From Escherichia phage AV124: a stretch of DNA of 64,000 bases. The number at the start of each line of letters is the position of its first letter. Position 1 is the stretch's first letter. The stretch lies in sequence record OR352954; one strand, written 5' to 3'. The notes below the pieces were generated by a model. It was not told the DNA's origin. It searched no databases and was given only the letters and a program-made list of their open reading frames with translations. Shown piece after piece: positions 1 to 64,000 of the stretch. The position numbers were made by a program, and so were the translations under genes.

Positions 1-2
1 AA

Positions 3-194
3 AAAGATCTTGATCTTATCCATAACGTGGCCTTTTTGATTAGCGAGCTTGAAGAATATGTTGACGAACTAGATCTGAGCATCTATGATGACTACAGTGA
101 AATGAAATCAGCACAAAAAGAAGTGCTCAAATTATTGAAAAATCTCAGACGAAGGAGAGAACATGAAATTCAACGTAGACGATTTGGTCGCTAA
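3..194 (+). CDS. 3' end of an upstream gene (partial), unknown function
   Basis: Open frame from window edge to TAA at 192-194; acidic, helix-like translation; overlaps start of next gene. Confidence 0.3.
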   Translation, partial: KDLDLIHNVAFLISELEEYVDELDLSIYDDYSEMKSAQKEVLKLLKNLRRRREHEIQRRRFGR

Positions 195-1125
195 AAAACT
201 GGTAACCAAAAAGACTTACACCGAAGGCCCGTTCGCGGGTCTTTCTGTGCTGAAGTATAAGAACAATGTGTTCTGGGATAACCTGTGGCATACTGACCCA
301 CGACTGCTTGAGTGCCGTGGCATGGTTGTTGATGCAGAGGACAACGTTGTTATCTGGCCTTTCACGAAGATCTTCAACCGCTTCGAGAATAACACGGATG
401 TCCCTCAGGACCAGTTGGTATGCGTACCTCGTAAAATCAACGGCTTTATGGCAGCAATGAGTATTTACAATGGGGAGGTGATTGTATCTACCACAGGAAC
501 ACTTGATTCTGATTTTGCACAAATGGCAAAAGACAAAATCATTGGCTCTATGCCTGACGGAATGCTTGACTATTTCGTGAAGAACGCTGGACCTTGCACA
601 CTTATCTTTGAGATATGTGATGATAGCGACCCGCACATCGTCGCAGAAGAAGCAGGTGCTTATCTGATCGGTTGTCGTGTTCATTTAAGTGGTGGTATGC
701 TCCCAGAATGGGACCTTGATAAGGTCGCAAATCGTTATGGGTGGAAACGTGCTGGTTGGGACAACATGCTCTTCAGCGATGTTGTTAAGGCCTCTCAAAG
801 TGTTAACCATGAAGGTTTTGTTGTTCGCGATGTTGACACCAATGAGCTATTACTGAAAATCAAGTCTCCACATTACCTTGCGAAGAAATTCCTGATGCGC
901 GGGGGTGATAACAAGTGGGACATGATCTGGGATAACCCGAAAGAGGCCAAGAAGCGTATTGACGAAGAGTATTACGAGTTGCTTGACCATATCCGCGAGT
1001 ATTACTCTAAAGATGACTGGGCTGGGATGGACTCTCAAAAACGTCGTCAGGTTGTTGAAGATTATTTTGCGATTGAAGACCTCTTTGATCGCGATAGTCG
1101 TTTTTACGTTGGAGTTCAAAAATGA
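163..1125 (+). CDS. RNA ligase-like covalent nucleotidyltransferase (Rnl family)
   Basis: AGGAG RBS; motif I KINGF (KxNG), motif IV EGFVV, motif V LLKIK in correct order. Confidence 0.5.
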   Translation: MKFNVDDLVAKKLVTKKTYTEGPFAGLSVLKYKNNVFWDNLWHTDPRLLECRGMVVDAEDNVVIWPFTKIFNRFENNTDVPQDQLVCVPRKINGFMAAMSIYNGEVIVSTTGTLDSDFAQMAKDKIIGSMPDGMLDYFVKNAGPCTLIFEICDDSDPHIVAEEAGAYLIGCRVHLSGGMLPEWDLDKVANRYGWKRAGWDNMLFSDVVKASQSVNHEGFVVRDVDTNELLLKIKSPHYLAKKFLMRGGDNKWDMIWDNPKEAKKRIDEEYYELLDHIREYYSKDDWAGMDSQKRRQVVEDYFAIEDLFDRDSRFYVGVQK

Positions 1126-1466
1126 TTGTCTGGCTTGACGATTTAAGAGACCCTAAAGACTACGGTTATCCTGATGCATTGTGGTTCAAGACCTCTCAGA
1201 AATTTATGGATTTTCTTGATAATCGGTCAAAGTTCTATCGTTATGTCACAGAGTGGCATTTCGACAATGACCTCGGTGAAGATTCAGAAATGGAGGGCTA
1301 TGACTGCCTGTTAGCCTTGGAAGAGAAGCTTGTGTATGGGAAACTTCCTGTGCATGATGCTAAACTCTATGTCCACACGTCTAACCCTTCTGCTGCACAA
1401 AAGTTCATGCTTGCAAAAGAGAGCTTCTCGAAGTATCGTATTACGATCTTGAGAAACAATTACTGA
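1122..1466 (+). CDS. hypothetical protein
   Basis: ORF with ATGA start/stop overlap to upstream gene. Confidence 0.5.
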   Translation: MIVWLDDLRDPKDYGYPDALWFKTSQKFMDFLDNRSKFYRYVTEWHFDNDLGEDSEMEGYDCLLALEEKLVYGKLPVHDAKLYVHTSNPSAAQKFMLAKESFSKYRITILRNNY

Positions 1467-1475
1467 GGAGAAGAG

Positions 1476-1883
1476 ATGGAAAAGACTCTGATTATCCTGC
1501 GCGGTGTGTCTGGTGCTGGTAAATCTACAGTTGCAGATATGCTAGCAGAATGTTTGTGGCCTATCTGTGAAGCAGATAAATTTCACTACACGGAAGATGG
1601 TGTTTACGACTGGAAACCTGAAAATATCCAGGCAGCGCATAAATGGTGCCAAGATCAAGTAAAGGAAATGATGGAATGGAAATTTCGTAAAATCATCTTG
1701 TCTAATACTTCTACCAGTGAAAAAGAACTGAAACCTTATCTTGATCTCGCTGCGGAGAATGGGTATCGTGTTATCAGCCTAGTGGTCGAGAACCGCCACG
1801 GGAATGATTCTATTCACAGTGTTCCGCAGGAAACTCGTGATGCTCAAGAGCGTCGTCTGCGTAACTCATTGAAATTACAGTAG
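1476..1883 (+). CDS. small P-loop kinase (polynucleotide-kinase-like)
   Basis: Walker A GVSGAGKST near N-terminus; RBS GAGGAG. Confidence 0.4.
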   Translation: MEKTLIILRGVSGAGKSTVADMLAECLWPICEADKFHYTEDGVYDWKPENIQAAHKWCQDQVKEMMEWKFRKIILSNTSTSEKELKPYLDLAAENGYRVISLVVENRHGNDSIHSVPQETRDAQERRLRNSLKLQ

Positions 1884-1893
1884 GAGGAAATAA

Positions 1894-2670
1894 TTGAGGC
1901 GTTTAATTGTTATTAGTGGCGCTGGTTTCTCTGCCGAGAGTGGTGTCCGTACATTCCGTACAGATACTGACTCCGGTAAAGCTCTGTGGGATGAATACGA
2001 CCTTGAGGAGGTTTGTAACATACACGCCTTCCGTGGTAACTTCTACCATAAAACGCACATGTTTTATAACAAGCGTCGTGCAGAGTTACCAACGGTACAT
2101 CCGAATGCGGCGCATCTTCGCGTGGCTGAGTGGTACAAACGTTATCCTGGGCAGGTTGTTAACATGACGACTAACGTTGATGACCTTCTGGAACGTGCGG
2201 GTGTCCCTAAAGAAGATACTCTTTACATACATGGTTATCTGAAAGAGATCCTTGTTAAAGATGCTTTCACCAAGAAGATAAAGGTTGTCGATATTGGTTA
2301 CGACCAAATTGATCCTGATGATTATGATTGGTGTAAACCAAACGTAATTTTCTTTGGTGAAAATGCCCCGGCGTATGGACCTATGTATGATACCTTAGAG
2401 TCCTTGACAAACCAAGATCTTGTAATTGTTGTTGGTTGCTCAAACACGGTAATCAACTTCAACTGGGAGTTGTTCCCTGCGGTTGTGCGGGGGACTAAAG
2501 TTGTTGTTGTCAATCCTGCTATTAGGTATGATGAACAAATGATGTATGAGAATGCGGGTGTTCTTGTATATCGTACCGGAGCTGTTGATGCCTTTAATAA
2601 TCCCGGCCTTATCAAGATAGTTGAGAATCACCTTGAAGGTAAGACACCATTGCAAAGCAAGGAGAAATAA
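1894..2670 (+). CDS. Sir2-family NAD-dependent deacylase / ADP-ribosyltransferase-like protein
   Basis: GAGFSAESGVRTFR (Sir2 GAGISxxSGIPxFR), NVDDL, IHG, PNVIFFGE motifs. Confidence 0.65.
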   Translation: MRRLIVISGAGFSAESGVRTFRTDTDSGKALWDEYDLEEVCNIHAFRGNFYHKTHMFYNKRRAELPTVHPNAAHLRVAEWYKRYPGQVVNMTTNVDDLLERAGVPKEDTLYIHGYLKEILVKDAFTKKIKVVDIGYDQIDPDDYDWCKPNVIFFGENAPAYGPMYDTLESLTNQDLVIVVGCSNTVINFNWELFPAVVRGTKVVVVNPAIRYDEQMMYENAGVLVYRTGAVDAFNNPGLIKIVENHLEGKTPLQSKEK

Positions 2671-3983
2671 TGCAACAAGTAAACAGTACACTGTACGCCC
2701 TTAATAAAGATGGTTCTTTCCAGTGTTGGAAGGTGTTTATTGCTGGTAATCAGGTAGTTGTAGAGTTTGGCAAGGTTGGTGGTAAGAAGCAACAAAAGGT
2801 TACCACCTGTGAACCGAAGAACGTTGGACGTTCTAACGAAACCACCGCAGAACAGCAGGCATTGGTTGAGGCGGTTTCCAAATGGGAGAAACAGGTTCGC
2901 CTTGGATATCGTGACGATACAAGCAAGCTTGAGCAGGAAGAGAACTTCTCCCCAATGCTGGCCCATGACGCAATTAAACGTTCAAAATCAATAGTTTATC
3001 CTGCATACGTGCAGCCTAAGCTAGATGGTGTACGTGCTCTGGTTACTCTTGATGCAGATGGCTTCCCACAATTCAATAGCCGTGGTAACAAACTGTATCC
3101 TGTACCGCTTGATTCTGAGTTGTCTGAACAGGTTAAATCCCTTTCTGAGCATTCCGGGTTTGACAAATTCGATGGGGAGCTGTACATTCATGGTCTGAGT
3201 CTGCAAAAGATTGTCGCTCTTGCTAAGAAGTGGCGTACACCAGAGCAGATCGAAGAAGAGATTGAAAAGGATTATCAGTCTGACCTGAAGCGCCATCAGA
3301 AAGCTATTGACAATGGGGAAGACAGTTGGAAAGATTTCGATGGTGATGTTTACTCTGTCGCAATCGAACCAGTTAAAGATGTTGATCGTTATGGCGGCTA
3401 TTCAAGCCTTGACCTAGAGTACCATATCTTCGACATTCCGTGTTCAAATAAACCTTGGATGATTAACGATGGGATTTCAGACTATACAGATAAGGAGTGT
3501 CGATACAAAGACCTTATGGACACTGACCACTTCACCTCTGTTATTAAAGCAGATAAAATAAATGTGGTCCAAGGGAATGTCTTTGACACTGAGGATGAGG
3601 TTAAGCAATCAATCGGACATTTTATGCAGCAAGGCTTTGAGGGTGCTATCATCCGAAATTTCAAAGGTGTCTATGAATTTGGTCAGAGATCTTCTGATCT
3701 CCAGAAATGGAAACTTTTCCAAGACGGTGAGGCTAAAGTCCTTGATTCTGTGGAAGATAAGAACGGTGAGGGTGTATTACTCTGCGAAGAGAAAGATGGT
3801 ACACGTTTCAACTGTAAAATGAAGGGAACCCACGCAGAGAGATCTCAGGAACGAATGCTCCTGCTGGTGGGTAAGTTTATTAACTTCACGTTCCAGGCTA
3901 GAACTGATGATGGTGTTCCTCAGTTTGCCATAGGCCAAAGCGTTCGTGAACTCGATACATTAACATGGGAACCTACTTATTAG
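2670..3983 (+). CDS. ATP-dependent DNA ligase
   Basis: Motif I KLDGVRAL, motif III FDGELY, motif IV EGAIIRN, motif V LQKWKLF. Confidence 0.8.
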   Translation: MQQVNSTLYALNKDGSFQCWKVFIAGNQVVVEFGKVGGKKQQKVTTCEPKNVGRSNETTAEQQALVEAVSKWEKQVRLGYRDDTSKLEQEENFSPMLAHDAIKRSKSIVYPAYVQPKLDGVRALVTLDADGFPQFNSRGNKLYPVPLDSELSEQVKSLSEHSGFDKFDGELYIHGLSLQKIVALAKKWRTPEQIEEEIEKDYQSDLKRHQKAIDNGEDSWKDFDGDVYSVAIEPVKDVDRYGGYSSLDLEYHIFDIPCSNKPWMINDGISDYTDKECRYKDLMDTDHFTSVIKADKINVVQGNVFDTEDEVKQSIGHFMQQGFEGAIIRNFKGVYEFGQRSSDLQKWKLFQDGEAKVLDSVEDKNGEGVLLCEEKDGTRFNCKMKGTHAERSQERMLLLVGKFINFTFQARTDDGVPQFAIGQSVRELDTLTWEPTY

Positions 3984-4038
3984 CGTATATAATGTCGGTA
4001 TAAATGATTCTTCTACACCAGTCTACTCAAATGGAAAC

Positions 4039-4574
4039 ATGGATGTCTATTACTCAAGATGGAAAGACATCCTTAAAAGATGCTATTCTGAAAGCTTTCA
4101 TGCAAACAACCCTTCCTACATTGGATGCTCTGTTTGTGAAGAATGGAAAACATTTTCTATCTTTAAGGCTTGGTTAGTAGGTTCTGGATTTGATGGAACA
4201 CAGGTTATTGATAAAGACCTTTTGTTCAGGGGAACAAATTGTACAGTCCAGAAACTTGTGTTTTGATTGATTCAGAACTTAACTCTTTTTTAGCGATTGG
4301 CGGTAGAGGTTCTCACTTGCCCCACGGGGTTGGTTTGCAAAGCGGTAAATGTGTAAAACCTTATACAGCAAAGATTAAGGACTCTGTTAAGACAGAGTAT
4401 ATTGGAAGCTATGAGACAGCAATGGATGCTCATAAGGCTTGGCAAAATAGAAAATATCAGGCAGCATGTAATCTTTCTTTAAGGTATGATGACCCAATTA
4501 GAGCATACATTGTAAACGCAGCAAATAGGATTTTAGAAGATATAGAAAACAATAGACAGACAAAGGAGATATAA
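4039..4574 (+). pseudogene. frameshifted AP2-domain homing-endonuclease-like gene (paralog of 21765..22349)
   Basis: ORFs 4039..4266 and 4239..4574 align end-to-end with the intact paralog; single-nt frame change near 4236-4245. Confidence 0.5.
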
Positions 4575-5035
4575 TGGGATTTTATCGTAAAAAACCTGTA
4601 GAGGTTGAAGCACATAAGTTTGACGGATCGTCAACCAGCGCAGGGCAGATCCATAATTGGATGGAAACTGGTGTGTGGAAGGATTCCGAAATCCACACTC
4701 GTGATTGTGGTCGTACTGTAGAGATAAAAACCCCAGAGGGGGTGGTTGTAGCCTCTGCTGGGGATTATGTAATTAAAGGGGTGGCTGGAGAATTCTATCC
4801 TTGCAAATCAGAAATTTTCCATGCAACATATGACCCGCTGGAAGACACTGATCGGGAACCTGGGAACTACCCAGCTAAAGCAATCCGTAAGGGTGATGAG
4901 ATCATGTTTTGCGGAAAGGTTTATACCGTAACGAATACTGGTGCGATGGGGGAGGATGTTATCCTGACTCTCGGCGATGGTTCCCAAATCCCTGTGCGCC
5001 CGGATACTCAAATTATCGTAACAAAGGCACAGTAA
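4574..5035 (+). CDS. hypothetical protein
   Basis: ORF, ATGA overlap with upstream ORF, RBS AAGGAG. Confidence 0.5.
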   Translation: MGFYRKKPVEVEAHKFDGSSTSAGQIHNWMETGVWKDSEIHTRDCGRTVEIKTPEGVVVASAGDYVIKGVAGEFYPCKSEIFHATYDPLEDTDREPGNYPAKAIRKGDEIMFCGKVYTVTNTGAMGEDVILTLGDGSQIPVRPDTQIIVTKAQ

Positions 5036-5036
5036 A

Positions 5037-5387
5037 ATGATCTGGTATTGGCTGGCGCTACTAGGCGCATCATTTGTAACAGGAGGCGGCATTTATACCG
5101 CTTACAGATTCCGAAAAGATAAGCTGGATGATTTCTTTGACTGGGTTGCTGGAAAGGTTAAACGTCTGCTGATCATCTGGGTATTTGTTATGGGCCTTGT
5201 TACGCTGGCCCTTACTGTCCCATTATGGAATACTATGACTTGTCAGTTCGACGGCTGGGCCGCGAATACAGAGACCAGTTATTCATGGTACAAATCAACC
5301 TGCCTGTATAAAAGCAAGACAGGGGCATGGCTACCTTTAGGTATCAGTCGTGATCAACCGCAAGGAGATGGTGATGCATCAAATTAA
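5037..5387 (+). CDS. membrane protein
   Basis: Two hydrophobic helices in translation. Confidence 0.45.
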   Translation: MIWYWLALLGASFVTGGGIYTAYRFRKDKLDDFFDWVAGKVKRLLIIWVFVMGLVTLALTVPLWNTMTCQFDGWAANTETSYSWYKSTCLYKSKTGAWLPLGISRDQPQGDGDASN

Positions 5388-5628
5388 AGAAAATACTGTA
5401 GATTTTGAAGCGCATATCTACGATTCTGCGATGAACGACAACTACAGATGGTCAATTCGTCCAGATCCTGATCTGCCAGGTTCAGTTAACCTTTCTTACA
5501 ATGAGTTAGCTCATTATGACAACCGTTCTCGCCAAGGTTATGAACAGCGGGGTATGGTAGGTTTCGATAAAGAAACTTGGGAAAAAATTAAATACGCCAT
5601 CGATGGTGTTTTTGAAAAAACAATTTAG
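5374..5628 (+). CDS. hypothetical protein
   Basis: ORF; AAGGAG RBS before internal ATG. Confidence 0.4.
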   Translation: MHQIKENTVDFEAHIYDSAMNDNYRWSIRPDPDLPGSVNLSYNELAHYDNRSRQGYEQRGMVGFDKETWEKIKYAIDGVFEKTI

Positions 5629-5636
5629 GAGATTTA

Positions 5637-6314
5637 ATGAAAGAAGCTTATGATACTCTGAATGCTATGCTGCGCCCAACCTCTCTTGTTAAGTATGCGA
5701 AACATGTTGTAGATTGGAATTCTATCGCAGCCTCTGCAAAGGGTGAATTTACCCCATTGGAAAAGCAGTGGGAGTTTGTAGGAGAGGAGTTACAAGAAAC
5801 CGTTACAGCATTAATCGAAAATGACCGTAAGGAAGTTGTTGATGGAGCGTGTGATTTGTTTGTTGTGGCGTCGTATGCTTATTGGTTGAGTAATAACTAT
5901 TCGCTATCCTCAGATAAATATTTAACTTATAATCCTGACCTTAAGTTTTCTCCTGGTAAAGCTTTGGATGCTTTTGCGAATGATGACTATGAGGGGATGC
6001 TTAAATTGAGCACAGCTTTGTTGTTTGGTCTTGATATGCAATTGCATAAGAACATGCATAGCGTTCTGGAATCTAATGATTCTAAATATCCAACACTTAG
6101 TGAAATTCAGTCTTTGCATAAAGACCTTGACTTGGCAAAAGCCCTTGAGGCAGAATGCACCTGTATCGAACAGCGTAATGGTGGACGCTATGAAGGTGTT
6201 CATTTCTCCATTGTTGATGAGAATATGAAAGAAGAGCCACGTGTCGTATTCTTCGACAAAGGCGGTAAAATCATGAAGCCAGGGACTTTCAAAAAACCAA
6301 ACATTATTGTTTGA
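5637..6314 (+). CDS. hypothetical protein, possibly MazG-like NTP pyrophosphohydrolase
   Basis: EFVGEELQE ... DGACDLFVV resembles MazG EExxE/D motifs; weak. Confidence 0.3.
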   Translation: MKEAYDTLNAMLRPTSLVKYAKHVVDWNSIAASAKGEFTPLEKQWEFVGEELQETVTALIENDRKEVVDGACDLFVVASYAYWLSNNYSLSSDKYLTYNPDLKFSPGKALDAFANDDYEGMLKLSTALLFGLDMQLHKNMHSVLESNDSKYPTLSEIQSLHKDLDLAKALEAECTCIEQRNGGRYEGVHFSIVDENMKEEPRVVFFDKGGKIMKPGTFKKPNIIV

Positions 6315-6339
6315 CAATCGTATCGGGGTCTGTATAATG
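6312..6339 (+). promoter_or_regulatory. sigma70-type promoter (TTGACA-N16-TATAAT)
   Basis: Perfect consensus hexamers. Confidence 0.55.
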
Positions 6340-6366
6340 ACCCCATCAAGACAAAAGGAGAAAGAA

Positions 6367-6591
6367 GTGGAAGAAAATATTGATTATTCTGAAATTGTTG
6401 CCTTGGCTAAACGCCTTAAAATGACCATCATGAATCGCGGGGCATCTTCCCGTCATGTTATCCGCTTCACAATGAAGCGTCGTTGGGGCGGCGTAAAGAA
6501 ATACGCTTATGAATGCACACTCGGAACTCTGGTAGCTCATGTAAACCAGATCGAGAGAATGGGCGGAAAAATTGTCGGAATTGACAATTAA
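6367..6591 (+). CDS. hypothetical protein (GTG start)
   Basis: AAGGAG RBS then GTG downstream of consensus promoter; track ORF 6307 start lies upstream of promoter. Confidence 0.4.
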   Translation: MEENIDYSEIVALAKRLKMTIMNRGASSRHVIRFTMKRRWGGVKKYAYECTLGTLVAHVNQIERMGGKIVGIDN

Positions 6592-6594
6592 AGT

Positions 6595-6622
6595 TTGACA
6601 AATAAAACTGAACGGTTATACT
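6595..6622 (+). promoter_or_regulatory. sigma70-type promoter (TTGACA-N16-TATACT)
   Basis: Consensus -35 and near-consensus -10, followed by AAAGGAG RBS and ATG 6654. Confidence 0.5.
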
Positions 6623-6653
6623 TACCACACTAAACCAAACAAAGGAGCAATAT

Positions 6654-7013
6654 ATGCCACGTATGCCAAAAATCAAAATCGAACTGATCACCTCTCTGCC
6701 ATCTGACCCGGTTCAGCGTAAGCGCCTGAAAGATAGCGTAACTGAAGTGGTTGATCTCCAGCGTCAAATCGCTGATCTGAAAGACCAGATCAAAGATATT
6801 CGCTCTGTGGAGAAAGAAACGCATAATATCTCTCCAAAATTCTTCAATAGTCTCGTGAAGCGAGAGTATGATGTTCGTTTCGAAGCAGAAAAGAAAACCG
6901 CTGCATTAGAGGCCGAAAAAGAAGTCTTCACCGAGGCAGATATTCTTTTTGGTCGTGGAACACCCAATGTTGCACAGACTGAAGCAGATGATGGTGCTGA
7001 GGACACTGAATAA
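6654..7013 (+). CDS. hypothetical protein
   Basis: ORF with strong RBS. Confidence 0.5.
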   Translation: MPRMPKIKIELITSLPSDPVQRKRLKDSVTEVVDLQRQIADLKDQIKDIRSVEKETHNISPKFFNSLVKREYDVRFEAEKKTAALEAEKEVFTEADILFGRGTPNVAQTEADDGAEDTE

Positions 7014-7213
7014 TGAAATACTACCTAAATGGTGTTGGCCTCTTTGTCTTCATCTGTGTCGTATTCGGGTTTGGTGTTCCAACTCTGGTTTCTGCCAAAG
7101 ATACAATCAGTGTTATTGGCGGGTTTGCCTTAGTCTTCACTGCCCCGGTTGTCGTATGGTACTGGTTGCGTAAGGTCTTCATTCCGAAGACAAGCGCTGA
7201 AGGAGATCGATAA
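7013..7213 (+). CDS. small membrane protein
   Basis: Two TM-like segments; ATGA overlap. Confidence 0.4.
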   Translation: MKYYLNGVGLFVFICVVFGFGVPTLVSAKDTISVIGGFALVFTAPVVVWYWLRKVFIPKTSAEGDR

Positions 7214-7377
7214 TGTTGCTAAATCTGAAGGCGGCAACTTGGGAAAAGTTGCAGCACTTGGCAAAGTCCAAAGGTAAGTCTGCGGCATCTTATGTTGCAA
7301 AAATCGTAGATGACCACGTTGATGAAAACGTAAAGACTGAGTATAAAATCAAAGAGGAGAAACAAACTGATGCTTAA
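7213..7377 (+). CDS. small protein, possibly ribbon-helix-helix-like
   Basis: 54-aa ORF not in track; KAATWEKLQHLAKSKGKSAASYVAKIV pattern; stop overlaps SPFH gene start. Confidence 0.3.
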   Translation: MLLNLKAATWEKLQHLAKSKGKSAASYVAKIVDDHVDENVKTEYKIKEEKQTDA

Positions 7378-8260
7378 GAATATCAAACGCGTAGTATTTG
7401 CTGGACTGATCGCTCTGGGTGCAATTGGTCTGACTGGTTGTGAACGTGCAACTGTTCCGGCGGGTTATGTTGGTGTTAAGGTTGACCTGTATGGTGATGA
7501 GAAAGGCGTTCAGCAGCAAGAAGTCGGCGTTGGTAAATATTGGTTGACCTGGAACGAAGAGATCTATCAGTTCCCGACGTTTAACCAGTTGAACAACTAC
7601 GAACAACCGTTCAACTTCCAGACCAAGGATTCCATGACGGTTACTGCAAAGATCGGTGTTGAGTATTACGTTGACCGCTCCAAGGTTACCAAGATCTTCC
7701 AGACCTACCGTAAAGGCGTCCAAGAGATTACAGATGTCAACATCCGTCAGAACATCTCTGATGCGCTGATCAAAGAAGCTGGTACGATGGATATTGGTAC
7801 ACTTGCTGGTGATGGTAAATCTCAGCTTCTAGACCGAGTGACCAAGACACTGAAGCAGAAACTTGACCCGGTAGGTATCGTTATTGTAAAACTATCTTAC
7901 ACTGATGACCTTGGTTATCCTCCTCAGGTAACTGCGTCCATCAATGCTAAGATCGAAGCTACTCAGAAAGCTCTGCTGCGTGAAAACGAAATCCAGCAGA
8001 CTAAAGCTGAAGCTCAGAAACAAATTGAAGCAGCTCGCGGTGAAGCAGAATCCCAGCGACTTCAAGCTCAGGGCCAGGCCGATGCTAAAGTAGCTCTGGC
8101 AAAAGGTGAAGCAGAATCCATCCAACTGCGTGGTGATGCTCTCCGTAAGAACCCTGAAATCATGCAACTGGAAGCGATCAACAAGTGGGACGGTAAAACC
8201 CCGACCATTATGGGTGGCAACGGTGCAGTACCTTTCGTAAATCTGCCAGCAGGTAAGTAA
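7370..8260 (+). CDS. SPFH/band-7 (prohibitin/HflKC-like) lipoprotein
   Basis: Signal peptide with lipobox LTGC; SPFH core then Ala/Gln/Glu-rich coiled coil. Confidence 0.7.
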   Translation: MLKNIKRVVFAGLIALGAIGLTGCERATVPAGYVGVKVDLYGDEKGVQQQEVGVGKYWLTWNEEIYQFPTFNQLNNYEQPFNFQTKDSMTVTAKIGVEYYVDRSKVTKIFQTYRKGVQEITDVNIRQNISDALIKEAGTMDIGTLAGDGKSQLLDRVTKTLKQKLDPVGIVIVKLSYTDDLGYPPQVTASINAKIEATQKALLRENEIQQTKAEAQKQIEAARGEAESQRLQAQGQADAKVALAKGEAESIQLRGDALRKNPEIMQLEAINKWDGKTPTIMGGNGAVPFVNLPAGK

Positions 8261-8263
8261 AGG

Positions 8264-8292
8264 TTGACAAAAGGCCCGGTGATTAGTATCAT
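8264..8292 (+). promoter_or_regulatory. sigma70-type promoter (TTGACA-N17-TATCAT)
   Basis: Hexamers upstream of AAAGGAG RBS and ATG 8323. Confidence 0.45.
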
Positions 8293-8322
8293 CGGGTATC
8301 TACTTACAAAAGGAGATACACA

Positions 8323-8517
8323 ATGATCCGCACAAAAATTCTTATCGCAGCATTGCTGCTATCTTCTCCGGTATTCGCGACTGTAAACACTCTTGATTTG
8401 GTTGATGAATACACCGACGGAAGTTCTAAAGTCTGCATCTACAGCGACGGTAATCGCACAGAATCTGTTCTGAAAGAAGGTGCTGGTTCTTGTCCAAGTA
8501 AGAAAACATTTCATTGA
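8323..8517 (+). CDS. small secreted protein
   Basis: N-terminal signal peptide MIRTKILIAALLLSSPVFA. Confidence 0.45.
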   Translation: MIRTKILIAALLLSSPVFATVNTLDLVDEYTDGSSKVCIYSDGNRTESVLKEGAGSCPSKKTFH

Positions 8518-8521
8518 GGCA

Positions 8522-9031
8522 ATGATGCGAGTAACTGATAAATACGTATTCTTCTTCACATACCGGGATATGTTCAGTAATCACTACCGCCAAGTTATTC
8601 CTATTCGTTGTGGTGGTTACGAGTTTTTTACTGTAGAACATTACATGATGTTCCAGAAGGCAATGCTCTTCGATGACAAAGAAATTGCTTCCCGCATCGC
8701 TACGGTTGATAACCCGAATGAGGCCAAAGCTCTTGGTCGTCAGGTAAAAGGTTTCGACAACAGCGTCTGGGAAGAGAATAGAATGGATATTGTGACTTCA
8801 GGCCTTGTATTGAAAATGAAGGCCAACAGGTCTGTTCTGGAAGCGGCGCTTGGGCATCGGGATGCTGGTCGTAAGTTTGTGGAAGCCTCCCCTTATGATG
8901 CCATCTGGGGTGTTAAATTAAACGAATATGACACACGTATCGATGACCCAACCAACTGGCGGGGTTTGAATCTTCTCGGTGAGTGCTGGGAACGAGCTAT
9001 TGATATTGTTGTTGCTGCAACGTGGAGGTGA
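8522..9031 (+). CDS. NADAR / YbiA-family protein (predicted ADP-ribose N-glycosidase fold)
   Basis: FSNH, TVEHYMMFQKAMLF, PNEAKALGR, DAIWG motifs colinear with YbiA family. Confidence 0.6.
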   Translation: MMRVTDKYVFFFTYRDMFSNHYRQVIPIRCGGYEFFTVEHYMMFQKAMLFDDKEIASRIATVDNPNEAKALGRQVKGFDNSVWEENRMDIVTSGLVLKMKANRSVLEAALGHRDAGRKFVEASPYDAIWGVKLNEYDTRIDDPTNWRGLNLLGECWERAIDIVVAATWR

Positions 9032-9470
9032 TTTGAAATTAGAGATTGAACTAGTTCCAAAGACCGCGTGGTTTACTAATCTCCGATCTCGTCTCCCCAA
9101 AGCCCAGTGGGATGTTGTCAGAAAGAAGTGTTATGAGAAGGCCAATTATCGATGTGAAATCTGCGGGGGTAAAGGAACAAAACACCCTGTTGAATGCCAT
9201 GAGAAGTGGAATTTCGGAGACGGTAAGATAACTCTGATAGGTCTAATCGCGCTATGTCCTTCCTGTCATGAAGTCAAGCATATTGGTTTGGCAGGGATCC
9301 GTGGGCGGGGTGAAATTGCCCTTCGTCACTTTATGAGAGTGAATGAAGTGAGTCGCCATGTGGCAGAGAAATATGTTAAGGAAGGGTTTGATTTGTATCA
9401 TGAACGAAGCAAGCGCGAAAAGTGGGAATTGGATGTCCGGTATTTGGACGAGTATTTGAGTAAAGATTGA
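8979..9470 (+). CDS. HNH endonuclease
   Basis: CEICGG ... HPVECHEKWNF ... CPSCHEVKH zinc-finger HNH motif; start uncertain. Confidence 0.6.
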   Translation: MSAGNELLILLLLQRGGDLKLEIELVPKTAWFTNLRSRLPKAQWDVVRKKCYEKANYRCEICGGKGTKHPVECHEKWNFGDGKITLIGLIALCPSCHEVKHIGLAGIRGRGEIALRHFMRVNEVSRHVAEKYVKEGFDLYHERSKREKWELDVRYLDEYLSKD

Positions 9471-10012
9471 GAGGGCTAGTGGGTGATCGTGAGATTGAAG
9501 ATTTAAGGAGATGCCTTACATACGACCAATCAACCGGAATGTTAAGATGGAACAGTCGTCCAAGAGAGGATTTCAAATTCGATTGGACGTTCGAAAATTG
9601 GAATTCGAAGTGGGCTGGTAAGGAAGTAGATAGCATCGGAAATACAGGTTATTATCGCTTCTCTCTTAACTACAAGAGATATCTTGCACACAGAGCTATT
9701 ATAGCCATGACATACGGTTATTGGCCTTCTGTAGTAGATCACCTAGATGGTGACAAGTTGAACAATAGACTTAGTAATCTAAGGGCAACCACCCAGGCTG
9801 TCAACATGATGAATAAGTCAGGCTACAAAAACAATACCTCTGGTGTTACAGGAGTACACAAGAGAAAGGATAATGGTAAATATTCTGCATCGGTAGTCTT
9901 AAATGGCAAGAGAAAACATCTTGGCACTTTTGACACTATTGAAGAAGCCATTCGTGTTAGAGAAGAAGAACTTTCCAAGAGGGGGTTCTCCTCCTCTCAT
10001 GGAAGTTTCTGA
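9467..10012 (+). CDS. HNH homing endonuclease with AP2 domain
   Basis: HR...VDHLDGDKLNNRLSNLR HNH_3 motif then AP2-like GVTGVHKRKDNGKYSASV...LGTFDTIEEA. Confidence 0.65.
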   Translation: MRGLVGDREIEDLRRCLTYDQSTGMLRWNSRPREDFKFDWTFENWNSKWAGKEVDSIGNTGYYRFSLNYKRYLAHRAIIAMTYGYWPSVVDHLDGDKLNNRLSNLRATTQAVNMMNKSGYKNNTSGVTGVHKRKDNGKYSASVVLNGKRKHLGTFDTIEEAIRVREEELSKRGFSSSHGSF

Positions 10013-10026
10013 AAATAGGGGGAATA

Positions 10027-11148
10027 TTGGGTTATCCATACGATGAAAATTGGAAGAGTAAAGTCACGAAAGACTGCGTATTAGCTTTGGATCTCGACCA
10101 GACATGCTTTGTATCAGCCGCTGGTGCTGAAAAGAGGACGATAAAAGCAACACATATCAAAACAGGCAGGACTAAAATCTTCCGCAACAGAACAGAATTC
10201 TGGGGTTCCACCAAAAGGGTGGTGGGTGGGTGGTTGAAAGACCAGAACGCCAATATGGAGGTGAAGGCAAAAGCTGAAGGCAGGGAGTTTACTCCTTGGG
10301 GTCGTGATGATTTCCTCATCGAGGACATTCAAACCCCTGAGCCTGTGGAGAACTGCCTTCATATCCTGAAGACAAAGATCAATGCTATCTTTGAACACCT
10401 TGAGATGGAAAGCAATACAGGGATGGGTGTACTTGGTGGTGAGGGTAACTTCCGCCTTATGCTCCCAGCTCCAGAACGTTATAAGGGTAACCGTGAGGAT
10501 ACATTACGCCCACTCCTTCTTCAGGAAACAAGGGATTATGTTACCCGGAAGTATAACGCTAAGGTGATTAATGGTGTTGAGGCAGATGACTATCTGTCTG
10601 TTCTTGCCTATATGGGGTGGGAGAATTACCAGAAGACCGGGAAGTTCAACTACATCGTGGCATCGTTTGATAAAGACCAGAAAGGAAACCCTGGGCTTAT
10701 CTTCGACACCATGCGCGATTCAGAAGAGAAGACATGGAAGCACCCGATTCCTATGTTGATCGATGATTCGATGGGAGAAATCTGGATGGAAGGTAACAAG
10801 GTCAAGGGATGGGGACGTAAGTTCTTCGGTTACCAGATGCTTTGCGGGGACAGCTCAGATAACATCAAGCCATACCAGTGTTTTGATATTGCTGGACGTT
10901 TCGGTGATACGGCGGCATTCAACCTGATCGGACACCTTCAGGATGAGAAATCCATGTGGCAAGCGATCATTAACCAGTATAAAACCTGGTTCCCGAACGG
11001 TGTTGAGTTTACTTCGTGGGACGGCACACAACGGAAAATGAGTGCAGGCCAGTGGGCATCTATCATCTTCCAGATGGTCTACATGAAACGTTCTGCAAAT
11101 GATAAGACAACCCTTTCAACAGAGCTGCGTCGTGTGGGGGTTATATGA
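10027..11148 (+). CDS. FEN-type 5'-3' exonuclease / flap endonuclease
   Basis: VLALDLDQ, GVEADDYLSVLA, CGDSSDNIKPY motifs of 5' nuclease family. Confidence 0.55.
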   Translation: MGYPYDENWKSKVTKDCVLALDLDQTCFVSAAGAEKRTIKATHIKTGRTKIFRNRTEFWGSTKRVVGGWLKDQNANMEVKAKAEGREFTPWGRDDFLIEDIQTPEPVENCLHILKTKINAIFEHLEMESNTGMGVLGGEGNFRLMLPAPERYKGNREDTLRPLLLQETRDYVTRKYNAKVINGVEADDYLSVLAYMGWENYQKTGKFNYIVASFDKDQKGNPGLIFDTMRDSEEKTWKHPIPMLIDDSMGEIWMEGNKVKGWGRKFFGYQMLCGDSSDNIKPYQCFDIAGRFGDTAAFNLIGHLQDEKSMWQAIINQYKTWFPNGVEFTSWDGTQRKMSAGQWASIIFQMVYMKRSANDKTTLSTELRRVGVI

Positions 11149-11164
11149 TAACCGGAGGAGGGAT

Positions 11165-11488
11165 ATGATGATCGATAACTTAATCATGCAGGCAGTTATG
11201 AGGGATGCTGAGGCGCTGGCTGTTCCCAGCGTCAAGGGTAAATTCTTAGTCGCCACAGGATTGTGGCGCATGGTTGAGTCTGGTGATGATTGCTATGTGA
11301 TTTTCACGGATGACTATACGGATCCGAATGTTGCATTCACCGTGTTGCTTCTGGATGATTGCGAGCTGGTAGAAGGTGAGAAGCTGTTGATGTTAACAAG
11401 CGTTTTGCTAGACACTCAAGAATTCTCCCTGGTTGTGTTCAAGGACCAAAATGACTCGGAGGCAACCGATGAAGCTGATGTCGGTTGA
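11165..11488 (+). CDS. hypothetical protein
   Basis: GGAGGAG RBS before ATG 11165. Confidence 0.4.
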   Translation: MMIDNLIMQAVMRDAEALAVPSVKGKFLVATGLWRMVESGDDCYVIFTDDYTDPNVAFTVLLLDDCELVEGEKLLMLTSVLLDTQEFSLVVFKDQNDSEATDEADVG

Positions 11489-12083
11489 TCAGAGTCTTAG
11501 CCACTGTGCTGTTGTCATATTCGATGATGGGGTGCCTGTTTACCGGGAAATGATCAGAACAGGCTCAAACAATAGCAAGAGCAAGAAAAACAAGGATGTT
11601 ATTTATTTTGACAATGTTCATGAACAGATTAGATTCATTGTTGGAAGAATCCTTACTCTGGCTGAAGAACATCGGATTGACAAATATGTTATGGAGGCCC
11701 TTAGCCTTAGTTCTATAGGCAGCGCCACTCGGGATTTGGCTGGTCTGTTCTACTGTATTGTGTACGGGTTGTATCAGTCAGCAATTTTGGGGTATCAAGC
11801 GATTCATACTGTAGCCCCTACCTCTGTGAAGGCTTATGCCAGAGCACTTTTGCCTGAATCAGAACGCACAGTTGTTAAAGAAAAGGTTGACAAAAAGACC
11901 GGGAAAAAGGTATACTCCACAGGTCAGGTTAAAATGGAAAAATCGCACATGGTGAGAGCCGTAGATTGTGATTTCCCAGGTTGGCTTGACGGAATGACTC
12001 TTGCCGCCGGAAAGGCTGACTACGCAGATGCATATTTGATAGGGAAGAAGTTCTTGGAGGATATATCCGTAGGAAAAGAATAA
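11469..12083 (+). CDS. hypothetical protein
   Basis: ORF with GGAGG RBS; function not recognisable. Confidence 0.4.
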   Translation: MKLMSVDQSLSHCAVVIFDDGVPVYREMIRTGSNNSKSKKNKDVIYFDNVHEQIRFIVGRILTLAEEHRIDKYVMEALSLSSIGSATRDLAGLFYCIVYGLYQSAILGYQAIHTVAPTSVKAYARALLPESERTVVKEKVDKKTGKKVYSTGQVKMEKSHMVRAVDCDFPGWLDGMTLAAGKADYADAYLIGKKFLEDISVGKE

Positions 12084-12127
12084 AGAGTCGAGCATCCAAA
12101 CCAAAAGCAAGGAAGAAGCCAGTAGTT

Positions 12128-12622
12128 GTGCCATTAACACCGGAACTTTGGGTGAAAGATGCAAAGCAGATTGCTGCTTTCAGAAACAAATTGATTCTGG
12201 AGCAGCAAGGGTTAGATCCTATACTTGGCGAGCCACTTCGCAAGCCGTGCTTGGATCATGACCATTTCGAAGGTAAATGCAGAGGTGTCCTTAGTCAGTG
12301 CGTGAATACTTTTGAGGGATATGTCCTGAAGGCTTGGATGAAGTACGTTTCAGAGAATACTCAGACGTCGTTATCCACCGCTCTTAGAAATTTGGCAGAT
12401 TACTTAGAGCAAGACTTCAGTGGCTATCCGCTTCACGGCGGGTTTAAGAACGATATGTTGAAGTTTTTGAGAAGATGCACCAACGAGAAGATAATTGAAA
12501 GAGCTAAGGCTGACCTTGGCATAATTATCCCCGAAGGTACTCAGAAACAAGACAGCCTCTTGCTATACCTTACAGAGTTCGTCAAGCAGACGGAGGAAAA
12601 ACATGCCAAAGAAACCACTTAA
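12128..12622 (+). CDS. endonuclease VII-like (His-Me finger) junction-resolving nuclease
   Basis: CLDHDHFEGKCRGVLSQCVNTFEG matches T4 gp49 LDHDH...RGLLCNLCN...EG. Confidence 0.5.
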   Translation: MPLTPELWVKDAKQIAAFRNKLILEQQGLDPILGEPLRKPCLDHDHFEGKCRGVLSQCVNTFEGYVLKAWMKYVSENTQTSLSTALRNLADYLEQDFSGYPLHGGFKNDMLKFLRRCTNEKIIERAKADLGIIIPEGTQKQDSLLLYLTEFVKQTEEKHAKETT

Positions 12623-12806
12623 ATTCTTTTACAGAAATTGGCGAGGTAAGTGCGGATATCGTACTGTAGAAGAACCCGTCATGTGGTATGGGTCTACCCA
12701 GTATCACAAGAACTCTCAATGGTTTATTAGAGGTTATGATCTCGATAAACAAGACTTTAGAGATTTCGCTGTGAATGATATCATTGAATTCGTCCGAGAG
12801 GTGTAA
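12603..12806 (+). CDS. hypothetical protein
   Basis: ORF overlapping neighbours by short start/stop overlaps. Confidence 0.4.
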   Translation: MPKKPLKFFYRNWRGKCGYRTVEEPVMWYGSTQYHKNSQWFIRGYDLDKQDFRDFAVNDIIEFVREV

Positions 12807-13747
12807 TGCTACCTGTAGATAAAAAGATTATAGAACTTCATGAAAGCGGAATGAGTAACCGTGAAATTGCTCGCACATTCCTTGGAAAAGAGTCGAGAGA
12901 GTCATACATCCGTTTGGTTCTTAAGCGTCATAGCGCAGAGTCTACGCCTTTGACAAAGTCCTTAGTATCGGACTATAAGAAAGCTAAAATCCTGTTCTTA
13001 GACATCGAGACCGCACCGCTGAAGGGGCATCTCTGGAGTCTTTGGCAGAATGGAATTGGGCTGAACCAAATGGTTTCTGACTGGTACATGCTATCTTTCG
13101 TAGCCAAATGGGCTGACCAGGACGAGGTCATTTATCGCGATATCCGTGATAACTACGATAAGGAAAGTGATGCATCTATCCTTCAAGACCTGTGGGATTT
13201 GCTTGATGAAGCGGATTTTGTTGTTGGGCATAATGTCCGTAAGTTCGACATTAAGAAGATCAATGCTCGTTTCCTATTGAATGGAATGGATAAGCCATCA
13301 ACCTTCCGTATTATCGATACCATGCTTATCGCCAAAGCCCTGTTTGGATTCACCTCCAACAAGCTGGAATATCTGACCGATCGCCTGTGTACGAAATACA
13401 AGAAGTCTAAGCACACTAAGTTCCCAGGACACCTGCTGTGGGATGAGTGCTTGAAAGGTAACCCCGAGGCTTGGGATGAAATGGAAGAGTATAACAAGTT
13501 CGACGTTTTATCGAACCAAGAGTTGTACGAAATCTTCATGCCGTGGGATTCTCGCCTGCCTAACTTCGATCTTTATGTTGATGGTGTTCTTGATATGAGC
13601 GAGTGGATAGAGGATGGTTTCCATTACACCAATCTTGGCAAGTACCAACGTTACCGTCACAAGGTCACCGGGCAACAGCGCCGTGGGAGAACAAACCTCC
13701 TCTCGAAAGAGAAACGAGCGCAACTGCTGTCTAATATTTTGGTTTAA
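12806..13747 (+). CDS. DEDD-family 3'-5' exonuclease with N-terminal HTH
   Basis: Exo I FLDIET, Exo II GHNVRKFD, Exo III YNKFD; N-terminal SNREIAR HTH. Confidence 0.6.
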   Translation: MLPVDKKIIELHESGMSNREIARTFLGKESRESYIRLVLKRHSAESTPLTKSLVSDYKKAKILFLDIETAPLKGHLWSLWQNGIGLNQMVSDWYMLSFVAKWADQDEVIYRDIRDNYDKESDASILQDLWDLLDEADFVVGHNVRKFDIKKINARFLLNGMDKPSTFRIIDTMLIAKALFGFTSNKLEYLTDRLCTKYKKSKHTKFPGHLLWDECLKGNPEAWDEMEEYNKFDVLSNQELYEIFMPWDSRLPNFDLYVDGVLDMSEWIEDGFHYTNLGKYQRYRHKVTGQQRRGRTNLLSKEKRAQLLSNILV

Positions 13748-13752
13748 CTTCA

Positions 13753-13770
13753 AGGGCTTCGGCCCTTTTA
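13753..13770 (+). terminator. rho-independent terminator (GGGC-UUCG-GCCC + U tract)
   Basis: Hairpin gggcttcggccc followed by tttta. Confidence 0.5.
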
Positions 13771-13867
13771 AGGAGAGATTTTGGATATTAAGATTCCTGA
13801 ATTTGCAGATGATGATTGGTTGAGGGAGCAGTTTAATGCATTACAACAATATTCGGGGTACTGATGG

Positions 13868-14380
13868 GTGAAGATCTCTGAAAAAGACCTTTCCCTTCTG
13901 AAGAGGATATTCGAATATAACCCTGAAAATGGCACACTTGTATATAAGTGGTTACCGCGTAAAAAGGCGCTAATTGGCAAGACACTCTCTCCGAGTGTCT
14001 CAGCTTTTGGGTACAGACATGTTGTTATTGATGGTAGATGTTTTTACCACCATGTGATATGTTTTTGTATAGGGAATAATTGTACTCTTGCATCTTCTGA
14101 TGAGGTTGACCATAAAGACCTCTGCAAAGTAAATGATAAGCTTTGTAACTTACGTCTTGCAACTAAGTCTCAGAATATGAAAAACAGGCGTTGTTTTTCC
14201 AACAACAAAACTGGTCATAAGTGCATACAACTCTGCAAAAATGGCAAATACCGGGTTGTTGTTAGTTCAGATAAGAAAAAGACCCATGTTGGTTATTTTG
14301 ATGACCTTGAGAGCGCAATTTTAAGTAGAAACATAGCGTTGGGTGAACTTCACAAAGATTTTATTTTCGAGGAGGATTGA
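13868..14380 (+). CDS. HNH homing endonuclease with AP2 domain (GTG start)
   Basis: HNH_3-like DHKD...N..NLR and AP2-like GKYRVVV...HVGYFDDLESA. Confidence 0.6.
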   Translation: MKISEKDLSLLKRIFEYNPENGTLVYKWLPRKKALIGKTLSPSVSAFGYRHVVIDGRCFYHHVICFCIGNNCTLASSDEVDHKDLCKVNDKLCNLRLATKSQNMKNRRCFSNNKTGHKCIQLCKNGKYRVVVSSDKKKTHVGYFDDLESAILSRNIALGELHKDFIFEED

Positions 14381-14986
14381 TTGGACATATTGGTTTTAAA
14401 CGCCCCGCCACAGAGTGGTAAAGATGAGATCTCCGCATATCTGTGCAAAGGAAACCCAAACATCAATCACGAAGAGGTGAAGGAACTCCTTTTTGAGGTG
14501 GCTGTCCGTAGTGCCGGTATCTCTCGCGAGCTATGGGACTCTCTGTACACGCGTCGCTACAAAGAGAAACCAACACCTTACCTGATGATAGACGGCTTCT
14601 TTGTTTCTCCCCGCGAATGGATGATCCATTGCTCTGAGAAGGTAATCAAGCCGTTGTTCGGAAAGTCAGCATTCGGTAAAGCTGCTGTGGAAAAACTGAA
14701 GCAGACCTATGCCAACGATGAGGTGATTGTATTCTCTGATGGTGGTTTTGCTGAAGAAATCAAAGAGTTGTCAGATTATGCATACTCGACTGGTGGTGAA
14801 TTCTTCCTTGCACGTATCCACCGAAAAGGTTATGATTGGGGGAATGACAGTCGTAACTGGCTATACCTTGACGGTATCCGAGGTCATGAACGTGACTTCG
14901 ATAACAAAGAGGGCGGTATGATCGACTGCGCAGAAGAGATCCTTGAGTGGGCAAGAACAATTAGCTATGGAGAAGACGATGCGTAA
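14381..14986 (+). CDS. P-loop protein, possibly dNMP kinase
   Basis: NAPPQSGKDE resembles phage dNMP kinase SGKD P-loop; weak. Confidence 0.35.
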   Translation: MDILVLNAPPQSGKDEISAYLCKGNPNINHEEVKELLFEVAVRSAGISRELWDSLYTRRYKEKPTPYLMIDGFFVSPREWMIHCSEKVIKPLFGKSAFGKAAVEKLKQTYANDEVIVFSDGGFAEEIKELSDYAYSTGGEFFLARIHRKGYDWGNDSRNWLYLDGIRGHERDFDNKEGGMIDCAEEILEWARTISYGEDDA

Positions 14987-15581
14987 ACCGCTGAATATCG
15001 GTATTGATGTAGACCTGACCTTTGTGGATTCTGGTACTCCTTGGCTCCATTGGCTGGAGTTAGTATACGGCGTTAAGGCAGATGCTACCTTACCCCCGCT
15101 TAATCCACAGCGTAAGGTTTACTACAATCTTTCCAAGTATTTTCCCCCGGCTAAGGTAAATCAAGTCCCGCCGTTTGAGTTTTGGGAAGACCCGTACCTG
15201 TATGACAAGCTGAAGCCTTTACCTGGAGCTGTAGAAGCAGTTGCTACTTGGGCTAAAGCAGGCCATTTTAATCAGTTTGTATCTCACTGTAAAAAGGGCC
15301 ACTTTTCGTCTAAGGTGCGATTCTTAAAACGTGAGACAGAAGAGTTCTTCAGTCTTGAGCCAGGCTCAGGCCACGGATTCTATGCTACTAAAAACAAGGC
15401 TGGTATCAAGCTCGATGTCATCATTGATGACCGCAATGAGTTTCTGAACCAGTTCGGACCTGAAGTTATCAAGATTAAGTTTAAGACGCCATATGACCAG
15501 TCTGAAGATCTTAAGGTTTCTATCGATCTTGAAACTGATAATTGGGATGAGATTCGTGACTTTGTTATGGACATTTCCTAA
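14979..15581 (+). CDS. HAD-superfamily phosphatase (possible 5'-nucleotidase)
   Basis: HAD motif I IGIDVDLT near N-terminus. Confidence 0.45.
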   Translation: MRKPLNIGIDVDLTFVDSGTPWLHWLELVYGVKADATLPPLNPQRKVYYNLSKYFPPAKVNQVPPFEFWEDPYLYDKLKPLPGAVEAVATWAKAGHFNQFVSHCKKGHFSSKVRFLKRETEEFFSLEPGSGHGFYATKNKAGIKLDVIIDDRNEFLNQFGPEVIKIKFKTPYDQSEDLKVSIDLETDNWDEIRDFVMDIS

Positions 15582-15781
15582 TGAAAAGAAATAGATGTGA
15601 GGGCGGTGATTTCATCGCCCGTCAGGGTGAATGGTACGAAGTGTTTGATGAGAAAGATAATTTCATATACTCATTCAAAGCGACAAGTGACATGTGTAAG
15701 AATGTGCTTAATCGCTACTTGGTGTTCAAGGCAGATCTTGACCCAAATGTTAACTACAGAATTAAGAGGGTTGGAAAATGA
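15581..15781 (+). CDS. hypothetical protein
   Basis: ORF, ATGA overlap. Confidence 0.4.
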   Translation: MKRNRCEGGDFIARQGEWYEVFDEKDNFIYSFKATSDMCKNVLNRYLVFKADLDPNVNYRIKRVGK

Positions 15782-16095
15782 CAAAGAATGAAATGGCTGA
15801 ACACATCCGAACACAAGCAACGGATCGTGTCAATCGTGTGATCGAAGGTATGTTCCCAGGTACAGGCCTGACGGCAGACATCATGGGAATTGATGCTGAG
15901 TTTAATCAAGGTCTTTTTGATGACGTCTATTTGAACTTATTCTCTCTTCGCGAGTTGGAAGAGATCATTATTCCTCAGATAAAATACAAAGACCGCCTTG
16001 CTGAACTTGACCTGTTGGTTGAAACTGCGGTCGCTACCCGTATGGCTGAAAACCAAGACAAGATTATTGAGAAATTAGGAGCAATGAGTGAGTAA
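15778..16095 (+). CDS. hypothetical protein
   Basis: ORF, ATGA overlap. Confidence 0.45.
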   Translation: MTKNEMAEHIRTQATDRVNRVIEGMFPGTGLTADIMGIDAEFNQGLFDDVYLNLFSLRELEEIIIPQIKYKDRLAELDLLVETAVATRMAENQDKIIEKLGAMSE

Positions 16096-17119
16096 TTTGA
16101 TTTCCGTAAAAATTGTAGCTGATAGCATTTCCCCTTCTGGTGTTCGAATCACGACCTTCGAACTTGAATATCCACGAATAATCCATAGTGAGCTGATGAC
16201 TCACCGACTGTTGAGTCGGAATGCGATGAGCAGTCGTGCTATCCCGATCAATAAGATGATCGACCAAGTCCGTAGAAACCCGGCAATGCCTGTTAAGTTC
16301 GGTAAGAATCAGCCCGGAATGCAGGATGCTGGTGAGCACAATACCCCTATCACTGTTGTGAACATCCTGCCTGATGGAGAGAAGCACACAGAAACATACA
16401 CGGCTGAACAGTGGTGGCACAAAGCGGCTGTGAGTGCAAGCGTTTATGCTGATGGTTTTGCGGAGGCTGGTTATCATAAGCAGATCGCAAACCGTCTGTT
16501 GGAAGCATTCCAAAGAATGAAGACAATTGTCACCGCTACAGACTGGAATAACTTCTTCTGGTTGCGTGTTGACCCGGATGCTGACCCGACGATCTATGAG
16601 CTGGCTAAGGCAATGAAAGAGGCTAGCGATAACTCTATTCCAGACCCTCTTGAACCGGGACAGTGGCATACACCATACGTTGACCACGTTTATGGCTTTG
16701 AAGATATCGACGATAAAGAGTGTGCAGTATTTGAAGGTTATTGCGTTCTTGACGAAGAGAACAAACCTGTAATGCTGACTCTGGAAGAGGCTTTGGCTGT
16801 TTCCGCATCTTGTTGTGCTCAGGTGTCTTATCGTGTTCTAAATACGAGCAAAGAAAAGGCTCTGGATATCTACGGCAAGCTAGTCAGTGGTAATAAGGTT
16901 CATGCTTCTCCTTTTGAACATGTGTGTACCCCGATGGCTCATGCTGACCAGTTAAGTAGAACGGATTATGTTTTGTCTACTCAAGAGGTTAATCAAGAAA
17001 CCCACATGTGGGAAGAAGGAGTTACCCACGTTGACCGTAAAGGAAGATTCTGGAGTGGTAACCTTCGTGGGTGGGTGCAATTACGTCAATTAGTGCCTAA
17101 CAATTATGTTGAGGGTTGA
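16088..17119 (+). CDS. ThyX-like (flavin-dependent thymidylate synthase family) protein, divergent
   Basis: PRIIHSELMTHRLLSRNAMSSRA parallels ThyX RHR-X7-S signature but with THR; 343 aa, longer than typical ThyX. Confidence 0.45.
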   Translation: MSNLISVKIVADSISPSGVRITTFELEYPRIIHSELMTHRLLSRNAMSSRAIPINKMIDQVRRNPAMPVKFGKNQPGMQDAGEHNTPITVVNILPDGEKHTETYTAEQWWHKAAVSASVYADGFAEAGYHKQIANRLLEAFQRMKTIVTATDWNNFFWLRVDPDADPTIYELAKAMKEASDNSIPDPLEPGQWHTPYVDHVYGFEDIDDKECAVFEGYCVLDEENKPVMLTLEEALAVSASCCAQVSYRVLNTSKEKALDIYGKLVSGNKVHASPFEHVCTPMAHADQLSRTDYVLSTQEVNQETHMWEEGVTHVDRKGRFWSGNLRGWVQLRQLVPNNYVEG

Positions 17120-17531
17120 TGTATCTGGTTATGAGGGTATTTATCAGGTAGATACTGATGGTAATGTTTGGTCTCTTGAAAGGTGGGTTGAGAAAACCCG
17201 CCACGGAAAAAGAACAGCACCACAGCTTGTCCCTGCAAAGAAAAGAAAGTGTTCTGAGCATGGCACAGGTTATCTGACTGTTAGATTGGCAAATAAAGGT
17301 GTTATAAAGACTTTCAGAGTGCATAGGTTGATTGCTGAAGCTTTCCTACCTAACCCGCTTAACAAGCCCTTTGTGAATCATAAGGATGGCGATAAGAGGA
17401 ACAATAAGGACTCTAATCTTAAGTGGGTAACCGAGAAAGAGAATACCGAACATGCTATGGAAACAGGTCTGAAGCCTGAAAATCTGAGAGACCCCGTTAC
17501 TGGACGTTATGTAAGCGAACAACTGGAATAA
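17106..17531 (+). CDS. HNH homing endonuclease (NUMOD4 + HNH_3)
   Basis: GYEGIYQVDTDGNVWS, VHRLIAEAF, VNHKDGDKRNN..NL. Confidence 0.65.
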   Translation: MLRVDVSGYEGIYQVDTDGNVWSLERWVEKTRHGKRTAPQLVPAKKRKCSEHGTGYLTVRLANKGVIKTFRVHRLIAEAFLPNPLNKPFVNHKDGDKRNNKDSNLKWVTEKENTEHAMETGLKPENLRDPVTGRYVSEQLE

Positions 17532-17544
17532 ACGTAATTTCAGG

Positions 17545-17573
17545 TTGACAAAGATATCGTTAATTCGTATCTT
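17545..17573 (+). promoter_or_regulatory. sigma70-type promoter (TTGACA-N17-TATCTT)
   Basis: Hexamers followed by 5' UTR hairpin ggggcgcttttgcccc. Confidence 0.45.
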
Positions 17574-17628
17574 AGAAGCATATTAATTAGGGGCGCTTTT
17601 GCCCCTTGCTAGGCAGAATGGAGATTAC

Positions 17629-18108
17629 ATGAGTAAAGAAAAACGCAAGCCGCCCCAACATATTTCGGTCACCATTGACTTCCTGAGAACAGTCCCAGGG
17701 TTCGATGTCCAGAAAGATAATGACCTCCGCGCTGCCTTATACGCACTCGGTTTTCAGGTTACCGATAAAGATGGGAACCCGAAGCATGTAACAGTGCTTC
17801 AAAACAAAAATGTACGATGTGCCAATATGCCCTCAACGTATCGTAAGACAATGATTTTCGTTGGAGACATGCGCCCGGATTACAAGTATGCAAATATCTA
17901 TAATGGGGTAGAGATCCTTGACGTAGGTGTTTATTCAGGACGTGATATGGAATTCGTTCTTGATCTACCTTACGACATCCCCGTAACTGAAAAGGTTAAT
18001 ACTCGTAAGTACACCAAGCGCGGTGACCGACCAGAAGCATTTGAAATTACTTTCGACAGCGAAGCCGAAGCACGTCTGGGCAATATCTTTGGCCTGGAGG
18101 ATGAATGA
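17629..18108 (+). CDS. hypothetical protein
   Basis: GGAG RBS before ATG at 17629. Confidence 0.5.
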   Translation: MSKEKRKPPQHISVTIDFLRTVPGFDVQKDNDLRAALYALGFQVTDKDGNPKHVTVLQNKNVRCANMPSTYRKTMIFVGDMRPDYKYANIYNGVEILDVGVYSGRDMEFVLDLPYDIPVTEKVNTRKYTKRGDRPEAFEITFDSEAEARLGNIFGLEDE

Positions 18109-18335
18109 GTAAAGAAAAGACAAAGTGGAAAGACCGAGGCTTCGATGACAAACATCACTATGCTGGGTGGCTCTACTTTAATGATTTAACCGATGACAGT
18201 AAGATGTACGATGATGTTTACTATGATGAGTTTTCTGGTAAAATAGTTAACATCGTTGCGCCAGATCAAAACGAGAAAGACGATCAGGATGTTGACGAGG
18301 CAGATGATTTTTTGTCTCAATTTGAAGAAGAATAA
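18105..18335 (+). CDS. small acidic protein
   Basis: Asp/Glu-rich C-terminus; ATGA overlap. Confidence 0.45.
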   Translation: MSKEKTKWKDRGFDDKHHYAGWLYFNDLTDDSKMYDDVYYDEFSGKIVNIVAPDQNEKDDQDVDEADDFLSQFEEE

Positions 18336-18344
18336 GGGGAAAGT

Positions 18345-20657
18345 TTGATCAATACAGTTGTGAAGAGTGATGGCAGTGTGGTTCCATTTGAACCAGAACG
18401 TCTAAACAAGGCCGCTATCTTTGGTGATGACGGCAATGGTAACTGGTCGTACATCTCAATGGATGCATATAAGCGACTGTATGACGGCTGCACCACTCGT
18501 GAAGTTAACCAGGCATTGATCGACGCCTGTGTGAGTCGTAAAGACGAAGCCCATTCACGGATGGCTGGGCGCGTCCTGATTGGACAAATCTACAAGGAAG
18601 CTTTTGGTGGATTTAAGAAAATTCCAAGCCTTGCCGAGTTTTACCAGGACATGGTGACGCGTGGGTACTGGGAAGAAATGGGTTATACTGGGCCGGAGCT
18701 GTTAAGCTTTGATCAAGTCATTGACCACAGCAAGGACCTGAGTTATGGGTATGCTGTTCTGAAACAGTTCCGGGATAAGTATGGTATCAAAGATAACATC
18801 AACGATATCCTGTTCGAATCTCCTCAGATGATGTTTATGGGTATTGCTATGGCTGTTATGAAGAATATGCCATTATCCCGTAGAAAGAATGACGTCATCC
18901 GACTGTATACGTATCTCTCTGACCTTAAGATCAATGCACCAACTCCGTACCTGAATGGTCTGCGTACTGGACGTACAGGATACGCGTCCTGCTGCATCAT
19001 AAAGGCTGATGATACAGCGAAAAGTATTGGAGTTGCTCGTGAAGTAGCGTACACTATGACGGTAGCACAGGCAGGGATTGGTTATTACCTGTCCTCCCGC
19101 TCTATCGGCGATGGTGTTCGTGACAATACGATCAAACACATGGGTAAACTCCCGTATTACCGTGGAATTGATGTTGGTGTTAAGGAAAATCGTCAACAAT
19201 CCCGTGGTGGTTCTGCAACGGTGTCTTTCCTTGCGTTAGACCCGCAAGTTGAAGAACTGATGCGTCTGCGTAATCCGATGACGGTTACCTCAAAGCGTAT
19301 CAATACGATGGACTATTCGATTGGTGTCAACCACTCGTTCATGAATCGAGTAGCTAAGAATCTGGACTGGATGTTGGTGTCATATAAGGATGCTCCTCAG
19401 TTGCATGAGGGTATGTTCCGAATGACAATGCAGGAGTTTGATGCTGAGGTTGCCCGTGTAGCAGCAGATACTAAGATTCAAAAGACTTGGGTGAAGGCTC
19501 GTGATCTGGCAATGGAACTGATTACCCAACGTGCTGAAACTGGTCGTCTTTATGTTTACTGGCCTGACGAAATGAACCGTCATACGCCATTCCTTGAGAC
19601 AATTTACTCATCTAACTTGTGTCAAGAAATCTGTCTGCCAACAAAAGGGTATACAGATATGCGCAATATTTTCAACCCGACCATCGATGATGGTGAAGTT
19701 GCATTGTGCTTTATCGCCTCTCTGGTTGCTGGTCGTGTTTCCGAAGAAGAATACGAGGATGTTGCTTACTACACCGTCCTGATGATCGACAACGTTATGG
19801 ATATCATGGATTATCCGTATGAGAATATGAAGTACACAGCAGAATCTCGTCGTTCGATTGGTGTTGGCCTGACCAACCTTGCACACTACATCGCGAAACA
19901 CAAAGTCGCGTATGGTTCTCCTGAGAGCAAGCAGTTGGTTCACGATCTGGCAGAACTGCATAGCTTCAGTCTGCATAAGGCAAGTCTGCGACTGGCTAAA
20001 GAGCGTGGTGTTGCTCCGTGGATGAATAAGACTAAGTATCCGCAGGGTTGGTTGCCTATCGATACCTATAATAAGGCAGTTGATAGTGTTGTGAAGAATC
20101 CGAGCCTGAAGCAGGACTGGGAAACTTTGCGCCAGGAAATCATCGAAAATGGTGGTATCCGTAACAGTGTTCTGGAAGCTTATATGCCGAACGAAAGTTC
20201 ATCATTGGCTACCAACACAACAAATGGCCTGTATCCGGTACGTGACCATGTGATCTTCAAGAAATCCCCTCAAGGCTCTGTGCTGTTTATCGTGCCTGAG
20301 TATGAAGAGCTGAAGAAATATTACACGTCGGCTTGGGATATCGATACGAATGACTTGATTGATATCTATGCAATCATTCAGAAGTTCGCAGGGCAAGCAA
20401 TTAGTGCGGATCTTTACATCGACTATACCCAGTTGCCTGATGGTAAGATTTCCATGAAACAACAACTGGGATATCTGATCCGCGCCACGAAGATGGGGAT
20501 GAAGACATGGTATTACCTGAACTCCAAGGTTGGGGCTGGAGACTCCCTCACTGAGGAACTTCATGCTAAGGCAAAAGCTGAGGAAGAGACAAGAGCTGTT
20601 GCACCGTTTATCGCCGGGGATACTGAAGACCCTTATTGCGAAAGTTGTTCTTTATAA
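18345..20657 (+). CDS. nrdA: ribonucleotide reductase class I large subunit
   Basis: TTG start with RBS; SNLCQEICLP active-site motif; C-terminal CESC pair. Confidence 0.85.
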   Translation: MINTVVKSDGSVVPFEPERLNKAAIFGDDGNGNWSYISMDAYKRLYDGCTTREVNQALIDACVSRKDEAHSRMAGRVLIGQIYKEAFGGFKKIPSLAEFYQDMVTRGYWEEMGYTGPELLSFDQVIDHSKDLSYGYAVLKQFRDKYGIKDNINDILFESPQMMFMGIAMAVMKNMPLSRRKNDVIRLYTYLSDLKINAPTPYLNGLRTGRTGYASCCIIKADDTAKSIGVAREVAYTMTVAQAGIGYYLSSRSIGDGVRDNTIKHMGKLPYYRGIDVGVKENRQQSRGGSATVSFLALDPQVEELMRLRNPMTVTSKRINTMDYSIGVNHSFMNRVAKNLDWMLVSYKDAPQLHEGMFRMTMQEFDAEVARVAADTKIQKTWVKARDLAMELITQRAETGRLYVYWPDEMNRHTPFLETIYSSNLCQEICLPTKGYTDMRNIFNPTIDDGEVALCFIASLVAGRVSEEEYEDVAYYTVLMIDNVMDIMDYPYENMKYTAESRRSIGVGLTNLAHYIAKHKVAYGSPESKQLVHDLAELHSFSLHKASLRLAKERGVAPWMNKTKYPQGWLPIDTYNKAVDSVVKNPSLKQDWETLRQEIIENGGIRNSVLEAYMPNESSSLATNTTNGLYPVRDHVIFKKSPQGSVLFIVPEYEELKKYYTSAWDIDTNDLIDIYAIIQKFAGQAISADLYIDYTQLPDGKISMKQQLGYLIRATKMGMKTWYYLNSKVGAGDSLTEELHAKAKAEEETRAVAPFIAGDTEDPYCESCSL

Positions 20658-20664
20658 GTTGTAA

Positions 20665-20684
20665 GGGGCTTCGGCCCCGTTTTT
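20665..20684 (+). terminator. rho-independent terminator (GGGGC-UUCG-GCCCC + U tract)
   Basis: Hairpin ggggcttcggcccc followed by gttttt. Confidence 0.5.
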
Positions 20685-20695
20685 GAGGAGAGAAA

Positions 20696-21784
20696 ATGGC
20701 AGTTTTTAACGTAGAAAACACCGCACATAAGACTGGGGATTACCCACTGTTCCTTGGTCAACAGATGGGGATGTATGACTCCATCAATAAGAAGTACCCG
20801 CAACTATTTGATCTGTATAAAAAGCAGAAAGAACAGGATTGGTCAGAAGATGAAGTTGAACTGAGCCAGTCTATCACTGACTTTGCAACTTGCAGCAAAT
20901 CCACTTACGACGTCATGGTGCAGACCCTGATGTGGCAATGGGAAGCTGATAGCGTTGCAGCACAGTCTATCATCTGTCTGTTTGCACCCTTCATCACGAA
21001 TAGTGAACTGTTCGCCATGATGATGAAGCAATCAGAGATTGAAGTCTTACATGCTCTGACGTATTCTGATATTGTTCGCCAATGTCTGCCTAATTCTCGC
21101 CAGATCATTGAAGATATCCAGAACAACCAGGCAGTCCTTGAACGCTCTGGAGTCATTGTCAAATTCATGCGTGAATTAGAAATCCTCGGTGCTCGATACC
21201 GTATTGACCCGGACTCTGTTGACAAAGAAGAGATCCGTCGAGGAATTCTGAGAGCGATGTTCTCCCTGTTGGGTCTGGAAGGTATTGAATTCATCTCTAG
21301 CTTTGCCTGTACGTTCGCTCTTGCAGAACAGGGCGTCTTTGTCCAAGTAGGCCAGCTTGTGCAGAAAATTATGTTGGATGAGATGCTGCATACCAAGATG
21401 GATTTCGGGGTTATCGATATCCTTCTGAAAGACCCGGTATGGAAGGCAAGCTTTATCGCAATCAAACACGAGCTGAAAGCAATTCTGGATGAAGTTCGTA
21501 TCAATGAATATGGATGGGGCGATTATCTCTTTAGTGAAGGACGTGCGATCATCGGTTTGAACGCTCCGTTGCTGAAAGATTGGACTGACTGGAACTGTGC
21601 TCCGATCTACGATTACTACGGCATTGAAAAAGATTTCGTAGCACCAAAACGTGATCCTCTCCCGTTCATGGATGTTTGGATGAATCCTTCCAAGCAACAG
21701 AATGCGAATCAGGAAATGAGTAATACAGATTATAGGCTTAATGCTATAAACGACGACATAGGGGATGATACGTTTGATTTTTAA
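20696..21784 (+). CDS. nrdB: ribonucleotide reductase class I small subunit
   Basis: Two ExxH iron-ligand motifs (EVLH, EMLH); adjacent to nrdA. Confidence 0.8.
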   Translation: MAVFNVENTAHKTGDYPLFLGQQMGMYDSINKKYPQLFDLYKKQKEQDWSEDEVELSQSITDFATCSKSTYDVMVQTLMWQWEADSVAAQSIICLFAPFITNSELFAMMMKQSEIEVLHALTYSDIVRQCLPNSRQIIEDIQNNQAVLERSGVIVKFMRELEILGARYRIDPDSVDKEEIRRGILRAMFSLLGLEGIEFISSFACTFALAEQGVFVQVGQLVQKIMLDEMLHTKMDFGVIDILLKDPVWKASFIAIKHELKAILDEVRINEYGWGDYLFSEGRAIIGLNAPLLKDWTDWNCAPIYDYYGIEKDFVAPKRDPLPFMDVWMNPSKQQNANQEMSNTDYRLNAINDDIGDDTFDF

Positions 21785-22349
21785 TCTCGGTATTTGCGAT
21801 CTTCCCAGCAGGGACAAAGATGGTAAATTGACGCCCCACTATTCCAGATGGGTCAACATGTTAAGGAGGTGTTATGACCCTAAGTATCAGACAAGAAGAA
21901 ATTCTTATGCAGATACAACTGTTTGCCAAGAATGGTTGACATTCTCTAAATTTAAAGAGTGGATGGATCTTCAAGATTGGGAAGGAAAGGACTTAGATAA
22001 AGACCTTCTTGGGGATGGTACTATTTATTCACCATCTACGTGCGTATTCGTAACGCCATTAGTTAACCAGTTTACTAAAAGAAGCTCTGCATCTAGAGGC
22101 GACCAGCCTCTTGGTGTACATCTTAAAAGAAATGGCAGATACGGGTCTTGTATAAGGAAATATGGAAAGTTAGAGCATCTTGGATATTTCGAGAACGAGG
22201 AGGCTGCACATGTTGCTTGGCAAAGAGCCAAGATTGCTTATGGGAAGGAACTTTGTCACTTACAAACAGATGAGAGGTCTATCCTAGCGCTCACACGTTA
22301 CATTGCGAGGATAGAAGAAGACCTATTATTGAAAAGGAGAACAATTTGA
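21765..22349 (+). CDS. AP2-domain homing-endonuclease-like protein
   Basis: YSRWVNMLRRCY...CQEW N-terminal motif and AP2-like GRYGSCIRKYGKLEHLGYFENEEAAHVAW; sits between nrdB and glutaredoxin. Confidence 0.55.
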   Translation: MIRLIFNLGICDLPSRDKDGKLTPHYSRWVNMLRRCYDPKYQTRRNSYADTTVCQEWLTFSKFKEWMDLQDWEGKDLDKDLLGDGTIYSPSTCVFVTPLVNQFTKRSSASRGDQPLGVHLKRNGRYGSCIRKYGKLEHLGYFENEEAAHVAWQRAKIAYGKELCHLQTDERSILALTRYIARIEEDLLLKRRTI

Positions 22350-22609
22350 ATCTGAAGAATTCCACCTTCACCATTTATGGTAAGGATAACTGCTCACACT
22401 GCGTCCGTGCTAAGGAGTTTGCCATTGCAAACGGGATCGAGTATATCTACCTTACGCTAGGGAAGAATTATACCAAGGAAGAGCTGGTGGAGCAATGTGC
22501 CCCGGTTATTCCGCGCACCGTCCCGCAGATTTTCCGTGAGACGGACTCCTCTACGGAGTACATTGGGGGCGCTGACGAGTTCATTGCGTTTGTAAAAGCA
22601 AACAAATAA
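22346..22609 (+). CDS. glutaredoxin/NrdH-like redoxin
   Basis: CSHC CxxC motif near N-terminus; TTG start with AGGAG RBS. Confidence 0.6.
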   Translation: MNLKNSTFTIYGKDNCSHCVRAKEFAIANGIEYIYLTLGKNYTKEELVEQCAPVIPRTVPQIFRETDSSTEYIGGADEFIAFVKANK

Positions 22610-22620
22610 GAGGGTTTGTC

Positions 22621-24699
22621 GTGAAGGTTGTTAAAAGAGATGGACGTGTTGAAGATTACTCGGCTGAGAAAGTGACACGAGCGGTGAAAGCCGCTCTGTT
22701 AGCCTCGGGTCTTGACCAGGAAGTGGCTGATGAGAAGGCCCGTGGAATTGCTCAGAGAACCTTCAGCCTCTTCATGGCGACCCCTGTACGAAGTGTGGTA
22801 GATTTTCACCGGGAGGTTGAAAACCTCCTGATGGAAGACCCTGATCTTCGTGACGCTGCTCGCTGTTACATAGAATACCGTCATGACCGTGACAACGCTC
22901 GTGAAGGAAAAGGAAAACTGTATGCAGACATCACTGGATTCTTGGATCAATCGGCTGAAGAGTTTACCCGCGAGAATGCCAATAAACCAAGTTCCATCGT
23001 AAACACGCACAGGGACCTCTTAGCGGGGATTTTGAGTAAGCATGTGGCATTGACCCAGATACTTCCCAAAAACCTCTCAGAATGGCATACAAGCGGCTAT
23101 GGGCACATCCATGACCTTGATTACCTGGTAAGCCCTCTGACGAACTGTTGCCTGGTGAACTATCGGGACATGTTAGAGAACGGGTTTAAGATCGGTAATG
23201 CCCAGATTGAGAAACCAAAATCAATCGGTGTGGCTACCACGGTCTTGACCCAAATCATCCAGGCGGTTGCCTCAAGTCAGTATGGTGGGCAGACCTGCGC
23301 CCATATTGACGAGGGACTCAAGCAATACGTCGAAATGAGCTTCATGAAGAACGTGAAGCAGTACCGAAGTCACCGCAATGCATACGGCCCGACCAACAAG
23401 TTGGTGTACGATGCGATGCAGACCCTGATCTACCAGGTGAATACACTGATGAGCGTCAACGGTCAATCGCCGTTCATTACCATCAGTTTGGGGCTTGACA
23501 CCTCCATGTTTGGGCGTATGATTACTGCAAACTACTTGAAAGTCCACAAAGAAGGGCTTGGGAAGGACAAAGTAACCCCGGTATTCCCGAAGGTTGTGTT
23601 CTTCCTGCAAGAAGGTGTGAACATGAACCCGGAAGACCCGAATTACGATCTGAAACAGTTGGCTATGGAATGTTGTGTAGAGCGAATCTACCCGGACTTC
23701 ATCTCTGTCCCACTGAATAAGGAAGTCACTGGGTCAGCGGAAGGCAAGGTCACGAGTATGGGTTGCCGATCATTCTTGTCTAAATTCACCACGGAAAATG
23801 GTGAAAAGTACGACGGAAGGTTCAACCTGGGTGTTGTGTCGGTGAATCTGCCGATGATTGCTGCCGAAGCGAAGCAGAAAGGCGAGAGATTCTTCCCACT
23901 GCTCCGTTATCACATGGACATGGCCTATGAAGCGCATATGGTTCGTGTGAAACGGCTGATGGATGTGAAGGCATCTCAAAACCCGACTCTGTTCATGGAA
24001 GGAGCGCTGGCCCGGTTGAGACCTGATGAGCCGATCAGTAAGCTGTTCTTCAACGGTTATGCATCGATCAGCATCGGATATGTCGGCCTGGCGGAGGCTG
24101 TGGACATCCTCAACGGCAAAGAGGACAAGGAATATGCTATGGGAATCCTCGGGTACATGAAACTGGTGTGCGATGAGTACAAAGCCATGACGAACCTGTC
24201 TTTCAGCCTTTATGGGACGCCTGCGGAGAGCTTGTGCTACCGCTTTGCCACCAAACTGAAAGAAAAGTTCCCTAACTTCATAGAGAGGGATTACCTGACG
24301 AACTCTTTCCACCAACCTGTCTGGGTGCACAGCGATCCTTTCAGTAAGTGGGACTACGAATCGGGCTTTGCAAACATCAGTAATGGTGGAAACATTGGAT
24401 ATGTGGAAACTGCCAATTTGCGTGACAACTTGCTGGCTCTTGAATCCCTGATCGATTATGGGTACAAGAAGATTCCTTACTTCGGAATCAATCAGCCTGT
24501 GGATCAGTGTCTTAAATGCGGTCACAGTGGTGAGTTTACCGCCACGGCGAAGGGTTTTGAATGCCCGGCCTGCGGAAACCACGAAGAGGGGACGCTTTCG
24601 GTTATCCGTCGTGTATCTGGGTATTTATCTGCACCCAATTCTCGACCTTATAACAAAGGGAAGATGCAGGAAGTGGTTCAGCGGGAGAAACATCAGTGA
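22621..24699 (+). CDS. nrdD: anaerobic ribonucleoside-triphosphate reductase
   Basis: Glycyl-radical motif RVSGY and C-terminal CxxC...CxxC zinc ribbon; GTG start. Confidence 0.85.
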   Translation: MKVVKRDGRVEDYSAEKVTRAVKAALLASGLDQEVADEKARGIAQRTFSLFMATPVRSVVDFHREVENLLMEDPDLRDAARCYIEYRHDRDNAREGKGKLYADITGFLDQSAEEFTRENANKPSSIVNTHRDLLAGILSKHVALTQILPKNLSEWHTSGYGHIHDLDYLVSPLTNCCLVNYRDMLENGFKIGNAQIEKPKSIGVATTVLTQIIQAVASSQYGGQTCAHIDEGLKQYVEMSFMKNVKQYRSHRNAYGPTNKLVYDAMQTLIYQVNTLMSVNGQSPFITISLGLDTSMFGRMITANYLKVHKEGLGKDKVTPVFPKVVFFLQEGVNMNPEDPNYDLKQLAMECCVERIYPDFISVPLNKEVTGSAEGKVTSMGCRSFLSKFTTENGEKYDGRFNLGVVSVNLPMIAAEAKQKGERFFPLLRYHMDMAYEAHMVRVKRLMDVKASQNPTLFMEGALARLRPDEPISKLFFNGYASISIGYVGLAEAVDILNGKEDKEYAMGILGYMKLVCDEYKAMTNLSFSLYGTPAESLCYRFATKLKEKFPNFIERDYLTNSFHQPVWVHSDPFSKWDYESGFANISNGGNIGYVETANLRDNLLALESLIDYGYKKIPYFGINQPVDQCLKCGHSGEFTATAKGFECPACGNHEEGTLSVIRRVSGYLSAPNSRPYNKGKMQEVVQREKHQ

Positions 24700-25169
24700 A
24701 CTTCTGTGGATATGAACCCGTAGATTTAGTGAATGGAGAGGGAGTTCGCTGCTCCCTCTGGGTCAGCGGGTGTAGCCACGGTTGCCGTGGATGTTTTAAC
24801 CAGAAAGCTTGGTCATACACCTACGGTAATGAGTTTACAGCAGCACAATTGGAGAGGCTCATTGCTGATCTCGGCCGCCCCTTCGTGAAAGGGCTGTCCG
24901 TTCTGGGAGGGGAGCCGCTTGACCCGCAAAATGTTGATTCTGTTATCGAAATCCTGACTTCCGTCAGAGATTTTTACGGTGACAAGAAGGATATCATGTT
25001 GTGGACTGGTTACAAATTCAGCGAAGTTCCGGAACAAGTGAAGAATCTGGTTGACATAGTGATGGACGGCAAGTATGATGAATGCAATCCTACTACAAAA
25101 CGGTTCAGAGGATCGGACAACCAGAAAATGTGGACAAAACAAAACGGTAAGTGGATAGAGGAGAAATGA
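24696..25169 (+). CDS. nrdG: anaerobic RNR activating radical-SAM protein
   Basis: CSHGCRGC (Cx3Cx2C); ATGA overlap with nrdD. Confidence 0.8.
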   Translation: MNFCGYEPVDLVNGEGVRCSLWVSGCSHGCRGCFNQKAWSYTYGNEFTAAQLERLIADLGRPFVKGLSVLGGEPLDPQNVDSVIEILTSVRDFYGDKKDIMLWTGYKFSEVPEQVKNLVDIVMDGKYDECNPTTKRFRGSDNQKMWTKQNGKWIEEK

Positions 25170-25310
25170 ATGAGTAAGAAAGCACTGCGTAAGGCATATA
25201 CCAAGGAACTGGCTCTGGAACTGCGTGGCAAAAAGCCGAAGAATAAGCGTTATTCTGATGAAGAACTTCAGCAACTTGCAGCAGACGCTGCCGCTCGCGG
25301 GGGTCACTAA
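25170..25310 (+). CDS. small basic protein
   Basis: 46-aa ORF not in track; abuts nrdG stop; TAATG overlap with next gene. Confidence 0.3.
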   Translation: MSKKALRKAYTKELALELRGKKPKNKRYSDEELQQLAADAAARGGH

Positions 25311-25690
25311 TGCCAAAAAAGGCCGCAGTTGTAACCACGGACTTACGACCTTCTCTGGCAAAAGAGTTTGTCTCTCTGGTGTGGGACCGTCTGATCGGAG
25401 ATTTTGCTACCGGATTACAGATACAGGTTGAAAGCCTCCAGAATATGGTGAAGGGAGAGAAAGACGTTTATTTCGCCAAGGAAATCAAGGAGAAAAAAGA
25501 ACGACTTCGTAAAACTCTCTCTACAGAGGTTCAACAGAAAGTGTTTGATAAATTGGTCTGCCAACTGGCAGAGGCTTTGACAGAAGAAGAGCTGAGATAC
25601 GCGATCTTCCAAGAGAAGATTACGATCAAGATTCATGGGGTAGCCTCCCAGCTCGAAGCGGCTTTTGAAGAGGCGGTGGGAGAGGCCTAA
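25310..25690 (+). CDS. hypothetical protein
   Basis: ORF. Confidence 0.45.
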   Translation: MPKKAAVVTTDLRPSLAKEFVSLVWDRLIGDFATGLQIQVESLQNMVKGEKDVYFAKEIKEKKERLRKTLSTEVQQKVFDKLVCQLAEALTEEELRYAIFQEKITIKIHGVASQLEAAFEEAVGEA

Positions 25691-25708
25691 CCTGAAAAAG
25701 GAGGTCTT

Positions 25709-26263
25709 TTGAAACTTACGCTGGAACAACTCAACAAAATCTTTCCGAATGGCGCGAAGGCTGGTAGAAATGCCAAGTTTATCGGTCCTTTGAACGACTT
25801 GTTTGAGAAGGGCGGTATTAACACTGTCAATCGCATTGCCGGATTCCTTTCCCAAATCGGGGTGGAGTCCGCAGAGTTCCTGTATACCAGAGAGCTTGGC
25901 AACAATGCCTACTTTGATAAGTATGATACCGGACCAATTGCAAAGCGACTTGGCAATACACCAGAAAAGGATGGTGACGGAGCTAAGTACAAGGGACGTG
26001 GTCTGATCCAAGTCACCGGGCTTGCAAACTACAAAGCTTGTGGTAAAGCCTTAGGGTTGGATCTCGTCAATCACCCTGAATTACTTGAACAGCCGAAATA
26101 TGCAGTTGACAGCGCTGGTTGGTACTGGAACATGAGAAACATCAACGCCGCTTGCGATGCTGATGATATCACCAAAATCACCAAGCTGGTAAACGGCGGG
26201 ACTAACCACCTCGCAGAAAGAACTGCATACTACAAAAAGGCAAAATCTGTTCTAACCTCTTAA
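25709..26263 (+). CDS. glycoside hydrolase family 19 (chitinase-like) endolysin
   Basis: IAGFLSQIGVES and YKGRGLIQVTGLANY...AGWYWN resemble GH19 core; TTG start. Confidence 0.55.
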   Translation: MKLTLEQLNKIFPNGAKAGRNAKFIGPLNDLFEKGGINTVNRIAGFLSQIGVESAEFLYTRELGNNAYFDKYDTGPIAKRLGNTPEKDGDGAKYKGRGLIQVTGLANYKACGKALGLDLVNHPELLEQPKYAVDSAGWYWNMRNINAACDADDITKITKLVNGGTNHLAERTAYYKKAKSVLTS

Positions 26264-26273
26264 GGAGAACCAC

Positions 26274-27062
26274 ATGGGAAGAAGCAAAGAGGCTCGTGCA
26301 ACCAAACTCAGCGTTCGCCAGCAACAACGTGCTGAGAGACAAGCCAAGCACCACCCTAAATTCGATGAGGAAAGGAATAGCGCTCCACCGCTGACTCCTC
26401 TGAATGACAAGCAGCAAGATTACCTTCACAAGTTGCAAACTTGCAATATTGTTATCGCAAAAGGTATCTTCGGTACAGGTAAAACTTACCTAGCATCGGC
26501 CTACGCTGCTGATCTGCTCCGTAAGAATGAACTCGACAAGATCATTGTCGCTCGTCCTTATGTGCAGACGGGTAAAACCTCCGGCTTCAAACCGGGAACA
26601 TCGTTGGAAAAACTCTTCCCGTATGTTCGTAACATGTTAGACACCATCCGTAAACGTATGGGCGACGGTGCCTATTACAATGCGCTTAAAGATGGTCTGA
26701 ATGGGCGTATTGAAGTTCAGGAATTGGAAAGCATCCGTGGTCGTTCATTCGATGAAAGAAGCTATCTCCTGATCGACGAAGCCCAGCAGAGTACCCCAGA
26801 GGAAATGTTGAGTATCATCACACGTATCTCTGACAACTGTACACTCGTAGTTATGGGGGATGCCTCTCAGAAAGATATCCACGGCATCTCCGGTCTGGAG
26901 TGGGTGGAAGATTTCCTGAGCCGGAACGGGATCGCGGGTGTGGGTATTGTAAACTTCGACAACCCAGATGATGACATCGTCCGTGGTGGTATGGTTCGTG
27001 ACATTGCCAAGGCGTTAATCGCCGACCGTGCAGAAGGACGCTATACTCCACTGGCTTCGTAA
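26274..27062 (+). CDS. phoH: PhoH-like ATPase
   Basis: Walker A GIFGTGKTYLA; colinear PhoH-like layout. Confidence 0.8.
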   Translation: MGRSKEARATKLSVRQQQRAERQAKHHPKFDEERNSAPPLTPLNDKQQDYLHKLQTCNIVIAKGIFGTGKTYLASAYAADLLRKNELDKIIVARPYVQTGKTSGFKPGTSLEKLFPYVRNMLDTIRKRMGDGAYYNALKDGLNGRIEVQELESIRGRSFDERSYLLIDEAQQSTPEEMLSIITRISDNCTLVVMGDASQKDIHGISGLEWVEDFLSRNGIAGVGIVNFDNPDDDIVRGGMVRDIAKALIADRAEGRYTPLAS

Positions 27063-27071
27063 CGGAGGATT

Positions 27072-27710
27072 ATGGCTTATTATACAGGCGTGGGGTCAAG
27101 GGAGGCCCCTCCTGAGGTTATCAGCATCATGGAAGATGCTGGTTTCCGCCTTGCAAGGTGCGGATTCACCTTGAGAAGTGGAAAAGCAGGTGGCGCAGAT
27201 GAAGCATTCCAAGTCGGAATGCAAAAATATTACGAATCTCTTGACAATGGGAAGCAAGAAGAGTATCGTACACATTTGGCGGAGATCTATATCCCCTGGG
27301 ATGGATTTGCATCTGACAATGACAATCTCTGGGATTTCTGGGATTATCCTTTAGATTATCTTGATTATCTGATTCCCGACCAAAAGGTTGTACGTGAGGC
27401 ACTGGTTGAGGAGATTCATCCTAATTTTGAAGCTCTTAAAAGAAAAAGAGGAGCTTTTGCGCTCCATTCTCGTAATGTGCATCAAGTCTTGGGGGCCAAT
27501 ATCCTCGATCCACGTCCCTCTGCATTTTGTTTGTACTATGCCAAAGAAGATAGGAACGGAAATCCTAAGGGAGGTACTGCAACCGCAGTTAATTTAGCCA
27601 GAAAGTACGGAGTTCGGGTTCTTAACCTGAACACACCCGATAAACTAGCCTTGTTGGAGAGGTTCTTAAGGTCCTTGGAGGAAAAACGTGGCATCCAGAT
27701 TTCGCGATAA
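27072..27710 (+). CDS. DprA/Smf-like Rossmann-fold protein
   Basis: TGVGSR...SGKAGGADEAF...HSRNVHQVLG...GGTATAVNLARKYGVRV parallels DprA motifs. Confidence 0.45.
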   Translation: MAYYTGVGSREAPPEVISIMEDAGFRLARCGFTLRSGKAGGADEAFQVGMQKYYESLDNGKQEEYRTHLAEIYIPWDGFASDNDNLWDFWDYPLDYLDYLIPDQKVVREALVEEIHPNFEALKRKRGAFALHSRNVHQVLGANILDPRPSAFCLYYAKEDRNGNPKGGTATAVNLARKYGVRVLNLNTPDKLALLERFLRSLEEKRGIQISR

Positions 27711-27999
27711 GCTTAATAATTCTTATTGTCTCGTTAAAGTGGATGGACAGGGCTGGTCAGTTGGTAAAATCGGTAACAAAGTGATTTTCATTACTTACAA
27801 GGATGGTGGGATGAGAAACATTTGTAATACGGATGATACTGATTTATTCAGATACTTCCTGGAATCCATTGAGTACCAAAGTAAGCGAGAGTTATTCGTT
27901 GGTGACAAGGTGAACATTGACAAGTTCGGGCCGTACTATGTGGTAGATATTGGTCACCGTGAGAAAGACGGAAGTATTAAGTACCTTATAGCTCGATAG
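27688..27999 (+). CDS. hypothetical protein
   Basis: ORF. Confidence 0.4.
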   Translation: MASRFRDKLNNSYCLVKVDGQGWSVGKIGNKVIFITYKDGGMRNICNTDDTDLFRYFLESIEYQSKRELFVGDKVNIDKFGPYYVVDIGHREKDGSIKYLIAR

Positions 28000-28006
28000 G
28001 AGGAGT

Positions 28007-28501
28007 ATGACAGTTAGTATTCATGGGATTCTTTCCCATCGGAGACTGATGGAACTGAAGAATTGTAGAGTCGTCGAGCCTGAATTTTTCGAGTCCGAGG
28101 TGACAAAGTATTACAATCTCTATCTGAAGGTTGTGGCTGAGTCACTTTATAAAATGAATGACGGGTTCTTCACCCGAATGATTTATAGCCGTCCCGCTGC
28201 CGAGCGGGATGCCTCTTGGATGTTCCCGGATCGTCGTGACCTGCTGGAGCATTTGATTTACCTGGATGGGAAATCTCAGTACGTGAGTTTGACCAAAGAA
28301 GAGCTTAACCACTTTACGCTGTTGCATCAGGCAGCAGTAGCCTCAGAACGCGCCAAAAGGGTTCTTCTGTGCTTTAAGTACAGCGATCAAGTCCTTGTGG
28401 ATGATGATTCAGGGTTCAATATAGACTGGTTGTTACGGAATGCATACACATTACGACAACTGATTGTAGACGCGAATGGGGAGACACAAGATGCAGAATA
28501 A
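28007..28501 (+). CDS. hypothetical protein
   Basis: ORF with GGAGGAG RBS. Confidence 0.45.
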   Translation: MTVSIHGILSHRRLMELKNCRVVEPEFFESEVTKYYNLYLKVVAESLYKMNDGFFTRMIYSRPAAERDASWMFPDRRDLLEHLIYLDGKSQYVSLTKEELNHFTLLHQAAVASERAKRVLLCFKYSDQVLVDDDSGFNIDWLLRNAYTLRQLIVDANGETQDAE

Positions 28502-29408
28502 CGACAAAAAGAATTACTTTGGTTTCGGTGGGGGTTTTGGTGGGGAAGGTTCTTTCTGTTACCCAATGCCATCCCATGAGCATGTAATCTACATCCACGA
28601 TTTGGATTATATGGAAGATCACTTTAATAAATTACAACAAATTCGCCAAGCCAATCCCGACGATATGGTGCGTGTGATCATCAATACCTATGGTGGTCGT
28701 GTTGATATTGCAATGGCTTATGTGAGCGCGATGCGTGAGAGTCAAGCAACCGTGGTGACCCATGCAGAGGGGCAGGTGTGTTCTGCTGGGACAATCTTGT
28801 GGTTGGCTTGCAAAGAACGCACTGTAGCCCCGATGACGGAATTCATGTTCCACAACTATCAGGGAGGGGCATATGGAGACGGGGCCAATATCTATACCCA
28901 GGTGCTGTTCTACAAACAGCATTTCGATCGTTTAATCGATTATTTCTACAAGGGTGTTTTGACTGATGGGGAGATCAATACAATCAAGGGTGGTGGGCAG
29001 GTATGGCTGGATGAAGTGGAGATTACTAAAAGAACCCGTGCAGTAATCCTGGATGATAAAAATATCGAAAGGATGAAGTCAGGTAAAAATCCTATCGTAA
29101 ACCCCACTGGAAAACAGGCGGAGAAGGTTGCGGAGGAGAGTGTTGTTGGGACTGACGCTGAGAAATCAATTTGCTTGAAAGTGCATGTTGATGGGGAGGT
29201 TTTCTCTTTTGATGTAAGGACTCTAAAAGCCTCGGATTTCGATTCCTTTAATATTGACGAGATACAGAGTATTCTGTCACAGGTTGGTGCCTTGGCCCAA
29301 GGTGAGGAAGAACCTTTGGAGATTACCTCTCGTGATCGTAAGGCACTTATCGAAGCTATGCTTACAGCAGCTCAAGTAATAGTTGATACATACGGAGAAG
29401 ACGCATAA
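28491..29408 (+). CDS. ClpP-like (S14/S49) serine peptidase
   Basis: INTYGGRVDIAMA, GQVCSAG (Ser), MFHNY (His) in ClpP-like order. Confidence 0.5.
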   Translation: MQNNDKKNYFGFGGGFGGEGSFCYPMPSHEHVIYIHDLDYMEDHFNKLQQIRQANPDDMVRVIINTYGGRVDIAMAYVSAMRESQATVVTHAEGQVCSAGTILWLACKERTVAPMTEFMFHNYQGGAYGDGANIYTQVLFYKQHFDRLIDYFYKGVLTDGEINTIKGGGQVWLDEVEITKRTRAVILDDKNIERMKSGKNPIVNPTGKQAEKVAEESVVGTDAEKSICLKVHVDGEVFSFDVRTLKASDFDSFNIDEIQSILSQVGALAQGEEEPLEITSRDRKALIEAMLTAAQVIVDTYGEDA

Positions 29409-30091
29409 TGAGTGCTCCCCTGAAGAAAAAGGGGGAGCGTAGGGATTATGACGTCTATGAGACTCCTGAATGGGCCGTACAGGCCCTTTTGGATGTTATC
29501 CCTATCAACCCATCATGGACATACCTAGAGCCTTGTAGAGCGTCTGGGAGGTTCTATAATCACATGCCTCTCGGTTCAGCTTGGGGTGAAATTCGTGAAG
29601 GTGTAGATTATCTCAGTACCGATTATCCAAATCATGTTGATTGCATCATCACTAATCCTCCATATTCGTTGGCCCAAGAGTTTGTGACAAAAGCTCTTGA
29701 CGATGCCGATGTTGTGATTATGCTTTTGCGGTTAGGATTCCTTGAGAGCATGAAACGCTGGGAATGGTGGCAAGAGAATCCTATCACCAGTTTGATGGTG
29801 TTGTCTCAAAGACCATCGTTTACTGAAGATGGTAAAACAGATGGAAGTGGCTACGCTTACTTTGTTTGGGATAGAAAGAACAGGCTGAATCTTAAGCCAT
29901 TTTATTTTTTGGAGGGACAAGACGATGAGTGCCGCAAGCAAGATGCGAGGGATCGCAGAAATCGCAAACGCAGCAATCCCGCCCGAGATGAACCAGTTGT
30001 ACGACAACATGGTGGAGGGGATTCACCAATGTGCCAAGAAGGGACTTTTGGGGATGGGGATGGTGATAGATCTGCCGGATCACCTGCTTGA
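29408..30091 (+). CDS. N6-adenine DNA methyltransferase (C-terminal boundary uncertain)
   Basis: Motif I LEPCRASGRF, motif IV IITNPPYS; low-complexity Arg/Asp/Gly tail overlaps next ORF. Confidence 0.55.
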   Translation: MSAPLKKKGERRDYDVYETPEWAVQALLDVIPINPSWTYLEPCRASGRFYNHMPLGSAWGEIREGVDYLSTDYPNHVDCIITNPPYSLAQEFVTKALDDADVVIMLLRLGFLESMKRWEWWQENPITSLMVLSQRPSFTEDGKTDGSGYAYFVWDRKNRLNLKPFYFLEGQDDECRKQDARDRRNRKRSNPARDEPVVRQHGGGDSPMCQEGTFGDGDGDRSAGSPA

Positions 30092-30203
30092 TTATTTGCC
30101 TCATATTATTGCTGATCTTCGTGGTGGAGGTTTCGAGGTTGATGTCGTAGAAGTTGAACCCTCTATGCAAGGCATTAGAGCACGATTGTATATTACATGG
30201 TAA
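29925..30203 (+). CDS. hypothetical protein
   Basis: ORF ends immediately before strong terminator; overlaps MTase frame by ~167 nt. Confidence 0.45.
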   Translation: MSAASKMRGIAEIANAAIPPEMNQLYDNMVEGIHQCAKKGLLGMGMVIDLPDHLLDYLPHIIADLRGGGFEVDVVEVEPSMQGIRARLYITW

Positions 30204-30230
30204 ACCTGCTTCGGCAGGTTTTTTTTTTTC
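30203..30230 (+). terminator. rho-independent terminator
   Basis: aacctgc-ttcg-gcaggtt hairpin followed by T10. Confidence 0.7.
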
Positions 30231-30240
30231 GTTTTTTCAC

Positions 30241-30269
30241 TTGACTCCCTGCAAAGCTTCAATTATGCT
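30241..30269 (+). promoter_or_regulatory. sigma70-type promoter (TTGACT-N17-TATGCT)
   Basis: Hexamers directly after terminator, upstream of GAGGAG RBS. Confidence 0.45.
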
Positions 30270-30291
30270 TCTCGTATTAGAGGAGATTGCT

Positions 30292-30570
30292 ATGAAATTC
30301 TACATTTATCACCGTCCTATGCACACCATCAAATTCAAAGAGTACATGGGCGACCTGATCCATGTTTCTTGTGAAGATAAAGATTTCAGCCCGGATGGGG
30401 AGCGATGGAAAATTAAACGTTGCAATCGTCCTGAGGCTGTGTATAATCGATTGAACAAAATGCTAGCTTCTGGTGGCGTCCCTTCAGATGGTATTTATCC
30501 ACTATCAGACAAACGATCACTTAAGGATCTGGTTTCTTATATGAATACTTGGGAGAAACATAATGACTAA
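30292..30570 (+). CDS. hypothetical protein
   Basis: GAGGAG RBS before ATG; track ORF start 30154 lies within terminator. Confidence 0.45.
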   Translation: MKFYIYHRPMHTIKFKEYMGDLIHVSCEDKDFSPDGERWKIKRCNRPEAVYNRLNKMLASGGVPSDGIYPLSDKRSLKDLVSYMNTWEKHND

Positions 30571-30880
30571 TAAAACTTATACCGTTGTTAAAGACCTGTG
30601 CAATGAAAATATGGGAACACCATCAACTGTCGGACAAAGTGTAACAACAGTCGTGGCAGTTCCTGCTGACACCACTGTGGTTGTGTTCGATCAGGAAGGT
30701 CAGTTTTGTTTCACCTCTACAGTTCGTAGCGATGTATTTCTTACCAAGGGTGGGAAATCTAGGAGCAAAGATGGGTTTGGTGGTGCAATCCTAGACCGAA
30801 TTTTTGCTTTCCGTATCAACGGTGTTTGGTATGAGGGCAACGATGTGTATACGGCAGAAGAGCTGGGGATTAATGAATGA
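30563..30880 (+). CDS. hypothetical protein
   Basis: ORF. Confidence 0.45.
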   Translation: MTNKTYTVVKDLCNENMGTPSTVGQSVTTVVAVPADTTVVVFDQEGQFCFTSTVRSDVFLTKGGKSRSKDGFGGAILDRIFAFRINGVWYEGNDVYTAEELGINE

Positions 30881-31161
30881 ATCTTTATGCAAAGCTTACC
30901 AATCCGAATGCGGGTTGGCCTTATGATGGAAAACGAGCAAAAGAGTTTTTGAAAACTCACGAGGAGGAAGAAATTCTCTCTGTGCTTGAGGTCGCTATTG
31001 GTCGTAGCAGCACAGACATAACTCTGGAGGGGTATGGAAAAAACTGGAACAGTGTTCAGTTTACATTTTTCGTTGAAGGTGAAAATGGTCTTGAAGAGTA
31101 CGATATCTTCATGAATAAAAACAACCTGCCCCAAATTTATAAAACTTACGTGATGTGGTGA
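30877..31161 (+). CDS. hypothetical protein
   Basis: ORF, ATGA overlap. Confidence 0.45.
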   Translation: MNLYAKLTNPNAGWPYDGKRAKEFLKTHEEEEILSVLEVAIGRSSTDITLEGYGKNWNSVQFTFFVEGENGLEEYDIFMNKNNLPQIYKTYVMW

Positions 31162-31165
31162 TGGT

Positions 31166-31432
31166 ATGAAAGTAACTGCATTTGTGAAATATGATTTGTA
31201 TCCGTATTACGTTGTTCTTGAGGGCGACCTGCAAGATAATTTCGATGTGAAAACATCATGCGGTACATATAACCGTGGAAAGGTGATATGTGTCAGACCA
31301 ATTGATGAGTTTGGTAAACACCAAGAGGCTCGCAATACTATTACAAAAGAATATGATCGACTTCATCGTCAATTAAAGGTTGACGTGTTGAGGCATAACG
31401 GTGTAAACTTCATCAACACAGAAAATTTCTAA
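31166..31432 (+). CDS. hypothetical protein
   Basis: ORF. Confidence 0.45.
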   Translation: MKVTAFVKYDLYPYYVVLEGDLQDNFDVKTSCGTYNRGKVICVRPIDEFGKHQEARNTITKEYDRLHRQLKVDVLRHNGVNFINTENF

Positions 31433-31442
31433 GGAGAAAAGA

Positions 31443-31944
31443 ATGAGATCCATTGTTCCGGTTAAGGGCTTGGAGGGATTATACTCTGTTAACTTTTTCG
31501 GAGCTGTGTATTCTCATCGGTCTGAAAAATTTCTGAAACCAGAAAGAATGCCAGACGGATACCTACGTTATACACTAATTGATGAGAGGGGCAGAAAAAT
31601 ACGTAGGCAGGCCCATATCTTTACCTTGGAGTCCTACCCTGGAGGTATTTATCAAGAAGAGGTCAACCATAAGGACCACGTCAGGGATAACAATTGGATT
31701 GGAAACTTAGAGTGGGTGTAATGTAGAGCACGGGAAATCAAGAAGCTTCATAATTACATTTCCCGATGGCAGAAAAGAGAAGGTATTCAACCTCAGTAAG
31801 TTTTGCAGGGACAATGATTTACACTTGGGGGCAATGCATGAAATGGCAACGGGAAGGATTAGAGAAGGAAGATCCCTAAGAACTCACCACAAAGGTTATT
31901 TCTGTGAATATGACCAGGACTATACAGAATCAGGAGAATGGTAA
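31443..31944 (+). pseudogene. disrupted HNH homing endonuclease (NUMOD4/HNH N-terminal ORF plus out-of-frame C-terminal segment)
   Basis: 31443..31721 encodes GLEGLYSVN...VNHKDHVRDNNWIGNLEWV then stop; a +1 frame stays open ~73 codons to 31944. Confidence 0.45.
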
Positions 31945-33200
31945 TGCAAGATAAGAAGATCTATTTGGTTGGTGGAGCCGTAAGGGACTCCTTGCTCGGT
32001 AGGCCCGTGCATGACAAGGACTATGTTTGTGTCGGGTACACACACGAAGAGATGATCGCCGCCGGATTTACACAGGTTGGTGCAAATTTTGCAGTATACC
32101 TTCATCCTGAAACCAAAGAAGAATACGCACTGGCCCGTACTGAGCGCAAAACGGGTGAGGGCCATACTGGCTTTGAGACCTTCTTCAGCCCGGATGTAAC
32201 TCTGGAAGAGGATTTATCGCGTCGTGACCTGACGATCAATGCGATGGCTAAAGACATGGAAACAGGATTTATCATTGATCCGTTCAACGGTATGCATGAC
32301 CTGTGCAACAGGACTCTTCGTCATACCACTTCGGCATTCATGGATGACCCATTACGTATCCTGCGACTTTTCCGATTCAAGGCCCAGCTGGGTGATGGTT
32401 GGACTGTCGATCATGAGACATATAGTCTCGCTTACAACAACCGTTACCGCCTGGCAGAAATTAGCCCAGAACGCAAATGGAAGGAGATGGAGAAAGCTCT
32501 TAATTCCAACAACTTTATGAGTTATGCTTACGAAATGGCCGTGCTTGGTGAACTCCCAGAGCTAGATGCCCTTCATGGTGTAGAGCAACCACCTGAGCAT
32601 CATCCAGAGGGTGATGCCTTCATCCACACCCTGATGTGCCTGGAGCAGGCAGACAAAACCTTTTGCTCTCCTCAGGTGAAATTTGCGGTGCTGTGCCATG
32701 ACTTTGGAAAGGCGATCACTTTCCGTAAGTACGGTAATCTCCTCGGTCATGAAGAAGCTGGTCTTGATCCTGTGCGGACGCTGTGCAGTCGAATTCGAGT
32801 TCCTAACGAATTCAGGGATATTGCACTGTACGTGACAGAGCACCATACTCGTGTGCATTGCATTTTGGGCCGTGGGAATAATAAAGGAATCAAGCCACGT
32901 TCCATGATGAAGCTTTTCGAAGCCGCAGGTAACGTGGCTAGTCAGAAGACACAGGACAAGGTGTTTGCCTTAGCAGACGCTTGTTTCTGCGATGCCCGTG
33001 GTCGTGGTGCCACGCACGCAGATAAGGAATACCCGCAAGGAAAAATTCTCCTTGATGCTTTCGATGCGGTTGTAAATACGGACAGCAAGGCGGTATCTTC
33101 AGCAATGCTGGAGAAAGGAAAAAGCGGCAAGGAGATCGGTGAGGCGATCCGTGTTGCACGTATTGATGCAATTCGTAATGTCCTTAAGGAGAGATCATGA
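31938..33200 (+). CDS. CCA tRNA nucleotidyltransferase (Pol-beta head + HD domain)
   Basis: N-terminal GGAVRDSLLGRPVHDKDYV motif; C-terminal HD-type region. Confidence 0.75.
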   Translation: MVMQDKKIYLVGGAVRDSLLGRPVHDKDYVCVGYTHEEMIAAGFTQVGANFAVYLHPETKEEYALARTERKTGEGHTGFETFFSPDVTLEEDLSRRDLTINAMAKDMETGFIIDPFNGMHDLCNRTLRHTTSAFMDDPLRILRLFRFKAQLGDGWTVDHETYSLAYNNRYRLAEISPERKWKEMEKALNSNNFMSYAYEMAVLGELPELDALHGVEQPPEHHPEGDAFIHTLMCLEQADKTFCSPQVKFAVLCHDFGKAITFRKYGNLLGHEEAGLDPVRTLCSRIRVPNEFRDIALYVTEHHTRVHCILGRGNNKGIKPRSMMKLFEAAGNVASQKTQDKVFALADACFCDARGRGATHADKEYPQGKILLDAFDAVVNTDSKAVSSAMLEKGKSGKEIGEAIRVARIDAIRNVLKERS

Positions 33201-33655
33201 AACTTGTAAGTCACGAAGATTTTAACTTGTGGTGGATAAGACGTTCTCCAAAGAATATTATAGACGCGAAGGCAGAGTATGCTCGACTTGTGGCGAGATG
33301 TGATTACCCGGCTTGGGAATTCCTTAAGTTCTTGGAAAAAGAGGCGAACAACTTTAGGACTGCAAATGAAGGGAAAAGGAAATTTCTTGTGTGGAAAAAT
33401 GGAGAGCTTCCTTTCCGCATAGAGAAGGTGGAAATCTTCGATATAACTGAGTATGGGGCTGATCACGCAATCAGTTTTAAAGGAATTTCTTGGGCGACTC
33501 TGTTTGAGAGAACGCTGCTCAACCATGCGTTAGCAAGACTTTTCAACCTGGCAGACAGCCACACGGAAAAAGATGAGAAACTGCTTGAACTTGAATCTTT
33601 CCAACAGACCAGAAATGAACTTGGGAATTGGCTGGAGGAGCAGAATAATGCCTAA
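33197..33655 (+). CDS. hypothetical protein
   Basis: ORF, ATGA overlap. Confidence 0.45.
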   Translation: MKLVSHEDFNLWWIRRSPKNIIDAKAEYARLVARCDYPAWEFLKFLEKEANNFRTANEGKRKFLVWKNGELPFRIEKVEIFDITEYGADHAISFKGISWATLFERTLLNHALARLFNLADSHTEKDEKLLELESFQQTRNELGNWLEEQNNA

Positions 33656-33857
33656 GGACAAAGAGGAGTACACTTACGAGAAACACCATTTCTTTCTGGA
33701 CAAACACGCAGGGAAACAAGTTTGTGCTTGGTGCGGCTTAGTCGCCCTGCGTAACAAGGCCACAGACTGGTGTATCGAAAAAGGTTGTAATTATCGCTTG
33801 CATCCAAGCTACAAGGGTGCTATGTTTAAATACACAGAGTTCTTTAAAAAAGGATAG
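33648..33857 (+). CDS. small Cys-containing protein
   Basis: ORF with RBS; CAWCG..C motif. Confidence 0.4.
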   Translation: MPKDKEEYTYEKHHFFLDKHAGKQVCAWCGLVALRNKATDWCIEKGCNYRLHPSYKGAMFKYTEFFKKG

Positions 33858-33861
33858 AAAA

Positions 33862-34173
33862 ATGAATTATCTTGATGACGTTGTACTCCCTGTATGGAGA
33901 TTTATTTTTGATAACGCAGCCTTGTTGGTTATCGTTCTAAGCATCTTGGCTGGATTGTGTGTTGGTATCGTTTATCGTGCAGAGGATGATACAATCTGGG
34001 ATAAGTATGGAATACCGGCTTTTATAGCTGCTATGTGCGGTTTATTCCTTCCGGTGATTATAGGCTTGGGTATTCTACTTCTTCCTGCATTTATATTCCT
34101 CGCCATAACTGCGGCTATCAGTTTGGGGGTGTTCCTTCTGGTTAAGTTTGTGAAGGAAAGGAAAGAAAAATGA
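33862..34173 (+). CDS. membrane protein
   Basis: Multiple TM-like helices. Confidence 0.45.
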   Translation: MNYLDDVVLPVWRFIFDNAALLVIVLSILAGLCVGIVYRAEDDTIWDKYGIPAFIAAMCGLFLPVIIGLGILLLPAFIFLAITAAISLGVFLLVKFVKERKEK

Positions 34174-34385
34174 TTTTTGCCATTATCTATATTATTCTCA
34201 GTATTATCACAGCGGGAGCTGTAATTTATTACACCCTTCGTGAACAAGATTTGCTGAGGGTAGAAGATATTTTAACTTCCCTGATCTGCGGTGTTTTTTG
34301 GTGGTTAACTATTTTATGCGGCGCCCGTGCTTGGATAGGAAAGCATCTTAATAGCAGGACAGTTGTGTATAGGAGAAAGAAATAA
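34170..34385 (+). CDS. small membrane protein
   Basis: Two TM-like helices; ATGA overlap. Confidence 0.4.
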   Translation: MIFAIIYIILSIITAGAVIYYTLREQDLLRVEDILTSLICGVFWWLTILCGARAWIGKHLNSRTVVYRRKK

Positions 34386-34876
34386 TGAAGACACGCATGT
34401 ATTGCGTAGTAAATCAGTATATTGCAGGTATCCATGCCGGAATTCAGTCTGCTCATGCCATGACTGAAGTGTTCTTAGACTACCCACAGCGTAGGAACAA
34501 GGCCAGCAACCTGTTGTGGGACTGGGCGGATAGCGATAAGACGATGATCGTCCTTAATGGTGGCTACCAGTCAAACTTACAGGACCTTTGTTCAAAATTG
34601 CGGTTTCTCAGTGGCACTTACCCGTGGGCATTTTTCTGTGAAGAACACGATGCTCTAAACGGGGCAATGACAGCAGTTGCTGTTGTACTGCCGGAGTATA
34701 TGTACAACCCACAATACATGGAAGTTACGGATCTCGTATATCGACCAGGCCAACTCGTAGGGCCGCAGATTGCTAACCAGTACCGGGACGAGCTGGGCAA
34801 TGTGGTCCACAACTACACCCAAACAGAGAAAGACTTGATCACCATGATCAAATCCTTCCGCCTGAAAGGCGAATAA
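34385..34876 (+). CDS. hypothetical protein
   Basis: ORF. Confidence 0.45.
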   Translation: MKTRMYCVVNQYIAGIHAGIQSAHAMTEVFLDYPQRRNKASNLLWDWADSDKTMIVLNGGYQSNLQDLCSKLRFLSGTYPWAFFCEEHDALNGAMTAVAVVLPEYMYNPQYMEVTDLVYRPGQLVGPQIANQYRDELGNVVHNYTQTEKDLITMIKSFRLKGE

Positions 34877-34877
34877 T

Positions 34878-35252
34878 ATGAATGATGTTCGTGGTGATAC
34901 TCTCAAGGTCGGCGACTCAGTTTATATTTATTTCGGGTACAATGAACTAAAACCTGGTATTGTAAAGCAGATCCGTGGTAAGCTGGCTAAGGTGCTGGTT
35001 GATGCATACCCTAACCGGGAAGACGACGAGAGTCGTTATTCCCTATCTAAGTGGAAACCTGGTGTCTGCATGATCAAGGCTGATGAGCCTACAGGTTGGT
35101 ATCCCGACGAGGTTATCCTACTCTTAGAAGAGATCCGCAGGTTGCGGGATGAGGCCCCTAGTAACAAAGAAGGTTTACCGACTAAACAACTATGCCAATA
35201 CCTCTTGAATTATTGGGATAGAAAACGACCATGTAACCTAGTCTGTTCATAA
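34878..35252 (+). CDS. hypothetical protein
   Basis: ORF. Confidence 0.45.
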   Translation: MNDVRGDTLKVGDSVYIYFGYNELKPGIVKQIRGKLAKVLVDAYPNREDDESRYSLSKWKPGVCMIKADEPTGWYPDEVILLLEEIRRLRDEAPSNKEGLPTKQLCQYLLNYWDRKRPCNLVCS

Positions 35253-35261
35253 GGAGAGATA

Positions 35262-36332
35262 ATGGAAAAGTTTGAAGTGATGCGATGCTATTCCGGTAGC
35301 CTCGCTTATGGCACAAATCTTCCAACTAGTGATGTGGATATTCGGGGTCTGTTCTGCGCCCCACCTAAATTCATCCGCACGCCGTTCTTTAACATCAAAG
35401 AGCAAACCTTGGAAGATGAAGAGGATGGGAAGATTTATGAGTTGACAAACTTCATGAGATTGTTTTCAGAGATGAACCCCAACATCATTGAACTGATGTT
35501 TGTCGATGACAAAGACATTTTACAAACCTCTGAAGTTTATGAATATCTTCGCACAATGGCCCCGGCACTGCTGACCAGTAAGGTAGCGTTCTCCTTCTCT
35601 GGGTATGCGATGGCACAGCTTAAACGTATTCGCGGTCATGATAAGTGGATCAGCAATCCGCAGCCTGAAGAAAAGCCTACGCAAAAAGAGTTCTTCCGAT
35701 TAGTTCACAACTATAGTGAGAACGAATTCCTTGCCGGGGCAATTAAGCACGATCGCTTCATGGAAGCAATGAACAATCTCAACGATATGTGTATCCTTGT
35801 ACCTTATGGGAACGATATCTATGGGGTGATGGAAAACTTCAGTAGCTCAGGGATGTTCAATGCTAACGGTTCAATTCGCCATGTTGACTATCAGCAACTT
35901 TCTGACTCTGACAAGCGGAGAAAACCTGTCTTTATTGTCAAATATTTGGCAGAGGAACACAAACAGGCCAAAGAGAAGCATCGTAACTATTGGACATGGA
36001 AACAGAACCGAAATGAAGTTCGTCACCAGCTCGAAGTTGATTTTGGTTATGACACGAAACATGCGATGCACCTTGTGCGCCTGATGCGTATGGCAGAAGA
36101 GATTCTTTCTGATGGGAAGGTCCTAGTGAAGCGTCCTGATGCTCAGGAACTTCTCGACATCCGGGCAGGTAAGTGGACTCTTGACGAACTGCTCTCTTGG
36201 GCTGATGAGAAGGACCGTTATATTCGTGAGGATCTGTACAAAAAGACACAGCTTCCTAAAATGGCGGATCTTGACCTGTTTGCTAGGGTTCTCATGACGG
36301 CTCAGGATATGTGTTGGAGTAAACTGGTATGA
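35262..36332 (+). CDS. Pol-beta-superfamily nucleotidyltransferase (RlaP-like)
   Basis: N-terminal YSGSLAYGTNLPTSDVDIRGLF (GS...D.D motif). Confidence 0.45.
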   Translation: MEKFEVMRCYSGSLAYGTNLPTSDVDIRGLFCAPPKFIRTPFFNIKEQTLEDEEDGKIYELTNFMRLFSEMNPNIIELMFVDDKDILQTSEVYEYLRTMAPALLTSKVAFSFSGYAMAQLKRIRGHDKWISNPQPEEKPTQKEFFRLVHNYSENEFLAGAIKHDRFMEAMNNLNDMCILVPYGNDIYGVMENFSSSGMFNANGSIRHVDYQQLSDSDKRRKPVFIVKYLAEEHKQAKEKHRNYWTWKQNRNEVRHQLEVDFGYDTKHAMHLVRLMRMAEEILSDGKVLVKRPDAQELLDIRAGKWTLDELLSWADEKDRYIREDLYKKTQLPKMADLDLFARVLMTAQDMCWSKLV

Positions 36333-36541
36333 TTGAAGCACTGGTAGGAATATTTGGTGTTGCATATTCAATCATTGGCGTGATATACTCAATCAGGATG
36401 GAAAAGGACACAGTCCTTAAGCAAATCTATAAAGCCAAGACGGACCGGGACTGGTCTGAAATTTGTTTCACCATCGGTTTTGCATGGCCCTTCGGGGCCT
36501 TAATCCACTATGTTATGAGGAGAAGAAATGCGACAGCTTGA
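36329..36541 (+). CDS. small membrane protein
   Basis: TM-like helices. Confidence 0.4.
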   Translation: MIEALVGIFGVAYSIIGVIYSIRMEKDTVLKQIYKAKTDRDWSEICFTIGFAWPFGALIHYVMRRRNATA

Positions 36542-36700
36542 GTTTATGGGGAGAATGGTAGAACTGGTTTCCGAATGGCAATCAGAATATAAGATGCACA
36601 GGAATCTCTCCGAAGAGCCTGAGAACTGGCCCGACACCAGAGATCAGGAAGATTGGTTGGGTGATTTCTTTGTTTGGCTACAATGTAAGGGGTATACAGT

Positions 36701-36937
36701 ATGAGCTATGGGCCACTGACCGCAGAGCAGGCTAAGATCCTGCAAGACCGTTATTATGAGCAGCAAGGTATCAAGAAAGTTGTCTGGCCTTCTCCCGGTG
36801 ATGGTGATACCGGAACTGTGAAATGCATGCACGACGCTTGTCCTAATTGTGGTGGCACGGGTGTCAGAAAAGATGGCACTGGTTTATGCGTTCACGGCAT
36901 CTCTTGCCCTTGCCCTAAATGCAGCTTTAAGTGCTGA
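36701..36937 (+). CDS. Cys-rich zinc-binding-like protein
   Basis: CMHDACPNCGGTG...CVHGISCPCPKC. Confidence 0.4.
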   Translation: MSYGPLTAEQAKILQDRYYEQQGIKKVVWPSPGDGDTGTVKCMHDACPNCGGTGVRKDGTGLCVHGISCPCPKCSFKC

Positions 36938-37009
36938 ATCGTCCCTATCTTATATGATAACCCTGTTTTTCATGATAAAATGGATCTATCATTAAGATAG
37001 GAGGCTAGT

Positions 37010-37489
37010 ATGTTTCAAAAGATTGTACGTGAACACCCTATCCTTCGAGAGCACTGGCATACTCTGCTGGAAAAGGGTTTTATAGAAAACTCAAAAGGTT
37101 GCATCGCTCTCGTAAGGGAGCCTGTGACAGAAGAACGAGTTCTCGTCATAAGGGATGCCAAAAACGGCATCCTTTTTTCTATCAAAGTTGGTCGTCTGGA
37201 CGTCACTAGGGGTTCAAATACCATAAGACCAACAACTTACACTTTTCGTGTTGGAGACATGGGGAAGCTCTATCCAGAACATCTGGAAGAGGCCTTTGAT
37301 AGTTATGAAGGGTTCGAAGCCTCTATTCGTGATCTCTATAGATCGTTGGATAGGATTATCAGTGAACACAAGAAAACGCTAGGTGTAAAATACCGAGTAA
37401 AAGACTGGTTCAGAAATTCCAATAACCGCTGGTTTCTCCTAGCGGCAGTTCTCTACGGCCTGTTGACGGTATTTCTGACCTTGCACTAA
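37010..37489 (+). CDS. hypothetical protein with C-terminal TM helix
   Basis: AGGAGG RBS; hydrophobic C-terminus. Confidence 0.45.
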   Translation: MFQKIVREHPILREHWHTLLEKGFIENSKGCIALVREPVTEERVLVIRDAKNGILFSIKVGRLDVTRGSNTIRPTTYTFRVGDMGKLYPEHLEEAFDSYEGFEASIRDLYRSLDRIISEHKKTLGVKYRVKDWFRNSNNRWFLLAAVLYGLLTVFLTLH

Positions 37490-37501
37490 GAGGAGATTCT
37501 T

Positions 37502-37876
37502 ATGAGAGATCGTCAGGAGTATTATCGTCAGTATGCCGCCCGTCGTCGTGAGATTGATCGTCAGCGGCGTTCTACACCAGAAGGTAAAGCAGAACAACTT
37601 CGTATCCGTCTTGCCCGTATTGAAGCAGAGAAACGCGCTACCCTTCATAGTGAGTGGGATGAGTTTGTCAGGGATGAGGCTGATCACTTGTGTTCTGTTC
37701 GTTGTGAAGATACTGGTATCAAGTGGGAACCAGACCACATGCTACCACTAAGGGCAACCAAAGTATCCGGCCTTAACTGTGGTGATAATATACAGGTGAT
37801 ACCTGCAACTCTCAACAGGAAGAAGAAAAACCGTATGATTTATACCGAAATGAATGAATGGTTGAAAGATGTATAG
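37502..37876 (+). CDS. HNH endonuclease
   Basis: C..C...WEPDHMLPL...GDNIQVIPATLNRKK HNH-like motif. Confidence 0.5.
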   Translation: MRDRQEYYRQYAARRREIDRQRRSTPEGKAEQLRIRLARIEAEKRATLHSEWDEFVRDEADHLCSVRCEDTGIKWEPDHMLPLRATKVSGLNCGDNIQVIPATLNRKKKNRMIYTEMNEWLKDV

Positions 37877-37909
37877 AAAAAACCCGGCGATTGCCGGTTT
37901 TTTTTTTAT
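37877..37909. terminator. bidirectional rho-independent terminator
   Basis: A6-cccggc-gatt-gccgg-T10; plus-strand genes end to the left, minus-strand genes to the right. Confidence 0.65.
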
Positions 37910-38202
37910 TGACCTTTGGATAGCTTTTCTATCACGAGATGGTCTGAATCATCCAGGTGCATCAGGTGATCAACTCGGATATCATGCAGGTATGGGAGTC
38001 CATCAACGTGGCAAAGAAACCATGATTCGTGACGAGGATAATATCCATTTACACCGAGAACGGTCTTCTCCAGCACAAGACAACGTTTACCGTTAAGGAT
38101 ATTATTCTCCGAGAATCCATACAACAGGCAGATTGAATCAACACAAACCTTATGGTCTGGCTCATTACGATCAGGCATACCACTATCTTCTAATTTCAGC
38201 AT
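37906..38202 (-). CDS. hypothetical protein (opposite-strand cassette, gene 2)
   Basis: ATGCTGA start/stop overlap with upstream minus-strand ORF. Confidence 0.4.
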   Translation of the reverse strand: MLKLEDSGMPDRNEPDHKVCVDSICLLYGFSENNILNGKRCLVLEKTVLGVNGYYPRHESWFLCHVDGLPYLHDIRVDHLMHLDDSDHLVIEKLSKGQ

Positions 38203-38435
38203 TTTTTATCTCCAAAGTTAAGTTCGCCATTCAACTTTTGTACACGGTGCGGGAGAATTTCCTGCCACCACCAATCCTTCTCATGAAGACGATAAGACAC
38301 ATAGACCTCTACGGTATCCTCGTCCTTACGGACAGTCCTGGTATAGATATCCCGAATGGTTGCTTCGAATTGACCGTCAACAAGGACGACCTCGTAAATT
38401 TTGTACTTGTCTTGTTCAAGAATTTGTTCTGACAT
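38196..38435 (-). CDS. hypothetical protein (opposite-strand cassette, gene 1)
   Basis: AGGAGAT RBS before ATG on minus strand. Confidence 0.4.
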   Translation of the reverse strand: MSEQILEQDKYKIYEVVLVDGQFEATIRDIYTRTVRKDEDTVEVYVSYRLHEKDWWWQEILPHRVQKLNGELNFGDKKC

Positions 38436-38642
38436 TTTATCTCCTATTTGATTCTTTTTCCACCATGTTTTTCATAGATGGAGATGACTTTTTCTAAGTC
38501 TAGCACAGAAACGGTCTCGACAAACTCCACTCATCCTGTTCAAGCTCTTCTGCACAAGTAACACCGAAATCACTATAGTTCAAAATCAACCTCCTCTAAA
38601 GTCTGTACGGGGAGTATACCAACAAATTTGGTATCAATCAAC

Positions 38643-38672
38643 TGTTGACACGACCTCTTTTTCTGTCATAAT
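38643..38672 (+). promoter_or_regulatory. sigma70-type promoter (TTGACA + ATAAT-like -10)
   Basis: Consensus -35; resumes rightward transcription. Confidence 0.4.
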
Positions 38673-38842
38673 GCCAAGAAAAACAATTTCAGAGGAGAAA
38701 TCCTTGAGCATATTGTCAAAGCTGTCACCAACAACCAGAAAAAGAGAGACCAGTTTGAGAGAGGCTCATTAAATCGGGCAGTGATGACAGTGGCTATCGA
38801 TGAGCTTTTGTATGTTGGAGATTTCATAATGAAGAGGGGCGC

Positions 38843-38995
38843 ATGAAAAAATTCTGCGTCTATGGGTGGGTGAGCGTTGACAACGGCTGGTATTTGTGCA
38901 AATCTAGTGTCAGTGAAGACGAGCTTGCCAAGTTGCTGGACTACTACCGTAAAACTTGGCGTTATGTTAAGGGGATTTCTTACAATGAATAAATT
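38843..38995 (+). CDS. small protein
   Basis: 50-aa ORF not in track; ATGAATAA overlap with next gene. Confidence 0.3.
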
Positions 38996-39281
38996 TAGGC
39001 TAAAATGTCAGGGTGGGCGATGGTGGGTTCAGGAAAAGTTCTTTGGATTCATGTGGCTAACCATTTGGAATTCCTCTTTGACGAAAGAAAGTGCAATGGC
39101 AAAGATTGCAGAGCACGTTCAGGAAAAGGAGGATGAGTGCATTTACTATCCAACACAGGAAGAGATTATCTCCGCAGTCTCTGCTAAAATGGTGCGACCA
39201 AGTACACCTCCCTCTCCACCAGCAGACTACTCTTTAAAAAGGAGACAGATATGTTCGAATGGTTTAAGCGAAGAAAGCTAA
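38985..39281 (+). CDS. hypothetical protein
   Basis: Internal ATG of track ORF 38877..39281. Confidence 0.4.
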   Translation: MNKFRLKCQGGRWWVQEKFFGFMWLTIWNSSLTKESAMAKIAEHVQEKEDECIYYPTQEEIISAVSAKMVRPSTPPSPPADYSLKRRQICSNGLSEES

Positions 39282-39520
39282 ACCTGATAGGTACATCAAA
39301 GTGGCAAATCAACTGGACAGATACAGGGTGTCAAGAGAAAGGGGTGTGGCTATATTACCAGTCAGAAAGTGGTAGACGGGAGATCGAATCATCTGCCATT
39401 CCCTGGGTCTATAAAGGTATGGGTGGTGAAACTCGCCTCCCAGGATATCCTGAGGCCCTGACGTGGTTGCGAGGAGGCACCCTACCAAAAAGCTTTGTTG
39501 GTGTTAAGGAGACGTTATGA
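39251..39520 (+). CDS. hypothetical protein
   Basis: ORF. Confidence 0.4.
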   Translation: MFEWFKRRKLNLIGTSKWQINWTDTGCQEKGVWLYYQSESGRREIESSAIPWVYKGMGGETRLPGYPEALTWLRGGTLPKSFVGVKETL

Positions 39521-39762
39521 TTCAAGACGATTTTGAGTTGATAAAAAGAAACCTTCAGGAGTCTAGGAGCAATGGGATTTATTTCCGTGACCCGGCATGG
39601 CTGAAAGGAATTTACATCTATCTTTCCCAAAAAGGTAGTTTGTACATGGTCTACAACTTGGAGGACATGTTTGGAGGTGAGGGTTATCGATACACCCAGA
39701 TCAACGAGTACGATCTCCCTAACCTCGGTTGTAACTTTGAGATTTGGGAAGGTTCTGTATGA
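39517..39762 (+). CDS. hypothetical protein
   Basis: ORF, ATGA overlap. Confidence 0.4.
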   Translation: MIQDDFELIKRNLQESRSNGIYFRDPAWLKGIYIYLSQKGSLYMVYNLEDMFGGEGYRYTQINEYDLPNLGCNFEIWEGSV

Positions 39763-39935
39763 TTGAAATCTGGAAAACCTTGGGGTGTGTCATCATGACC
39801 ATTATTATGGGGACTGGCTTGGTGCTGACAACAGAATTCCGTGAATTCTTAGGGATGTTGTTGTTTGGAATGGCATTCGCATTCTGGGCTAACCTTTTCC
39901 TTGTCCGTTTTTGGCGGCTATTAGAAAATTATTAG
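39744..39935 (+). CDS. small membrane protein
   Basis: Two TM-like helices. Confidence 0.35.
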   Translation: MGRFCMIEIWKTLGCVIMTIIMGTGLVLTTEFREFLGMLLFGMAFAFWANLFLVRFWRLLENY

Positions 39936-39943
39936 GAGACCAC

Positions 39944-40102
39944 ATGGGAAGCACTTTTACTGTTCAATACTGGACAAACGCCTACGAAGGCGAGTATAAA
40001 TACTACGTGTTCTGGCAGGGCGAGAGCTTTGACGAGGCCATTCGGCAGATGGTAAAATGTAAGGACAAAGGCTACGGTTGCGTGAAGCTGGAATGGCGTT
40101 AA
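39944..40102 (+). CDS. small protein
   Basis: AGGAGA RBS before ATG 39944. Confidence 0.4.
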   Translation: MGSTFTVQYWTNAYEGEYKYYVFWQGESFDEAIRQMVKCKDKGYGCVKLEWR

Positions 40103-40300
40103 CATATGGGCGCGAAGCGCCGCGCCGCCTCAATCCAGTACCCCCGCTACGCCGGGGCCTGGATTTTGCCGTCGATCTTTTTGTGAAGGAGTTTTCGTGG
40201 AAAATGTTAAAAAGGCATTAGAGCATCTTGATACAACGCGTCCCGGTATTCGATGGGCGGAAGGAGTTTCTAAGTTAATACCGACACCGGGAGTTATGAA

Positions 40301-40495
40301 ATGACCACAGAAGAATACCTGAAAGAACTCTCTGATGAGCGACTGATTGAGTATGCCGAGACGGCAGAGAGTTACCTGGTAGAACACCCAGAACCTGAAA
40401 TTCTAAAAGGTCGTAGCCAAGTCCGTAAATGGGCCAGCTTTGCTCGTGAAGAGCTGGAACGTCGTAGATTAACGAAGGTGGGGAATGGAAAATAA
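40301..40495 (+). CDS. hypothetical protein
   Basis: ORF. Confidence 0.4.
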   Translation: MTTEEYLKELSDERLIEYAETAESYLVEHPEPEILKGRSQVRKWASFAREELERRRLTKVGNGK

Positions 40496-40805
40496 CATAA
40501 CCAGTCTTATTAGAAAGATAAGAGATATTTTCCCGCCTCAAGTAGACGTCAGTTGGGTAGGAAAAAACGGAAAATGTTATCAAGTAGCCTTGGTGCTCAG
40601 ACACATTTTCCCGGATTCAGAAATATGTTACTCCCCAAGTGAAGGCCATGTTTATACCAAAATAGGGAAGGTGTTCTACGATATAGAGGGGGCACATTTA
40701 TCCGTCCCTCCCGATACCACCAGATTGGATCATAACCGTGGGCACAAGCCGCACAGATGGCATAAAAGCTTTGGTGACATACCTATCGATAAATGGATAA
40801 TATGA
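40485..40805 (+). CDS. hypothetical protein
   Basis: ORF. Confidence 0.4.
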   Translation: MENNITSLIRKIRDIFPPQVDVSWVGKNGKCYQVALVLRHIFPDSEICYSPSEGHVYTKIGKVFYDIEGAHLSVPPDTTRLDHNRGHKPHRWHKSFGDIPIDKWII

Positions 40806-40806
40806 G

Positions 40807-41043
40807 ATGAACACCCTAAACACCTACACGAAAGTCTTTCACTTCTGGTGGCAAAATCTGGGAAGGCTCGATGTCGGCTCAAAAGATGAGGCACTCAGAG
40901 GTTGGCGAGACTGTATGCTTAAGCAGCACGAAATCAATGACAAAGGGAGTATCCTTCGGGGAACAGATGCTTATTGCTTGGGGTGGAACGCCGCTGTCGA
41001 GTTTATTCTTGGGGAGAATTACTATGGCTTACAGAACATTTGA
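40807..41043 (+). CDS. hypothetical protein
   Basis: ORF. Confidence 0.4.
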   Translation: MNTLNTYTKVFHFWWQNLGRLDVGSKDEALRGWRDCMLKQHEINDKGSILRGTDAYCLGWNAAVEFILGENYYGLQNI

Positions 41044-41227
41044 TGAATGGAACGCCCGTGGGAGGATCGTCAAAAAGGGCGAGAAAGCTATGGGTCACCT
41101 TCTTGACGGAACTGCTCTTTTTGGGAAGGAACAGACCAAAGGGAAAAAGAGTCGTGACTGGGGAGAGACTGACCTGGGTGATGCGCCAGACTCCTGGTAC
41201 ATGGGTGGGCCTGAGGATTATTATTAA
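41024..41227 (+). CDS. hypothetical protein
   Basis: Internal ATG of track ORF 40871..41227. Confidence 0.35.
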   Translation: MAYRTFDEWNARGRIVKKGEKAMGHLLDGTALFGKEQTKGKKSRDWGETDLGDAPDSWYMGGPEDYY

Positions 41228-41511
41228 TGAAACATATCCTACTGAAGAAGTGCAAACCTATAACCTACTGCAAATTCTGCAAAGCCATTGGTATACGCAG
41301 GCGTTGCACAGTTATGACGAAATACCAACCGCCGTGGGGACTGCGTGACTGGTACAAGCATTACGCCTGTGATGAACACAAACACCTGATTGAAGACCCC
41401 GACCCACGGGGAATCATGGAAGCTGCTGCAAAGAACCCTGCCCCACCACAAAAAGTTGCACGTGATGAGCACCACACAGAAGCTGACTATCAAACCTGGA
41501 TGAGGCTATAA
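41227..41511 (+). CDS. Cys-rich protein
   Basis: CKPITYCKFC...C...CDEHKH. Confidence 0.4.
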   Translation: MKHILLKKCKPITYCKFCKAIGIRRRCTVMTKYQPPWGLRDWYKHYACDEHKHLIEDPDPRGIMEAAAKNPAPPQKVARDEHHTEADYQTWMRL

Positions 41512-41940
41512 ATGATAAAACATTGCCATAATTGCAGTGCCTGTTGTGAAGTTATCGCCATAGATAACATCACGCACGAAGAATTTCACGAAAAGGTCAG
41601 GACCGGAAGAGTATCGGCTATCCACGGGGAGATGATGAAACCAATCTCCAGGGATGAGGCCTACAAACGGAATCCTCTTGTTGTTACAGGTCGTGAAGAG
41701 GTTGGTAAAGGAACAAAACACTTCACCAGCTACTTTACCTGCACAAAGCTGAAAGACAACAAGTGCTCAATATACGGGGATCGCCCGTACATGTGCAGCG
41801 GATATCCGTTCTATGACCGAGTGCCTGTGGACACACAATCACATGCTTCTCTGTGCAAGACACAGCTTCGCAGGAAGGACACCCCGTACTCCTCAACATG
41901 CACGTATGTCCCAAACCTGATCGCAGTCAAGAATATCTGA
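41512..41940 (+). CDS. CxxCxxCC-motif (YkgJ-like) metal-chelating protein
   Basis: HCHNCSACC N-terminal motif plus further conserved Cys. Confidence 0.4.
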   Translation: MIKHCHNCSACCEVIAIDNITHEEFHEKVRTGRVSAIHGEMMKPISRDEAYKRNPLVVTGREEVGKGTKHFTSYFTCTKLKDNKCSIYGDRPYMCSGYPFYDRVPVDTQSHASLCKTQLRRKDTPYSSTCTYVPNLIAVKNI

Positions 41941-41953
41941 CCCACACAACAAG

Positions 41954-41980
41954 GGAGCCTGAAGAGGCTCCTTTTCTTTT
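41954..41980 (+). terminator. rho-independent terminator
   Basis: ggagcc-tgaaga-ggctcc hairpin + ttttctttt; ends rightward block. Confidence 0.65.
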
Positions 41981-41994
41981 ATCTAAATTTTCCT

Positions 41995-42022
41995 TGACGT
42001 AAACAGTCAGCCCTGATATAGT
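41995..42022 (+). promoter_or_regulatory. sigma70-type promoter (TTGACG-N16-TATAGT)
   Basis: Hexamers just after terminator, reading into the non-coding region. Confidence 0.4.
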
Positions 42023-42029
42023 CATTATA

Positions 42030-43855
42030 CGCCAAATCTCCTGAAGCGGGAGGATACAATCACCACCCCTGCGTGAAAGGTTGCACATCCCATTAACACA
42101 CATAATATGAAGGGTCTCCCCGATATGTCGATAAAACACCATTTCATAAACACATTGCCGTAACGTGTCGATGCCATAAACATTACGGTGCGAAGCACTT
42201 TGCCAAAGGCAAAAACCTCCGGTGCTATAAATATATCGCCTTGGGCGATTAGCCAGAGGCTAACCCGTACACGGGTAAATATATCGCGTAAACAGGCCCC
42301 TGTTTTCCCCGTATAACCACCCCTTCCCCCCGTGGGGAAATCAAAACATACCCCCTGCCGAAAATATCACTTGCCGAAAAATATCATGGCTTGGTCCTTG
42401 GGTAAAAAATATTGTATTCGCACCATCTGCGGTGTTAGACGGACAGCTCCGGGCGTCAACTATCTTTACGGATCTTTACAAAATATCATGGGCAAGGTCG
42501 ATCCGGTTCCCGGTTCCTCGGGGCCTCTTCAGGCATGATAGTTACTTGCCGAAACTAATAATAATTGGGTGTGTCAGATAGCAAGCTTATGGTTTGCCAG
42601 CTTAGAGCACGATTTGCTATTGACTTGTTTATATTTATATGAATTACACCATTTAACATAAAACACGTTATACGCACTGACCAACAACGCATAGCAGACT
42701 AATAATGCCCCAATGTTACCAGTGTGACGCATAGGACAGCCGCTTCAGGTCATTACATGGTGTGACTGTTACTGTGGTGATAGTTTCATATGTGATTATT
42801 CATGTTTTAGGGTTGTTTTGTGAATGAGACGACGAATGAGAATCATTATTATTTCGATTTCGAATTCAATTTCGAAATGAGAATCATTCCGCAAATATAA
42901 ATATTTTGTAAATTTATAAATAAAAGCTTGACGAGGGAAGAGAATCGTGTTTAGCAATACATACTCTTTGAGCATCATTATCATTTGCGACTAATTCCCA
43001 TAAACCCTTGCTACGCAAGGGATTGATAGATATTTTCGATAATAAAAACACTTGACACTTCAGATAAAATCATGCTCAAAAACAAGCCTTTTCTCATAAG
43101 ATACGATCATCATTCTAATGGTTTGTCAACCATTAAACACGAATTAATTTGATTAAACTGCTAATTGTTTACAGGGTTTACTATCATCAGCGACACAATA
43201 ACACAATGCCCTTCGGGTTGTTTTCGCCACGGAAAACAATGTCCAGATTGACCAAAGGGGTTTTGTGAATCCCCTTTATCTGGACACAATAACACTAGGG
43301 CGATCAACGATAGTTGATCGGTGTTATCGTGGCGATGTGATAAAGTTTCATTGCTAATCATTACAGATGTAATGATAATATACTGTGATAATTTCGTCCT
43401 TGATCGTAGCGTCTACGAGCCACGATAACGCGAACGAGAATGCGATTTGTTCGCATTTGAGTTACCCTAGTGTTATTGTGTCGCTCGCTCCGCTCGCGCC
43501 ACTCCCCACGATTCGCGAACGAGAAATTTTATTGACAGAAAATGATTTCTATGCTCATAAAAAGCCAGTTCACACAATGAGTTAGATGAGGAAAGTTATC
43601 ATTATAGTGATTTATGCTCATATTCACTTCCAGTGCATAGAAATTCATGATTTATTCAGTTAATAACATGCGTTATTAATTAGGTGGGGTTGTGGGGTGA
43701 AAAGCCAGGACCGACACACAATTAAACGCAATATAAAGCGTTTTGAGCGTGGTTATCGGTTACCCTCATCATGGTATGTCTTGTGTTAGATCTCAATTAT
43801 GCACTTTTTTGCATAGCGGCGGGGCCGTGGTGTGGGTTGTTTATGGTGTGGATCT
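42030..43855. other. ~1.9-kb non-coding, palindrome- and repeat-rich region (candidate origin / regulatory region)
   Basis: No convincing ORF; numerous direct repeats, palindromes and nested inverted repeats. Confidence 0.5.
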
Positions 43856-43857
43856 GC

Positions 43858-43885
43858 AAAGAGAAAAGCCAGGTAAAAACCTGGC
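43858..43885 (-). terminator. rho-independent terminator for leftward block
   Basis: gccagg-taaaaa-cctggc hairpin; U tract on minus strand. Confidence 0.55.
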
Positions 43886-44142
43886 CTTTGTGTGATTGTC
43901 TTATGACTGGCTAGCCATATTGTTTTAGATAGTTTACAGCGGAAATTATTGCTTGTGCTCGGCTGTACTCTTCGCCGTTCACACGATAGCGCCGCGCGCC
44001 TTTATGGCACTGGGTGATCATAACCTGGATTATTCCATCCATAACATAGAATGCTTTACTTACGAATAAAATCATCTGATACTTTGCAACCGTGATCCGT
44101 GGCGTATGTTATCGCGTCATCAATTTTTAACATGTCACAACC

Positions 44143-44355
44143 TCATTCATTGATTAGTTTAAATTCCGCTTCAGGGTGATAAAGATCAGCCATATAGCGC
44201 ATTTTGTAATAGAAAGATACTTCCACAATGTGAGGCGCTTCGATTTCTATTTGTGTGATGAGAACGCTACCCGGCTTAAATCCTGGGGCGATGTCCGGTA
44301 ATTCGATAATCATTCCGCCTTTTAAATCTTTCGCTTTTACAGTTCCCATGATCAT
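44143..44355 (-). CDS. hypothetical protein
   Basis: ORF. Confidence 0.45.
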   Translation of the reverse strand: MIMGTVKAKDLKGGMIIELPDIAPGFKPGSVLITQIEIEAPHIVEVSFYYKMRYMADLYHPEAEFKLINE

Positions 44356-44585
44356 TAGCCTTTTTTACGTTTCATTACTTTGATCGCTTTTATGCCTTTT
44401 TGTTCGAAAAATTCCGGGCTTCGCAATTGTGCGGCACTGCTACGGCTTTTTACCTTAGTAGACAATACACCATAATAGCGCCCGTCATCATACTGACCAA
44501 TAAAATAAAAATCGTTTACGCCATATTTTTCATCCCCTGCTTTCTGGATGATTTCGGATAACTTGTCAATACTAATATTAATCAT
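44355..44585 (-). CDS. hypothetical protein
   Basis: ORF. Confidence 0.45.
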   Translation of the reverse strand: MINISIDKLSEIIQKAGDEKYGVNDFYFIGQYDDGRYYGVLSTKVKSRSSAAQLRSPEFFEQKGIKAIKVMKRKKG

Positions 44586-44633
44586 AATTGCTTTACCTCA
44601 AAGGATAGCGGGGCGGCTAGCGCCCCGGTTTGA

Positions 44634-44963
44634 TTATTTGTTAAGCTCTTTATATTCAGCGATCCAGCGGGTAAAAATCTCATACTGTTTTTGTGCTGCT
44701 TTCGCTGTTTTGTGAGAGATAACAGTTATATACCAGCAATTTCCTAAAACATAACCGGATGAATGATAAACCCACGGATATTTCGGATCGATCTCTTTCA
44801 GTTCTTTTTGACGTTCTGGGGACTCGCTCCAGACGTGAGAGACAAAATCAACGGCAGTATAACGGGGAACTTCAAGCGGGACACGCTGACCGAAAGCGTC
44901 AAACTTAAAATTGTGCGACTCTAAATGCTTGTCTAAAAAGGTGAAAAATTCTGATTTTGTCAT
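44634..44963 (-). CDS. hypothetical protein
   Basis: ORF. Confidence 0.45.
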   Translation of the reverse strand: MTKSEFFTFLDKHLESHNFKFDAFGQRVPLEVPRYTAVDFVSHVWSESPERQKELKEIDPKYPWVYHSSGYVLGNCWYITVISHKTAKAAQKQYEIFTRWIAEYKELNK

Positions 44964-45210
44964 TTCCGTTTACCTCGTCAAGTTGTTTTCGTTTGTTTGC
45001 CCTACGAGATAAATAATAATATAAGCGGGGATCGCTGTAAATAGCTCTTTACGTATCTTTACATTACTGTCGTTGTTGAGAGTAATTCTCATTACCGGAA
45101 TAGCGGGCACCTCCGGTGGCTTTCCTCCGGTATCCATCGTTGCCGCTTCAAAAAAGAATAGCAAAAACCAGGACCGAAAGCAAGCCCTAGAATTGTAAAG
45201 ATTTTGCCTA

Positions 45211-45678
45211 TCATACCAGGCCGGATCGCTTCGCCTTTGCAATGTCTGAATATAATTTCCTGAAGTATGCCGGGCCTCGCTCGTTTACTCTCACATATTC
45301 ATCACGCGCCGCCAACTGGTGATCGTCGGGTAATAACCCATGATAACCACTGCTAACAACGGCAATCCGCTTTTTGTTGCAGTCATAGTAAACATATGAA
45401 CCATCGGCTAGATAAATTGTGCAGTTCTGCCGGATGTAGGGTATCAAATACGCGTTGCCCTGGTGCCGGATTTTGTAAAGCGCCATTTGTCCATTGTAGA
45501 TCCGGCGGACGTGATAAGGGTCATTGATTGCCTGGTGAATGTTTTCCTTCCAGGCCTGGCGAGCGTTGCCAACATTACGGATCAGCGCTTCCACCTCTGG
45601 GATCACGACGTTAGCACGGGCGGCGGCTTTTGCCTGGTCTGATAATTCATCGTAATAAAACATTCGTACACTAATCAT
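45211..45678 (-). CDS. hypothetical protein
   Basis: ORF. Confidence 0.45.
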   Translation of the reverse strand: MISVRMFYYDELSDQAKAAARANVVIPEVEALIRNVGNARQAWKENIHQAINDPYHVRRIYNGQMALYKIRHQGNAYLIPYIRQNCTIYLADGSYVYYDCNKKRIAVVSSGYHGLLPDDHQLAARDEYVRVNERGPAYFRKLYSDIAKAKRSGLV

Positions 45679-45824
45679 TTTTTAATCCCCATGAAAGGAA
45701 AGCAAGCCAGATCGGCGGGGCGCAAGTGGTTAACACGTCGCCAGCCTTTTGGCGTTTCAACAAAAACGCGGTTTTCAATCCAGTGATAAATTTTACCAGA
45801 TCGCATATTGAGAAAACGTATCAT
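45675..45824 (-). CDS. small protein
   Basis: 49-aa ORF not in track; ATGA overlap with downstream gene. Confidence 0.3.
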   Translation of the reverse strand: MIRFLNMRSGKIYHWIENRVFVETPKGWRRVNHLRPADLACFPFMGIKK

Positions 45825-45873
45825 TTGCGTTTATCCGTAAAAGTTGCCCCGGATCGCCGGGGCCTGGTGTACA

Positions 45874-46644
45874 TTATGCCACAATGGCGGGACGGTTTAC
45901 AACGGTTGTTTTTACGTCCTGATAGGTATCGTGTTTTTTAACGGTAGCCTTAAACTTAACAACCGCGCCAACCGGGCCGAACTCTTTTGATCCGATGTAT
46001 GTTACTAGGTCATCGCCCTGGCGGACTTTGATAATATAGTATGATGATTGATTCCATTCATCAATTTTGAGATAAGAGAAAACGATCTCACCCTCAAAAA
46101 CCAGGCGATCGCCAATGTTACCGATCCAATTGCTTTTTAAATCCTCGGCTTTACGCTCGGCGCGTTTCTGGTCACGGGCTGCAATGTAACCATGATCAAG
46201 AGCATAACCCAAACACGCCGCGCTTAGTGCTTCCATTACCGGGCCGTTATCTGGCTTGTTTGCCATATCAGCAAAAAATAAAACATAGGATTCTTTAACA
46301 TCGGCAAACGTTTTACCGCAATGCTTGCCAAAAGGAAAGCGCCCCGCTTCGATTTCTTCGATCCGGGCGGTATCGACGATCGACAATTTACCGCGACGTT
46401 GCCCCAGCTCAAAATCTGCGTAGCCTGCAAAAACTTGTTCAAAGTTTTCTGTGTTGGCGATCCGCGCGGTTACTCGATCAAAATATTCCTTTGCTTTAGT
46501 TTCTGCTTTTTGGGGATCGGTTGAAAGATTGCAGATGTAAGAATCTGCAAAAACGCCACCGCCAAAGTTACGGCGGCGCAATGTATACATTGCATTCAGC
46601 TTGCCGGAGTCGATGTAATAGGTAACGGTGATTTTAGTAGTCAT
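45874..46644 (-). CDS. hypothetical protein
   Basis: 256-aa ORF. Confidence 0.5.
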   Translation of the reverse strand: MTTKITVTYYIDSGKLNAMYTLRRRNFGGGVFADSYICNLSTDPQKAETKAKEYFDRVTARIANTENFEQVFAGYADFELGQRRGKLSIVDTARIEEIEAGRFPFGKHCGKTFADVKESYVLFFADMANKPDNGPVMEALSAACLGYALDHGYIAARDQKRAERKAEDLKSNWIGNIGDRLVFEGEIVFSYLKIDEWNQSSYYIIKVRQGDDLVTYIGSKEFGPVGAVVKFKATVKKHDTYQDVKTTVVNRPAIVA

Positions 46645-46751
46645 TCTGTTTTACCTCGATTTGTGGGCCGTCGCATCATTGCCGCCCTATACATTAAATA
46701 TAATAAAAGTCGCTCACGTTTGCAAGCGACTTTTTAGATTAATTTTCTCAA

Positions 46752-47075
46752 TTAGTTAGCACGGAAAACATCGTTTACAATAGCAGTTGTAAACATCCAG
46801 ACCAGATCCGGGGTGGTTATCGGCAGGCTGTCAGCCTGTTTTATTGTTACTCCGCTTCTTTCAAGAGTGTAGGCGATAAAATGACGGTTTTCAAGTTTTC
46901 CACTATGTGATTGAATAGATTTTTCAGTACGGATCAGGACGGTTAAACGGTCCGCTTGTTCGCTGTCATTCTCATGACAAAACACTAACATGGTTTTTTC
47001 TCCCTGGCGATTAAAGTCACAATTAACATTATCGTTAACATTTTCCAGAAAGAAAAATTTGTTTGCCTTTTCCAT
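46752..47075 (-). CDS. hypothetical protein
   Basis: ORF. Confidence 0.45.
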   Translation of the reverse strand: MEKANKFFFLENVNDNVNCDFNRQGEKTMLVFCHENDSEQADRLTVLIRTEKSIQSHSGKLENRHFIAYTLERSGVTIKQADSLPITTPDLVWMFTTAIVNDVFRAN

Positions 47076-47146
47076 ACTATTTTACCTTTTTGTTAGTGGG
47101 CCAATCTTGCCCGGTCCAAGTAATATAGCCTAACCGGGCCGGGTGA

Positions 47147-47443
47147 TCAATGATTATTTTCTTTTTCGGCGTACATCTGGATCAAGCTGGCTGCGTCGAT
47201 ATTGTCAACAAAAAACGAGGATACCGCCACCGCCGGATCACCGTCTACTGGTTCACCATCCGGCATAGGTTCGACTTCTGGCGATGGTATGCACGCCGGA
47301 TTAATCCAGCGCCCATAGCGCTGATAGTCAACGGCGACGATCTCGCAAGTCAATTGATCATCATAGCTTTCTACTACATAATCGCCACACTGTTTTAAGG
47401 CTAGCGCACTATAAAAACACACACCCGCGAATACTTCGAACAT
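47147..47443 (-). CDS. hypothetical protein
   Basis: ORF. Confidence 0.45.
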   Translation of the reverse strand: MFEVFAGVCFYSALALKQCGDYVVESYDDQLTCEIVAVDYQRYGRWINPACIPSPEVEPMPDGEPVDGDPAVAVSSFFVDNIDAASLIQMYAEKENNH

Positions 47444-47453
47444 GTTAACCGCC

Positions 47454-47696
47454 TTATTTTTTCAGAGTAATGATCGGGCGCTTGTCGCCCTCTTTGACGC
47501 CAGGATCTAACGTATCGCAGATCCCCACTTGCTCACCCTTTTTCAAAGTGTAGCTGTTTTCGTACACCTCGCAAGCTTGTTCGTCATCAAAAACTTTCTT
47601 TACAGTCCAATCACATTGTAATGACATTGAACTAACAGAAATGTGACAAGCTAATAAAATAAATCCGAACATGGTAGCCGCCTTAATGGGGCGCAA
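47454..47696 (-). CDS. small lipoprotein-like protein
   Basis: Signal peptide with lipobox-like LLAC. Confidence 0.45.
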   Translation of the reverse strand: MRPIKAATMFGFILLACHISVSSMSLQCDWTVKKVFDDEQACEVYENSYTLKKGEQVGICDTLDPGVKEGDKRPIITLKK

Positions 47697-47710
47697 GGCC
47701 CCGCTATTGA

Positions 47711-48034
47711 TTATTTGTTGATCTGGTTTGTCTGATTATAGATCCCATATTGAACACGGGACACGGTAACAGATTGAGGGAGTAAGCAACGAACACGATC
47801 CGCGCGGTTGTCATATTTTTTAATATGCGCCGGAGTATTGTTGCGGGTAAACTTAACACGCAAACGTAATTTATTTGGATCGCGGTCATCGATGCCGGTT
47901 ACCACACCGAAAGCGATTTGGCCATAGTTATGATAAACCATTTTACCCAGAAATTTTGATTCAAGATCGGCGATGTTAGATTTTACGTTTTGCATGTTGT
48001 TTACCTTTTTCAGAGTGGCGGTGAATTCCGCCAC
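47711..48034 (-). CDS. hypothetical protein
   Basis: ORF. Confidence 0.45.
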   Translation of the reverse strand: MAEFTATLKKVNNMQNVKSNIADLESKFLGKMVYHNYGQIAFGVVTGIDDRDPNKLRLRVKFTRNNTPAHIKKYDNRADRVRCLLPQSVTVSRVQYGIYNQTNQINK

Positions 48035-48295
48035 TGATTAAAGGATAGCATAACGCCGACAGGATGCAACAAATATTTTTAGAATTGTTGAGAACTGTTC
48101 TCATATGCAGTGATATGCATAGAAAATCGCTGTTATGCAATTAGTTTCAACTGGTTACTAAATTTGTGGCGTTTTGAGCGTGGCGCGGCTATCCGATACC
48201 CTCTAAAACGCCCTCAAATCGATTCTAAGCGCTTCAATCTGTAGCCCTGGTAAGTGCATTGCTACGCTGAGATCTCGCTAAATTCACTTTTTTGC

Positions 48296-48323
48296 ATAAA
48301 AAAGCCGGGGATAATTCCCCGGC
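48296..48323 (-). terminator. rho-independent terminator / intergenic hairpin
   Basis: gccgggg-ataatt-ccccggc hairpin, U tract on minus strand; near-identical hairpin at ~49299. Confidence 0.5.
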
Positions 48324-48327
48324 CTGG

Positions 48328-48543
48328 TTACTCACCTGTTACGGCGTATCGCTGCAAATTACGTTTACGATCGGCAAGGCGTTTATTTAACTTCGGGTCG
48401 TACTGGTCCGGCGACCATTGAACCGCGATCCGTTCCGGCTTATGCCGTTTATTGTTACGCTCTCGCCGCTCGTTAGTCTCACCAAAAGCAAGGCGATCGC
48501 GCTGGCTTGTCATCTTCTCAAAGTTGCGGCTTTTTGCTGTCAT
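48328..48543 (-). CDS. small basic protein
   Basis: Arg/Lys-rich ORF. Confidence 0.45.
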   Translation of the reverse strand: MTAKSRNFEKMTSQRDRLAFGETNERRERNNKRHKPERIAVQWSPDQYDPKLNKRLADRKRNLQRYAVTGE

Positions 48544-48880
48544 GTTTTGATCCTCTGTGGTTGTATGTTTCCGCTCGCCATTCCGCGATCTGTTTTTTGC
48601 GATACTCGATCAGCTCTTCGATGTAGTCGAAAGATCCCTCTTTATGTACCAGGACCACGCCGCCCCGGTGTTTAATCTCACAAATCAGGCCGCTACCCTC
48701 CAAATCATTTAACGGCCCGGATCGCCTGGTGTGGTACTCCTCCCCCTGGAAGCAATATTCTATATAATGAAACATTGTTTTAACCCTGTACCAGTAGTAA
48801 AACCACTTCAGAACACGCCAGATCCTGACGTGAATTTTTGCATAATAACAAAATATGAGTAGAATCAAAAATTCTTTCAT
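48518..48880 (-). CDS. hypothetical protein with hydrophobic N-terminus
   Basis: Start at internal Met (MKEFLI) 1 nt after upstream stop; track start 48952 overlaps upstream gene. Confidence 0.4.
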   Translation of the reverse strand: MKEFLILLIFCYYAKIHVRIWRVLKWFYYWYRVKTMFHYIEYCFQGEEYHTRRSGPLNDLEGSGLICEIKHRGGVVLVHKEGSFDYIEELIEYRKKQIAEWRAETYNHRGSKHDSKKPQL

Positions 48881-48881
48881 A

Positions 48882-49277
48882 TTACGCCGCGCTGTTTTTA
48901 AATGGCTTATCCCATGATCCGAACTGTAGATCGATATAGTGACCAACATCAAAATAATCTGTCATCACGTCGCTATTGTTATAATTATCAGTGTCTAGCG
49001 CTTCAATGATTTTTTCAAGCGTTGCGGTAAACTCTTTATCACTCGAATAAGTATGAGCGTTATAATGGTTAACACTGATATATGTAAAGCCGTCCGGGTA
49101 TCCTTCTTTAACTGATTTATGATCCATTTTAGACACAAGATCAAACGGCGCGGATCGGATAGTGCAAACAATAGTTGAATAGTGACGGATCGCAAATGTT
49201 GCTTTCCAACCTTTGGGCAATACAGCTTTTACCGCTTCGACAATTTTCGCTTTCTTCTCTTTATTCATGTAGGCCAT
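48882..49277 (-). CDS. hypothetical protein
   Basis: ORF. Confidence 0.45.
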   Translation of the reverse strand: MAYMNKEKKAKIVEAVKAVLPKGWKATFAIRHYSTIVCTIRSAPFDLVSKMDHKSVKEGYPDGFTYISVNHYNAHTYSSDKEFTATLEKIIEALDTDNYNNSDVMTDYFDVGHYIDLQFGSWDKPFKNSAA

Positions 49278-49336
49278 TTTGTTTACCTTTTAGGTTATGC
49301 CGGGGACAATTCCCCGGCTTTAATCAGTATAGCGGT

Positions 49337-49849
49337 TTAAAGAATCTTTGCAACGTCTTTATAAGACCATGCAAAAAGAGAATTTTGCTTACCTGGTGCA
49401 ACGTCCGCCAGACGTCCAGCAAATCGGGCGCGGTTATGGGGGAACTCAAAGACTACCACGCGCCCGGATATCATTTCCACGCGATCACCGTTTTTCAGAA
49501 GTTTAATCCGGTCAATCAGTGCTTTATGCTCTTTTTTGTGTTTAACATGTTGACGACAAGCGGCGCGCCAATTAACGGAGAATTCATCTTGTTGCGTGGA
49601 TCGCTTAAGGAATTTTTCAGGACAATTGTAATAACACGGGCCGCAGGATTCATCCATATCTTTATAAAAAACCATACCATCTTTGCGGGAAAGGATTGTA
49701 ACACGAATGTAAAGACTTTCATCTCTCGCCCTTGCAAGCTGATAAACTTCATTGCCTACAATAGACGTTTCGATCACGCGGTTATCAGTCAGATAATTTT
49801 CAACAAATTTTTTGTTATTAAGATTAGAATAAATGCTAGTCCAGCCCAT
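49337..49849 (-). CDS. hypothetical protein
   Basis: ORF. Confidence 0.5.
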   Translation of the reverse strand: MGWTSIYSNLNNKKFVENYLTDNRVIETSIVGNEVYQLARARDESLYIRVTILSRKDGMVFYKDMDESCGPCYYNCPEKFLKRSTQQDEFSVNWRAACRQHVKHKKEHKALIDRIKLLKNGDRVEMISGRVVVFEFPHNRARFAGRLADVAPGKQNSLFAWSYKDVAKIL

Positions 49850-49917
49850 TTTATTTACCTCGTTTAGTGTTTAATTTGTTGGTGCCTGGTAATTATAGGC
49901 CCTTTCCGGGCCTGGTG

Positions 49918-50703
49918 TCAAATGATACGTTCGAATTTATCGAATCTTTTTGCGGATCTGCCGTGAACGTCGATCACGACGTTGGCGCGTTTACCATCGC
50001 ATAAGCCGCAATCTAAGCAGCTAATGTTGTGAGTGGTATTAACGCAAGTGATCTCGCCCTCCAGGCGGCGCATATTGTGAGTTTTCACGCGGAAAGTTTT
50101 ATAACCCTTGCGCCATGCTGTGATCGCTTGTTTTTCCGTATCGGCTGAGATCTGGCAAATGGTAGCGATACGATGATCAAAATTCTTATGGTGGATCTGG
50201 TGAGTGTACCCCGTATTGCCTTGCGTATGGTTGACCATGTTTTGCCATACCTCAAAAGGGACCGCCGCCGGATCGCCGTAGGAACCTAAACGGATATAAC
50301 GCCCCGCAAAATGTACCAGATCGCGAGAATCAAGATCTTTATAATTGCCTTTTTTGTAAGACTTCCAGACTGACAGCGGGGCCTGGTGTAATGTCACATA
50401 ACAAGCGCCGTTTAAGCTGGTACGATGGGGACACATACCGCAAACAGATGAATCAAGTTTTTTAGCGCTCGCTTCCAGTGGGCTAACATCCTCACGCATG
50501 ATCCAGGTTTGAACCATATCGCCAGTCTTATCGTTAGCGGTTGACATTGTAGCAATGACCACGATCGGGGCCTTATCCAGGACTGACGGGCCTTTATATA
50601 ATACATAACCCTTTTTTGCTGTGGATTTTTTACCCGGTACACTATGCACGATCTCGGATTCAGAGTTGACAACCAGACCATTATTAAGTTTAAACGTAGA
50701 CAT
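49918..50703 (-). CDS. hypothetical Cys-containing protein
   Basis: 261-aa ORF with CGMCPH and CLDCGLCDG motifs. Confidence 0.5.
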   Translation of the reverse strand: MSTFKLNNGLVVNSESEIVHSVPGKKSTAKKGYVLYKGPSVLDKAPIVVIATMSTANDKTGDMVQTWIMREDVSPLEASAKKLDSSVCGMCPHRTSLNGACYVTLHQAPLSVWKSYKKGNYKDLDSRDLVHFAGRYIRLGSYGDPAAVPFEVWQNMVNHTQGNTGYTHQIHHKNFDHRIATICQISADTEKQAITAWRKGYKTFRVKTHNMRRLEGEITCVNTTHNISCLDCGLCDGKRANVVIDVHGRSAKRFDKFERII

Positions 50704-50806
50704 TGCTTTTTACCTCGATTTATCGCGGCCCTTGCCGCCTGAGAAAACACTTTAGCAAGGGCGCTAACTGAAAGCAAGCGCCCAGGGTAAAATATTTTAT
50801 TTAGCT

Positions 50807-50964
50807 AGTGATAAGGTTTTTCCGTGGTTGATCCCAGGGATAACCCATTGCCCGGCGCCATCTTTAACAGGCTGACGTAAACGCGCCGCCGTGGTTACCT
50901 TGCTGTTAACATTACGGGCAAAAGCGCGGGCCTGGTCACGGGTAGTAAAAGAAATATTTTTCAT
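50807..50964 (-). CDS. small protein (first gene of leftward block)
   Basis: 52-aa ORF not in track; GAGG RBS; promoter-like TTGACG-N17-TAATAT upstream on minus strand. Confidence 0.3.
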
Positions 50965-51193
50965 GTTGTAGCCTCTTCAGTAGATGTAATTTTGTTTTGC
51001 CCTGGATTTTGGAGATCCTCACCTTTCCGGGCCAGATTGAATCCTCATCGCTTGCGCTTTACTCCACGCCCCACTATTTCAACCGGGGGCCTTGGATTCA
51101 CCCCGCCCCGGTGAGATGAATATTAAGTGATAGCGATCCCCGCGTCAATCCCCTGGATGAAAATAAATTAAAAATATTTTTGTTCGTGTGGGC

Positions 51194-51224
51194 TTGCGCC
51201 CCGGCCTGGTTAGTGTACTATATA
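51194..51224 (+). promoter_or_regulatory. promoter A (TTGCGC-N16-TACTAT) with GC hairpin in spacer
   Basis: First of three similar promoters; precedes small ORF 51253. Confidence 0.45.
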
Positions 51225-51252
51225 AGGACTCCCACAAATAAAGGTAAACGAA

Positions 51253-51438
51253 ATGGAAAACGCAAAAGTGATAACGAGTGAAACAATGGTTACCCTTTCC
51301 ACCTGGGAGACGGAAAGCGCAGCGCCCCAGGTTAGGATCGTGCCTTTACCCTTCGCGTTGAAAATGTATAATGCAGGATTTACCAGGGTGAGAATTGTTG
51401 CGGAAAATGGGGAAGTGATCGCGGACTCCTGGGAGTAA
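51253..51438 (+). CDS. small protein
   Basis: 61-aa ORF between promoters A and B. Confidence 0.4.
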   Translation: MENAKVITSETMVTLSTWETESAAPQVRIVPLPFALKMYNAGFTRVRIVAENGEVIADSWE

Positions 51439-51458
51439 AAAATATTTTATCACGGGGC

Positions 51459-51487
51459 TTGCAAACGGCCCCGACCTGGGTTATATT
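51459..51487 (+). promoter_or_regulatory. promoter B (TTGCAA-N17-TATATT)
   Basis: Same architecture as A; downstream ~120 nt lack an ORF. Confidence 0.45.
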
Positions 51488-51619
51488 TATCAGACAGGAG
51501 AAGAGACGCCACCCCCACGGCGGAAAGGCGGGGCTAACATACCAGGCGCGGCGATCTGGTTGGAAGGTGGATCGCCGGTAGCTCGCCTTAAGCCTGTTTG
51601 TAAAGAATTGTAAAGACGA

Positions 51620-51649
51620 TTGCAACCGGGGGTAGGATATACTATATTA
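51620..51649 (+). promoter_or_regulatory. promoter C (TTGCAA-N18-TATATT)
   Basis: Third member of the tandem set. Confidence 0.4.
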
Positions 51650-51818
51650 TACACATAGCGGGAACATTGAAACCGGAGTACAAAACACCGGGGGTGCCTA
51701 TCATTCAGCAAATGAGAATGATTACCATTCAAATAACTAAATAAGAATGCTTCTCATTCAACAAAAAATTTAAATATTGACTTCTGATTTTTCGTGTGAG
51801 ATACTGAGCGATACCCCT

Positions 51819-52030
51819 AAAAAATTTTTTCGCGTAAGAAAACAAATACGATCTGGAAATTGAGATCTCGATCGAGAACCGGGCCGAAAAATTTTTTCTA
51901 GAGAGAAAACAATTACGATCTCGATTTTGAAAAACCGATCGAGAACCCGGTTGATACAGAGAAAAATTTTTTGATAGTGAGAGCAAATACGTTTTTGAAA
52001 ACGAAAAGTCGATCGAGAACCCAGAGTTTG
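51819..52030. repeat. three tandem ~70-bp direct repeats (candidate iterons / regulatory array)
   Basis: Each unit has AAAAATTTTTT, AGAAAACAA(A/T)TACG and palindromic TCGATCGAGAACC core; unit starts ~51819, 51887, 51963. Confidence 0.6.
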
Positions 52031-52257
52031 CTACCTGAAAATTTGAGTTATCTTTTTCGCTTATTTGAGATAAATGTCCAATCTTGATGCCAAGATACCT
52101 ATAGCAATCATACACTTGTGCATCATTTTTCGACATAGCTCCCACAAAGGTTTGAGATAATCTACTCCCAAAACTCTTGATTTAAAAATTTGCAGGGAAG
52201 ATGAAATCCGTTTCAAAAACGATTTTGAAAACCATTTCGAATTTTAAAATATCTTTG

Positions 52258-52290
52258 GGATATTAAATATCATACAAATATCCCACAGTT
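52258..52290 (-). terminator. hairpin downstream of leftward gene 52298..53134
   Basis: gggatatt-N15-aatatccc inverted repeat in AT-rich context. Confidence 0.35.
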
Positions 52291-52297
52291 TTGAATC

Positions 52298-53134
52298 TTA
52301 TCTGGGATTGAAAATATCCTTCCATTTAATAATATCATAGGTTGTGCCTGTAGAAATTTCATACATTTTAATCTCATCTGGGGTCGGATTACAAATGTCA
52401 ATGAAAAATGTGCTCAATACAGAAATCAGGAACCGTTCTGTCTTTCCTGGGACTGTGTAAACAATACGCATATCACCGGGAATAGGAGAAATGGCCAAGG
52501 AGGTAGGGCCATTCATAAGTGTAACGGTATTATCAGCAATCTTGATACGACCATCGACACCATACACCAAATCATGGACAGAAGAATAATGTGCAAGCAC
52601 CTCTACTACCGGGTTACCGACAAGGTTCACGAGGTAATCAAGATACAGGTCTCGCCATCCACGATTCTGCATCATGTACCGTATATGGGAACCTCCATCA
52701 AACATCTCGCCCAGTTGCTCTGCGATCCAGGCAACACCATTTGCAATGTCTTCTCTGTTCCAAGTGTTGTCGATATCTAAAATATCCTTGCTGAACTTGT
52801 TCAAACGGCGCATAGCATTGAGTACATACTCACCTCTTTCAACGAAGGCACGTTCAGTGTCTTTTGCATAATCGAGAAGCCCTTCAACCTCTGATCCTGT
52901 GGCGTATTGCTTAAGGTCATCAAGCACACTTTCCACACTGGCCTTGGCCTGATTGAAAGTATACTCATCAGTCTCGTCAGTAGAGAATTCTACACCACCA
53001 AGGGCGTATGTAGCATCATCATAGAGCTTTTTGAGATCATGACGCATATCCGGGAAGTCATAACCAACCTTGTTATGAGGGATAAGTTCAAGAGTGTTTA
53101 AAATAGTAGTCATCGTATATCGTCCTGTAATCAA
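52298..53134 (-). CDS. hypothetical protein
   Basis: 278-aa ORF. Confidence 0.5.
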   Translation of the reverse strand: MITGRYTMTTILNTLELIPHNKVGYDFPDMRHDLKKLYDDATYALGGVEFSTDETDEYTFNQAKASVESVLDDLKQYATGSEVEGLLDYAKDTERAFVERGEYVLNAMRRLNKFSKDILDIDNTWNREDIANGVAWIAEQLGEMFDGGSHIRYMMQNRGWRDLYLDYLVNLVGNPVVEVLAHYSSVHDLVYGVDGRIKIADNTVTLMNGPTSLAISPIPGDMRIVYTVPGKTERFLISVLSTFFIDICNPTPDEIKMYEISTGTTYDIIKWKDIFNPR

Positions 53135-53394
53135 TCCTGAGGCGTTTTATTAAAAGGCAGTACGTTTGCCTATCTTACATGCTAAAAACCCCGCTACGGC
53201 GTTCCTACGCATCATACGGGGTATTCTAGCATCTGTTTTTCAGTCACGTTTCATTTGGTAGCGCATATACGCCATATTCATTCTGTGTTTGACGTTGTAA
53301 GTTACCGGAAGATGACCAAATACAAAGTAACAGACATCATACAGGATCTCCCAGAACTTAAAAACCAAATATTTAGACCGTTTTTCTAAGCTCA

Positions 53395-53805
53395 TCATCT
53401 CACCTCCACAGGTTCAATAAAATAGTTCTGGCCTTGTTTTGTTTGACAAAATGAACCAATGTACCAGACACCGCCGCCGCCATGCTGGGTGATACGGAGA
53501 ATATCATACCCACCAAGCTTTTCTGGTCTTTTGACACTTGCTGGTGCATCGACTATCTTCATCAACAAATCAAACCCAGACATTGACATCAGGAACTTGT
53601 TCCCGTCTTGATCGACCATTTCAATATTCGCAGCAGAACGACCACGACTGAATCCAGTATACTGGAGTTTCAGCTCTCGAATTTCATGACGATCGGAAAC
53701 ATCCACCTTATCTTCCATCTTCCAGTCATGGGCGTACCCGGTATACCAAGCATTACTGCCCTTCAGGTATAGTGCGGGGTATCCGCGCTTTCCTAACTTA
53801 GCCAT
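53395..53805 (-). CDS. hypothetical protein
   Basis: Internal Met start chosen to limit overlap. Confidence 0.4.
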   Translation of the reverse strand: MAKLGKRGYPALYLKGSNAWYTGYAHDWKMEDKVDVSDRHEIRELKLQYTGFSRGRSAANIEMVDQDGNKFLMSMSGFDLLMKIVDAPASVKRPEKLGGYDILRITQHGGGGVWYIGSFCQTKQGQNYFIEPVEVR

Positions 53806-54148
53806 GCTTACCCTCGTTCTTTTCAATACCAAGGATCATACCCTGGAGTTGCTGTTTCATTGGAATCAGGATTGGCATATCGTCAATCCAGACATCTGGT
53901 GTCCAGCGATTTTCTGCACACACCTGTGCCTTTTGTACACCACTACAGTAGATTATCTTGATATCCAGCTCATTAGCCCAGAACTCAATGTCCGAGTTAT
54001 TATCAGTCGGATATCGGAAGGTAACGAAACGAACATCAAAGTCACCCTCGATGACCATCAAATCAACAATGTGATGCCACATGGTTGGATTTAACGTGAA
54101 AGTATCATCGAAGTCAAGTGCTATTTTCTTTTTCTCGAATGGTTTCAC
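53798..54148 (-). CDS. small HAD-like phosphatase
   Basis: ALDFDDTFT HAD motif I. Confidence 0.4.
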   Translation of the reverse strand: MKPFEKKKIALDFDDTFTLNPTMWHHIVDLMVIEGDFDVRFVTFRYPTDNNSDIEFWANELDIKIIYCSGVQKAQVCAENRWTPDVWIDDMPILIPMKQQLQGMILGIEKNEGKHG

Positions 54149-54531
54149 TCAGCCTCCCACTTGACTACAATCCCATGTGCTGACAAATACTTTTCAACAC
54201 TGACCTTGCATTCCAGCCGACACGCATTATGTATTGCTGCCAAATCATCATTGCCGAATTCACCATCAACGTAATCAGATGGTAATCGGCGGGATGCTAG
54301 ATTCACGGTGACGGTGCGGGACTCCAACTGAGAAATCCGCTGCTGCACCTTCTCCAGCGCCTCTACCAGCGCGAGAACGTTGACAGGGTTAGCAAGACTA
54401 ATAAGATTTATCTTTGACTTATGAACGGTACAAATCTGATGGCCTTCCTCAAACCATTCACTGTCGTAATTTTTAATAACGCGCACTGCTGCCGCTTTCA
54501 GGCTCTGCGCCAGTTCGTTGATATCAATCAT
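54145..54531 (-). CDS. hypothetical protein
   Basis: Internal Met start after upstream stop. Confidence 0.4.
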   Translation of the reverse strand: MIDINELAQSLKAAAVRVIKNYDSEWFEEGHQICTVHKSKINLISLANPVNVLALVEALEKVQQRISQLESRTVTVNLASRRLPSDYVDGEFGNDDLAAIHNACRLECKVSVEKYLSAHGIVVKWEAE

Positions 54532-55174
54532 GCTGAGAATCCTTTTTATCTTCTTTTGTTTTGGCGGCTGCATCCAACTCTTCAGTATATTTCTTGATTT
54601 GAGCATCAAGATACTTAATGGTGCTATCAGCCAGTTGTTGTGTACGTGGTGACTCAACCACATTCTGACCTACATACGCTGCCAGCATCTTATAGGCCGT
54701 CTCTTTCTGCGGCATAAAGTTAGCGTACAGGATACCTAGGAAACATATAACCATGCCAAAGACTGCGATCTTACGTGGACCTTTGGTAACATCCTTTACC
54801 ACAACAGGTGTTGTTGATTGGCCTTCCTTCCGGGTTACTTTGTAGATTGTGGACTGCTTAATATCGTTGCTGGAGACCCTTCCATTCGGCAAGCGAACTC
54901 GAAGCGTATTATCACTGTTCCATACCGTAACGATTTCAATCGTATCCCCGGCCTTACATCCATTCCAGTCTTGATTAAGAATCAGGTTTTCACCTTCGAA
55001 GAACTGATACCCTAAGGCTGTACCATTCTTCTCAAGATCTTCATAAATCTTCTGACCGAAATAGCAACCGGCGTATGCGAGAGCAGAGATAAGCATCAGA
55101 GCAACCCAACCACCATAATTACCGTCTGTAGTCAGAACATCAATTACATAAATCAGAAAAGGCCATGAACCCAT
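54524..55174 (-). CDS. membrane protein
   Basis: N-terminal and central TM-like helices. Confidence 0.45.
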   Translation of the reverse strand: MGSWPFLIYVIDVLTTDGNYGGWVALMLISALAYAGCYFGQKIYEDLEKNGTALGYQFFEGENLILNQDWNGCKAGDTIEIVTVWNSDNTLRVRLPNGRVSSNDIKQSTIYKVTRKEGQSTTPVVVKDVTKGPRKIAVFGMVICFLGILYANFMPQKETAYKMLAAYVGQNVVESPRTQQLADSTIKYLDAQIKKYTEELDAAAKTKEDKKDSQHD

Positions 55175-55199
55175 TTTGTAATCTCCTCTTAGGATAACT

Positions 55200-55460
55200 T
55201 TAATTAAGTGTTAAATTTCCAACAGTTTCAATGAAGCCGAAGGGCATAGAGAATACCTTCACCATATAAATCTTGTCCTTACCATCTTCATAGTAAGGCA
55301 CAACTACAACATCATCAGCTCCCAGAGGAAGCATAGTCATAATCATACCAGAATCTACAACGTATTCAAGCACAGCTTCTTTGGTGGCAGGAATTTCTTT
55401 CTCTGTTTGTTTGCTTTCCAACAGGCCACCACGGTGTTGACGAATACGGATCGTTTTCAT
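55200..55460 (-). CDS. hypothetical protein
   Basis: ORF. Confidence 0.45.
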   Translation of the reverse strand: MKTIRIRQHRGGLLESKQTEKEIPATKEAVLEYVVDSGMIMTMLPLGADDVVVVPYYEDGKDKIYMVKVFSMPFGFIETVGNLTLN

Positions 55461-55668
55461 TTGTTGTCGGCCTCGCGCCGCCCCCAGTTAAGTCGTTCAT
55501 AAGATTCACTGTCGCCCATGCCTCCATCACATAAGCGAACAAGTTCGCACTTCCACACACATCTAACACCCGTAAACGGGTTAGCTCATGGCTAATCCAC
55601 TTGTGGATGACTGAAGTGATGAATCACTTCCTCTTGAAACTAACTATACACTAACTAAACCATAGATC

Positions 55669-55780
55669 AAGATCTTTTTATAAAGATCTATGTTTTATGT
55701 TTTTAAGATCTTATGTGTATTATTTTATATATGTATTCATGTGCAAAATTTGCATGACACGAGACGCAAAATTTGCATCA
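55669..55780. promoter_or_regulatory. operator-like palindromes (AGATCTTT-N4-AAAGATCT; two copies of TGCAAAATTTGCA)
   Basis: Palindromes between leftward genes, adjacent to wHTH protein gene. Confidence 0.4.
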
Positions 55781-56056
55781 CAAGACGGTGTACTCATACG
55801 TACTCATCCCTCTGCGTTCTGTAGATAGATACCCTAGTGCCACGAGGTTTTTTATGGATGTACTGATTGACCTTTCAGACACACCCGTAGCTTCACTAAT
55901 CGTTTTATAACTAGCAAAGTATTTCTTCCCTTTTGTCTCTAAGTATCCTGCCTTGTACTTTATGTGGAGCAGGACACGAAGATCTGTGCATGACAGGTTC
56001 TTATCATGCAGCTCTTTTTCGTCACAAGCTACCCACTTCTCACTCTTTTTTGGCAT
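55778..56056 (-). CDS. winged-helix DNA-binding protein
   Basis: ASYKTISEATGVSERSISTSIKNLVALGYL HTH signature. Confidence 0.45.
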   Translation of the reverse strand: MPKKSEKWVACDEKELHDKNLSCTDLRVLLHIKYKAGYLETKGKKYFASYKTISEATGVSERSISTSIKNLVALGYLSTERRGMSTYEYTVL

Positions 56057-56450
56057 CCAAGTATTTCTCCAAATGAGTGAGTACAACCCCTTGGGCATAC
56101 TCTTGAGATGCATCATTGTGGTGAAGAACAGCCAGATCACATCCAAGTTTGTGCAAACTCCTCTCGAATGGAGACAAGTGTGTCATCATAACTTCGACCA
56201 GACTAAGCTCTTCTTCTGTGATGTGGAGGGGATCATCCGTGAAATCCCTGGAGATGAGAATCTCTCTCTCACCTCCTTCTCCGTGACCATAGACCTCGAC
56301 AATCCTCCTGTTACAGAAAATTTCGTACTGATAGCCGTTCCAATCTTGACCGTCTTGGGCTTCAAAGTTCACAATGAGGCAACAACCAAGCCCCAACAAG
56401 AGTACCTGGAAATCCAAATTGTGAACAATTTTTTTATTTAAAGTGTTCAT
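56040..56450 (-). CDS. hypothetical protein
   Basis: ORF; co-oriented with neighbours. Confidence 0.4.
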   Translation of the reverse strand: MNTLNKKIVHNLDFQVLLLGLGCCLIVNFEAQDGQDWNGYQYEIFCNRRIVEVYGHGEGGEREILISRDFTDDPLHITEEELSLVEVMMTHLSPFERSLHKLGCDLAVLHHNDASQEYAQGVVLTHLEKYLDAKKE

Positions 56451-57873
56451 CTAAGTCCACAGCTTTTCCAAATGGTGGAATCCAACCCTTGCGCCCACCG
56501 CAGATAACCCAGAGAGTGTTGTACTTACGCCCCCAGCTTGAGCCACGATGTCTCAGGTCCTCTATGTAACCATCTGTGAAGATTATAACCTCTTTTGCCT
56601 TAGGAATAAACTCATCGATGTACTCAAAAGCACATGCAGCAGTTGTCCCACCAGTCGATGTAACTCTGTAATCCAGAATTTCCTTTATGTTATCCTGTGT
56701 GTACACGTTGACGTTGCCAACTTGGGTTGACCAACAGAACAATGTGATACGGAAACATTGGTACAGGGTGCTCAAAGCGATTATCTCATTGAAGATACGT
56801 GTCATTGTTTGACGAGAGATAGAACCTGAAACGTCAAAACCGATTACAATATCAACAGTCTCTGTTCTTTTTCTGCCAGGCATAACCATGAACTGTTTCT
56901 TAGTTAGAGCGCCGTGATCACGAAGGACTTTTGTCATTCCTCCTGATCGACGACCTAAGACCCGATAAGTACGGTCTGATTTAACACGAGAAATCATTCG
57001 CTGCTTAATGATTTGCAGGTAATTAATCTTCGGTTTACCTTTTTGTGCGATTAATTCTCTGGCTTCTTTTGGCCCTTCACCACCTGCGGCTTTCATAGCA
57101 GCGTCAATCATGTCCTCAGACCAAGACATATCCTCATCTTCCTGATCAGCAGACTTCTGTGGGTGTGGGTCCGTATACCCCAGGATGTCAAGGTCTTTAT
57201 CATAATCCCCTATGTGCGCTCCCAGCGGCTTACCTTCACCGTCACCAATCTCTTCCGGTAGTAGAGCATAAATCTCTTCAGCCGTTTTTCCCTCATATTG
57301 GTAATCGCAATAACAGTAAGCAAGGAAACCAAATTCTTTTGACTTATCAAACACTTGTCGATGAGTGAACCATTTCAAACTCTCGGCTTTCTGGCCCAAC
57401 TCCTTGACTAGGTCAGTATTGATATAGTGATCAGCGGCGATGTTGAAACGTTTGCGATCAAATGTTTTCCCACGAGACATGTGGTCGTTGGTGACATGGC
57501 GGACCTCATGCATCATGATGAATACAATTTCTTTCATGGTCTTTTGACGATAAAATACATTGATGTACTCTTTGTAATCATCTTTTTGCTGTTGTGTCAT
57601 CATCGGATGCTTGTCAATACGAGCAAAGACTTTTTTCTTGCGATCAGCAGGCATACCCATAATGAACTCTGGGTTAAAGTATAGATTGCGATGATCAGTT
57701 GCTGCGGTTGGAAGCCATGCACAGTCAACTATCAGCGGCATACCGCTTAATAATGTCCCATAGAATGGTCGATTAGTAAGTAAAGCGATGCGGGCAGACT
57801 GAACTCTCTTCAGTGCTTCATCAGCCAGTTCCATAATGCTTTCTTTTTCATCAGTATACATTCTTATCTCCAA
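56434..57873 (-). CDS. HExxH metallopeptidase-like + von Willebrand factor A domain protein
   Basis: HEVRH motif in N-terminal half; vWA MIDAS VIGFDVSGSIS in C-terminal half. Confidence 0.55.
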   Translation of the reverse strand: MEIRMYTDEKESIMELADEALKRVQSARIALLTNRPFYGTLLSGMPLIVDCAWLPTAATDHRNLYFNPEFIMGMPADRKKKVFARIDKHPMMTQQQKDDYKEYINVFYRQKTMKEIVFIMMHEVRHVTNDHMSRGKTFDRKRFNIAADHYINTDLVKELGQKAESLKWFTHRQVFDKSKEFGFLAYCYCDYQYEGKTAEEIYALLPEEIGDGEGKPLGAHIGDYDKDLDILGYTDPHPQKSADQEDEDMSWSEDMIDAAMKAAGGEGPKEARELIAQKGKPKINYLQIIKQRMISRVKSDRTYRVLGRRSGGMTKVLRDHGALTKKQFMVMPGRKRTETVDIVIGFDVSGSISRQTMTRIFNEIIALSTLYQCFRITLFCWSTQVGNVNVYTQDNIKEILDYRVTSTGGTTAACAFEYIDEFIPKAKEVIIFTDGYIEDLRHRGSSWGRKYNTLWVICGGRKGWIPPFGKAVDLDEHFK

Positions 57874-57910
57874 GAAAAAAGGCCATCAGTTACGATGGCC
57901 TTATTATAGG

Positions 57911-58171
57911 TTAATTCATCACCCTTTGCAATGCAATTTGGGGTAAAAATTCATCTATCCCCTCAACCCTGAAACCCCACGCTAATTGTGGACCAGGCGC
58001 TCCCGGAAGGTGAGGAACAGCAAACAAGACGATCCCATCAATAGCTCCGCGAATCGCGTTCTCTGTGAAAGTCTCTACCAGATCCCCGAAATTAAGACCC
58101 GGCCTGAAGCCAGCATTCAGCATTTTTTGCTCTGGCGCGGATGCAGGCCTGCCCAAGATATCTTCGTACAT
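57911..58171 (-). CDS. hypothetical protein
   Basis: ORF. Confidence 0.4.
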   Translation of the reverse strand: MYEDILGRPASAPEQKMLNAGFRPGLNFGDLVETFTENAIRGAIDGIVLFAVPHLPGAPGPQLAWGFRVEGIDEFLPQIALQRVMN

Positions 58172-59037
58172 TACACCACCTTGTTGAGCATTGCTGCAAC
58201 TTTTGGCAGGCTCAGGCCCGTCTGGATCATCAGTTGGGTCATCGCAGTTTCCATTTTCTTGGAGACAATGATGAAATTATCTTTGGCAAAGCCAATGTTC
58301 AGATCCAGAATCAGAATAGATTTCGGTTCTTCAGTTAATTTTTCACCAGATAAGGCACAGGTGTTGCGAATGTATCGTGCCTTAAATTGCGAATAGGTGA
58401 CCGATACAGACATTCCAGCCTCGTGGAAGGTGTTGCAGTAACGGGCATACGCCAATGCAACAGAGACGTCCTCAGGCAACTTCTGGGCCTCTTTCTGAGC
58501 ACTTGTCTCTTCCGCCGCAGGTTTTTGGTTGTGAACATGTTCTTCGGCATTATCCATAGCGTTCTGCATTGTCTCTTCAGTATTCATTTCGTTCTCCTGT
58601 TGTGGGATATATTTGGTTTTCAGTTTTTCAAGGTGGTCTTTGGACATGTTCAACATCATGGCCTTTACTATTTCGCGATCTAAAGGATCTTGAATCAGTA
58701 TAGATGTTGTCTTGTCAACTAAACGGTCCTTAAGTTGGTTTGCGCGAAGCATAACCACACAGACGTTTCCCCGGACATACCCTTTCGAGTCATCGATTCT
58801 CTCTATAGACGGATACCTTGGGTTAGCTTCCTCACCATCATTCGCGATGTTGGTACTGAAAGGTAGCCCCGTGTAATCACAAGAGCCGTGGCCCAAAAGC
58901 TTGAATCCGAGCATACGCATATCTTGCATTGTTAAATCACAGTCAAGGCCCCGTTTTCGAGCATTCAACTTCTTATGCTTCAAACGATTCCTCAACTTTT
59001 CCACTTCTTCAGGTGTAAACTCTTGTAATACAGACAT
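58171..59037 (-). CDS. HNH-like endonuclease-related protein
   Basis: CDYTGLPF...PSIERID...GYVRGNVCVV..ANQLK with a second degenerate copy. Confidence 0.4.
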   Translation of the reverse strand: MSVLQEFTPEEVEKLRNRLKHKKLNARKRGLDCDLTMQDMRMLGFKLLGHGSCDYTGLPFSTNIANDGEEANPRYPSIERIDDSKGYVRGNVCVVMLRANQLKDRLVDKTTSILIQDPLDREIVKAMMLNMSKDHLEKLKTKYIPQQENEMNTEETMQNAMDNAEEHVHNQKPAAEETSAQKEAQKLPEDVSVALAYARYCNTFHEAGMSVSVTYSQFKARYIRNTCALSGEKLTEEPKSILILDLNIGFAKDNFIIVSKKMETAMTQLMIQTGLSLPKVAAMLNKVV

Positions 59038-59072
59038 TTCTAACTCCTTGGGTCTTGCCCGTTCTTAGTAAG

Positions 59073-59140
59073 GTGATTATCACCATTCGGAAAAGGGTTG
59101 TCAACCCTTGATTTCTAAAAAGTGGCGGTGTATCTTTGTC
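59073..59140. promoter_or_regulatory. divergent promoter region with palindromes GGTGAT-T-ATCACC and AAGGGTTG-T-CAACCCTT
   Basis: Two perfect palindromes plus TTGATT-N17-TATCTT between divergent blocks. Confidence 0.4.
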
Positions 59141-59170
59141 CATTATTCGTATAAGAGGGTAAGTGAGATT

Positions 59171-60178
59171 ATGAGCAAAGTAGATATTAATGTAAAACCA
59201 AACGAGGCTTGGAATGAGGAGCGAGATTTCATAGATAAGTTGTTACAAGGGAAGCAGGCTGCTCAAGAGAGATTTCTTTCAACTTTTGAGAGGGACAGAC
59301 ATGTTGACAATCCCATCACCCGCTTTATCGAGTATCTTCGTGGGGTGGGGGATCAGAATCCTGTGTTGGAAATTGTTTTGTCTTGCCTTCATAAACTTCC
59401 CACACATGGCGGACCTTTTTATTGGGAATGGTTTGATGGTAATGATGAGGATGTGATGGATTTCGCTTTTGATATGAATCGGAAGACTACCTCTCATTCC
59501 CTATCCAGTATGGTGGCAGAGCATAGAACACATCGCACAGGCGGAAATCATCCTTGGTCAGATCGTTTAACAGAGACAGTGGAACTTTGTTTTCATGGTC
59601 ATGGGAATAGTGAGGCGTTTAAATGCTCGTTCTGGGATTTTTCACACCGTACCCGCAATTTTCTTTATCATTTGAAGCCTCTTCTTGAGGATATGTCGAA
59701 TGGGGATGACCTTCGTTTAGTTGTAGAGTATGCGAGTCATCAAAGAAATGCCTCGATATCGTGGAAGAATCTCCCTGCTGGTCGATTTGAACTTCTGCAT
59801 GTGAGGCTGGTTTGTGGTGACTTGGTTCTTTACTCTGACTATCTTGAGCCTTCGGCGTTCGATCGTGTTTGTAGCCAACTGAACCATTCTGTTATCAACA
59901 TCATGAACAGAAAGATCGCTAATAAGGCACGTAAAGCAATGTTCGTTTGTTCTCCGAAAGAAACGATGTTCCACTTGGAATATGACCCCAAGCTACAGAG
60001 CATGATGGAGGGGGACTCCCCGACAGAAGAAGAACTCATGATGATGTCTATTGCAGGATATGAAGATGAGTTTTGGCTTGACAACGTAAAATCTTTCGAT
60101 AGACTGAACATAAAACCCTTTAACCTAGAGGAAGCTGTCAAATGGTATCAACAGACAAGAGTTGTATTCAAGCTTTAA
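59171..60178 (+). CDS. hypothetical protein
   Basis: 336-aa ORF from internal ATG of track ORF 59108. Confidence 0.5.
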   Translation: MSKVDINVKPNEAWNEERDFIDKLLQGKQAAQERFLSTFERDRHVDNPITRFIEYLRGVGDQNPVLEIVLSCLHKLPTHGGPFYWEWFDGNDEDVMDFAFDMNRKTTSHSLSSMVAEHRTHRTGGNHPWSDRLTETVELCFHGHGNSEAFKCSFWDFSHRTRNFLYHLKPLLEDMSNGDDLRLVVEYASHQRNASISWKNLPAGRFELLHVRLVCGDLVLYSDYLEPSAFDRVCSQLNHSVINIMNRKIANKARKAMFVCSPKETMFHLEYDPKLQSMMEGDSPTEEELMMMSIAGYEDEFWLDNVKSFDRLNIKPFNLEEAVKWYQQTRVVFKL

Positions 60179-60651
60179 GTCCAGCACAAGAACTTGCTTT
60201 GGCAATTAAAATTGCAGCAGAAGGCCACCTGAATCAGAAAGATAAGGGTGGTAACCCGTACATCCTTCATCCACTGAAGGTAATGCACTACCTGAAGACT
60301 GATGATTTTCAGCTCATGGCTATCGCTGCCCTACATGATGTTATCGAAGATACTGACGTTATGGCGGCTGATCTCGTGATGATGGGATTCTCCAACCGTG
60401 TTGTCTGTGCAGTGGTCCTACTGACGAAGACACCAAACCAGTCACCAGAAGAATATTTTCAGGGTATTGCAAGCAACTACGACGCGGTTCGTGTGAAGCT
60501 TGCAGACCTGCGTCACAACTCTGACGTTCGTCGCCTGAAAGGTCTGACAGATAAGGATTTGTTGCGTGTTCGTAAGTATCACGACATGTATCTTCGTTTG
60601 ACAAAGATGAAAGAACACCACGAAGCGATCAACGTCTTATCTAAACTATAA
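60142..60651 (+). CDS. HD-domain (p)ppGpp/alarmone hydrolase (small alarmone hydrolase-like)
   Basis: HPLKV...IAALHDVIEDT...KLADLRHN motifs of RelA/SpoT hydrolase domain. Confidence 0.65.
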   Translation: MVSTDKSCIQALSPAQELALAIKIAAEGHLNQKDKGGNPYILHPLKVMHYLKTDDFQLMAIAALHDVIEDTDVMAADLVMMGFSNRVVCAVVLLTKTPNQSPEEYFQGIASNYDAVRVKLADLRHNSDVRRLKGLTDKDLLRVRKYHDMYLRLTKMKEHHEAINVLSKL

Positions 60652-60710
60652 AGGAGTGCCACTGATGACAATTAAATCAAGTGATGAATTTGAACTGAGG
60701 GGGATAAAAA

Positions 60711-61088
60711 ATGCCTGACTGGAAAACTACTCTTGACATAAGTGATATATGGTCTAAAAGAAATGGTGAATGCGGCAGAGAAGACTGGACAGACAAGACG
60801 GTGCATGAGCTTGCTAAGGAGATAGCTCGTCGTCTTGAACGGAAATTCCCTCGCGAGTCAAACTATGACAACTGGGATAATGGCTGCGATTATGAGCTGT
60901 GTGATATAATTGGCTATTTCCGGGATGTTTCAACATACCCAGATTGGTTAGCCTCTATTGCGGAATGTGAGAATGAGGGGTATGATGCCGACCCAATTCG
61001 CCATTATACACCCTTGCGGGAATTCAACGACATCATGAAAGATTTTTATGATTGGTGTGATGAAAATCGTGTTTGGGTGGATAAATAA
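60711..61088 (+). CDS. hypothetical protein
   Basis: ORF. Confidence 0.45.
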   Translation: MPDWKTTLDISDIWSKRNGECGREDWTDKTVHELAKEIARRLERKFPRESNYDNWDNGCDYELCDIIGYFRDVSTYPDWLASIAECENEGYDADPIRHYTPLREFNDIMKDFYDWCDENRVWVDK

Positions 61089-61151
61089 TCATTGCAATGG
61101 GGGAGGATCAAATGTATCCTGCTCCCGAATTTCATTTACAGGAGACAAATA

Positions 61152-62348
61152 ATGTCAAGTCGCAACATCTTTTCTGGTAACTGGATCACTTTGCGTGATC
61201 TCCCGCCGCTCGTACAATTTTGCCAGCGTCACAAACGTTCACTGATGATCTTCGGCGGGGCAGGTATTGGTAAAAGTCAGGCTGTGAAGCAAATTGCGGA
61301 TTCTCTTTTCGGGCCTGGTGATAACTTGGTAGACTTCCGCTTGGCTGATAAAGATAACACCGACCTCACCGGGGTGCAGATTCCATACACCGATGACAAT
61401 GGTGTTACTCGCACAGTGTACGCCTTGCCGGATTTCTGGCCTCGTGATCCTAACTGGAAAGGTATTGTGTTCCTTGACGAGCTTCTCCACGCCGAGCCTT
61501 ACCTTCAGAAACTGGCATTCCAAATCATGCTGGACCGTCGAATCGGGACCTACCAGTTCCCTGAAGGGGCTGTACTGGTTGCTGCTGGTAACCGTGCTGG
61601 GGATGGTACTGCCGTGACTGCACTGGAAGCTCCTTTGGCTAACCGTATGATGCTGGTAGAGCTTACCTATAGCGCATCGGTGTTCATCGAAGACTATGCC
61701 ATGCAGAACGGTATTCATTCGTCAATCATTGGTTTTCTGTCTCGTAAGAACAGTGCTATTGAAAACTATGAAGAAATGCTGGATATCGGGTGTCCTTCTT
61801 TCGCCACACCGCGTACTTTAACTTACGCCAGTGATGTATTGTACGATTACGATGCTAATTTGCTGCCTGCCAACCTAGCTAAGGTTGCTCTTCAGGGCTT
61901 CATTGGCACACCTTTAATGGCTGAACTGTGGGCATACCACACTAAGATTCGTAATATGGTCCCGATCGAAGACGTTATGAACGGTACTGCCCAAGACCCC
62001 GGAGACCTTCCATCCGATAGTTTGTGGATTTTAGGTTCCGAAGGTGCTATTTGGTTGCGTAAGGCTATTGCAGATACCAACTACACCGATGATCAGATTA
62101 TTGAATTCTCTGGTAACTTCCTACAGTATCTTTATGATCACTTTATGGACCAGAACCGAGACTTCGTAAGCTCTATTTTCCTGTCGTTCATTAAGGAAAA
62201 TGCATTCGGTAAGGCGCTGTTGACCACTGCAAGCAACCGTGACAAGCTTCCTGCACGTTTGTTGAAGGCAAAGCCCATCATAATGAAAATTATGGCAGAC
62301 TTCCAGGTCAACTACGCTGAAGATATTAAGCTTATCGAAGGAAAATAA
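61152..62348 (+). CDS. MoxR-like AAA+ ATPase
   Basis: Walker A GGAGIGKS, Walker B VFLDELLHAEP, sensor VAAGNRA; AGGAGA RBS. Confidence 0.55.
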   Translation: MSSRNIFSGNWITLRDLPPLVQFCQRHKRSLMIFGGAGIGKSQAVKQIADSLFGPGDNLVDFRLADKDNTDLTGVQIPYTDDNGVTRTVYALPDFWPRDPNWKGIVFLDELLHAEPYLQKLAFQIMLDRRIGTYQFPEGAVLVAAGNRAGDGTAVTALEAPLANRMMLVELTYSASVFIEDYAMQNGIHSSIIGFLSRKNSAIENYEEMLDIGCPSFATPRTLTYASDVLYDYDANLLPANLAKVALQGFIGTPLMAELWAYHTKIRNMVPIEDVMNGTAQDPGDLPSDSLWILGSEGAIWLRKAIADTNYTDDQIIEFSGNFLQYLYDHFMDQNRDFVSSIFLSFIKENAFGKALLTTASNRDKLPARLLKAKPIIMKIMADFQVNYAEDIKLIEGK

Positions 62349-62411
62349 TATTGACAGCCCCTCTTGGGGCTGTTATGCTTCATGTATCAAACAAAACGAG
62401 GATAGACTCAA

Positions 62412-62750
62412 ATGCAAATTACTGAAACTCTGAATGATCAACAACGTCTTATGTCTTTGGGACACAAAGAAGCTCTCCAACAGACATTCCCTATTTTCAA
62501 CGAGCTGACTGCTGACGGCTATGAAGTTGAGTTCTATTATGTGGATGGTTTTGGTGGCCTGACCATCGTTCCAAGCGTGAAGCGTATCCGCGTTAAGGCA
62601 AACCAAGAAGCGTTAGCGGATGCTGATTATTGTTCTAGCTTCGCGCACAAAGTACGCCAGTCTTTTGAATCGCGTCTGACTAATCCTAAATTCTTGGCAG
62701 GCCAGAAAATTTCTACCAGACTCAAACACAAGGGTCATTACAGTGTCTAA
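62412..62750 (+). CDS. hypothetical protein
   Basis: ORF. Confidence 0.45.
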   Translation: MQITETLNDQQRLMSLGHKEALQQTFPIFNELTADGYEVEFYYVDGFGGLTIVPSVKRIRVKANQEALADADYCSSFAHKVRQSFESRLTNPKFLAGQKISTRLKHKGHYSV

Positions 62751-62907
62751 TTCTGTGATCTACAAAAACCAGTTTCGTAACATCTGGCGCAAGTTTGTTA
62801 ACGGTAAAGGCTATGTGTCTGGTGACCAAGGCCTCACTTGGACAGAAAACGGTGCCTCTGAGGACTTGATAAAGCGATTACCTTATTACGTGGAGGTTAA
62901 AGTATGA
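62743..62907 (+). CDS. small protein (GTG start)
   Basis: 54-aa ORF not in track; ATGA overlap with next gene. Confidence 0.3.
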   Translation: MSNSVIYKNQFRNIWRKFVNGKGYVSGDQGLTWTENGASEDLIKRLPYYVEVKV

Positions 62908-63203
62908 TCCGTTCACCCGGTTTTGGTTATATCTACATCCCAGATTTCACTGGGGAAGATCGTCTTGTTAGGATCAGTGATCTTGACATCAGTGATATTG
63001 AAAATCAGGCACGATATGGACAGGCTGAAAAAGAGTGTTATATTCGTACAGATAATGGCTTCTGTCAGACAAGCTGGACATCGGGCATAACTGCAATGGA
63101 AGTTCTTGAGAAGATTGCTAAACACGATAAAGATAATCTTGGAGCCTTCCGTGATTATGCACATCGTAACCGGATTGTCTTAATGAAGGGGGAATTATGG
63201 TAA
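62904..63203 (+). CDS. hypothetical protein
   Basis: ORF. Confidence 0.45.
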   Translation: MIRSPGFGYIYIPDFTGEDRLVRISDLDISDIENQARYGQAEKECYIRTDNGFCQTSWTSGITAMEVLEKIAKHDKDNLGAFRDYAHRNRIVLMKGELW

Positions 63204-63523
63204 AAAACTTTTCGAATTCTGACGATATCCCTTCTTCTGTACCAATTACGGAAGAGCATTTCCAGATTGTTGGTAATGCGTGGGAGTTGGTTATGTCATA
63301 CAAACCAATTTGGTATGATGTTGAAGCACTTTCCTACTTCTTCGTGTTCTGCTCTAATCGAGACAGCATGTATAAGCCTGCTTGCGATGCTGTTGATCGA
63401 CTCTATGGTGAGATCAAGAATGAAGGTTGGAACGATAATCGAATTCAGCGTTTCAAGAACTTAGATGCTCTGTCGCGTGAAATTCATGATACGACCCCTG
63501 ATATGTTCGTTCAGGACATGTGA
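63197..63523 (+). CDS. hypothetical protein
   Basis: ORF. Confidence 0.45.
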   Translation: MVKNFSNSDDIPSSVPITEEHFQIVGNAWELVMSYKPIWYDVEALSYFFVFCSNRDSMYKPACDAVDRLYGEIKNEGWNDNRIQRFKNLDALSREIHDTTPDMFVQDM

Positions 63524-63795
63524 TGAGAGACATACCTGAGAGCAAGTATCAATGCTTCTGGAAGTGCCGCCGCTGTGGAACATTCCTACGCCTAGGTGTT
63601 AGGTATTGTGATTGCGGCTGTCAGGAGATCGTTGCAGAGCTTATAGGTCTCGATGTGCTGGCAAGTTATGGCTACCTTCCCGACCGAAAGGTAGAGGTTG
63701 AATTGAAAGGCCAAAAACCTAAAAGGTTAGAAGATTTGCGAAAAGCACAAGCGTATCTGAATGAACTTATCAAACTGGTGGAAGAAGATGGCTAA
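63520..63795 (+). CDS. zinc-ribbon protein
   Basis: CFWKCRRCG...CDCGC. Confidence 0.45.
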   Translation: MMRDIPESKYQCFWKCRRCGTFLRLGVRYCDCGCQEIVAELIGLDVLASYGYLPDRKVEVELKGQKPKRLEDLRKAQAYLNELIKLVEEDG

Positions 63796-63964
63796 GTTTA
63801 AATTCCAGAAATCTGAGCTAAACGAGTGTTGGTGGCTTGACACCGCCGACTGTGTTATGGCAGGATACACCTATCGACGGCATCGGGTTTTTGTTGTCTG
63901 TGCGAAAAATCGTGCGGATGCTATTGAATCCATGAAAGAGTTTAAAGAGAGGAGTTGCAAATGA
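63788..63964 (+). CDS. small protein
   Basis: Internal ATG with GGAAGAAG RBS. Confidence 0.4.
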   Translation: MAKFKFQKSELNECWWLDTADCVMAGYTYRRHRVFVVCAKNRADAIESMKEFKERSCK

Positions 63965-64000
63965 AGGAGAGCGAAGAGGCATTGCAGGCACTTAAATCTT
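63961..64000 (+). CDS. 5' end of a gene continuing past the window
   Basis: ATGA overlap, open to window end. Confidence 0.3.
   Translation, partial: MKESEEALQALKS

Follow-up and report, generated by a model that had tools for sequence, protein, structure and literature searches.

Gene order at the locus

The analysed window comprises 64,000 nt of the genome of Escherichia phage AV124 (OR352954; ~145 kb in total), a virulent Vequintavirinae-like myovirus. It contains a gene for a stand-alone HD-domain small alarmone hydrolase (SAH), which is described here together with the gene preceding it. The relevant features are:

59171..60178, + strand: co-oriented 335-aa gene located 5' of SAH, with an AAGAGGG ribosome-binding site; its last 37 nt are shared with the beginning of SAH (ORF)
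60078..60105, + strand: sigma-70-like promoter match TTGACA-16-TAGACT (10/12, a consensus match only)
60128..60134, + strand: Shine-Dalgarno-like GAGGAAG, 7 nt 5' of the SAH ATG (read from the sequence)
60142..60651, + strand: SAH coding sequence of the Aph1 type, stop codon included (ORF, family, PDB and AF2 evidence)
60241..60249, + strand: D34-K35-G36, the base-recognition position, equivalent to Aph1 D24-K25-A26; R-K-S in Rel (alignments)
60325..60354, + strand: AALHDVIEDT (residues 62-71), HD metal-binding and ED catalytic motifs (alignments)
60496..60534, + strand: KLADLRHNSDVRR (residues 119-131), with metal ligand D122, ribose-contacting N126 and Aph-specific D128/R131 (alignments)
60574..60579, + strand: K145-Y146, equivalent to Aph1 K133-Y134 with its pyrophosphate-contacting Tyr (alignments, 121/121)

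The SAH frame starts with ATG and encodes 169 aa (ORF listing and translation), while the same register of the reverse strand contains many stops. The preliminary description of this DNA, which had placed a 169-aa ORF at 60142-60651, was thus dealing with a real gene, and the three motifs quoted there are matched exactly by the translation (HPLKV at residues 43-47, AALHDVIEDT at 62-71 and KLADLRHN at 119-126). A 100% identical protein has already been deposited for the same phage. The sigma-70-like match lies inside the 335-aa ORF, at a distance of 37 nt from the ATG of SAH, and the two genes are probably co-transcribed or translationally coupled.

Their synteny is kept across relatives. The upstream 335-aa protein matches PHROG 10920 (1e-139), and its family consists of 15 clusters, all of them at least 59% identical. 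Its AF2 model (pLDDT 52.5) has no resolvable fold, and neither a Pfam match, nor a PDB sequence match, nor a P-loop was found in it. On these grounds the upstream gene was rejected as a hidden partner or kinase, and the PHROG/RefSeq label of “thymidylate kinase” attached to it is unsupported. Overall, SAH is flanked by proteins of PHROG 10920 and PHROG 6318, both with no assigned function, and a single gene (125 aa) separates it from a MoxR-like ATPase.

Fold and catalytic residues

The assignment of the 169-aa protein to the RelA/SpoT-type hydrolases is supported by several profiles. It matches PHROG 990, “metal-dependent phosphohydrolase” (E 1.5e-67), and the N-terminal hydrolase region of TIGR00691 spoT_relA (E 2e-14), the latter over model positions 1-84 of 687 only; 3739 homologs were found at E≤1e-5. 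The score against Pfam HD_4 (PF13328; 21.0 bits, residues 21-88 only) falls below the gathering cut-off of 27.2, for which reason some relatives carry only the label “hypothetical protein”. This domain is present in more distant homologs, and the sub-threshold score reflects the sensitivity of the profile and does not contradict homology. Among proteins of solved structure, the best match by far is Aph1 (7smg, “(p)ppApp hydrolase”; E 3.6e-27 over residues 18-159, phmmer), followed by Rel and Mesh1 (E 1e-9 to 1e-5), with the matches to Rel/SpoT confined to their hydrolase domains.

The AF2 model (pLDDT 93.3) leads to the same family. Its best fold match is again 7smg (Foldseek E 1.5e-10, TM to target 0.89-0.92, rmsd 1.4-2.5 Å), and the matches with a Foldseek probability of 1.00 include, among others, 7smg, MESH1, PaSAH, RelH, Rel and SpoT. 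Conservation of the catalytic site was assessed against Aph1 and 121 homologs: H29, H43, H65-D66, E69-D70, D122 and N126 are conserved, with H65, D66 and D70 invariant and E69 present in 118 of the 121. The possibility, raised in the preliminary description, that HD residues would prove unconserved on alignment did not materialize, as both the metal and the catalytic residues are kept. Likewise, its two central structural claims hold: these residues and the SAH/Rel fold match identify a stand-alone RelA/SpoT-type HD hydrolase, and the length of the protein, together with the truncated TIGR00691 match, leaves it with no synthetase domain. SAH is a single HD hydrolase domain devoid of synthetase, TGS and ACT domains.

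Adenosine versus guanosine specificity

Six signature residues have been described for the Aph family (D24, R96, D116, R119, K133 and Y134), which is defined by a C-terminal region, Y90-E143, that excludes the HD motif (Ahmad et al. 2023, PNAS 120:e2213771120). The homology of SAH covers this region in full, the alignment extending to residue 147 of 7smg and residue 159 of the query (phmmer, MAFFT). Five of the six residues are retained, D24, D116, R119, K133 and Y134 of Aph1 corresponding to D34, D128, R131, K145 and Y146. These five, all proximal to the active site, are invariant in sets of 27 and of 121 homologs spanning 55-100% identity (D34 in 119 of 119 aligned sequences; D128 and R131, as well as D122 and N126, in all 121). 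The sixth, R96, is replaced by Gly108 both here and in gp220 of Salmonella phage PVP-SE1; of the 121 homologs, 94 have G at this position, 13 have R and 8 have A. R96 is the sole signature residue that the authors did not place near the active site (Ahmad et al. 2023). The signature does not extend to all phage SAHs, since homologs from Pakpunavirus and Vibrio phages are devoid of D34 and of the D-x-x-R segment.

The retained residues include the two specificity determinants of Aph1, D24 and R119, whose combined replacement (D24R+R119A) confers ppGpp hydrolysis on an enzyme that otherwise has no detectable activity with this substrate (Ahmad et al. 2023). The positions that bind guanine in TtRel (R43, R44, S45) read R-K-S or R-K-N in the Rel of B. 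subtilis and S. aureus, versus D-K-G in SAH; furthermore, D128 and R131 are aligned with a deletion and with T in Rel, and the two-residue insertion “SD” within KLADLRHNSDVRR is absent from Rel (aligned to 8acu/7oiw). The invariance of the Aph signature, the replacement of the guanine-binding residues and the closeness of the Aph1 structure together favor adenosine substrates. Judging from these residues, SAH would likely act on (p)ppApp and on 3'-pyrophosphorylated tRNA-CCA rather than on ppGpp. The preliminary description had left the choice between “(p)ppGpp or (pp)pApp”; the Aph1-type signature favors its adenosine option and does not favor the guanosine one.

A role as mainly a (p)ppGpp hydrolase, which would prevent a stringent response during infection and let transcription and translation continue for the phage, is therefore to be weighed against this signature. 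The classic substrate of the RSH hydrolase fold is indeed (p)ppGpp, and the records of Raoultella phage Ro1, BIS47 and KP12 carry the annotation “guanosine-3',5'-bis(diphosphate) 3'-pyrophosphohydrolase”. ATfaRel, a PbcSpo enzyme, lowered 32P-ppGpp in vivo, and restriction of phages by the stringent response is reported in a 2026 preprint. Of 12 purified Aph1 homologs, all hydrolysed ppApp and two also cut ppGpp, albeit modestly. On the other hand, the remaining ten resemble Aph1 in having no activity with ppGpp, the closest solved structure is that of a ppApp-specific enzyme, and the very residues by which Rel would recognize guanine are D-K-G here, next to an invariant, Aph-specific D128/R131. 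We consider this role unlikely, and the label of guanosine-3',5'-bis(diphosphate) pyrophosphohydrolase given in some records, judged by the aligned residues, is probably wrong.

Probable action on the products of toxic synthetases

Aph1 and its homologs in S. pneumoniae, Pasteurella and Mannheimia prophages adjoin IapK and MuF-Apk2, a MuF-fused adenosine 3'-pyrophosphokinase toxin of temperate phages to which Aph1 confers immunity, and these prophage proteins are 39-49% identical to SAH. By analogy, SAH could be an immunity (type IV antitoxin-like) protein directed against a (p)ppApp synthetase toxin of the phage itself. The window represents only 64 kb of ~145 kb, and the neighboring 335-aa product has no resolvable fold. 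A Pfam scan of the 73 window ORFs of at least 100 aa revealed no RelA_SpoT synthetase or MuF domain, and a six-frame regular-expression search of the window for RSH synthetase motifs returned no cluster and one isolated YKSLH. The Apk2 toxin domain of Streptococcus phage phiARI0285-1, used as a tblastn query against the window and a phage collection, gave chance matches only in the window (best E = 2). In the collection, 131 phage records contained an Apk2-like domain, a single Salmonella and a single Escherichia record included, and none of them came from a Klebsiella, Raoultella, Cronobacter, Erwinia or Proteus phage; the SAH locus, on the contrary, occurs in 49 phage genomes of precisely these genera. 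Nor does the window contain the arrangement of a TA module in which the hydrolase shares its operon with a toxic small alarmone synthetase (toxSAS), or that of the MuF-Apk2/IapK/Aph1 cassette, for which the Streptococcus phage locus served as comparison. The PVP-SE1 enzyme, too, was termed “stand-alone” (Jimmy et al. 2020, PMC7229694). With the domain scan, the motif search and the Apk2 search all empty in the window, an own-toxin immunity cassette was rejected, and we regard such a function as highly improbable.

The most direct functional evidence comes from the latter enzyme. When co-expressed in E. coli, the SAH of PVP-SE1, classed as PbcSpo, neutralised all five toxSAS tested, CapRel, PhRel2, FaRel2, PhRel and FaRel, and a counter-defence role for phage SAHs was already proposed in the same study (Jimmy et al. 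2020, PMC7229694, Table 1; PNAS 117:10500). Along its entire length, the window SAH shares 89.3% identity with gp220 of that phage (YP_004894027; both 169 aa). Because gp220 is the sole SAH homolog in the PVP-SE1 genome, it can be taken, from the sequences, as the protein that was tested, and the 89% identity would in turn place the window SAH in the PbcSpo subfamily (Atkinson 2011; Jimmy et al. 2020). The expectation that the enzyme counters toxic-synthetase defences is borne out, for the PVP-SE1 enzyme, by this co-expression result. It is correct and has been known since 2020, so the idea itself is not new, having been both shown and proposed for the PVP-SE1 enzyme.

Taken together, these data make it quite probable that SAH is a metal-dependent 3'-pyrophosphohydrolase of the Aph1/PbcSpo stand-alone type that reverses toxSAS products as a counter-defence. 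The predicted HD/ED site would bind Mn2+ or Mg2+ and cleave pyrophosphate from the adenosine 3'-OH, converting (p)ppApp to ADP/ATP, and a further substrate may be the 3'-pyrophosphorylated A76 of tRNA-CCA. In this way the enzyme would undo both the (pp)pApp made by FaRel-type toxins and the tRNA pyrophosphorylation by those of the CapRel/PhRel/PhRel2/FaRel2 type. As both products are adenosine 3'-pyrophosphates, one enzyme could neutralise both kinds of toxin, and as it would act on the product with no toxin contact required, it could cover many toxSAS families. The presumed targets are toxSAS deployed by hosts and prophages as abortive-infection defences; an anti-phage defence that functions in E. 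coli has been demonstrated for CapRel. Both the substrate preference of the window SAH and its counter-defence in a real infection are what we infer from the above, and our literature search returned no report of a toxSAS defence being overcome by a phage SAH in infected cells.

The window also encodes a T4 Rnl1-type RNA ligase, an AAA_33 kinase, a protein with a cyclic-phosphate-processing domain, a CCA-adding-type nucleotidyltransferase with an HD domain and RlaP; no tRNA genes are present in its 64 kb. One may tentatively suggest that SAH is mainly a tRNA 3'-end “de-pyrophosphorylase”, one arm of a phage toolkit for tRNA/RNA-end repair, although we see this as possible rather than probable. 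If true, the toolkit would protect the phage from several abortive-infection systems that target tRNA, CapRel-type toxSAS among them, and many “Aph” (p)ppApp hydrolases would in fact be erasers of adenosine 3'-pyrophosphates, RNA ends included.

The same RNA-end-repair genes could also be read in favor of a non-alarmone substrate. One candidate is NADPH, which is dephosphorylated by metazoan MESH1, an enzyme that binds PAPS as well (PDB 5vxa, 9chy). Others are further nucleotides or RNA ends with a 3'-phosphate, or SAH could have a promiscuous role in metabolism like that described for an orphan bacterial SAH (mBio 2022, PMC9765508). Yet MESH1 is a far weaker match than Aph1, both in sequence (E 1e-5 to 1e-6 vs 3.6e-27) and in fold (E about 1e-6), and the SAH of PVP-SE1, for which the 89% identical gp220 is the sole candidate, neutralises toxSAS. 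A substrate of this kind thus appears very unlikely.

Assuming a 3'-pyrophosphohydrolase that acts on toxSAS products, several implications follow. ToxSAS such as CapRel are widespread, and a hydrolase degrading their product would offer a generic escape that bypasses recognition of the toxin. Information on the presence of an active Aph-type SAH in therapeutic phages of Klebsiella, E. coli or Salmonella would help to predict their host range on toxSAS strains. A better annotation would be adenosine 3'-pyrophosphohydrolase or small alarmone hydrolase, in place of “metal-dependent phosphohydrolase”, “GTP pyrophosphokinase”, “putative (p)ppGpp synthase” and “guanosine-3',5'-bis(diphosphate) 3'-pyrophosphohydrolase”.

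Of the known systems, Rel/SpoT, Mesh1, PaSAH and RelH share with SAH the HD fold and the catalytic motifs; unlike it, they hydrolyse (p)ppGpp, have R-R/K-S in place of D-K-G, are devoid of the N-x-D-x-x-R segment and match at E 1e-9 to 1e-2. Aph1 (adenosine 3'-pyrophosphohydrolase 1) of Bacteroides caccae (7smg), the best match in both sequence (40% identity) and fold, has in common with it the HD/ED catalytic residues and five of the six signature residues, including D24 and R119. It differs in R96 (Gly in SAH), while SAH has ~17 extra N-terminal and ~20 extra C-terminal residues and has neither a MuF-Apk2 toxin nor a Tis1/IapK immunity gene as its neighbor; in addition, Aph1 resides in a prophage and SAH in a virulent myovirus.

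ATfaRel, which serves as type IV antitoxin in the faRel operon of Cellulomonas marina, is a SAH of the PbcSpo type, as is the PVP-SE1 enzyme (Jimmy et al. 2020, PMC7229694). It neutralises all toxSAS by catalysis, and it restored in vitro the aminoacylation of tRNA pyrophosphorylated by FaRel2; removal of the tRNA 3'-pyrophosphate in vitro has been demonstrated for ATfaRel and MESH1. Its gene belongs to a three-gene TA operon with the toxin, whereas the window SAH has no synthetase partner, and the two are likened by description only. The PaSpo SAH of Salmonella phage SSU5 is, similarly, a stand-alone phage enzyme active against every toxSAS tested, and it reportedly strips tRNA of the modification introduced by the toxin, but it represents a subfamily other than PbcSpo (PaSpo), the comparison again being by description only. 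The PbcSpo-type phage SAH of 2020 and the Aph1 family of 2023 apparently represent a single type of enzyme.

The closest counterpart is gp220 of PVP-SE1, which shares with SAH all catalytic and signature residues and, in a Vequintavirinae genome as well, follows and overlaps a PHROG-10920 gene and precedes a MoxR-like ATPase. The differences amount to 18 substitutions, chiefly within residues 1-13 and at the C-terminal end, to the number of small genes between SAH and the ATPase (four in PVP-SE1, one of 125 aa in the window), and to the host genus, PVP-SE1 being a Salmonella phage and AV124 an Escherichia phage.

The SAH gene and the fold of its product

The gene encoding the stand-alone small alarmone hydrolase (SAH) lies among the following features.

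Features of the SAH locus (window coordinates, strand, description)
56437-57873, minus; DUF2201_N/VWA protein (metallopeptidase-like and VWA), flanking the SAH operon
58171-59037, minus; divergent 288-aa protein, PHROGs "HNH endonuclease" (2.7e-94), "Srd anti-sigma factor" (1.6e-22) and "decoy of host sigma70" (1.5e-17)
59171-60178, plus; upstream 335-aa protein, PHROG 10920, labelled "thymidylate kinase" there and in RefSeq records
60078-60105, plus; sigma-70-like promoter match TTGACA-16-TAGACT, within the upstream ORF, 37 nt ahead of the SAH ATG
7 nt 5' of the SAH ATG, plus; Shine-Dalgarno-like GAGGAAG, read from the sequence
60142-60651, plus; SAH ORF, ATG start, 169 aa (ORF listing and translation)
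61149-62345, plus; MoxR-like ATPase, PHROG 1297, no Pfam match at E<=0.01

Translation of this ORF recovered verbatim all three motifs quoted in the preliminary description (HPLKV, residues 43-47; AALHDVIEDT, 62-71; KLADLRHN, 119-126). The profile, PDB-sequence and AlphaFold2/Foldseek matches identify the protein as a single-domain RSH-type HD hydrolase, i.e. an SAH, devoid of a synthetase domain as originally described. Among the profiles, PHROG 990 "metal-dependent phosphohydrolase" (E 1.5e-67) and the first 84 model positions of TIGR00691 (spoT_relA; E 2e-14) match, and the Pfam HD_4 match is weak (21 bits vs a gathering score of 27.2 bits, residues 21-88). The best solved-structure match by a wide margin (E 3.6e-27, residues 18-159) is 7smg, the "(p)ppApp hydrolase" Aph1 (adenosine 3'-pyrophosphohydrolase 1) of Bacteroides caccae, followed by the hydrolase domains of Rel/RelA/SpoT (1e-9 to 1e-7) and by Mesh1 and other SAHs (1e-6 to 1e-2). 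The AlphaFold2 model (27-sequence alignment) is all-helical, with a mean pLDDT of 93.3 and pTM of 0.88; four 7smg chains occupy the top Foldseek ranks (E ~1.5e-10, target-normalised TM 0.89-0.92, rmsd 1.4-2.5 A), ahead of MESH1, P. aeruginosa SAH, T. thermophilus Rel, RelH and SpoT. A Mesh1-like NADPH phosphatase activity, or action on another substrate, is possible but has little to recommend it.

The SAH gene is the second in a rightward string that starts after the divergent intergenic region 59038-59170, within which the leftward gene has a strong sigma-70-like site. Its start overlaps the 3' end of the co-oriented upstream ORF by 37 nt, and the consensus match at 60078-60105 might permit separate transcription. 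On the reverse strand, the register of the gene is broken by stops. The upstream 335-aa protein belongs to a family that is restricted to this phage group and numbers 15 clusters with identities of 59% or more; it has no Pfam match, PDB match or P-loop, and its AlphaFold2 model is unreliable (pLDDT 52.5). Its "thymidylate kinase" label is unsupported and looks wrong. The annotations of the divergent 288-aa protein in related records conflict (HNH endonuclease vs anti-sigma factor). Downstream of the SAH gene come a 125-aa protein and then the MoxR-like ATPase, which is encoded on the strand opposite to the DUF2201_N/VWA gene; the two seem to be a MoxR-VWA pair with the SAH locus between its members. 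The SAH-to-ATPase interval (60652-61148), a mosaic hot-spot in relatives (megablast matches in three pieces, ~86% coverage), holds this single 125-aa ORF, as opposed to four small genes, gp221-224, in Salmonella phage PVP-SE1 (positions 4507-6040 of locus L001).

Active-site residues and predicted substrate

Residues were compared in alignments with Aph1 and the PVP-SE1 homolog gp220, with 26 diverse homologs and with all 120 retrieved homologs (55-100% identity). The metal and catalytic residues H29, H43, H65-D66, D70, D122 and N126 are invariant throughout, the HD motif itself (H65-D66) in all 121 aligned sequences, and E69 is kept in 118 of the 121. The signature that distinguishes Aph enzymes specific for (p)ppApp from hydrolases of (p)ppGpp comprises D24, R96, D116, R119, K133 and Y134 of Aph1 (Ahmad et al. 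2023, PMC10083569). Its five residues near the active site, corresponding to D34, D128, R131, K145 and Y146 of the SAH, are invariant in every aligned homolog, and include the counterparts of D24 and R119, whose double replacement (D24R/R119A) conferred ppGpp activity on Aph1 (Ahmad et al. 2023, PMC10083569). The sixth, R96, the only one away from the active site, is Gly108 in the SAH; among the 121 homologs, 94 have G, 13 have R and 8 have A at this position. Compared with Rel, the SAH has D-K-G at the guanine-binding position (R-K-S in B. subtilis, R-K-N in S. aureus), a two-residue "SD" insertion that contains D128 and is absent from Rel, and R131 where Rel has T.

Purified Aph1 homologs hydrolysed ppApp in 12 of 12 cases, only two showing modest ppGpp activity (Ahmad et al. 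2023, PMC10083569). Based on these assays and on the signature residues, the SAH is predicted to be an adenosine 3'-pyrophosphohydrolase and not a ppGpp hydrolase. Suppression of the stringent response through ppGpp hydrolysis is permitted by the fold and stated in some annotations, and ATfaRel, the SAH antitoxin of the faRel operon, lowered 32P-ppGpp in vivo; the specificity residues speak against this as the main activity. Of the two substrate options in the preliminary description, (p)ppGpp or (pp)pApp, the adenosine one is favored as a prediction from the specificity residues, and ppGpp is disfavored as the main substrate.

Homologs and the search for a toxin partner

The 3.4 kb around the SAH gene share 89-93% DNA identity with the KB57/Ro1/Mydo group of Klebsiella, Raoultella and Proteus myoviruses. 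Salmonella phage PVP-SE1, Cronobacter GAP31 and Erwinia phages, which are all Vequintavirinae-like, are more remote relatives. Labels in related records range over "metal-dependent phosphohydrolase", "guanosine-3',5'-bis(diphosphate) 3'-pyrophosphohydrolase", "GTP pyrophosphokinase", "putative (p)ppGpp synthase" and "hypothetical protein". In four Klebsiella phage records (OY978796.1, OY757067.1, OY978784.1 and OY979426.1) the features under the SAH match are unrelated to it (major head protein, Rz-like spanin, nicotinamide phosphoribosyl transferase, Sir2), which suggests that their annotation coordinates are offset from the sequence.

SAH homologs occur in 338 phage records, with Aeromonas, Pseudomonas, Streptococcus, Klebsiella and Vibrio phages in the lead, and in 3739 protein clusters overall. 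The Aph-type signature is kept in rV5-like, S. pneumoniae, T4-like Aeromonas and Pasteurella phage homologs, partly lost in Stenotrophomonas and Streptomyces phage proteins, and absent from Pakpunavirus and Vibrio phage proteins; this distribution agrees with a 2025 phage-genome paper that found specificity not predictable for the Pakpunavirus enzyme. The distant homologs of Pseudomonas phage vB_PaeM_B55 (L008) and Vibrio phage 184E37.3a (L009) keep HD/ED and probably form a class of different specificity, as D34 and the entire D-x-x-R segment of the signature are missing. Three metagenomic homologs (P0076, P0113 and P0116, 54-62% identical) carry a conserved ~60-aa N-terminal extension absent from the phage protein.

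The Aph1 immunity proteins validated by experiment include the homologs of S. pneumoniae and Pasteurella prophages, which raises the reading of the SAH as immunity to the phage's own toxin, like Aph1 with the MuF-fused (p)ppApp-synthetase toxin Apk2. This reading is not supported: none of the 73 window ORFs of at least 100 aa has a RelA_SpoT or MuF domain (Pfam, all 42 families matched inspected), a six-frame motif search of the 64-kb window (of ~145 kb) found no synthetase motif cluster, and tblastn of the Apk2 toxin domain against the window gave chance matches only (best E = 2). The query came from Streptococcus phage phiARI0285-1 and has a match in the solved "SaSAS" synthetase 8vx3. The 131 phage records positive for Apk2 by tblastn include no Klebsiella, Raoultella, Cronobacter, Erwinia or Proteus phage; one Salmonella and one Escherichia record are among them. 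In the phiARI0285-1 record (L010), the 545-aa MuF-Apk2 ORF is annotated merely as a 212-aa C-terminal fragment, and a GOLLD ncRNA (6653-7001) lies just past the terminase genes, near the MuF-Apk2/IapK/Aph1 cassette.

Proposed action and relation to known systems

Jimmy et al. 2020 (PMC7229694) tested "stand-alone phage-encoded SAHs" of Salmonella phages PVP-SE1 (PbcSpo subfamily) and SSU5 (PaSpo), and both neutralised in E. coli all five validated toxic small alarmone synthetases (toxSAS: CapRel, PhRel2, FaRel2, PhRel and FaRel). As the sole homolog in PVP-SE1, gp220 (YP_004894027) is by strong inference the SAH tested; it is equal in length to the AV124 protein, 89.3% identical over 100% coverage, and shares its gene neighbourhood. 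Together with the RSH-type HD hydrolase fold and the conserved catalytic residues, this neutralisation supports the initial interpretation. Four of the five toxSAS families were later found to make no alarmones. The SAHs ATfaRel (PbcSpo) and MESH1 restored in vitro the aminoacylation of toxSAS-modified tRNA, SSU5 SAH was likewise reported to strip the toxSAS-installed modification, and CapRel is a demonstrated anti-phage abortive-infection system functional in E. coli.

Both kinds of toxSAS product, (pp)pApp and tRNA with a 3'-pyrophosphate on the terminal A76, are adenosine 3'-pyrophosphates, so an adenosine-specific 3'-pyrophosphohydrolase would be expected to neutralise all five toxins, in agreement with the PVP-SE1 result (PMC7229694). 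Since the phage SAH would act on the product and not on the toxin, it would need no cognate partner and be generic. Its predicted substrate is (p)ppApp, and probably also pyrophosphorylated tRNA-CCA, rather than ppGpp. This analysis established the ORF, fold, residues and orthology, and others have demonstrated, on the ortholog or on relatives, rescue from toxSAS, the specificity of Aph homologs for ppApp and the repair of tRNA by ATfaRel; the substrate preference of the AV124 protein itself and a benefit during infection are inferred.

Genes related to RNA ends and NAD elsewhere in the window
163-1122, plus; Rnl1-type RNA ligase (T4), PF09511, 1.3e-12
1476-1880, plus; AAA_33 P-loop kinase, 2.3e-9, two genes 3' of the RNA ligase
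1894-2667, plus; Sir2-family protein, 3.3e-22
8480-9028, plus; NADAR-domain protein, 1.1e-34
31938-33197, plus; CCA-adding-type nucleotidyltransferase with C-terminal HD domain, PolyA_pol 1.4e-20, HD 1e-4
35262-36329, plus; RlaP "RNA repair pathway" nucleotidyltransferase, 8.7e-15
in one of the first 28 window ORFs; cREC_REC cyclic-phosphate-processing domain protein, 1.7e-17

The RNA-end-repair-like set could be a tRNA-repair counter-defence toolkit, a loose fit with the tRNA-protection theme; ARAGORN found no tRNA genes in the whole window (1-64000). The Sir2-family and NADAR proteins have NAD/ADP-ribose-related functions with a possible bearing on NAD-depletion defences.

Overall, the feature is not new: NCBI holds a 100%-identical protein, on a 144,944-bp contig, under the title [quoted passage not shown], functional tests exist for an 89% ortholog, and a counter-defence role has been proposed in print. 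Added here are a sharper substrate prediction, evidence against a self-toxin partner from the 64-kb window and the phage-record search, and a connection of the PbcSpo phage SAH to the Aph1 family.
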